A stretch of 49,691 nucleotides of DNA from Klebsormidium nitens (Eukaryota > Plantae > Klebsormidiophyceae). The translations under genes were made by a program, and so were the position numbers. The notes under the pieces are model-generated. The model saw only the letters and a list, made by a program, of their open reading frames with translations, did not search any database and was not told the DNA's origin. How positions within the stretch are numbered: the first letter of the stretch is position 1; every line of letters starts with the position of its first letter. Positions 1 to 49,691 of this stretch are shown here, one piece after another. Location of the stretch: assembly GCA_000708835.1 (NCBI GenBank), contig DF237153.1, forward strand, positions 96,741 to 146,431, read 5' to 3'.

Positions 1-1670
1 GGCTATTGTACCCGCGCGTCCCGGGGGCCGGCAAGGGGTCCGGCAAGGCGTCACGCGTATCATCATATGCCGCTGTCGCCAAAACAGAAACCTCCAAACC
101 CTTTCTCCCTGATAAATCGGTTGCCGCCCCGCCCACGTCGCAACGTGGAGCGCATATGAGTTCCTGATGTGGCGGGATACTTGGTGCAACTTGCCAATCA
201 GCTGAGGTTGTTTCCGCAGAAGATTCAGTTGCAGCTTTGTCGTTTTCAGGGGCGCAACGAAATAAGCTCAGTTCGGGCGGTTGAGAGGGCCAGTTCGAGA
301 CGCTCCTCACTGCAGTCGGCACCCTTTTAGGGATGCGATTCCAGTTCCATGTTTTTCAGCAGTCATGGGACACGCTTGTACCGGTAGAGCAATGAGAACA
401 TCTTCATTAATGTCTACACCATCGCTGCATCACTGTACTCAGACTCTAGTTTAGGCATTGCAATTGCCTGCAATAAACTTACCGTACCTAGTATCAGACT
501 GCAGTCTATGTAGATTCCTTCCCTGTAAACTGAAAATGGATCTGGAGAGGGAGATCAACACAAGCCCAATGATAAGGAACAATGTGGGTTTCCAAGAGCC
601 CACATTCCAATCTTCTCCTCAAAACCTTCTCCTTCTGCTCCCTTTACTTACCAAGCTGCAGCCCTTTGGCCGGCACCTTCACCTCGACTCTTGTGGGCCA
701 TTCTCGGAGGGGCAACCAAGCAGCTCATTGACACCGGGAGCTATTCCAGGTGGGCCATTCATGTTTTGCGGGAATGTTCTTGCTGCTGCTTCCGAATCTG
801 AGGGGCTGTTGCGCCTATCAGTGCAACTCCATCCAAGCGGTGGTGCTTCTGGATTTTCTACAACATTTTAATGGGGTGGCATTTGGTTGACCACCTTCTT
901 CTGTCTGGCGTCAACCAACCAGGGCGCACTTTCTAGCAGTGCAAGCCTCCTTGGGATCGATTACCGACACCTGTCCAATAGGTGCCGATCCAATGAGCCC
1001 TGTTTAACGACTAGCTGATTTCCTTTGGTCCCCACATTGTGTCTTGCTGTTTTGCCCCCCGCGGCGCCAATGCTGTCAGTTTGAGGCGCCAGGCGCTTAT
1101 TAGCCAATGCTGCTGCTTTTAGGAGCTTTTCAGGCACGGGTATCCTGCATTGATTGGATTTGGCCAGCTTGTGTGGGCTGCGAAAGTTTCATTGCGGTCT
1201 TTGCTCCAAGGTTCTAACAAATTGAGGGATTCAAGGAAAGATGATGGGAGCAGGCTTTGATTCAATCAAGGACTACACAACCCCCCTGTAAAATTGGCGC
1301 TGCGCACTGATTGGCGTACAACATTTGGTGAAGGCCCTTGCTTGAACCACAAGCGTCTTTGAAAGAGAGACCGAAGGGCTCATAATCGAAAAGGCAGTTT
1401 TCAGCCTTTCTTTCCTGAATCTCATTGGGCTATGGTTGGGCATTCACCCATTTACGGAGGACTTAACTTTGTATCTGTCATGAATATCTCATTCACAATT
1501 TCAAGGGCGATGCATTCAACATTACCTGCATTGGGATGCTCCCAGATCGGATGCTGTTTGTCTCTCTTTCACTCCCAAGGTCCCTCTAGCTTTCAAGGAT
1601 CCATTCAAAGTGCCTCCACTGATATCAATCGGCTGACATTCTCCAACTACAGGGCTTCTCTTGAACCAAG

Positions 1671-4522
1671 ATGGCAGCGCAGATGAAGGTTCTCGTGGCG
1701 GCGGCACTCACGGTGTCAGCTCTGCTCTCTGTGGCTGACGCCAGGCCAGGACGCGCACTCTTACAAGGTGGGTTTGCCTCTTGGGAATGGCGGGTTTGCG
1801 GGTGAGCCTGATCATCCAGTCAGTCGAGTCCCCTGGCCAATGGTGTCAAAGCTTTGGGTTTGTGGGTTAGCAGCCTTGGTCATCGAGTTCGTGGGCTCTG
1901 GAAACCTGTGATTGAACCATACTTGCACGGTTAAGAAGACCGGTCAAGGGCTTATTAGTTGGAAAATTTGGGAAGGTAGTTGGTATTAACCTTGGCGGGA
2001 CAGTCAGTTCTGGACGCAAAAAGTTTACGCGCTTGAGAGAAGCTGTGTCAGGAAAGATGCCACCGCAAGTCCGCATCAGCCCAAGTTATTGATTGTCCGC
2101 CAGCAAGATCGTATGCAGTCAACGCACCCGAGGCTTGGCAGGATACCCAGGAGTCTCACTTTCTTGAACAACTTTCTTCCAACTTATGTGCACATCCCTC
2201 CTTTGTGATGGATTTGAGTCATTGTCTCGTTCATTGTATTGCAGTCCACAGCAGAAAAGCTATCCACTGAGAGTCTGTTTCAACATCTGTGGTAGCAACA
2301 GGTAGTCTGAGCGGAACAATGATCGCGCTCTTGCCATTCTGCTTGAAGATCTGGCCTTCAGGCATCCCCCCTGGCCCTTCCTCTTCTCAGCACAGCCCTT
2401 ACTCACAACTCCCACACATCAAGGCACCTCGCAAACGACCACAAAACTCTGTACCTACTATTCTAGGACCTTACATCAACTCCCGCTCGAGCTTACAGTC
2501 CCCTTGGGTCTGGTGATCAAACTACAGGTCAGAGCAATTGTGACGTCATGTCTAGCACCCCCAATGCCTGCTACAATGAGGACTGAAGCAGCTTTGTATG
2601 CTGTGGCTCAGAAAGCTGCCCTCACAGTCCGGGGCCAGTAGCGTTGTGTGCTTCGACCACCAATTTTTCAGCAACAAATCCTTAGTAACAATTCCCTCAG
2701 CAACGTTTCCATCCAAAACCCCAACCTCAGAACCTCTTTCAACTGGCACCCTATCTACTAAGACACTTTCCTTTACATCTTCCCCCTCTGTAACCGGCGA
2801 GCATCCAAAGTTCAAACCTTTCCCTTCCTGCGTGTCACTCTTGTCGCGTACACATCTGTCTAAGCAGCACTTCTTCTAATCCGCAAGCCGGCCCCCTCTT
2901 CTCCCAAACCTCCTTTCTCAAATCTTAGGTCCATCAGACGAAGTCATCTGCTCGTTTTTCTGAAGAGACTTTGCAGCGTACTCGTCTTCCTTCCCCTCCA
3001 CACAAACCAATCCCTCAAGTTTATCCTTGCTATACCCCGTTTTTTGTACCCCCTCTTACTAAGCGAACACCCCAAGAGTCGTGCCAAAACAGCCCCGGTT
3101 TGAAACCACATTTTCCAGAGCAAACCCTCAAGACTCCTGTCAAACAGCCCCATTTTGCGACCTCCTCTTTCAGAGCAACCCCCAAACCCTCCTGCCAAAC
3201 AGCCCCGGAAACGTCTTCTCAATTCTCTCCCCACAGGTAGCCGCACGATCACCGTCCACAACAATTGCTCCGAGACCATCTGGCTCGCCGCTCACACGAC
3301 CCCGGGCCATAACCTCCTGACCGAACCCGCCAGCCCCGTTCTCCCCCCGGGGGGCAGCGCCGCATACTACACCGACAACAACTGGATCGGGCGCATCTGG
3401 GGTCGTACCAAGTGCGGGGGGGATCCCTTCAGATGCGGGACGGCGGACTGCGACGGGGTGACGTGCAGATTCGGTGTGACGGGGACCCCCCCCGCGACGC
3501 TGGCGGAGTTCGCGATGACCCAGTGGGGAGGGCTCGACTTTTATGACGTCAGCGTGGTGGACGGGTTCAACCTGCCGATGCAGGTGAGGGTGCTAGAACG
3601 CGACTGACTGCTTGAAATGCACTTCAGACTTTTCCAGTCAGTGATGTGCAGCCTTTTACTTTCGAAGCTGGAGACGTGTCTCAGCTTGGATCATCCGGAA
3701 TCTCAAGAAATCCCTCCCAGATGCTCAAGAAGCTTCCCCCAAGCTTTGACAGATCTGGATCCATTGATGCTCCAATCCGAAGAACTGCGAAGTTACGCGG
3801 CAATATTTGAAAGGGAACGAGGGCCTTCAGCGTTTGACATCCCTCCCTTGTGGGCCGACTCCTGAGGATGTTGATCTTCGGCTCTTACGCTGCTGAATCG
3901 CCGGTTGGATCCAACAACATCTGCAACTGACTGTTTGCTAAGCTATCAGGAGACGTTGCTGCTGATTACGTCATTGCCTCTGTTCTACTCATAGCAAACT
4001 CGTAACCCCGTGGGTCCAATACTTTTTCTCCTCATATGGCTTTCGAGATTTGGGCACACCGTCCCGCAGCCTTCGTCTCCGTCTAATCTCGACCAACTAC
4101 CGAACCGTGTTCTTCGCAACCCTTGCACTTACTCCACGCTTTCCGTTTCCGTGCAGATCGCTCCGTCCGTTTCGAGCTGCGTCACCGCCGGCTGCGAGTA
4201 CGACATCGTGGCCACAAACAACTGCCCCGCGCCGCTCCAGCAAAAGGATTCCAACGGCGCCGTGATCGGGTGCTACAACGCGTGCGCGGCGCCCGAGTTC
4301 CAGTCCTCCCCCGACCTCGACAAGTACTGCTGCATCGGGAAGTATATCGACGCCGACGCGTGCATCGCCGTCCATCCGGACGCGTATACGACCGCCCATA
4401 AGCAGGCGTGCCCGCTCGCGTATTCGTACGCTTACGACGACGCGAACAAGAGCCTGTTTGCCTGCGCGCAGGCGAATTATGATATTTATTTCTGCGGGGG
4501 CCCCGGGTTGACAAAGTTTTAG
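1671..4522 (+). CDS. Secreted thaumatin-like protein (PR-5 family), 3 exons, 269 aa
   Basis: Exons 1671-1767 (MAAQMKVLVAAALTVSALLSVADARPGRALLQ, signal-peptide-like), 3237-3583 and 4157-4522. Introns are GT-AG and phases (1, 0) are consistent. Thaumatin motifs: WGRTKC..CGTADCDGVTC, TLAEF, DFYDVSVVDGFNLPM, CPLAYSYAYDD. 16 Cys counted. Confidence 0.93.
3062..3210. repeat. Imperfect tandem repeat, about 55 bp x3, before the thaumatin exon-2 acceptor
   Basis: agagcaa(a/c)ccc...ctcctg(t/c)caaacagcccc recurs three times. Confidence 0.65.
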
Positions 4523-6198
4523 GAAGTGGATGCGAAGAGACCGCCGGTAGAGCGGGGATGAGCCTGGTTGAGTTGCCGCGTTGCAGATTTGCTAGGGAAC
4601 ACCGATGCTTGAGAAGCTCGGGTTTCGATTGATGGCTCCCAGGGGTTGAGATGACAACAAAGTTGCTTTGTACCATAGTTTAGCGGCCATTATTTGCTGC
4701 GGAAATACTGTACTGCAGGCGCCACGCGTGGTGCTTTTTATTCGCGGCATCAAGCCGTGACAACACTGCTCCGTTTTAGACATTCGTTTGTTAAAGTAGA
4801 CTTCAACGTTCTTTAAAGACAGCTTGGCGCAAGAAGGTAGAGCTTGAGTTCGCTAATGAGGGCATTCAGAGACGCACAGCTCCCTAGCGCAGACTTTACA
4901 TTACTAGTCAAAAGTTGCTACAGTGATTTGCTTTCATTCATAATCGGGTCGGGCTTGCGGCGCAGTCGCGCTCAGAGAGCTAGCGGCAGAAGAGCTTCGA
5001 TGCGCAGAACTCAGTTTGCATTTTGGGAGGAGCAGCCGTTGCCAGCTTTGTTGGGCAAAGTAGAACTGGTGATACTACATTTGGATTATTCTTTACTTGC
5101 CAGATGACCTTGAGAGGCTTTGAAAGGTATTTTGAGTTGCGAAACCTACGGTACTTGGCTCCATGCCAACTTGACGAGTCTGAATACACGAGCTTTTAAA
5201 GTGGATGAATGTATAGCTGGGACTTATTAAGTTGCAGGTTCGGCGCCAAGGTTTCGCAAGATATTAATTGATTGAACGGGGTCTACCTGGTGAGTAGTCT
5301 ACATGGGCGGCCCCAACACAATCACGCATGTGGATATATAGACCTAGAGGCCAGCTCCAATGGTAGATCATGGAATATCCATACGAGGTCGGAAGAGCGG
5401 CCGCCAAGGAAAAATGCTGATGATGACTCAGCACCGCGTCTTCCATTGCTGCGCCTGCCCGCGAAACAATACGTGATGCATCACGTCTTTCATCACTGAA
5501 TTATTCTCAACAACTTCCCACTAGTCTCAGTGAATTTCAAGTTTTACCGCGATCCCCTCCGACAGTATACCCGGCTACTCAAAACTGCAACTCTCAACGT
5601 ACTGTCTAGCTTTGCATGATTGAACCCGGGGTCCACGGGGGAGGACTGTACATATTATCATAAGCGACTCTCTCTAGCTAAGACCGGGCCCGAACGCCCG
5701 GTTGGCCAGCGCTTGTGCGGCCCAGCTACACCGGCGGCCGGACCGGAATTCCCATTCGTGCAAAGCCGATGGTCTCTTAGAACATCATTGCGGCAATGAA
5801 GGACGGTTTAGAGTTTGACGCTTGGCTTCATGCCAAGGCAGCCAAACATGGTCCTGAGATTGCTTTACGTGACTTCAGTGCAACTGAGTTGAGCCGAATG
5901 ATGTTCCGAATACTCGGTCGGCGAGGCCCGGATAACGTAAGCGGCTAAGGCCCACAGACCCCAAAGCCAATCCTGATAGATCGACAAACTTGAAAGCCAA
6001 TCGAGTACGAGAGTTGAAGATTAGATCGAAGATGGTCGAGCGCTCAACACCTGTAGGAAGGCACACACTGTAGACTTTTTGCCAGACAAGTAGGTACCGG
6101 TTAGCGGACTGATAATCGTAACGAAAGGCCCGCCTGCTCTTGTTGTTTACTTTCGTACCGAATCCATGCCGGGCAATATTTTGGCAACTTGCTGATCC

Positions 6199-6300
6199 CT
6201 ATACCCAAGGGGCCCAGCCAATCCACATTCGTCCAACCAGGTTTGGATCCGTGGCCTGGTCGATGAGACACTCCACCTGTTGCTGGACTGTCGCGCAAAT
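6199..6300 (-). CDS. PRKDC: PRKDC terminal exon (FATC domain), absent from the ORF track
   Basis: After a cag acceptor it reads [33 protein letters not shown] (TAG at 6201-6199). This matches the DNA-PKcs FATC pattern QVxCLxDQATDPNxLGRxWxGWxPW. Confidence 0.95.
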
Positions 6301-9300
6301 CTGCACGGGCCAATGAGCTCGTCAGCCGTAATGTCTCTCGGTTACGCTTAACGGTCGACAGCTTTAAAGTGAGACCCAATACAGTCGAAACGAAAGATGA
6401 CCGTGATTCGACTTGGGAGATGAGTGGTTACAAAGCATTGGGTGCTGCGCGATTCTTGACAGGCGGAAGCTTTCCACTATGCAGCATCCATACTCCCGTA
6501 CTCCGTCGACAATACAATTGACCCTTTGAAAGTTAAGTTTACGAGCTGACATAACCAAACCCTTATGTCATCGAGCATCCCGCGCATCGTTGCTCGCACC
6601 TACTTCCGTCAACCAGCATAACGCGCCTTCGGTGATGCGGGGCTTTTCTTCACCCGTCCTCTTCCCCAGTGGCGTCATACCAGAAGTGTTGGAAATACAC
6701 CACGACTTTATGTTCAGTCAGCTTGAACCCACCTTTCCGTCGACTTTTGCCCGAGCATTCACTCGGGGGTCCCCCCGTACGATTCCCTCCAAGGAGCGGA
6801 AGAAGGGCTTTCCGTTGACCATGGACTGCTGCAGTTCCGCTAGGGTCACTTCCGCCGGATTCCAACGGGCCAGCTTGCGGGCGGCGTTCTCGATCTTTAG
6901 GCTCACGTGTTCCTGGAACGATCAGGGAAAACGTTTGGTCGAACGTAACGCGTCGCGACGTCTTCTTCTGACGACTTTCCTTCGCAGCAACCGAGAGTTT
7001 TTGCAGCCAATCACACAGCCTCGACGATTTTATCAGAGTCCGCGCTGTGCCGGAACGCAGCATCGCAGTTTTCCGTTCCGTTGTAGACAGGCGACTGAGT
7101 TAAGTCCTGGTGAAGGACTTGGGCTAAAGCTCTCGAAGGAGGACGCTAAAACGGCTCCGCCGAGGAAAAGACTAAAATGGCACGTCCAACAAAGCGTCGA
7201 CTAGAGACCCCACGACGTATTCTGTTCGAGAGCAGTCTACTGTGCAATCCAAATTGCAAACCCGCGCAATCGAGGGACAGTTCTCGTGATGGGCTCAGAT
7301 CGCGAAGAGAGTGCGGCAGGTTGCTCCTCCAATGGGCAGATCGGCATGGGCCGGAAGGAAAACTGAGGCGCTGCCAAATCGACCGAGTCCGCTCCACCAG
7401 ACTTGCTATTGCGGAACCAGCTGTTGTTAATCCCTCCGTTCAAAGTGGCTCCTTCGCACGACATTGAATAGACGGACGAAATCGGAAAAGAAAAGATCGC
7501 TGGATTCTTCAAATCCATGCTAATATTCTCCATCTGAAAGACTCGAGTTTTTCGGATTTGGTAGACAAACTTACAGATATAGTCAATCGAATGGATGCAA
7601 AAAGAAAAACTTGGGAAAGCGCACCTGCTCCAGGACCTCCATCTGCTCGTCTTCGTCGCCGTCTCTTAGCGCGGCGACCGCCCCCTTGCGACCTTTCGCC
7701 CCGAGGGCTGCCCGCCGCTTGAGCGACTCGTTGCGCCAGTCCACTAAGGGCTCCTTTACAAACACGTCCATCACCGCGACCAGGACGTCCTTGTTCTCCT
7801 GGAAACGTCAATAGAACTGAGATTGAAGATTTTTGGCTAGCATTTCTTTGTTTGAGGATCTAACGGCTGTAGGGATGTGGACCAGCAGCTCTTATTTTCT
7901 CTGTTTGGGGTTTTAGCATTTTCGCGACTTCGTTTTTGAGAGTTGCATGGTTATGATTGTGGACACAAAGCTTTTGCGCCCTCGCCACCCGGGTGGAGCG
8001 CTCTCCTGTCTCCTTTGAATAGCAGCACAAATAACGCAATTTTGTCATACAGGTATTACGAGCTATAGAACCTGGTCCAAACTCCAAACGACATCTGCTG
8101 ACATGTCGGAACAGGGCCCTTGTGACTAAGAAAAGTGAGAACTCAACACTGGATCATAGTGTGCCGTGCGCTTCTTCCCAACGGTTCTCGGCATACGGCT
8201 CAAAGACTCAATCCTGAGATAACGGTATTGAGAGCCGTGCAACGGAACTCTTGCCTGCAGCACGGTCATGACACGTGTCATGTCGATCTTGAGCAGGTCC
8301 AGCGTGTCCAGCGGCCTCAGCAGCTGCGCGAATTGGCGCGTGAGGCGGAACGGCACCAGCTCCGGAACCGGAAGCATCTGCGTGGCGGTGCCGAAGCTGT
8401 AGCCGAAGTCGATGGGCACCAGCGTGCCGTCGGCGACGTCCAGCAGGAAGTTCTGCAGGTGGCGGTCGCCGACTCCGGCTACGTACCTAAGAGAAGAAAG
8501 GCTTTCATCTCTTGGACGGCGGGGAGAGTGTGTTCTTGCGGACATTCGAAAAAGAGACATATCCTCAATTATCTTGCCATGTGTTACTTTCAATCCGTTT
8601 CGATTTTCGCTAATTTCTGACTCTTGCTTTTGTCAGCAAGCTGCCGGCAACATCCAGCAGCAGCTTATGCTATAGCAGTCGCCCACCCCAAACTATTTTT
8701 CTGCAAAACCAAAGCCCTCTTCAAAATCAAAGTCAGCCGAGATACGCCACACGCGACTCGGACACAAAACCCCACATTGCGGCACGGACCCTAGCATTCC
8801 AAACCTCAATATCTCGAGATTGTTTCAATGCTCTGCGGATTATCGGCGTCCCTACCCGCAAATGCTGAGGGCCGCCAGGCTGCGCGCGAACTGCCCCCGG
8901 AGCGCCAGGAAGCTCTCCGCGCCGGGCGCCTGCTGGGCGATCCCCGCCCGCAACGCATCGCTTGGTAGCTTCCCTCCCGCCACCCCTAGTTGCGCCTCGA
9001 AGCTCTGACGTGAGAGCGACGTGTAGCTCTTCTGGTACGCCTCTTGGAGTGACGACACCGCCCCGGTGTGTGACGTCAGCCACTGCTGCCAGCCCTTTTG
9101 GACGTCTGAGAGGAGCGTCTTGGCGCCGTCCGGGGTTTGGAGGTTCAGCGACGCGGCGAGGCCGCTGGCGATGACGTCATGGATGGTGCGCGTTGGGGAG
9201 ACGAACTCGAGCAGGCCGCACCGGGAGCTGACGGGGATGGCTCTGCAAATAGATTCAATCGAAAACCACTAAATACTGATTAATTAGATACTGTTGTTAC

Positions 9301-12300
9301 ATTCGTTAGTGTCAGGATCTGATAATCAGAAGGCACGACCGGGGGACGGGTGGGGTTGGTATGGGAGTTAAGAGTGGGTTTTGGTGCAAAGCGCGTCATG
9401 ATTCTCAATTAGCGCTCTTTTAGTCAAGCCACTGCACCAAGTACGTTCTTGTCAGTATCCATCATAGGTATGTTTCTCTGCGAGGAGGGGGGAGCTCTTC
9501 TAGTTAAGCCACGGCACCAGGTACGTTCTATTAATTACCCATCATATGTTTCTTTGCGAGGAGGGGGGAAGAAGCTACGAGTCGACCCAACTCAACTCAG
9601 ACGCGTTCCAAAGCCTAGGCATTTTACCACCCGACAGCGCTCCAATACACCCAGCACCCAACGCCGTTCGCTAAGTGCAGGCTGTGGTTGGCCTGTTGCA
9701 AAGTTGGCAGGCGGTTCCGCGGGTAGTAACATCATTTGACTTTATCAAGAGCAAGCGCTTTGCAAAAGTCTCAGGAGACGTCAGCAGGATTGCAAGCATC
9801 ACCCAAACAGCATGAGAAAGAAGCGCGGGCTCTCCTTAAACTCCCTTCCGCAAAGCTTTGCCTTTCAACCCTTTGGATGCTTTGCTCGCGCCTCCTGCGT
9901 TTGCATACTCTGTCGTACGCAACGACAGCTAAAGCGGTTTGTGCTGGAACGATCACGTCAGACACTCCACGAAAGATTTTGGACCAGCCTTTCAGACACC
10001 ATCTCTTCCGGACACTTTGTGCTCACCCGTACGTCCGCACGCCTAGCCTCCGCCGCGCGCACATCGGATCCACGCGGAGAGCGTTGTTCATCACCTCAAA
10101 CAGCTGCTCAATCCGCTGATCCAGCCGCAGATCCTCGCCGCCTTTCACCACAAACCGATACTCTTTCTCATCGCTCCCCCTAATGATCAGCACCTTCGGG
10201 CGCCGGATCGACGAGAAACACGTCAGGGTTTGGTCAAACCCGACGATGGTTACGTGAGACCCGGGGTCCGGCCGGCAAAATCCGCCGTACTGCCCGGGCA
10301 CTTCAATGCCCCCCGCGTCGCTCTCGGTGAAGTCCGAGATGGTGCCACGTGGCAGCTTCCCGCGCGCGCCACGTGGCGGCGCGGCGCCGCGCGACTGGTC
10401 GTAGTCCGCGAGCCACTTGGAGAAGCGGGAGAGCTGCATCTTGCCGTGAGCCAGGTCCTCTCTGTCGAGCACGTGTGACACGCTGGATATCGCGTTTTTG
10501 TACTCTGTCGCGGACATGCGCGCGAGCTTTACGCCATCTTTCCCGAGGGCGCTGACGATCTTGGACTCGAAGTTGCGCGCGTAGGCGATGAGGTCGTCGC
10601 CGGCCTGGCGCTCCGCGGCCGCGAGCGCGCGCGCGTCCAGGCAGTCCCTGCGCGGATAGCATGAGAAAGAGTCGTTCAGTGAGGGAATTGTTACGGACGA
10701 CGGTGACTCTTTGAGATTTTGGGCTTCTGCTGAATGGCTCAATGTCGCATGACGATCCTTTCGTGTGAAAAGAAGAGATTGGTGGTCGACAAACAGGAAC
10801 CCCGGACGTCGGTATCCTTTTTTTGCGGTGGACTCCTGACAGGTCTTTCATTCTAGTATCTCTACAACGACCGTCTGACGCAACGGAGAGCCTTACACTG
10901 CGGGTTTTTGCCCATAGGTGCTGGATCAGGTTGGTGAAACAAATGATCTTTTTGGAACAGCATTGCTGGTGTTGGTAATAAACGTCAGGATATTGTCATC
11001 CTGCTCTTGATTAATCACTGTACCGCAAAAAGAAGAAACGAAAGGACGTCTATTGCTCGTGAACTCCATCAGCTGCTGTACCCTAAAATAAGCTACCATA
11101 TCACAAACGCCTTTCGTATCGAGAACACAGGAAAGACTCACAACGCCAGATGCCCTTCTCTGAATAGTGATTGGACCAATCTGCTCCTTTGAGTTCAAGT
11201 TCTCCCTTCCCTCAAGCATTTACGCCAATGATTGTGTCCTGATCTCAACAAGGGATGCTTAGCAAGGTAGAAGGCGATCCATATTGTCTCGTCTTTTTGC
11301 GGTGACTTGCAGGCAGCAACAAAGTGACCAGACCCCGATGGTTTGGGCGGTCGCGCTTCGGCGATCAGATTTTGCGCTCACCTGTACATCTCTCGGAACG
11401 CTTCCTGCGCCCCCTGGTTGTCCCGCCGCTGGAGGCGCATGCTGATCTCGCTGAGCCAGTCCTTAAGCTTCAGGTTGGGATGCGACAAATCGCTCAGCGC
11501 GGTCACGAACTGGTCCAGGAGCGGGTTGTGCAGCAACCGGGCGACGCGGGAAGTGCGTTCTCTTGCCACGTCGCCGAAAGCGGGCTGGCTCACTGCGGAA
11601 GGTTGAGTGAGCCGATGAATGACTGTGCTTGGAGTGACTGCTCAATCTCAGGAGTCACTGAGTTGGGTCTGGCGTGTGTGCCAACGGAAGTCGGTACGGG
11701 GGTGAAAGCTTCTCAGTGGTCGTGCTGCTTTAGAAGCTGCAGTCCAGACAGGAGCATAAAGCAGAGGGATGTTGGCGATGACTGGACTTGAGTCCGAAAC
11801 AAGCGCCTCAGAATGCCTTCGTGACTTCGGGCAAACGTCACTTCCAGGCAGAACGCACGGCAGCCGTCCGCTCAGAAAACGCGACAGGAAACTCCAGTCT
11901 CCACGCTCTTACTTGTCTTCGACCAGAATGTTCTTGACTTTTGACGAGAGAAAGCCACGAAGAGACAGGGACGAAAGGATCTATTTACAAGAGGACAAAC
12001 CATCAGCCCACTAAAACCGGAAACAAGCGTCTCGTCGCCAGCGTCTCACCGTTGAACGGATAGTACAGGGCCTGCGGGAACTCCTCCGCGACCCGCTCCA
12101 GGACGCGCGCGAGCACACGCCCCTCGGGCTGCTCCATGACCGACAGGATCTGCGACACCCATGAGATGAACACCCAGCTCGGGACCGATTCGACGCCACT
12201 TTCGAACTCCGCGAGCGTCTCTTTGTTTTGGCCCACGAGCGCCAAAACCCTGGGGACTAACTGGTGCGGTTTGAGCGATGCGTCAAGGCTGAGGGCGCGC

Positions 12301-15300
12301 AGCACGTGTTTGACCACCAAGGGGGGGTACTGTGAGACCGGGGGAAGGCCTGAATCCGTGCCCCCCGCCAAGGCGGATGTCATTTCGGGGGGGAGGGCGG
12401 TTGAGTTGGTTTGAGTCTGGTCCGCCTCCCCCGTCGCGAGCTGGAGGACGTCGTTGCAGAAGCGGGCGAACTTGAGGGACGCCTTGCTCTGCCGTCGCGC
12501 TTCCCGTTCCGCTGTTCCGTTGTCTCCGCTCGACAACGCAGCGAAACTCCCTTTTTTGCCGTCCAGAATCGAGACCGCGTCCGAGTAGCCCCGGAATGCG
12601 GCGCCCAGGTTTCCGACGACCGCTTGCCCCGACGAAAACCCCCNNNNNNNNNNNNNNNNNNNNTCCGCCTCTCCGCTCTCAAAGACGAGATCTTGGCCGC
12701 CAGTCTCAGGAAGTCCCAGTCAAAGCCCTGGTTTGACACGTTCCCTAGGCTTTGCCGTCCTGCGTCGTACTCTTTGAGGTAGTCCTGTGCCACGTCATAC
12801 TCGCCCCGCTTGCGCAGCCCCGCCGCCGCCTGCTTGAAGTAGGAGCTGCTCGAGGCGGCCAGGTCGGCGGCCAGCTTCGTCCCGTCGTAGTTCGCCACGT
12901 GGCCAGCCTGGAGGAGATGACTTATCGGATGAATGCGCTAGGCTTCACCTCAGCTCTGACAGTTTAGTGTTATTGGTTAAAGGTGTCATGTTCAGGACTT
13001 TCACCTCCGAACAGATGTCGTTCGAGCTTCGCCTCAGCTCGTATGGGTCAAAAGTTGTGAAGACAGTCTGACGACAGCTCCTGTCACCGTTGCCATTTTC
13101 GTCACTCATGCAACGATGATCCTCCTTCGATGATTCTCGCGAATTACAGTTCCTGACATTTAAGCTCACAGGACCACACAACATCACCACTGGCCCCTTG
13201 TACCTTTGTCAGGGAGCCCCCTTGTTCCTTGATTCAGAAGGAAAAACTTCAGACTGAACACGTCGAAGTGGCTTCCAAGAACTGTGCAGCACGCTTTCGC
13301 CCCACTTGCCCACAGCAAGTCCGCACAGAGGGTATACGTGGCCTTTTCTTGGTCGAGATTCCGGAGAACGTGGTCGGAGAGAGAAGTCAGAAAGGAGTCA
13401 GAATGTGGGCAGGAATGAAGAGCACAAAAAGCAGGTACAAACAAGTGAGCTGAAATATAGGCAGAAAAGCAGGTAGGTCCAAGAGCCTTGTCCGCGCCGC
13501 CCACCTGCGCCAGCATGCCCATGTGGCCCTTCGCCCTCTCCAAACACAGGGCCCGGTGGCGCACGACGTCATCCCAAACTCCCACCCGGTCGTGCTCCCA
13601 GGACGGCCACCGGTGCTGCCACGTGTCCAAAAGATCGCCCACTTGCCGCAGGGGGTCCTTATTGTCGGGGTTTAGCAGCCCCCCGGGGAGGGAGCGGCCG
13701 CTTGAGGAGGGAAGGGGGCCGGTGCGGGCAGTGACTGCGGCCAGCTGATCGCCGGAGGAGCTGCTGACGAACGAGAGGAATTCGTCGAACTCGACCATGA
13801 TCTGAAGCTGCTCCGCCTGCATTCGATGAGATTACGGTTTCAGTGATCGTATCATTGCCACTAGCGGCTTCAAGCTCGATTTGGAAGACATGGGTTCAAG
13901 ATTCTATTCATTCCATGCTAAACAGAAGCTCTCAACGTTGTCCTTCCAGGAAGGTCCAACTTGTGGGCTCCTTCTCGCCCTACAACCGTTGATCCTGCAA
14001 AAAAGTCTTGAGTGACCTCCGTCGGAAGGCCTTAAGCATCTGTAAATAAGACGGGTCTAGTACAGCTTCTAGGACGGTATAGGTGGCCGACTTCGGGGAG
14101 GATTGTCCTTCTGAGAGCCCACATGTGGAAACCGGTAACTGGCGATCTGCTAGGGGGAGGTTTGGTTTCGCGGAGAGCCCACATGCGAAAGAAAAACGGC
14201 GACGTCACCTGAGCATGCCGGGCCCCCACGGCGAGCGGGTGCAGCGCGCCCCACTTCCGGCGGAAGTTGCGGTAGCAGTTGGAGAGGTGGAAGCGCGCGC
14301 GATCGTACTGCCCCCCGCGAGCGCCATCGCCGTCAGCTGGAGGCCGAAGTCGTCGGTTAGCCGCGCGCGCTTCGCAGGGTCGTCCATCGAGGCCTCGAGG
14401 AACTCCTGGAGCGCCACGTGTTGGGTGGGGACCTGAGGGAATGAAACCAGGGTTTATGGGCTTTAAGGGTCGGGTTTGGAGAAGTCATAAGTAGGGAGTT
14501 TCAAGGTTGAGGGCTTTTGAGGATCAGGTTTGAGAATAACAAGAATTGACAAGACACAGGTTACTTGCGTCCGCTCTCGCAGATAGTGTGGGCACAAGTC
14601 GCACAGATTGTTCGGCTGCAGTCTCATCTTGAAAGCGGCTTGCACGGAAAGCCGCAGATACGGGTCCCACAGGCTGTTGTCGGCCCACAGGCTTCAGCGT
14701 GTCTGCATATGCCCTCAATAATGCGAACAACGTAAGCAAATTACCCAGCGGGCGAGCGGGAATTTTGAGAACGTGGCAGTCTCACCTTGGAAGCGCTGAG
14801 CACAAACAGCCGCAGGTACGGGTCCCGGTTTTCATCCGCCCACAGCTTCTGCGTGTCCGCGTCCATTGGGCGCCCGTGTGCGTCGTACTCGGTCACCTAC
14901 AAGCAGACACAGATTCTGGCTATGCTCAAGATCGCAGCGCTACCGTCCGATGGATTGGAAGAATTTCAGTCCAACACCTTTAGCCTGGAGGTCGCCTATT
15001 CTGACAGCACAGGTTCTGCCACCTCGATGTATACGAACTTGACAATCCTGGCACCAAATGAAACGTCTGAAGCGTTCAATTCTGGACGTCAAACTCTGAA
15101 AGGGAGCGGTGCGATTGTTGGTCGTTTTCAACGCAGCCAATCGGTGCATTCCAGGATGTCAGAAATGTTGACGAGACACAGCTGCAATATCCTTAAGCCG
15201 TCAAACATACTACTGAGAGCTTCATCTTGATCTCGGAGAAAGCCAACTGCATCAAGAATGACCATAGAGGTTGACCTGGAGACGCATCTCCCAGCAAGAT

Positions 15301-18300
15301 AAGGACAGCAGATAAGAAACTGTCGAATCGCCAGAGCCTCCGAAGTTCTGCGGTCCGCTTGCCTGCTCCAGCGACTCGTCCACCAGCTCCTGCCACCGGG
15401 TCAGGCTCTCCAGGCACTCCAGCCGCTGGTTGTAGCACACGTCCGCCTCTAGTTTGCTGTACTCTGGGGAATCTGCAGGCACCGGAGGAGACGTATGTCA
15501 TTATCTTGCGGCAATGGTGAATTTCGACAGGTATTCAAGGAGCTTAGATATTAGTTTGTCCGGGATTTACGTGCTTCCTGGGAGAATTTGTGAAAGACAG
15601 GTACCTCCAAAGTTAAGAGCAATAATGTTCTGATTCTTTGGCAACTGGTTTGGGTCCCTCCGGTGGTGGCTGCAGACATTCGGCCCTGACCCGTCCCGAA
15701 TCTGACCGGGAGACGGAACCCTGGGTTCTTTGGAGCACTTTCGAGATGGAGATTGTAACCTGCCATAAATGAAAGTTCAGCGAACAGGTTATGTAATCGC
15801 TGCGCAAAGAAAGATTCGACGATGGCAAACATACAACAATCGGCCTAGTGCCTGCAGAACGCGGTTGTTTCTCTTATCAACCAAGGACACGTGTCGTCAC
15901 CTTGGTCCATCTCGTCCATCTCGTTGAGCGCCTTGTCGTACCCTTGCCAGGCCCGCGTGTAATCGCCCGCAATCTGCGCTTGCAAGGCCTCCCGCGTCGA
16001 CTCCAACCGCGCGACTTTCTCCTGCAGTGCGGTCGCAGGTTTGGAGTTGCGACCCAAGTGTCGATGACTGTCACTTGGTTGTGTGGGAGTGCAGCTCTAA
16101 AGGTACAGACACTCTGTTGTATCAAGTCCATATGGAATACCATACCAGACAAGGACAATCTGGGATGTTTAAAGTCATGTTGTTCAGAAGATACCGTTGC
16201 TCTGCAGTCATTTCGTATCATCAATCCACGAACACTCTGCCAGCATTGTCTTATCGATGTAATGTTTGTAAGAGCTGGCCCTATGTGAATTTTCCAACCC
16301 GACAGGGGAACGTTTGATCCAGATACTTCTTGAGTCACCTTAGAGCAAGGATAAAGTCCTACAAAAACCAATGAACAAGCATCTGACAGCGAGCAGTGGC
16401 GTGTTCAGCCACTGTCTTTTCGTACTTCAAAGCAAGTGGGATGGGGAAAGTGGTCGGAACCCACAAGGCGCACGTGCTCTAACCGACCAACGTGCACTAG
16501 AATGTCAAGGAACGATTTCATAATCGACAATAAGTAAAAGATCTGAGATTGACCTGCAGGACACCCAACACGATGTCGTCCTCTCCAATCTCCCGATACA
16601 GCCTCGCCAGCTGCAGCCACGTCTCCTGCTCCTCTTCCCCGCCCTCTCCCTGGCCGCCACGTGGCACCGCCTGGCCGCCCCTCCCTTTCTGCCGCTTACT
16701 CCTACTCCCCCTCTCTTCCCCCTCGTCTTGCGACTGGTCAAGCAGCTGATTCTCGAGAACCAAGATTCCAGAATGGTAGTTCATCGACCGGAGGCTAGCG
16801 TCCCCTAGGCTGCGCGCTTCCACGCGCATCTTGGGATCTTCGAGACAGATTGCGTGCAGGCTCGCCACGAAGCTGGTACGCGCGCGCGTGCGTGCGAGCG
16901 CGGCCGCGACCCCCTCGCGCACCGGCCGCCTCACGTCGTTTTCCCCGTCTCTCAACGCGGTGCTCGGCAGAGCGAACGCCCCCCGGAAGAGTCCGGCGGA
17001 CAGCGTCCGCGCGACGAGCGGATCGCGCTCCGCGAGCGCCATCAACGGCTTCAGGACGTCCTCCGTCTTGATCTGGATGTCCGGCAGCTCGCCCGTCCGG
17101 TACGACCGCATCATCGTCACCTTGTGCACGCGCGCGCCCGCCTGCGCGCTCGCGCGCGCCTCACGTCGGCGGCGCGCCCCGAGCACCCCCTGCAAAACCT
17201 GGCTGGTCCGCGGTTTGAGAATCCGTCTCTGCACGTTCGTCTGGGTGTCCCACAGCGCCCCGCCCCTGCGAGCCCCTCCCAAACCCTGGGTTACGCCCTG
17301 GGTCAACCCGACCTGGCTGAAACCCCCCCTAAACCCTCCCGACTGGGTTGCCATCAGCGAGCTGCTGACGAAGTCTCCCTGCGACAAAGACGGGGCAAAC
17401 GTACCCCCCTGGGAGAGGGACTGCGACGGGCCCTGGGTCGCGCGAATCATTCCGGGGGGAAGCGGCTGCTGCTGAGTCCGTCCCCCCGTTTGCGTTTGGC
17501 TGGGCGCTGGGGCCTGGCTGCCGAGTTCTTGGAGCGTGGCAGTTTGGGATTGCGAGAAGAGGGGGGTCATCGGGAGGCTGCGGCCGGTGAAGGCGGTGTC
17601 GATATTGTACTCGGAGAAGTGGCACTCGGCTAAGGGCTGGTCAAAGAGGGGTCGACTATAGTCGGTGGATGCCTCGCACAGCTGCGCACAACCAAAAAAA
17701 AGAGAGCGTGATCATCTGCCTGCTGAGTATCTGCCTGGTCTCGGGTTGACATCTGGATCGGCCCACGTCGGTTAGGGCCAGAAGCGTCAATACGCGCTTA
17801 AGAGATCTGCTTTTGGCTTGCCAAGCATTGGGGAAATTCCTAACGGTAAAACCAACGAACGCAGAAGTATTCTTCTCATTATCGCTCGCCTGTTGTGCAA
17901 CAAACTTGCAGCGTCGTCAAAAGGCTTAGGTGCGGTGGAGCGCATCAGCCAGGCCGAGAAAGAGAAGCATAAGACAATTACTTTGCCGTACAAATTACAA
18001 GTTCCTACAAGCAAGCCATGGTCTAAGCCTAGCGTCTCGCTTCTATCCTGCCCTACGAAGTTCTCTTCCGCCATCACGCAAATCCGCTCAAGTTTGTGGC
18101 GACCACCCGGCGTACGTTGAGCAGCATCTTGTCGCTGTACTGCGCCCACTTGTCCTCCAGCTCCGGCTCGTAAAGCCGCCCGAGCAGCTCCACGAGCCGC
18201 GCCGGCATCTCTTGCGACAGCTGTAGTCCCCAGAAGAATTGCGCCTCTTCCCGCAATTCATCGGCCGGGTCGCACAGCCCGGTCAGCAGGTGCCGCTGCA

Positions 18301-21300
18301 CCTGGGGGTGGTCCGGCATGCCCTTTCCGTCGGGGGCGGGGCGGAAAAGGAACTCCAGGATGCGGTAGAACTCGCGCCTGCGAAGATGGAGTTGGAGAAG
18401 GTGACTCTTCGGTGACTGACATAAAGGACCGCCGCCGTCGTTAAACTGGCCAGAAAACGTCCCTTACTTCCGAGGAAAGTCAGAAGCTGTACTCCAAGGT
18501 CCTATTCTAATCGCGCCTGCACGGATGAGGATACGTCCAGCTGAACCACAAAGATGCCCTTTTCCTTTCTCAGAAAAGCGGACCGTTTTCTTTCTCGGTG
18601 GAGCGGGCCGAGAAAGGTGGTGAGGGTTGCAATCTACACCAACAGAGGTACATTGCATGTAAACACAAAGTGTGGCCGGCGCCGCGTTGTGGCAAGTCTA
18701 GCAGATCCTTATTCGCTCAAGCCCCTTGGATGCAAGCCGTTGGGCCCCTCCAACAAGCGATTACACGTCCTCGGTCGCCGGACAATGCTTACACCGTCTC
18801 CCACGCACCCTTTCACTGTCTCTTTCAACCACATCACATCAGACATCTCAAAGGGACGAACCTCAAGACTGACCCCGTCACACGCGGGAAGCTCCTAAAT
18901 AACGAAACTGACGTCACGTCCCCGGTCTGACCTGCACTCGGGGTTGTCGTGGCGGCTGAACACCGGGCAGAGTATGGGCAGCAGCACGGTCTCGACCCTC
19001 TCCCGGCTGATGCTCGGGAGGATAGCCTCGAGAATCTGCAGCGTCTTGAGCTGCGCCTGTTCATCGCGGTGCTCCAGCAGGCTGCGCAGCGCAGGGGTCA
19101 GGTATTCGAACAGCTCCAGGAGGTTTGCGGCGTAACCCAACAGCATGTTGAGAACCTGGACACAAAGGGAAGGCCACGTTGTTAAGATACCTCTTTCAAG
19201 ATCGAAGGCTAGTTCCTCTATGCACTTGCGGGTCGTTCCCTTTCCCCCGGAGGAGGGTCGCAGCTCGGGGGGTGAGGACTCGAACAACTCGGGGAGGTTC
19301 GCGGCGCATCCCAGCAGCATGTTGAGCACCTGCGGTTTGGATTTAGGGTCTGACGCAGATACAATGACTTATGTATTAAAGTAGGCCTCCAGTGAAGTCA
19401 GATGCTAATCTGTTTGTCCGTTTGCGCGTTGTCCTCTCTTTTCGCCTCGACGGAGGGGTTGAGATGCTGCACAGCGCCAGCACAGGTACTCAGAAGCTTG
19501 AAGAGATTGGCGGCATGACCCAGCGACATGTTGAGGACTTAGGACAGAAACAATGGTACAGTTCACAATGGGCTGTTGTAATCTGGATGCTATGCCCTTT
19601 GCCTACTAGCGTGCTGTATTTTCTAGTCCGAGAGAGGGTGCAGCTGAGAAATGGTGATCCCGGGATTTGATTCTTGGTTCTCGCAACGGCCGAGGCCCAT
19701 TTTTAACAAGTCGCGAGCCCTCGTTCGTCTGCTCCATGCAGACTTGGAAATTACCCCCGGTTTGTATCCTGCCTGCTTTGGTTCGTGAGGGTTTGCCATG
19801 CAGGAGAGGTTCAAAACTCAAACGCGAGGCCTCTAAGCCCACACGTGATTGAAAGCTTGATTCAGATTTACAATCTTGGCTCCTACTACGGGAAGAGAGG
19901 ACGTTGGTCTGCAGACATTTTGCGACAAGGACATCGCATATCCACCGGTTTTTACAAACGACGCGCGTCCCGCAATGGGCTTGCTCCACTCTCGCCCACA
20001 TTCCGTCGGTCACACGACAGCTAAAAATCGAAGTGTTTTGACAAGGTCCAAAGTTTTTCGGACCAACAAGGTCAAGTGCGACCATACCAGGATCTTGAAG
20101 TCCCCGGGCAGCGACATGACGTCCCCGGCCACTTTGCTCGCCCACTTCTCCACGAACTTGGGGAAGCGTCCGCAGATCTTGGCGGCGATGTTGTAGAACG
20201 TGGCTTTCGTGGCGCTGTTCTCTCGGTAGAGGCTCAGCAGGCGTTGGTGGAGGGGCCGCTCCAGCAGGGACTGGTCGCGGTCCGGCGTCTTGTCGCGCTC
20301 AAAAAGGGCGGCGCCGATCACCTCCGCCGCCGCTTCGTACACCTGAGAGAGATGCGAGAGAATCTGGGGAAGAACGGAAGCGAAGGCCACGGAGCGGAAA
20401 AGGAAGTTTCATCACGCGTCCGGTGGAGATAAGTACACTCAGCCAAAGTCTCTGTGTCTAAAGCGTGCAGGACTCAGTAGATTGAAAAGGACCGGTTAGA
20501 GAGGGCTCCACATCTTCGACAACCTTTCAGAGACATGCAGACAAACGAACGTTTCGCCGAGTGGTTGAGAAAAGAAGGAAATGTCCAAGCGGGATGAGCT
20601 TGGAAGAGCTCCAACTGCCTGCACCTGAAGGCCCTCAAGCATTCAAGGGTCAGAATGAGCCACATGTCCTCACCTCCTTGGCCTTGAAGCCCAGGCACTC
20701 CAGCAGCCGACCATACACCTCCTTCTCCGGGATCGCCGCGTCTTCAATCGAGTCATATATCTTCATCCCCACCGCGATCAGCACCCCAAACAGCTGCAAC
20801 CCCGCCGTCTTCTTGACCTTCGCATCGCTCCCGTCAGCCGCTAAGTACCGCAGGATGACGCGCTTGTCCACGCTGACGTCACTCTTCCATTCGGCTAGGA
20901 AGAGCCGGATGACGTCAATGTTGGCGGACAGGACGGCCCGCGTCGGGTGCGCGGACACGCGCATGAGGTGTCCGATGAGGTCCGTGGCCTTGGAAGGGTT
21001 CGGGGGTTTGGCGAGGTCCCATTGCAGGAGGACGATGCACACGTCACGGAGGAAGTAGTGGAAGGAGGCGCCGCCGGATCGGGAGGGGTCGGCCGTGAAG
21101 ATCTGCAGAATGACGGCGCTGGTATCTTTGGTTCCATTTGTATTGATGCATTTAATGGCAGTCACCGGACTCATTTACATAAGCGAATGATGCACCCTGC
21201 CAACACTTGAGCAGGGTTGCTGACAGCCCTACAAGCGGAACCATTTGGTTACATACACTTGACTTTACTGACCATAAAAAAAGAAGTAACTGCTTGTCCG

Positions 21301-24300
21301 TTCCCTTTACGCACTGGTTCGAAGAGACTGGCTGTCGTCCCACACGCCTAGCACGCTATCACAATCTTTTGTCCGACTGACGTCACCGGACGTCGGCGGC
21401 TCACCTCAATGAGCGGCGCGAACCATTCCCGCTTGAACGGCTGGAAGAGCTTCCGCGCGCGCACGATCGCCTTCGCCAACAAGAGCTTCACGTTGATCGG
21501 CGTCGCGGGGCTTGTGAAGCTCTTGTGAATGGCGTCCATCCAGGGGGGCATTTCCGCGGGCTCCGCACCCCCCTGTTTCTGGTGCAGGTGCTCGAGCACC
21601 CTCAGAAGCACAGCCATCACCGGGTTCTGATCGAAGTCATCTTCGTCGAGCGCCGACGTCTCGACGACCGAATCTTCGTCGGCCGGCGCAGCCGGCTCGC
21701 CAAACCCTTCGTAAACCCCGGAGGGCGCGTCGGGAAGCATGCTCGCGCTCAGGTCCGACTGAGTGCCGCCCAACGGCAGACTCCCCCCCTGGCTCCCCGC
21801 CAAAACGGCCCCCCCGTCTGCGCCCAATCTTGCGCCTTGCCCCCCCAGAAAAGTGGAGATTACCCCGCCCCCCTGAGTGGCACTCGTGTTGTTTATGTAC
21901 TGTGACGAAAGAGTGGCGTGCGCTGCCTGGCTGGCCGCTCCGGCTGCCATCCGCCGGGACTCTCTAGCCTTCCGCTCTGCCCGTAGCCCCCGGAGCGTCT
22001 CTCGAGCGGATCCCAGCTCGGCGGTTTCGACGTCGAAGTGGTCGTACACCTTGTCGCAGTCGACGACGTTCGACCAGAGGAAGCCCTCCTTGGCGCCTTC
22101 CTTGAAGAGGAACCGTGGGAAGAAGTTGGGGCCCTGGAAGGAGGACAAGATGACTTTTGGTTGGACTGTCTCGCTTGCAAACATAATTTTGAAATCAACC
22201 TAAGGCTTTTGCTCACTTCAAACTGCTCAGGGCTGCTATTTTACCCTTGTTGATTCCGTTTTGAACCGCCAATCCGGTGAAAAGCTGCTAACTCTGTCGA
22301 AGTAATTTTGAATCAGTTTTGCTCAATATGTGTATCCCGCGTTGCTTTTGACGGGATCAAACAAGAGGTCACAAAGCTTGGGCTGAAGGTCACAAAGCTT
22401 GGGCTGAGGTATAATTACATGAGCTCATCACTTTGTTCTGTGCTCAAAGGTGTCCTTATGCGGACGGTTCAGAGATACGTGCTCAAATTCAAGGTACACG
22501 GCTTCAAACAACTTTTCCTCACAGAGTATCCTCAACTTTCGCAGTGGCAAAGCCTGTCAGGCTGACGAGCAATGGAGGAACACCTGAACAAGCCTGTCCA
22601 CTCGATCAATCTAGCATTCTGCCCGCTCACCTGAGTCTTGATCAACAGCGCCGCCAGGCAGCCGTACGCCGCCTGCTGAATCCCCCGCCACGCCTGCGCG
22701 CTCTCGGGGCTCTGCTCGGCCGCGATCCCCATCACTTTCAGCCGCTCCTTGCCCCGGATGACGTCATCGCACAGCCTGATCATTTCCACGTTCTTCTGCT
22801 TGTCGACGCCGCACTTTTCCCTCAGCTGCTCCGCGCTGAGCCTCAGGTACATGAGCTCGAGCAGGGATAAGATCGCCGTCCTAGTTGTCAGCTCGGTTTG
22901 CTCCGTCTCGGCATCCGTTCTCGTGCGGTACGAGTACTCTTTCCCGAGCGTCCGTTTGAAGTCCTCGAACTTATCCGCGAACCATTCGGACAGGAAGCTT
23001 TCGTCCGCAGCGTAGAGAGCGGGGACTGCAACCATGTCCATAACCGCTTTCTTCAACCGGGGTTGCTTCTCGCCGTCGTGCAGAAGAGTCAGCGACAGCT
23101 CCAGTAACGGCTTGGGGTCCTTCCGGGCGGTTTCCCCGGCAAAGTCCCCTAGAGCTTCCTCGATCCGACGGGAGCGGAGGGTATTCCCCTGGAACTGCAA
23201 CACTGGGAAGAGCTCCTCTAAAAGTCCAAGGCTCAGACTCGCCACCAAAGCGCGCAGCAAACCCTCTAGGAGTCGCACGTAGTTGTTGAACTGCGGCGAG
23301 CCCTGCGGGAGGTCTCTCGACTGGATGAGCAGGTGTTCGGCGACCAAACGCCGGACGGAGTCCAGCACGCGTCGCCTCGTTTCTCCGTCAACGCCCGGCC
23401 CCAGGAAGAACGGCAGAAGCCCCAGCGCTTCTCGTTTCAGCGAAACCCGCAAACCCCGCTCGCTCTCGTTTTCACCCGGCGCGGCCGGCTGCGAGAGAAA
23501 CGCCTCGTACGCCGGGACGACCACCCGCGCGGCCGGCTGCGCGAGCGCGCGCGGGGGATCCCCCCCGTCCACCACCAGAAGTTTCCCGACGATCGCGAGA
23601 AACGCGCGCTTCTCTTCGAGAGAAGCTTCCGGTTCCGTCCACCGCTGCAAGTACCGCAGGTTGGCTGCCATCTGATCGACCACGCTCGCGCGGCTGAGCT
23701 TGTCCTCCCCCGCCAGGTAGTGAGACAGGATCGCGCCCAGCAGCGCGCGCATCGTTCCGTTCCGGGGGGTCTGTGAGAAGATCCGCTCGAGCGCCGCCCG
23801 CGGCTGGAAGACGCACCGCCGGACGATGACGTCAGAAAAGTTGGACAGGAACAGCGCGCCGGTCGTTACCCTACGGACCATCCCCGGGGGGGTGTCGCCC
23901 TGGGCTTCCGGGACCCCCCCGCCGCTGACCACCTCGGACTCGTCCGAAACGAGGTCCAGAAGACGTCCGACGCTGAGGCCTAGTGCGGTGGCGAGCTCGA
24001 GCATCGCAGTTGCGACCGGCCGAAGGGGAGGGGGGCACTCGCGCTTGAGGTTGAAGACGGCGGTTGCCAGCTTTTCTGCTAGCTCGCCGAGGCGCTTGGG
24101 GGGCAGGATGGAGGTCAGAGCGCCTGCGGAGGATGAGAATTGCCTTTTTTCATTAATGAGCTCTTTGATGCTGTCAGCCAGCTGTCCATGAACTTGGTCA
24201 AGATACTCGCTGTGCTCAAAATAGCCTTAAGGATTGTTGTTGGGTGCAGGCATGTTGGGGGACTTCTTGAATCCCTGAGCTAGAAAAGCCGTGCAAAGTA

Positions 24301-27300
24301 AGCGTTGGTCTGACTATTCGTCACACGTTGCGTAGCAAGAGGATTTGATACAGACCGCCGAGATTCTGGCTTGTTTCTGAAGCCCCAAGATACTGGACTG
24401 CTTTGTTACTTGACAGCTCTCCTGATCAGGTGCATGCCTGCAATAGACAGAAAGCAAATAACAGTCATCCAACTTGGTCAACAGATTAATATGCACGCAA
24501 GACAAGAGTAAACTGTCGTTGAAGTAAATGTACTCAAATCGAGCGGAACGCTCTTACCAGCATGAAACAGCTGCTGGTAGCCCCTCACTAAGCTCAGCAG
24601 CTCCGCTGCCCCTTGGCCGGCCGCTCGCCCCGACACCCCCAGAACCTCGTCAAGCGAGACCGCCCCTAGGTCAAAGCTTCCCCCGGGCTCTTCCATCAGA
24701 CTCCTGAGCGCGATCCCCACCCCGCCCTTAAATCCGGACGACGCTTCGGCCAATTCTCGCATCAGGTTCATGCTCGCCTTCGCCAGACGGTCGCTCTGCT
24801 TGAGATCTGACGTCACGAAGCCTAGCCTTCGCGGCCGGAGGAGGAGCAAGCACATGAGCCGGTGGAAAGAGGTGTCTTCAACCGGGACCACGTCTGTCCA
24901 TTGGGGAACCTGGAATTGGGCGCTCGGGTTCTTGACACCAACGGAGGCGAGCGTGCTCTCGCCGAGGCTGCGTTTGACGACCTGGTGTATGAAGGAGAGG
25001 ACGCCCATGATCGTGCTGCAGCGGGTGCGGTGGAAGGACTCCCGTTCGGAGGGGGTTAGGCTCCGGAGCTGAGCCTCGAGAGCCGAATCGTCCGTCTCGT
25101 CTGCAAAGGAAAGTACCGGGTTAACTTTCGGGTTAGCCTTTGGAGCCGGGTCTTAAGAGGGGAGTCGTCCATCTCGTCTGCAAAGTACCAAATCAGCTAA
25201 TGAGTTAGGCTTTGGAGCCGGGCCTCGAGAGGTGGATCATACTTCTCGTCTGCAGAAGAAACGACTGGGTCATCTTTCGGGTTTCTAGACCAAACCACCT
25301 ACCAGTTTCAGCGGGTTTCGTTGGACAAAAATGGAACAGGAAGGGCGCGATGCAACAGTACCAAGGTATAAGACATTCCCAAAAGAGAACAGCAAGCGTG
25401 CAGCGCATTGATGCCAGACCTGTAAGAGATCTACTGAGATAGGTATCTTCGTTGTTAGGTTAGGACTGCTTGATTGGCGCTTCTCAAGAACATGCGATCC
25501 AAAGACACGGTTTTCAGCTTCTCGAATCTTGGGTTTGAGGTCTAGTCAACCCCGGCCTGACCTGCCGTGCTGCTCAAGAACCGCCTCAGGCACACGACCG
25601 GATGGCCGGGCCTTGTTTCCTCAACCTCTTGCCCCGGGACCAGCTCAGCCACCGTCAACAGCTGCTGCGACAGGGCCCACTCGTACCACCGCAGTGACCG
25701 CAGTAGCGAGGAGAGGCCCTGTTGAAGCTCGTGTGGCGAGGATGCGCCCGGGGGAAGCGGATGCTGTACGTCAAACGGCTCCAACAAGGCCTCGAGAGGG
25801 GTAGATGGGGAGAGCTTGGAGCGGAACCAGACGGCGGCGGAACCCTCTGCGAGGGTAAGTTGATGGGTTTGCGGCTGAAAATATCGGTGGAGGGTGAGGG
25901 TTAGCGCGCACGGGCGGACTTTCCGGAACTCCAATGAGCCCCCGTTTTTGTGACCTTTGAGCTCACGCGAGGGTGGACGCAGCAACGGAAGGAAGGGACG
26001 AGCGGCAGAGGAACGGCGGGCTCCCGAGTTGCAAAATCTGTCTCGAATGCCTTGAATGGCATCGAGCTTCATTCCGTTCCTGATAGCTCATCAGGATGCT
26101 GAAATAGTCCGGCGCCTCATTTGTGTAGTTGGCTCTCGGTTGATCCAGACGACGAACACGTTCAAGGCATCCGACGTGTGCCTTTGATAGCTTGCCAGAT
26201 ATGCGTCGCCAGCTTCTCCTTCTCAGGGTACCAAACGTGGCTAGAAATAAGTCTTGAACTACAAGTCGTGAATGGATCCCTACCGGCGTGCGTGGCCGCC
26301 AGCGTCGAGGATAGGAAATGCACTGCTAGCCTGAGAACAACAATGCTTTCAGCCGCGTTCGATAAGTAGAAATGCAGAAGCTAGGGTTGCGTGTCTGCCA
26401 AAAGTTTCAAATGACAAGTCGTGAAACGATTCTCACCCGCGCTCTCCGGCGCCAGAGCCGAGAATAGGATCATGCACTGCTGGCTGCAACGCTGTTGCGG
26501 CCGGCCGGTCTGTGTGAATAGCCACCCGAGGAACTGGTCCAAAGTGGCGAACATGGGCCGGCCGTCCTTGCGCGGCTTCTTCAGCGGGTCGACGAACTTG
26601 AGCATCAGCTTCTGGAGGCAGTGCACCACCCGGCTCATCTGACGGACCGTGCCTGGGAAATAAAGGCGAGAAAATCGTCTCCATACATTGTTTGCTTCAA
26701 ACGGCCATGGAACTGAAAGACCCTGAAGGGCAGGAGAAGAAAGTTTTCGATGGGCAACTCCGTTAGATGAAATGCATTGATATCACCTTTGGTAGTTGAG
26801 AAGCTTGTGTGTGCAACTCGAAGACTGAGTCTTGAAGCCCCCGGCTGCATCCTTGTGAGCTTGTTTGCGAGGGGTCTTGCATTGGAGGCGGCAGCCACCG
26901 AGCACGTTGCACGAAGAGATGGTTTTCAAACTCAGCGTTTGCAGTTGACTCACCAAGCAACGTAAAAACGTGCTGCAAAATTCTGCTGAAAATATTAGGC
27001 TGTAGATAGGTTTGGCTCATCACGCTCTGCACTGACCCCAAAAGCTCAAGCAGGGAAACGGGGGTCAAAAGCTCAGGTTAGAGTATTCAACCCGTCGATA
27101 AAGCAAAGAAGCGTAGACGCAGAGCTCACCAATTGTTTCAGAGTCAGCTTCCGCCAGCCGCAGGCTCTTGGCGCAGTAGAAGAAGAGCTCGAAAATGTGA
27201 CGGTCGACGATGCCGCGCTGCCTAACTAGGAGCGGGTAGAGGCGGTAAAGGGCCATGGTGGCGCCCAGGCGCTGGTACGGGTTGGGGTGGTCCAGTCGGT

Positions 27301-30300
27301 TGTAGAGCCGGCGCAGCATGGACGTCACGTTCACGAAGTTGTCCGCCTTCAGGAGCAGAAGAATGAAGGTGTGAGTTTCAAAAGGAGATTAGACAATCAT
27401 GAGAAGTTCCACGAGTGATTGACAGCTGGCGTAGCATGGACGCCACGTTCACGAGCTTGTCGGCCTTTGAAAAGAAAAAGATATTAGGGAAAGGTGTGAG
27501 AATCCGAAGGACGGTTGAAAAGGTATTGCTGCGGGACTGGTTGTAGAGCCGGCGCAGCATGGACGTGACGTTTACACAATTGCCGGCCTGAAAAAGCAGA
27601 TGAATTCAACAAGAGACGTGAGAATCCAAAGGAAGGTTGAAACGTTCAAGATTCGTCACGGGACTGGTTGTCCGCCGGCGCAGCATAGACGTCACAAAGT
27701 TGTCAGCATGTATCATGATTTTGTAAGTTGTTTAAGGAGAGGACAAAAGACAAGGAGCAATCTGAGTTGAGACCTGTATGAAACACTTGCCTATTGTGAC
27801 CTGGCAGATGTCTCAGAAAAGCAAGCTTGGAACAGAAGGGTAAACCCGAAACAAAAAACGGACCCGGACCTCTCGGACAGCTGCCGAGAGCAGTGGCTCG
27901 AACCAGTAGCTCGCTGCACATCAAGCTCTTGAGACGCCGCTACCTCAAAGGTTTGTCATGACTACTGAAAAGCAGGCGCCTTGTGCAGCCAACAAGGCTC
28001 AGGTGCAATTGACAATCCAAGAAGTACAACGTCCGGCACTGAGCGACGGACAACTTACCTCAGGAGGCGCGTGGCGAATAGACCATTCCATGAATTCCTG
28101 AAAGCACCCGGCAGAAAACTCCCTGCAGGAAAGGATGCTACTTCAGCTTTCCTCGCCCACAAAGAGCCTTTTGATATCCTTCAGCAGACGCATGCGCCCA
28201 GTTCAAGGGGCCTCTGCAGCTGAGCAGGACCTCGGTCTATCTCTTGGCACGGTCCGATGGGTTTTCCCGTACAAACGGTTGGAGAAGCTGACGTGCACTA
28301 TGCTTACAAAGGCCTCGTGTTCGCCAAACATGACAGATTAGCCCACCTGAGAGCGCCGTTGTCCTCGTCCACAAGGCCCTCCAGGATGGCGTCGAGCAGC
28401 GCCATCGTCTCGGGGTGCTCGCGCGTTTTGCTGCTGGTGAACCAGCGGATAATCTGCTTGACGAACTCGGAGAAGAGCCGCTGCGTTACCTGCGAACCCC
28501 GACACACAGATCACAGGCTTTTAGGGTCAGCTTGTCAAGATAAGCCTTTGAGCTTGGTTATTATAAGAACCAAGCTTAACGAACGAGAGTGATCCCGGCA
28601 GCTAAAAATGGAATGCAATCCCGAGACACCTTGACAAGTGCGCTTAACGGCAAATGGTCTGGCGTGCTTCTTCCTCTGCTCCTTCGCAAGTCCACCGTGC
28701 CCTTGTCTCTCGAAGGCGCGTCAAGGCATCCATATCAACGGCGATTTTGGGCAGCAACTGTAATAACATAGTATGCATCATTTTGAGAAACAACGCAGGC
28801 CTCTGCAGCATCCCAACGTACCGGCTCGACATCGGTCGCCAGCTTGAGCAGAGCAGGGAACAGCTTCCGATAAATCTTTTGGAACTGGTACTCCTGCAAA
28901 GGAAGAGCACAGTGGTTGATAACCAAGTGCCGCACTCGCTCGAGCTGACGCTTCCTTGTGATGGAGTGGAATACATACCCCTCGCACACGGATATTTGGG
29001 ATTGGGTTCAGTGCACGGAGGTCTCTAGACGTCTGGATTTTGGGAGTAGAATCTTGCAACGATCTTGATCATTCAGCTGGAAAGGTCGGCACTGGACACC
29101 CTGCATGCTCTTTGGTTAGACGTGTGCAACAACAATCACATCCTTGTCAGCTTCGCCGGTTGCCTAGTCGCTTCACCGGTTGCCTAATCCTTACTCTCCA
29201 AAATACATATAGCAAGGCATGGTTACAGAGCGGGTAAGACAACATAAGCACAAGCCTTTCTGGACGGGTTGATAGCTTGGGTTCGTAAGGGGCACGGTTA
29301 CGGAGCGGGCCCAGTTTCTGGTTTAGATCTTGATTGTTAGATTCGTTTTTCGCTGCTCCACTCGGCTCAACATGTTTCTGTCAGCGTACCTCTCTAAGCT
29401 CCTCGCCCCTTCGCTGGAGCGGCGCCTTCGCGCTGGTACCAATCATGTACAGTGAGACCGCGTGGAGCAGTTCGGAGGCCGCCACCTTGGTGCGCCGGTC
29501 GGTGGACGACTGCGCGAGCTCCACGACGCGCGGAAGGAGCGGATCTGCGGATAATCTCGTCATTTTATTGAGAAATGTTTCTTTGTATTATCTTTACATC
29601 TTCCTCTAGAATCTCGAGCTTGGTTTTCTTCCACACTCTTTCAGTACTGGCGAATTAGGCGGAGACCACTTGCGGCACCAAAACTGAGCCAACCAAATAA
29701 GCAAGAAGTTCATATGGAATACGTGGATGGGGGATGAAAAGCAGAAGGGTAGAGATCAATTGTTGAGTTAGGAAGAGAAAAGATTGGCTGTTTCACCTAC
29801 TTGTCTCGTGGGGGCATGGATGGGACGAAGGAGAAGCTTTCGTAGACAAAAGCAGACAAGGCATACGCGTTCGTCCAAGCTGAGGATTTGACTGATTGAA
29901 ACTCTACGTACAAACATCGCGTCACTTCTATCAGACGGCCGTTTTCATTCAGATGCTGAAGTGCAGGCGAGCTAGAAACACTGGGACTAGCACTAGCTTG
30001 AGATTTTGTGCCCCGCCCACGGGTGTCGCACCTAGGTAGATGTCAGGCTTTTCGTCCCGGAATGGCAGCGCAAACTTGATCCGTTTGATGACGTCCCAGG
30101 CCAATGCGCTCTGGCCGTCGCCCTTGGTCAGGTTGACGTCAGGCACGAGCAGGTGGCTGTGGCCGCCGATGCGCCCCAAAAAGCGCTGCACCCGCAGCTG
30201 GAGCCGCTCGAAGGGGCTCGCCTGCGGAGAATTCAAACATGAATTCGGAGCAATTTCTTGATTTCAATGGTCTAGAATCTGAAACAAAGTCAGTCCATCC

Positions 30301-33300
30301 ATCTGAAACAGGCAGTCAACAGCTTCGTCGGGGAATAGAACAACCGAAATAGAAACTTGATACATTAGGCTGAGATGAGCGAGGACGAATATGGGAGTTT
30401 CCAGATCGTGAGCGTATCTTCTTGCCAAGGCTTCGGAGGCTCGGTTGATTCCGGATACCGCCTCGAAAGAAGGCGATTGGAGCTTCCTGAGTTTGGGAAC
30501 GAGAACGGAGGCAGATTCTGCCATCGTCTCCGATATTGCAATCCCACCAAGATTGTCTTTTTCAAGGCCGCCGGCATGGACAAACCGCGATCAGGATGTC
30601 GAGGCAAAGCCAGGCAATCGTACTGCGGTGCTTCAAGAGATTCTTGTGGCTGCACCTGCATATCCTTCGCCCGCGCCTCTCGCTGCCGCCTCGCCTGCGT
30701 CCTCGTCATGTCCGCCGTGTTCCTCTTCTCGGCGACCTCGTCCCCTGCGGCCCCAGACATCTGGTCGGCCCCCGAGGTGTCGACCTCGGCCAGGTAGTCA
30801 TTCAAAAGGGGGACAATCTCCGGCAGATGGGGCTCCAGCTCTCGGAAGTGGTTCTTCAACCAGCCCTCTAGAGTGTCTAGAGCCAGGTCCGCCAAGGGCT
30901 GGTAAGTGCACAGTTGGTCAAGGAAGCAACAGAAAGAAGGCGGATCGACGGTGCTTGTCCTGCTTTCCATTCGAAGCGATGGATTCAGATAGCCGCATCA
31001 ACATCAAACGGCAGAGTGCCGACGAAACGGTCCAGAGGACAGCAAGCTGCGGAATGTATAATATACTCGAGCAACGTCCGAGTCCAGGAAACTCCAACGG
31101 GCTCCCTCCCTTTCTTGCATGCTGGAAGTTTAACGTGTCACAAACATGACAAATCAGGAGAAACGCAGAAATGGCAGGAAAGATTGAAGCCAGGCAGAGA
31201 CCGACACACATCGGAAGGCATCTGAAGGCAACCCAGTGTCAGACACGTCCTGTCCGATGTGACGAGCACTGCAAACTGAACAAAAGAAAATTGAAGGAAA
31301 CAAAGAAAACAGCTGCAACTGGAAAGGATATCTCAAGCCCATGGTGAGCGCGCTCTGCATCGGCCCCACCAGCTGCCGGATCTCCAGCAGGACCGTCGGC
31401 GCCGAGAGGCACATCTGCAGGCACGCCGCGAGGTGCTCCAGCTTGTACCGCCGGCTGGCGACCAGCACCTCGCGCAGAAACTTGCGGAAGAGCTCCGTGC
31501 ACTGCTCGCGGTCGCCGGGAGGGACGCCCGGGAAGGGGCTCGCCTGGAGGGGATAATAGCGATAAACTTGAATACTAACAAGGAACTTAAGGTACAGGAG
31601 GACCGGTGGGGTTATTTTGGTGGTTAGGGTGGGTTCGGGTGCGGAGCATGTCATTCTGTCCTAAGGGTTTTAATGTTGGTTAAATCGAGGAACTCAGTAC
31701 TTTCAGTACTTAAGATCCTTGTTATCAATAGAGTTTATGGTTATAGGGGATGAGAGAGACCAGGTTTTGGCGACCAGTATCCTGTGCAGAAACCCGCGGA
31801 AGAGCTCCGTGCACTGCTCGTGGTCGCCGGGAGGGACGCCCGGAAACGATTTCGCCTGCAGGAAGGAGTGAGTGGGTTTTGGCAACCAGGACTTCGCGCA
31901 GAAACTTGCGGAACAGCTCCGTGCACTGCTCGCGGTCGCCGGGAGGGACGCCCAGGAAGGGGCTCGCCTGCAGCGAAGGGGCAAGCAAAAACTTGCCTTG
32001 GTCTTGTAAGTTGTGCACAATACCCAGTCATAATATCGCAGGGCAATGAGTGGAGGCTAAGTATCCTGACAGAGAAACGGCTGAACAGGGCTTTGTCTAA
32101 ACAGGGGGACAAGACGAAGGTGGCGCCCGACAATAGAAGGAGGGTTGAACGAGCAGGGGCTTCTTCGGGGATTGCCATGAGAAGACAACGAACCTTCCAA
32201 AGCAGTAGGATGCGGCTTTAGGTCCGGATAAAACAAAATCAACAGCTTGAGAAGGAAGATCTACAGGGCGGTCCTTGAGCAGGCAGACAACCGCAAGGGA
32301 CTTCGTGCTAAAGGAAAAGAGAACACTGGACGTGTCGAGAAGATTGATTTTGAACGGCAGCAGATGAACGCTTGAAGTCAAAAAAGCGAAATGTACAGCC
32401 TTAGCGGCTGACCTCGGACATGGGCACGTCCCCGTCAGCATCCGGCTCTGCTGACGTCGATTCCGCCGCGAAGTAGCCGAGCGCGTCCCCGACCCTTATG
32501 GCGACTGCCAGCAGCTTATAGAAGCCGCTGATCAACGGGTATTGGTCGGAGAGGGCGATGACGTCACGGCCGAAGGTGTACAGCCACTTCGGGAAGAAGC
32601 TGACGCAGCACCTGGGAAAAAAAGGCTCGCTTCGTTGGACAAAAGAAGCGGGTCAGAAACGCTTTCTTACACGAAGTGGCGGGAGGCCCAGAAACGTACA
32701 TGGCGGATAGCTATTCGCATCTGACAGCAGAGTTTGTTCCACATGGCAGCTCACCCTCTTGCTGCAAACCTCACATGGTAGTCGTCTTTAAAAACAAAAG
32801 AGTTGACTTGTCTGTGGCTCCATAAGAGTTTGCACATAACGAAGCAAAGAGGTACAAGCGGTCAACCATCCCACCTGAAACCGTCATCGTCCGACCCGTG
32901 ATCAGAATTGGAACGTAGCTTACATTGTCCAGAGGTAAGGACGATCGCTTCAAAACCTTGCAGTTGCGTTCCTTGCAAAGGAGAATGCAAGCCTCACTTC
33001 TGCAGGAACTCCTGGGCGAACTCCACAAGAGTAAGGAACATGCGCATGTCGTTCGGGTTCAGCGGGATGATGCTCTCCAGCGCCAACTCGGGTTCGACGT
33101 CCTCGGAAGTCTTGCCTTCATCCTCTGTGAAACAAAAGCGCTATATTCAGCAAATTTGAGCGAGCTTTATTTAGTAGTATTGTCATTATCGTCTAGAAGA
33201 GCAGCTACTCACCTATCAAGATCGGCTGCTTGTAAAAAGGGGTGACGGTAAATCTAGCCGAACTTTGAAAGGATAAGAGTACAATGAAAAGGTCGACGGA

Positions 33301-36300
33301 CGGCTCAGCCGAAGCGGCATCAACGAAGGAGACCCGAGCGTGCACGACGGCGCACGTAGCGACCGAAACGTTTCGCAACAAAAAGCGAACGAGAAGTGCA
33401 GCAATCACTCCCCTCAGAACATGGCAAGCGTCTAGTATCCCAGATCCGTCAAACGACTAGTTTTACGTAAGCACAGTTGTTGAACGGACGGCCACCTCTT
33501 TTCTGCTCTCTCTTCGAACTGTCTCAAAACCCAGACCCTGACTTTGATGAGACTTCGTCACGCTCGCTGTTCGGGCACCGACGACAGTACCTTCGCTCGG
33601 CGCGGCCGCTTCCTTGCTGGGCGCCCTGACGTCATACCGCAGGTCCAAGCCGCCCACGATCGTCAGCATGTTCTGCACCAGCGAGTCGTACACGAGCTCG
33701 CGCATGTGCGCGTAGTCGGCCGCGTTCACACTGATCCGCGATGCGACCGGGGTTTCGCTGTCCGCCTCGGAGGAGGCTTCCTCCTTGCGCGGATTTTGCG
33801 CGGCAGAGAGCACCACGGGCTGGTCCAAGATGCGGGTCCACAGCTCCAGGTAGAGGGGCCACTTTTTGGGGTCGTCGGGTGGGGCGGCGGGGTCGTCCGC
33901 GCTCATCGTGCGGACGAGCGAAGATCGAACTGCATACAGCAAAAGATGAGTCGCTTTTACAAGGTACTGCGACATTTTGTAGGATTCATGAAATGGACAC
34001 GGACGCTGTATTACAGAGCATTCTTTTAGGCGCCTTCTTCTGAGGCCTTCTCCTGAAGTCTTCTGCATCCGTTTCCGTAACAAAAGACCGATACACCCGT
34101 GGATGCATAGCAACAGAGCCTGTTGACCGACGGACTGTTTCTTCACGTACATAGTGAGGATTTTTTTATCGACTTTCTCGGCAAACAGTGCAGAAAGGCC
34201 GTGAGGCAGAAGAGTGTCATTCTGACGATAGGTGGGGCCTTACCTATGTTATTGAGGAAGGACGTGAAGGCCTCTCCTTTGGGGTAGAGGGAGCACAGCA
34301 TATTTACAAAGGCAGTATGTACAGCCGGCTTCTGCTTCTCCCAGAGAAGCGGGTACCGGAAGAAGATGGCGCCCGCGACCTACAGCCACACAACATGCAT
34401 TTAAGGAACTATGAAGGACACAACGGTCACACTTTTACTTAGACATCACCTTACCTCTGGTTGCATTCAGATTGATGGTTTAGGTGCCACTAACCCGCCT
34501 AAAATCATTGGTATGGAAACTTACCACTAAACCATTGCTGTTAAATTACGCCACCAACTTACTCGTGAGTCCGGTTTTAGTTTCAAGTTTCAGTCTTCAA
34601 ATTTAAAGCTCTGAGAAACGTTGTTGGACATGCCTCTCGCCCACGAACGAAAACAGTAAGATTTGACCTAGGACACACAATTGGCAGGCTGACCGAGCAC
34701 GGGCAAACATGCCTCCGAATCTCTGGGCTGAATGGAGGACGAAAACTGACGGACTCCGAATTACTACTGTGAGCAACCAGCACCCTGTGCTTCTAGCTTT
34801 CAATTGAAGGCCTACCTCAGAAATGAAGCTGATGAGAGAGTCCTCCACGGACGGCAGATAGACCATCATGTCCGCAAAAGCGCCGACGAGAGTGACAGAG
34901 TGGCCCAGGTTGTCGTCGCCGTACCCGGTGGATCTGCACGGCATGAACGGCCAGGATTGGTATACACTCGACAAGGTGACTGGACTGCCCAGACGACACC
35001 GTTTAGTGGAGGCTCCGCTCCACCGGGCGCTTAGAAAAGCACGTCGTCACAATCTCGCAGCGACACACAGTCGCGATTAGGGACTGTGCCCTGTGTGTCG
35101 CCGACCGGTATGTAGCATTCCCCCTTGAAAGGCTGAGGGTCAAAGGTGGCCTTCTAGCAGGTTGCTGCGTACTTTTGAAGGCGCAGATGGTGCCAGATCC
35201 AGGAATTGCGAAGTATCCCCAACGAAGCCGAAGGCACCAAAGGAAAGGAATGGAACCAAAGCGGAACACACCGACACGGACCATGGGCTGCGCGAAGTGC
35301 TCAAAGCGAGACCGTTGTCCGAGGGCGTTGACGTTTTAAGGAGGTCGATTTTTCACAAGATCAGTCTCTGGTGAACAGATCGTCCGGGACCTGTGTGGGC
35401 CGGCAGATACGGCTACATTAAGATTTGGATCCCCAATTGTTGCCCAACTTACACGGTAGATCGGGCGCCGAACGGGAGTAGCCGATTGAGCGCTTTCCGC
35501 AGCTCTTCCTCTCCGGAGAACTTGAGGATTGCCCCGGCCAGCTTGCCCTGGGCGCGGATCGCCAAGCTGACGTCACGGGGGCTGCTCGCCGGGTCGTTCA
35601 AGATGCCAAAGACCGCCTTCATAAGCTCCTGCTTATAAGGAAGGAAGTATATCAGGACAGAGGCTGATAGGCTAGAAAGTAAAACGAGGCGAAGCCCGAC
35701 GCACCTCTCCTCGGACAAAACGGAGGGCTTTAGCTGTGGTTAAGATAACGGAAGCTGGCCACGGGGGCTGCTCCCACAGGGAGTTGGACGCCTATTCAGA
35801 ATTCTGGGGTGCACCGCGTGGCTAAGTGGCAAAGGATTCTGGGCGTTTGCAGCGGAACAGCTATGAGAGAATTGTCATTATTACGCGAGCATCAGCTGAA
35901 AAGACTGAAGTCGGAAAATCATCAGGTCAGTAGATGTATCCGTGCCATCCAGTTGTCAGCCAGATAAGTTGAACCAAATGGCAGATTTTTCTGCGGCCTT
36001 GCAATATGTGGACGGGCGACAGAAGCAAAAGCGGATAGTCGTAAAGAGGGATGTGTGCGGGTCAAAGTGGACGCCTACGCCAGACCGCCGAAATTTTCTA
36101 CTGACAAACGACGGCCACGTGGACTCGGGCCCAGGTCATTCAAAACCACTCGACGCGGGACCGTTTCTGAGGGCGAAATGTCGCAGGAACGCCTCAACCA
36201 GCTATGGTTTGTTGTACTCACCGTGTAAGTATGGCGGACTAAAGGCTCAGTTGCCGGGTCCGACTCTAGCATGGCCTTCGAGACCTACGGCACAAAGGCA

Positions 36301-39300
36301 GAGACTCAGAAACCCGCTCATTCAACATTCCTCGGCGTTGTCTTGGACTGATTGAGTCGGCTCAGATTTTGAAACACCGTTTCTCCCGGAAGACCCCGAA
36401 GTTTTGTCGACCACTGCTGATATTTAGATTTCAACCGCAGATCATGCGTGCTCTTCCTTCGAAGCTGTTGGGCTGTAGAGATCGAGCAATAGACTCAAGG
36501 CAAAATGATTGAATGGCGAGTCTCGTCCCAGGACTTGCCAGAGTTGTCCGTGAAAAGCATGCTGTAGGATATGCCAAGGAGTTCGGTGGAGTCACCTGCG
36601 TCAGGGTCTCTTCTAGAGCGTGGTTGGCAGCGTCGCGTATTTGGTGGTTGACGTGATTGCTGCGAACCGATATTTGGTGGTTTATGTTGTAGTCGGGACG
36701 TCAAGCAACCCTTCTGCTCGTTGAGACATTTCCTTCTTTCCTATCTCGTTCTGAGGAAAAGCTGTGATTCGCATAGGTGACGACACAGGCGGCAAAAGCA
36801 CATGCGGCCATCAGTATGTACCGCTGGAATGATCTTCACACTCAGTAACGACACGAGAAGGGTCAAGAACGCACCTGTATCTTCGAAAATACTCAAAAAG
36901 CATGTCCGGATCTGACGACTGCGCTGCGGGGTCCTTCCTCATGATGTCCTTCAGCAGTCGTCGGCGGAAGAGACTCGCGTGTCGGGACAGTAGTTTCAAG
37001 GCGGCTGCCAAAGGAAGAAAGGAAAGCGATGGTTCAGAAAGCAAGCAGAGGTGGCAGCCCTCTTGAAATTTTGTATTTCAAAAGGATCCGCAGCATACCC
37101 TGCGTTGGCGTAGGAACAGAAAGAATGGTTTCTTACGCGTGCAAGCTTACTTGCAGATTTTGCAAAATCTGCAAGAGAGATGTCAGACAAAAACTTACAT
37201 CGCAGGACGGCATACCGAGTCAAGTCGTCCTTCTGAACGATGTCTGTGACGCACTTGTACAGCAGTTGCGCATTCTCTTGCGAACCTGGAAAATTGAAGC
37301 AGCAACAGGAGTTAGCAAAAACGTGAGAGACGAAGCTGTTCTAAACCATAATCCGTCGGGAAAATTGAAGCAACGGTCTAAATTGGAACGAGACAGTGAA
37401 CTGCGACTATGCTACTGCTCTGCTTATACATTCAAATTGAGGGCCTCCAGCTTGTCCGAACTATCTTATCAGTCTTCCCTCTCGCTTTCCGAACTCGAAG
37501 ATCTGGAAACGCAGACTTCTTAAATCGCTTTTCACTTGGTGAACGTTTAGCAGCGCCTGATTCCATCAATCGCCTTTCAACTGATTGACGAAGACCAATG
37601 CACCCAAAAACGAAGAGAAGAAGCACGACTACGAATGGGTAAACATTCCGTGAAGTTTTCTTCCAGCAAGTCTTCTAGTGAGGTGCGTGTGGTGCCTCTG
37701 AATCTTCATGCAGTAACTAAACAAGCTCGCCGAGCACCGTCAGAGTAAGGGCTGACCTCCTGGGAACTCCCCCTCATCGCAGTGCGTCAGCAGGGACGTC
37801 ACACAGTCGAGTATCCCAGCCATGACCAGCATCTCCGGCTTATCTGACTTGGCCTGCGCCATCAGATTGGTCAGCGCCAAATTCATGATTGGCGCAATCT
37901 GGTCGTGCAGTGCCTCAGGAAAGTACTCCACGAGCAGGCCCAGCATGACGAAGGTATTGGACTTGACTGCAAAGAAGCGGAGGAAGAGAACAGAATTTGC
38001 GTTGGTCATTTAGTTTTGCGCATTTGAAAACAGTGATTGGGAGTGACTTGAGTGAACTGGATGGCACCTACTAACTAGTGACCTGCTTGCAGAGGTGTGC
38101 GATCTCAGTACTTGGGCTTATAAAGACAGATAGGAGATTTCGTGGGAGGATCATATCCACGATTGAATGAATCTGAACGTTAGTGAGCTGTACAGGCTTC
38201 AAAATGATGGCATGACAATAAAGCAAAAAAGCGTTGGTGCTTGACAGTTGTTGACTCCAAAAGCTGATCCGAAGGGGAGATGTCTTTTCAGAAGCAATAC
38301 CTTAACCAATCGCCAAAGTGAAGAGGAGCTTTCAGAGCGCAGTCATGATCAAGCCTTCAGACACATTCCCAATATCTTCTCATCAGATGTCTCAGCGTGG
38401 CTCACGCGTTGCTGTTGTCATCCTCCTGTAATCCCCAAAGTACTGCCGTCCCATATCTGCTGCTGCGAAGTTCTCTGCAGTGACGAGCGGCAGCTGCAGC
38501 CTTATGATGAGAAACAGTGGGTCGAAGGTGTTGGCCTTTGGGGAGTTGGAAGTTTCCCGGCGGTACAGGTCGTAGCATTTCTTCTGCAATTTCAAAGGAA
38601 TGATCCTTCTGGTTTTCATGATTACTAATTTCTTAGCTTGGCCGCCGAAGAGTAGAGGGGCATCTCAGGCTAGTCTAGCAAATATCAAGACGCTATTTGG
38701 TAACATCAACAATATCTTCCTTTGGCGCAAATCACATTTAATCTATGCACCGTGGTATGTGAGAGGAACTGGAGAGACTTCACCAAGATGCTGAGACTCG
38801 TGAGCTTGATGCTCCACAGTCCACTGAACAAACACACTCAAGTCGCCGACTCAATGAAGCTAAATTGTCATTCCTGGCTTAGCCCTCTGTCAAAGTAGTG
38901 GCAGCTTTGTGACAGAACACACCTCGAACTTCTGGTGTCCAATCCCAACCGAGACCTGTGGAACAATATTTCATGTACGGGAATCACATTTTGAATTCGC
39001 TCTGAAAACTGTTGAGACATACCACCAGGTTCTGTCTTAGGGCACTCGATCAACAGAACTGATGAAGCAGTGGTGGTATCACTCCTTGATAGCCACACAG
39101 TAACAGAATTTGTGCAGCTAAGAAAAGGATGTAAGTGAATCAGAAAAGGCTTACCCGGATAAACAGCGCATATGGGGCAATGCGGTCTTTCACTTTCTCG
39201 ATGTACTTTGCCAGGAAGGCAAGAGCCTTTTCTCTGGGCTTCGCCAATGCTTTTTCAGGAAGAGCAGCCTCCAGGAATGCAAATATACCACTGTCTTCAT

Positions 39301-39466
39301 CGAAAAGGACTGACGAGGCAAAAGCTAGCTCGTCTTCAGAGGTCAGATTGGTGCACAGGTCTGCAATATCCTCCACACGACGCACGAGCTCTTCGGCTGA
39401 GCCTAGGCTTCTTTTCACTGCGTCCTCGCGCAATTCGGTCAGGTAAAAAACCAATGTCGTCTCCAT
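6199..39466 (-). CDS. PRKDC: DNA-dependent protein kinase catalytic subunit (DNA-PKcs), 44 exons, about 4,200 aa
   Basis: Hand-spliced exons in transcript order: 39155-39466, 38406-38583, 37757-37966, 37199-37285, 36875-37004, 36596-36659, 36222-36284, 35453-35628, 34816-34933, 34244-34379, 33591-33929, 32998-33124, 32413-32611, 31332-31543, 30656-30905, 30032-30221, 29390-29544, 28822-28893, 28347-28489, 28059-28122, 27130-27346, 26437-26652, 25562-25846, 24558-25100, 22631-24123, 21405-22133, 20674-21102, 20088-20342, 18932-19155, 18116-18377, 16554-17681, 15901-16021, 15363-15472, 14786-14896, 14209-14432, 13505-13816, 12050-12907, 11382-11592, 10027-10647, 8856-9242, 8255-8486, 7625-7798, 6733-6912, 6199-6300. 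Phases agree at all junctions; one base must be restored in exon 35 and the N-gap length adjusted in exon 37. ATG in GCGGCATGG context. Motifs recalled from human DNA-PKcs: [95 protein letters not shown], and FATC. Confidence 0.96.
7799..8254 (-). other. GC-AG intron (PRKDC intron 41)
   Basis: CAG|GCAAGA donor joins VMTVLQ to [17 protein letters not shown] in phase 0, with the spacing expected from the DNA-PKcs kinase domain. Confidence 0.85.
9421..9572. repeat. Intronic tandem duplication, about 80 bp x2
   Basis: tagt(c/t)aagccac(t/g)gcacca(a/g)gtacgttct...tatgtttct(c/t)tgcgaggagggggga starts at 9421 and 9501. Confidence 0.85.
12644..12663. other. Assembly gap (20 N) inside PRKDC exon 37
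   Basis: Run of 20 N next to a C homopolymer; the coding frame shifts across it. Confidence 0.98.
14075..14205. repeat. Imperfect intronic duplication, about 57-60 bp x2
   Basis: ggggagg(a/t)tt...gagagcccacatg occurs twice just downstream of the exon-35 donor. Confidence 0.6.
14618..14708 (-). repeat. Degenerate copy of the exon-34 3' part and donor site
   Basis: gcagtctcatcttgaaagcg...agccgcagatacgggtccc versus gcagtctcaccttggaagcg...agccgcaggtacgggtccc at 14776-14826. The donor in the copy reads ATGAGA. Confidence 0.72.
14897..15362 (-). other. GC-AG intron (PRKDC intron 33)
   Basis: CAG|GCAAGC donor joins ...VDESLEQ to VTEYDAHG in phase 0. No good GT alternative was seen nearby. Confidence 0.75.
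17199..17555 (-). other. PRKDC: ABCDE-like S/T-Q autophosphorylation cluster of DNA-PKcs
   Basis: 16 SQ/TQ dipeptides in about 120 codons, located between [13 protein letters not shown] and the YRPD motif [12 protein letters not shown]. Includes the IRATQ signature. Confidence 0.85.
19245..19540 (-). repeat. Two intronic copies of the exon-29 acceptor and exon start
   Basis: [17 protein letters not shown] (19329) and [16 protein letters not shown]-like (19537), compared with the true [17 protein letters not shown] (19155). Confidence 0.85.
22366..22407. repeat. Perfect 21-bp tandem duplication
   Basis: aggtcacaaagcttgggctga x2 in PRKDC intron 25. Confidence 0.9.
25115..25255 (-). repeat. 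About 75-bp tandem copies of the exon-24 acceptor and exon start
   Basis: tgcagACGAGA...CTC..GA...C.GCTCC..AG.CTAAC starts at 25249 and 25177, compared with the true start at 25100. Confidence 0.82.
27347..27710 (-). repeat. About 120-bp tandem array: three extra copies of the exon-21 start (two retain an AG acceptor)
   Basis: GTGAACGT(G/C)(A/G)CGTCCATGCT..GCC.GCT recurs with copy starts at about 27464, 27587 and 27707. The true exon starts at 27346. Confidence 0.88.
30906..31331 (-). other. U12-type (minor spliceosome) AT-AC intron, PRKDC intron 14, 426 nt
   Basis: 5' end ATATCCTTTC; branch motif TTCCTTGAC (30925-30917); 3' end gtgcAC at 30906. Splicing gives GLSYQPLA. Confidence 0.92.
31765..31970 (-). 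repeat. Two intronic copies of the exon-14 acceptor and exon start
   Basis: cagGCGAGCCCCTTCCTGGGCGTCCCTCCCGGCGACCGCGAGCAGTGCACGGAGC at 31967 and a diverged copy at 31855, compared with the true exon start at 31543. Confidence 0.9.
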
Positions 39467-42400
39467 GCCGCCAAGTGCAATGTCTGTGCAGCTGCTTGCT
39501 AAAACCACTGCACAGCGTCGGTCCCTGCAACCAACTGCATGCAATTAATAATGTCGCTAGTGACTAGGCCCGTCCACCTTGTGCTCTTAGCTCACCCTGA
39601 GCAGGAGTCCGTCAAGGAGTCGCCCGCCATTACACGTTGGTCAGCTAGAGCATGAGGGCTGGGTAGGACTTGATGAGCTCCAGCTCCAGCTCCAGCTGCG
39701 TAACTTGTGTTCAGGAAGAAACACAGATCAGTGAACACAAAGCCTGAACACAGAACTCTGCATTTTCCACCGGTCCGTCACCTGAGTACGATTCCTCCCG
39801 GGGAAGCAACACTGCCGTTTCGAAGCGCCGGTCTTCTTCTCGTGTGTACCTTATCGCCCTTCTTGTGTGAGTAATGCCCGCCGTTTATGCTCACGGCCCA
39901 AGCCGCATTTATGGCCATGCCCGGTCGACTTTGACCCGACCGGGCAATCTGTCTTGACACTCGGGCTTGTGATGACTTTTCTTCAAAGGTGAACTGATCT
40001 TCTCCAGTCGCCCTCCGAGTCCAGGCTCCATACAGCCTTCAATTCAAATGCTGGTCCAGGAGGGGTGAAACTTTCAGAGCTCAGCGCTCTTCTTTCTTGA
40101 GGCCACCTCAAAATCCTCTCCTATGTATTTATCTCACAATTAGACGCTAGAGCAATGTAAGCTGTTGCTGATTGTGGGAAGCCAGTAGGAAGGGCGCTTT
40201 GGCTTCTGTTCGTCACGACCGTAGGATTCGGCCAACACTAGTTCCACTATAGTGACTCCTTCAAGCCACCTTCGTCATGGGGCCCGGCACAAAACAAGTT
40301 CTGGCCAGACCGTTGACCGTTGAGCTTAGGAAAAGGCAGCTAACCCAAGCTATATCTTGCTTCATTGCAGTCAATGCAGCTTCTGATCATTGTAAAGTTG
40401 TTTTTCAGACATGTAAGATCAGGTTTGCATTGACCGTACTAGCTAGCATACATCAAGCGCAGCTTCAGGCAATTGGGGTGCAGAGGGGAATGGCCAGGGC
40501 AACGGGTGCCAAAATTCAGGGCTGGCTAACCTCTTTACAGAATGTGAGACATTGAGAGGCCGGTGATTGTGGGAGCCCTATTCAAGGACATTTGGGATCT
40601 TCAAAGTAGCTCAGCAAGCACCGTCATAGCATTCTCGCATAAGGCTCTGTGTGCCTTGGCCCCATGCCAGAGGATGCACGTGGTCACGAAGGCATGGCAG
40701 GTGTGTAAGCTTGTTTCATTCTGATGCTTCTTCTCCTTTACTCATCTACTTGAACCTTCTTAAGCAGCGCCTTTTCTAGTGGTCAATTTGGTATTCAATT
40801 GCAACATTGAAATTGCAATTTGTGTTCTTACTTTTCTCGAAATTTTGAGCAAGCAAGGGGTGTGCTTCCTCAACCACCAAACTTAAGCAAGCAGACAACA
40901 CTCTCAAACCAGCTTCGAAAGGGATTGGGGCTATCGATCTATTCTATCTGATGTGTCTTTATCTTATGAAATATGTAGCGGAGGATTGTTGGACCCGCAA
41001 TCGTTCTGTATGCAAATCCCCTTCTCTTGCAATAGATTGCTCCAAGTGACTTCCCAGGCTTGCGCTGAGACCTGTTTCGCCCAAATGTCTGACCATCTGG
41101 CTAACATAATTCTGGTTGTTTGGTCTGTGATCTCTCCCTTTCTGTCCTGGAGAAGCCAGTTCACATTCTTTTATCCGCAGTGACTGTCTGGTGCACACCC
41201 AAGTGGTTATCAGGGCCCCAAAGGTGGAACCTACAGATGTGCCCCTGTTCCTTTTTCCCAGCATAAAGCTGGACAGATGAAGCTGAACCAGACGTATGCA
41301 TACTGTTTAAGCAACTGTAAAGGTCATTGAATACAGCAGGAAAGAGACTTACCCTGTGGAATTCAAAATCATTCCCCAAATTGCCACTCATTCTGCTGTC
41401 CCATCCTGCTGTCCGCTGAATTGCGAACTCGCCCTTCATGAGTAGCAAGTATGTGAAAGACTTTTCTGCAAGTCGTGGGCTACAAAGAGAAAATCTTGGA
41501 AAGGTTTCGCAAAGCGCGTGTTTGTGTGGTGTTCATTGATTGGGGACATTCCTGAGCTGTGACACTTGACAGCATGTACACGGAGTCGAATACTTCGTCC
41601 GATTCTAGAAGGTGGAAGGCGGATCTTCTTATTGCTTCGCAACTGGGTTCCAATTGGACGTTGATCAGGCACGTCCACTTCATGCGATTAATGGTCCAGC
41701 GCAGGGGATTGAACTTCGACATCCTTGGATCTGGAAAAGATTCAAACCAACAAGTGCTCGTTTTCCGAGCTTTGACGTCCGACTTGACCAGGTCAGAGGA
41801 CATCGTGTCACATTCTGAGCCGCAGCCGCGCCTCTTCAAAACCAGACTCTCTGAACACCGAGCCAAACCGGACCAAACCCTCTGAAGGCACAACCAAACA
41901 CTAGGACAAAAGCAAAAGTGCCATCGTTTAGATTCTTCCGAAACACAGCTGCACGTCTTCTCTGCAGGTCTTCGACGAGTCGTGCCCCCGTAACTACCTG
42001 GTCCATGCCCTCGGCCCGTGACTCGAGCCCGCCAAACGCAAGAACGCTGCGTTTAATTGGAAGACCTGGGTACTCCGACACGTGAACGAAGTTTGCAAGG
42101 CGAGGGTGGTGACCGCAAGGTACATCTTTGCAGAAAAAAATGTTCATCGACTTCATCATTCTTTGATCGAGCAAATGTTCTTACCTGCAGTTTCGGGCAA
42201 ACATTCTTACCTTCATTCGATGGACGTTTCCAAAGACCTGCCACTGATGATTTCCGTCTCAATGGACCTTCTCATTCTTCAAGCAAAAAAGGTGTTCACT
42301 ATGTCTCGTTCACCATTTGGAGGCCCGTCCAAGTGCCTAATGAAACTTCAGAAAGATTGAGGTTTCTCATGGGCGTTTCAAATCCAAGTCGAAGCAGACA

Positions 42401-43222
42401 AGACCAGCCAAAACGGAAAACTGAACCTAGTGTTAGCTGTGCCACTGAAAGCGTCTTCAGGCTATGGCAGCGACCATACCGTACTGTAAGAGGGCCTCCT
42501 GATGTCCGAAATTGCAACAAGGCCCGGGCTAATGTGTTCTCTAGCCGCCCATGCTTGTATGGGGTTCAAGTTGATGTTTAAGATGCGAACGTAAGTTTTC
42601 TTCGTTGATCCTACAGTAAGGGGAAAATGTCGAATCACCGTCCAGGACTCTGATTTGTTCGATGGTTCCGCAAATAAACTTCGTCTACTCGTTGAAGGCC
42701 CTTTGTAGTCGAGTACATACTAAAGCGTTGATCCTTATGCTCCTATGGCGTTACTTCGGCAGCGTTGCTTTCGAGACTTAGTCAAGGACATTAGGGCTGA
42801 GACAAGCTAACACTTTGAGCTTTATGTGCAGAATTGTCTTTCCGTATTCGTCGCACACGCCAAGGTGACCAAGAGGCCTGACATCGTTGAACACGTGAAC
42901 GCAAAACTTTGCAGATAACAGGTAAGGGACCGTCACTTCAGAGAATTACCAACGCTTGTTTCTATGGGTTCTGGCAGCAGTACTTGTTTCCCGCTGACTC
43001 TTTGACGAGGATTGGCGGACGCCCACGCTTTTCAAGGCCTGTAGGACTTAGAGACCTCGAATCCGAACAGGTGACACGTGTGGACAGGCCCAGCTTGATA
43101 TTGACATGGCATTCTTAGCATCAAAGTCTGGCCAAAGAAAGCACCATGCGAGGTTGACTCGACTAAGACGTCCACTTCGCAGAAAAAGGCCTCCAAAGAA
43201 CATCCCCCCTGGTAGATGCAGA

Positions 43223-43735
43223 CTACTTAAAGTCCTGATGATGCCGCTTCTGCACCAACGGCTCTTTCCTTTTCATTCTATTGACAGGGACTTCAATCTC
43301 TTGCAGATCAGAGTACAAAGCCTTGAACAAGCGCACAGCTACGGTACACGCCAGTAAACCGAGACGTCGGTTGTAAAGAAGAAGGTGAGGCCACATATCT
43401 CTTGTGAACGTAACTTGGGGATCTTTTAGGGCCTTGGACATACCTCCTTATTGCTTGTATCTGCAGCTTGCATGCCTCTTCGACAACGTACCTCCTTTGG
43501 TACGAAAGTTGGCATCGTCGAGTCTGCCGTCCTCCCTGGCCTTCGTGTCGAGTTTGACGAAGCCACCGGTTTCAACGTCTTCCAAAGCAAAGAAGAGCCC
43601 CTTTCGCGTCCAGACTTCTGGCCCGCCCCTTGAAAGCACCGAGGATAGCTCTTTAATACGATCCCGCCTTCTTCAAATGCAACTTAGTAGCCAGGCGTAC
43701 TTTTCAGGCACGTTTTCCTTCAACCAGACAGCCGC
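43223..43735 (-). pseudogene. Possible decayed coding relic of unknown identity
   Basis: Three supplied ORFs (43673-43861, 43448-43639, 43223-43441) share one frame, giving 171 codons with only 2 internal stops after a cag acceptor-like site. No family recognised. Confidence 0.25.
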
Positions 43736-46144
43736 CTGGCGAGTGAAGGAGATTGCTTGGACCAAGCAGTACGTACTAGGACATCGGGAAACAGTAGATT
43801 GCTTTCGAATGATCTGCCTGCCACAGAGTCTTGCTGGATGATGTTGGGTTGAATTAAACATCCTGTTCTCACCCTGCCAGGTGCTCCGCTTCGTTCTTCT
43901 CCCTCGTCACTCTCGCCATCTCTCTTCGCAGCTCCACATACCTTGTTTGGATACAGCTACAGACCTGCAATTTGACAATACCTACTGGCCTTATGCTGTT
44001 GTCACGTCCTGCCAAGGGTCCGTCCTGTAAACGTCGGTCTTTTCAGATCAAATTCAAGAATCCAAGATTTTATGGTGGTATCATGCTGCTACTGCCTGTC
44101 AATCTCAGCATCTAGGTAGCGACCACGGAGGCACCCAACAATTCTCCCTACGGATCGACAGTGTATACCGTACGTCAGCTGGTTGTGCTGCCTTTGTTGA
44201 AGATTAAAAGGATAAGTCCACCTGTATAACCGGCAGCTGAGCCTTTGACATACGGTACGGTATACTGACCTCTTTTTCCCGGAGCGACCGCCCCATGATT
44301 GAGGGTTGCAACCCAAGCTGCAGGAACAGCCATCACTGCTGTATGAGCCGGGTGTGGCTATGCATGCCACTTATACTTCCTGACACACGTGTGCTGACTT
44401 TGTCGAGGTTTTCTTTCTTAAGCGGTACGAGATGCACATCATGACCAGACCAATCTGACCGGCCTCTCCTTGGACGCAGGGCGCCAGCTGGCCGGGTCCA
44501 TAATGAGTGGCGGACTTTGCGGCATGCGGACCAGGTCGCGACCTGCTTGTGCGATAAGTCGCAGTTCTACGATGAACATCACGCTCTCTGAATACCGTAT
44601 TATAAGGTCGAGCCCGGGGGATGGTTGGGGCTAGGTCTGGGTTAGAGAGGGTTCAGGTGAGGAGCGAGTTCAACATCTGGGTTAAGGTTTTTAGTTTGTC
44701 TGTGCCCGGTAACTTGACCAGATGTTATCCAAAGAGCTTATCATTCACGGGATCGGGACAGTATGATAAGATATAAGGGTGGGGGGCTTCAGGTTGCTGG
44801 TTCCGGCGGCCCGTGCATTAAAGTGCATGCAACATAGCTGGGGCAATTATGGTTTTTTGGTGTTGAGGAAGAAAACAAATAAGGTGCGTTGGAGTCTATT
44901 ACATTCTCCGCTGAGCTAGGGCCTACTCCCGAGCCCAGAGGTCAAATTGTCAGTCGCAAGGTTCGTTACAGTGAAGGGGTACCAGGACAGAATACCGGGC
45001 ACTGTATCCTCTTGGTATGATCCTCTTGAATTTGTAGCTTTGACACCAAGATCCGTAAAGTACGGAGCTCGTCGAATGTACGGAATACGAGCTTACGCAT
45101 TTTCTTTCTGTGATTACGCAGGGTGGCGCGTGGCAGACTCCTGGACCGTCCGGACATGGGCTGCGCGACGCTTCATAAGCTATGCCGCTGCGGACCCGGC
45201 AGTCAGAAGCACCCTTACCTAATACTCAAGCCGTGAGTACAAGGTAAGATGTCAGCCTTATAAGCTGTTTCTAGGCCTAAGTGCAGGCATTCGGCTCAAG
45301 CATTCCTGGAATGGAGCGTACTAGTGCAGTCTGACCGTGTGACAAACATCCGAGCACCTGGGACCAGTTGGTTTATCAGTAAAAGGGGCTTGGCTTCGTT
45401 TACGCTACCTGCAGCAATAATGTGGCACAACATTAGAGGTCGTTCGGACAAAACCGGTATGGCTGCCAAGACTGGTCTCCAGCAGCAGCTACAATCTGTA
45501 CATCACCGAGCACAAACTTTGTCCGCCTTTCTGGTCCAGCTGATCAGCGACCAGTGCCTACGCATAAGACTCGAGGCCATCAGACTCCCGCTGTGCTAGA
45601 TATTTCTACAAGCAGGCAGGCATACCTATAAGTGCTAGAGCCCCCTGCATGGCGGGTTTGACAGACAAAATCACCAGCAGCTACCCAGGTAGCAGCTCAT
45701 GTCGCCATGACATCGGCTGGCTCCTTATGAGAATGGCGCGGCTGATCCGCCGGCCTATCCAAAGGGCTCGGGCTCGTGCCACCATCGGCCAGCTGCATTG
45801 CGCTGAGCTTCGGGATGAGCGCAATGTGGCACCCCTGCTTCTAAAGTCACTCCCGCGTTTCATTTCCACAGAAGCTAGGGTGGCATTCCCAATCGTCCCT
45901 CCAACCAAGTCCAGTTTGCCACCAATGCAGCTATCAGCCCTGTGATCCAACAACGCGCCCTAGTTTACTGTTCTGCGCCGCTCGCTGTACAGACCCTGGC
46001 GACCTTGTCCGCAAGGCGCTGATGCACAAATCTAAGCACGCGTCCCCCTCGGCAGTGTGGCCAGCTTTCAGCTCCATTTGCCGATAACCTCGCGTTTGGC
46101 AGAAGAGAAGGACTTACTAAAGTCACTGCCTTGCACTTTTTTCA

Positions 46145-49100
46145 ATGGCGCCCTCTTTCGGACACCTCCGTACGCTTTTGCTCCTTGCGCTGCTGTCCAC
46201 GACCGTGTCCAGCTCCAGCGCCGCGTGGTGGGGGGACATTCTGGCCCGCGTGGGGCCCCCCCGGAAACTGCTGCAGCAGGCGAATGTCCCAGTGACTGTG
46301 CAGTGTGTTAACATTCTGGACAACAACCAGATTGGGAACATCCCCAACTTGGACGTGGGGGCGATCCAGGCGATCGTATCGGCGCTGGGGGTCGGAGGGG
46401 CGCAGACGCCAACTGCCGTCCTGTTCAACGGTGAGTGCCGTTTGTCTTTCGGGTATTGCTGTGTTGCGGATGATGTCTGATGTTGTTTCCTTCACATTGA
46501 AGGGGGAGCAAGGTGCTGCCTTTGGGGTCTCAGATGGGAGAGAATAAACGGAAGGGGACTTTTGAGTGAATGTAGCTGGCAGCAATGAAACAGCCACTTT
46601 CCGGGATTACAATAACAACCATTGGGGGCAGCATTGTACTATTGCAAGGTCCAGGCTTTTGCTGGGAATCTCAATCAGCACATCAAGCTGGAACAGAATG
46701 AGCTCGCATCCAAGACGTAAGTCAGGGAGACCAGACTCTCTTACTCGGCAGTAGTGGCCCTCTGCTTCTCTAGTGCAGAAGGAGAAACTGTTGAGTACAC
46801 AGTAGCACACCCAAATAAGAAGAAGGCCTCAAACATTTTTATTTACCATGTCTGCTGGTGAATGAACATCAAAAAGGCGACAGCTTGGCATTGGACTTCT
46901 CTTGATTGATTGCGCTGCTCTTCCGTTCAGTTCAGACGTTAAGGATGAGCAGATTGACGAGCTGAGCTAGGAGGTCAGAGGCAGAGACTGCTCTTCTCGT
47001 TGTCAAGCGTGCAAAAGCGCTCTTCTGGAGTGCAATGCTCTCTGTCATTATGTACAAAACCGCACCTAAGTCCAAACTGAGACTCACTGAACTTCGTAAC
47101 AAGTGACTTTGAACCATTCTGTACTAGCTACTCGAAAACTTAATTTGCGCACGGTCGGGCTTCTGAAAACCCCAGTTTGAAAGCTGGTTCATGCTCTTCA
47201 ATACATGGGGCCCCCTTCAGAGACTCACCTGAATAGACTGCTGCTTGCATGCACATTTCTTTAGGTGAGCAGTCTTTTTGGGTGCTCTTGAACCAGGACA
47301 GAAACAAGTCAACTGATGTGAAACTTACACAGATCTTGTCGATTAGCCCTTCAAACAACGAAGTCACGAGCTCTGAGACCCTCAACACAACGTGGACCCG
47401 AAAAAGTTCCCGATCTGAACTTTTTCGATTCTTGTCAACCACCGAACTTTGTTCAGTACGAGCCATGTCCTTAACATCAGAAGTTGCATTTCAGGCAGCG
47501 GCACGGCTCTGCAGAGCCTTGCCAGCTGGCATTACCGATATGTCCATCTTTCTGGCCCGTACCAGGATAGACCTTTGCTGACGTCCTCGGCATTCGGTGG
47601 TTTAAGGACCTAAACATGAGAATTATGGCAGCTCAGGCTTCAGATTTTTATGATAACGGTTCAATTTTCTGGCAATGCTCTCAGGTCAGCAGAGTGTCAG
47701 CAGGTGTGCAGCTTGATGGTTGCAGCCTAGAGTCTTCTAGTCCTGCCACGTGTCCTTGAGGTCGCTCTAATACTTTCTCTGTATCTCCTTAGGTGGATCG
47801 AGCAGTGATATGGCGAGTGTCAAAAAGACCAGAATTGCCCGTTTCGTCGCTTGTCAGCCTGTTCGCCTTCGATCGAATCATCCTTCTCCCATTGTTATGG
47901 AATCATTCATACGAGCAAAAAACACGCAGATTTTTCTGTGATTCTTGACAGGCTTTCGAAGCAGAGGCCCTTTTCAGGTGCAAAAAACTTAAACAGTACG
48001 AGCACGAATAGCAAAGGCCCTCTAATTCGTCAAGTGTCAGACGCGTTTGCTACGATATACTCTTGATCTGTCCAAGCCACCATAGTTTCAACCTTTGTCG
48101 ACATCTCAGGCTCTCTCGTTTTGCCACGCGTCAAAATCCTCTTTCATCTCACCCGTTTCAGATGGTGTGTCCACCAACGACTGCGTGAACGACTTCGAGG
48201 CGAACAACAACGCGGTGTGTTCCTCCTTGCTCGGCGCTGTCAACATCGGGGGTCTGGGCCAGGGCACCCTCATCCAGTGCTTCCCGGCTTCCGGTAAGCT
48301 TGACCTACACATTTTCTTCATGACGGACTTATTGAGGAACACTAAGAGTCAGGTATAGTAAGCTCCAACTAACGTTAAATTCCTAACCCAACAAGTCACG
48401 TGCTCCGCACTCGTATCCATCCTAACCCCCAAACTAACCCCACCCGTCCCAAGCTGTCGAGCTTGTTATACTTGCCGCTTATCATTCGTAGATTAGTCCG
48501 AGGCTTTTTCTTCTCGACGAATCAAATCTAGCCGTTCGACCTGTCATTAAAGGCTGTCGCGTTGTCAAAAACGAAGTTGGGGGAGTGAATTGTGCATCTT
48601 CAATTAGCAGATGAATGTTGGCGAGTTCTGGGGGAGTGTCTTAGGGTTCGGCAGACCCCATAGCAGAGCGCTTGCTTCAATGGTCCGGACTGCTTCGCGG
48701 TTCGAATCTGGCCCGCTGAGCTCACAGTCTTGTGTCGATTGACCACGTTTTAGCCTGCCTTCTTATCTTCCCTTACCTCCTATTCTCACTTTCCCCACCT
48801 CTCCGTTTTCCCTGCGTTTGGAGTGTCTCTTATGAGTCTTTGAGCTGTGGCGACTTTACAAGTGGGATCAGACAGCTCCACATGTTTGGCTTACAGCTCA
48901 ATGCGTCGTTTAGAATTCTGTCAGCGGTTGTACTTCTACTTGTCCACTGACTGCAACAACCGATCTAAGGGGATCCCACTCAATTCGTTCGGATGCGTCT
49001 TCATGCCTTCGATAAAGCCGGTCACAGCGCCAACTGGCGGATTAAGACAACGACTCTGTAAATCCGTCGTTCATGGATTCGGGACCGCAGAATGTTTGGG

Positions 49101-49691
49101 TTCTTAACTGAGCTTGTTTCTGGGGTACTGTTTCTCAACGCAGATACCAAACCCTCAGAACCCTACCAAATCTGACTCTGCCGAGCCGTCCTCGTTTTAA
49201 GTCATCGATTAAAATCAAGAACAACGAACGGGTCGAATCATCAAGCTTGGATCGGTAAAGTCCTCGCTTGCTATGATAATGCGGGACAGCTTCGATGCAT
49301 AGTCATAATGACCGAACTGTGCCTCTTCTTGCAGGTGGAACACCTGCCCCGACGAATACCGGCTCCACAACCCCAGCCCCGACTAGCACGGATTCCACAA
49401 CCCCTGCGCCGACTACCGCTGCTCCTATGACCCCGGCCCCAACAACTGCAAGCCCCGTAACCTTTCCTCCTGTAACCCTTCCCCCCGGTGTCACCCTTCC
49501 TCCGGGCGTAACCCTTCCCCCGACCAACCCCATACCTGCCCCCACGACCCCTGAACCGACCACTCAGGCCCCGGTAACTCCTGCTCCGACCACCGCTGCC
49601 CCAACCACTCCTGCCCCCACAACAGCTGCCCCAAACACCCCTGCCCCGACTTCTCAGGCCCCGGTCACCCCTGCCCCGACCACTCCCGAAA
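46145..49691 (+). CDS. Secreted Pro/Thr-rich (mucin/HRGP-like) protein with an N-terminal 4-Cys domain; 3'-truncated by the window
   Basis: Exons 46145-46430 (signal peptide, then RKLLQQANVPVTVQC...), 48162-48293 and 49335 to beyond 49691 (GGTPAPTNTGSTTPAPTSTDSTTPAPTTAAP...). Both introns are GT-AG and phase 1; the frame stays open to the window end. Confidence 0.85.
49335..49691 (+). repeat. Coding TPAPT / VTLPPG repeats
   Basis: Repeated acccc(t/a/g)gc(c/t/g)cc(g/c/a)ac units encoding TPAPT(T/S/N), and VTLPP(G) x3. Confidence 0.9.

Follow-up and report, generated by a model that had tools for sequence, protein, structure and literature searches.

The DNA-PKcs (PRKDC) gene of the streptophyte alga Klebsormidium nitens is interrupted by a 426-nt intron with AT...AC termini, read from the sequence at positions 31331..30906 on the minus strand of the window, i.e., the whole 49,691-nt stretch of DNA analyzed. 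With high confidence, it is interpreted as a genuine U12-type (minor-spliceosome) intron of the AT-AC subtype, inserted in phase 2 into the Ser codon of the GL-S-YxPLA motif within the N-terminal part of DNA-PKcs. In the alga as well as in four land plants (two liverworts, a moss and a lycophyte), both the class of the intron and its AT-AC ends have been retained. It is a newly documented example of a known intron class and does not involve a new mechanism.

In order to describe the host gene, the DNA-PKcs protein P0103 (4070 aa) of the moss Ceratodon, which possesses the full DNA-PKcs Pfam domain set, was compared with the window by tblastn. Residues 1–4070 of this protein matched the minus strand in 35 colinear blocks that extend from 39466 to 6202, which places the whole gene inside the window. 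Similarity is full-length and colinear and includes the N-terminal and circular-cradle regions as well as the kinase and FATC ends. Upstream of the exon that precedes the AT-AC intron, at least eight homology blocks are found, with gaps between them. In a solved-structure protein alignment, this exon matched residues 699–760 of human DNA-PKcs (E 5e-6), with its MGL end opposite human KLGL, and the sequence-only reading had accordingly named the host gene correctly. Among solved structures, no DNA-PKcs match was obtained with the initial 38 residues of the downstream exon, a query that is too short for this purpose. Furthermore, a 134-aa exon (20674–21075, minus strand) retrieved 96 hits from a representative library, many of them full-length DNA-PKcs, and all named hits were DNA-PKcs proteins. 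A 20-base run of N at 12644–12663 represents an assembly gap within the gene.

The exon upstream of the intron ends in ...ACC ATG GGC TTG AG, with 31332 as its last base, and the intron starts at 31331 (minus strand) with ATATCCTTTCC. The 5' splice site ATATCCTTT at 31331..31323 conforms to the U12-type consensus /RTATCCTT (the slash marking the exon end) and is the sole minus-strand RTATCCTT in the window. The branch-point sequence TTCCTTGAC at 30917..30925 conforms to the U12 branch box TCCTTRAY, which is expected ~10–20 nt before the 3' splice site; its branch A at 30918 precedes the final intron base, 30906, by 12 nt. At its 3' end, the intron reads ...GTGCAC, with the terminal AC at 30906..30907, and the next exon continues from 30905 with T TAC CAG CCC TTG GCG. 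The intron phase is 2, the Ser codon of the motif being split as AG/T, and the insertion point is found ~18% along the coding sequence. Re-reading of the minus strand showed the coordinates and motifs reported earlier to be correct throughout, including the agreement of the 5' site and the branch box with the U12 consensus.

From established knowledge on U12-type splicing, the rigid 5' site ATATCCTTT would be recognized by the U11/U12 di-snRNP, with U11 acting first and U6atac later. U12 would pair with the branch sequence TTCCTTGAC (TTCCTT.AC) leaving the A at 30918 bulged out, and the 12-nt distance between branch point and AC would set the 3' site, a polypyrimidine tract being unnecessary. 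Intron removal is thus expected to depend on the minor snRNPs U11, U12, U4atac and U6atac. An Rfam search of the 49,691-nt window detected neither snRNAs nor any other RNA family.

An AT-AC intron in the same codon and phase is present in all four land-plant loci analyzed (L001 to L004), namely those of the liverwort Riccia sorocarpa, the lycophyte Selaginella moellendorffii, the moss Ceratodon purpureus and the liverwort Marchantia polymorpha. These orthologous introns also keep the signals of their class, reading ATATCCT[T/C]...AC. The 5' box of the alga, ATATCCTT, recurs unchanged in Selaginella, Ceratodon and Marchantia, whose introns measure 56, 459 and 292 nt, end in AC and contain the branch boxes TCCTTAAC, TCCTTGAC and TCTTTAAC with the presumed branch A 11, 16 and 11 nt from the 3' end, respectively. 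The Riccia intron (269 nt, likewise ending in AC) features the 5' box ATATCCTC and a weak branch box, TCTTTAAT, with the presumed A ~15 nt from the 3' end. In the orthologues, the presumed branch A was assigned by consensus and precedes the AC end by 11–16 nt; in the two liverworts, the branch boxes (TCTTTAAC, TCTTTAAT) are one or two bases off the consensus. Intron length varies from 56 to 459 nt across these orthologues, and the split codon encodes Arg (AG/G) in the land plants, whereas it encodes Ser (AG/T) in the alga. Since the alga shares the intron with these four species, the intron predates land plants. Moreover, neighboring intron positions are also common to the alga and the moss Ceratodon, and the whole exon structure is therefore old.

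Rare U2-type AT-AC introns exist, and it is well established that terminal dinucleotides alone do not fix the class of an intron, which speaks in favor of removal by the major (U2-type) spliceosome. However, U2-type AT-AC introns possess neither the ATATCCTT 5' box nor a TCCTTRAC branch box near the 3' end, and both are present here and in the four orthologues. Removal by the major spliceosome is consequently considered very improbable, and assignment to the U12-type class is preferred.

Transcript evidence for the intron originates from contigs of four public runs (X1, X6, X7 and X11, representing four studies and two organism labels), which were placed on positions 28600–31700. In total, 20 public runs contain part of the stretch, many of them comprising 0.44 of the sampled words, approximately the exonic share. 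One contig in each of the four runs carries the joint 30905^31332, which skips 426 nt; its plus-strand ends GT..AT correspond to AT..AC on the gene strand, and its positional ambiguity is 0, so that the AT and AC termini are those used in the mature RNA. Three neighboring introns are skipped in the same contigs, with plus-strand ends CT..AC corresponding to GT-AG on the gene strand. Because four exact intron skips occur in one contig, the runs, whose RNA status would otherwise be a guess, derive from spliced transcripts. The junction between 31332 and 30905 predicted from the DNA was hence recovered in four of four runs. The sequence-only reading had found no GT-AG solution restoring the motif, and no GT-AG joint for this intron, including one at the cag at 30899, is listed for the contigs of the four runs, which are assembled contigs and not raw reads, so that rare alternative junctions may escape them.

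Exon boundaries were deduced from the same contigs. The upstream exon (31543..31332, 212 nt, minus strand) encodes ...TMGL followed by AG of the split codon; contigs cover 31332–31545, the last two letters being common with the preceding exon, which places the 3' splice-site AG at 31545–31544. The downstream exon (30905..30656, 250 nt, minus strand) comprises the T of the split Ser codon followed by YQPLADLAL..., with contigs covering 30655–30905 and the next joint being cut one base further.

The intron upstream of the first of these exons harbors two tandem partial copies of the exon's first part (31456–31549). These copies, located at 31768–31861 and 31880–31973 on the minus strand, are 94 nt each in length and 85% and 94% identical to the original. 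Both contain the 3' splice-site AG and could serve as decoy acceptors; spliced contigs skip both and use the real site at 31545–31544. In three runs, unrelated contigs match positions 31605–31648 of the same upstream intron with their ends and continue into other sequence; this segment resembles a small dispersed repeat transcribed from elsewhere.

At the protein level, homologue searches were performed exon by exon, separately, and further named plant and animal homologues were obtained from a region search with the Riccia protein. In ~30 homologues, the match to the upstream exon stops at residue N and that to the downstream exon begins at N+2; the AT-AC splice therefore yields a gap-free product. 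The motif is conserved across the homologues as GL-[S/R/G]-Y.PLA, and the spliced product of the alga reads GL-S-YQPLA, AG and T being joined in frame to a Ser codon. Restoration of the GLSYxPLA motif by splicing, as proposed from the DNA, is thereby substantiated.

Assembled contigs in place of raw reads leave room for the argument that the junction is an artefact of reverse-transcriptase template switching, of contig mis-assembly or of a processed copy, with the true splice located elsewhere. This explanation is regarded as having a negligible probability. An identical junction occurs in four runs from four studies, the joint has an ambiguity of 0 and is devoid of the repeat that template switching would require, the product is in frame and gap-free versus its homologues, and the same intron is present in four other species.

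The splice motifs on their own do not exceed chance. In simulations, a 5' box followed by a branch box and terminus within 3 kb was obtained in ~18% of windows, and RTATCCTT matched five times on both strands of the window versus 1.2 expected, with one match on the gene strand. The four plus-strand matches (10812, 15187, 28174 and 30660) are antisense to the gene and were rejected as splice sites of DNA-PKcs; the one at 30660 corresponds to the sense codons AAG GAT AT. (K-D-M) inside an exon. One chance pair of 5' box and branch box is located on the plus strand (10812/13226). Another TTCCTTGAC occurs at 16511, 45 nt into an ordinary GT-AG intron, and was dismissed as a chance match. The AT-AC intron itself is above chance because of its exact fit to the exon ends and the reading frame, the spliced RNA contigs and the conservation among orthologues. 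That its motifs are chance matches around an ordinary intron, as the simulated frequency and the plus-strand pair might suggest, can practically be dismissed, since they are located exactly at RNA-defined intron ends, the contigs show no GT-AG pair in their place, and five lineages retain them at the same codon.

Among the introns covered by contigs, unspliced contigs were found only for the U12-type AT-AC intron, namely in two of the four runs and at low depth. In run X1, an unspliced contig spans 31066–31315 (depth 3.3 versus 46.8), and in run X6 an unspliced contig at 31278–31361 crosses the 5' site (depth 4.5 versus 11.1). As deduced from translation, intron retention leads to a stop after 59 intron-encoded codons, and an unspliced message therefore cannot make the kinase. 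The unspliced contigs hint that the AT-AC intron may be removed more slowly than its neighbors. The assumption of the sequence-only reading that minor splicing is rate-limiting thus receives a weak indication from these two runs and is otherwise an inference, contig depth being a poor measure of retention. A more far-reaching and rather unlikely reading is that the intron class was kept from streptophyte algae to lycophytes because a slow-splicing, detained intron would act as a throttle, coupling DNA-PKcs output, and hence end-joining capacity, to minor-spliceosome activity under stress. Such a throttle would have a parallel in mammals, whose Ku80 gene contains a minor intron. The intron offers a concrete handle to ask whether minor splicing limits repair-gene expression in plants.

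Beyond plants, the region across GL-S/G-Y lies in a single uninterrupted exon in Antedon (L005, a crinoid), Chanos (L007, a fish) and Oratosquilla (L009, a mantis shrimp). These three animals have in common a phase-0 GT-AG intron, located at 11468–11875 in L005, ~7263–8246 in L007 and ~28360–28560 in L009. Like the AT-AC intron of plants, the animal intron falls in the short conserved stretch immediately ahead of GL-S-Y, but it differs in being placed 23 nt farther upstream, in phase 0 and of the ordinary GT-AG type, so that the two positions are close but distinct. In Thecamonas (L008) and in an intronless metagenomic gene (L006), no intron was found in this region. On this sampling, the AT-AC intron is common to streptophytes and was seen nowhere else; four of four land plants carry it at the same position, in contrast to three animals without it.

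Furthermore, several plant genomes have automated DNA-PKcs models that are broken by the AT-AC intron. In the Riccia sorocarpa model KAL3698516.1, ~45 residues are missing at the intron, and in the Marchantia model (GCA_001641455.1) both flanking exons are partly skipped. The models of Riccia fluitans and Adiantum begin directly after the intron and that of Calypogeia a few residues later; in Adiantum, the gene is split at the intron into a 763-aa and a 3281-aa gene ~110 nt apart. DNA-PKcs of green plants, lost in angiosperms, has been described previously, with mention of split or partial gene models and their cause unnamed (PMC10419180). For the curation of plant DNA-PKcs, the AT-AC intron should be forced at this position, and the practical value of the finding lies in annotation.

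Approximately 700 minor-class introns are present in human. For green algae, minor introns and minor snRNAs were reported in 2023, Klebsormidium and Chara included, the minor-intron counts being 110 for Klebsormidium nitens and 166 for Chara braunii (PMC10639083). An active minor spliceosome in the host, as proposed in the sequence-only reading, would therefore not be news, as it had already been published for both species (PMC10639083). Nothing is added to the minor-splicing mechanism by the present intron, minor introns of streptophyte algae being already published. A literature search did not return a published report of a U12 intron in PRKDC, including one at this position. For human, the comparison is based on the solved-structure protein alignment and a published minor-intron list: PRKDC is absent from the human and mouse minor-intron gene tables, and XRCC5 and PARP1 are present (PMC6717393 supplement). 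The relevance of the finding is therefore that of an ancient, conserved minor intron in a gene without minor-intron status in human or mouse, three animals having no intron at this place.

Compared with U12-type AT-AC introns in general, the intron features the same ATATCCTT 5' box, the TCCTTRAC branch box near the 3' end and the AT-AC termini; nothing mechanistic differs, only the host gene does. An insertion point ~18% into the coding sequence agrees with the 5' positional bias described in numerous streptophyte species (PMC10639083). Mammalian counterparts are DNA-repair genes such as XRCC5 (Ku80) and PARP1, which contain minor introns; here, likewise, a double-strand-break repair factor is encoded by an mRNA that would need the minor spliceosome. 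In mammals, it is the Ku80 partner that bears the minor intron, whereas in streptophytes it is the kinase subunit.
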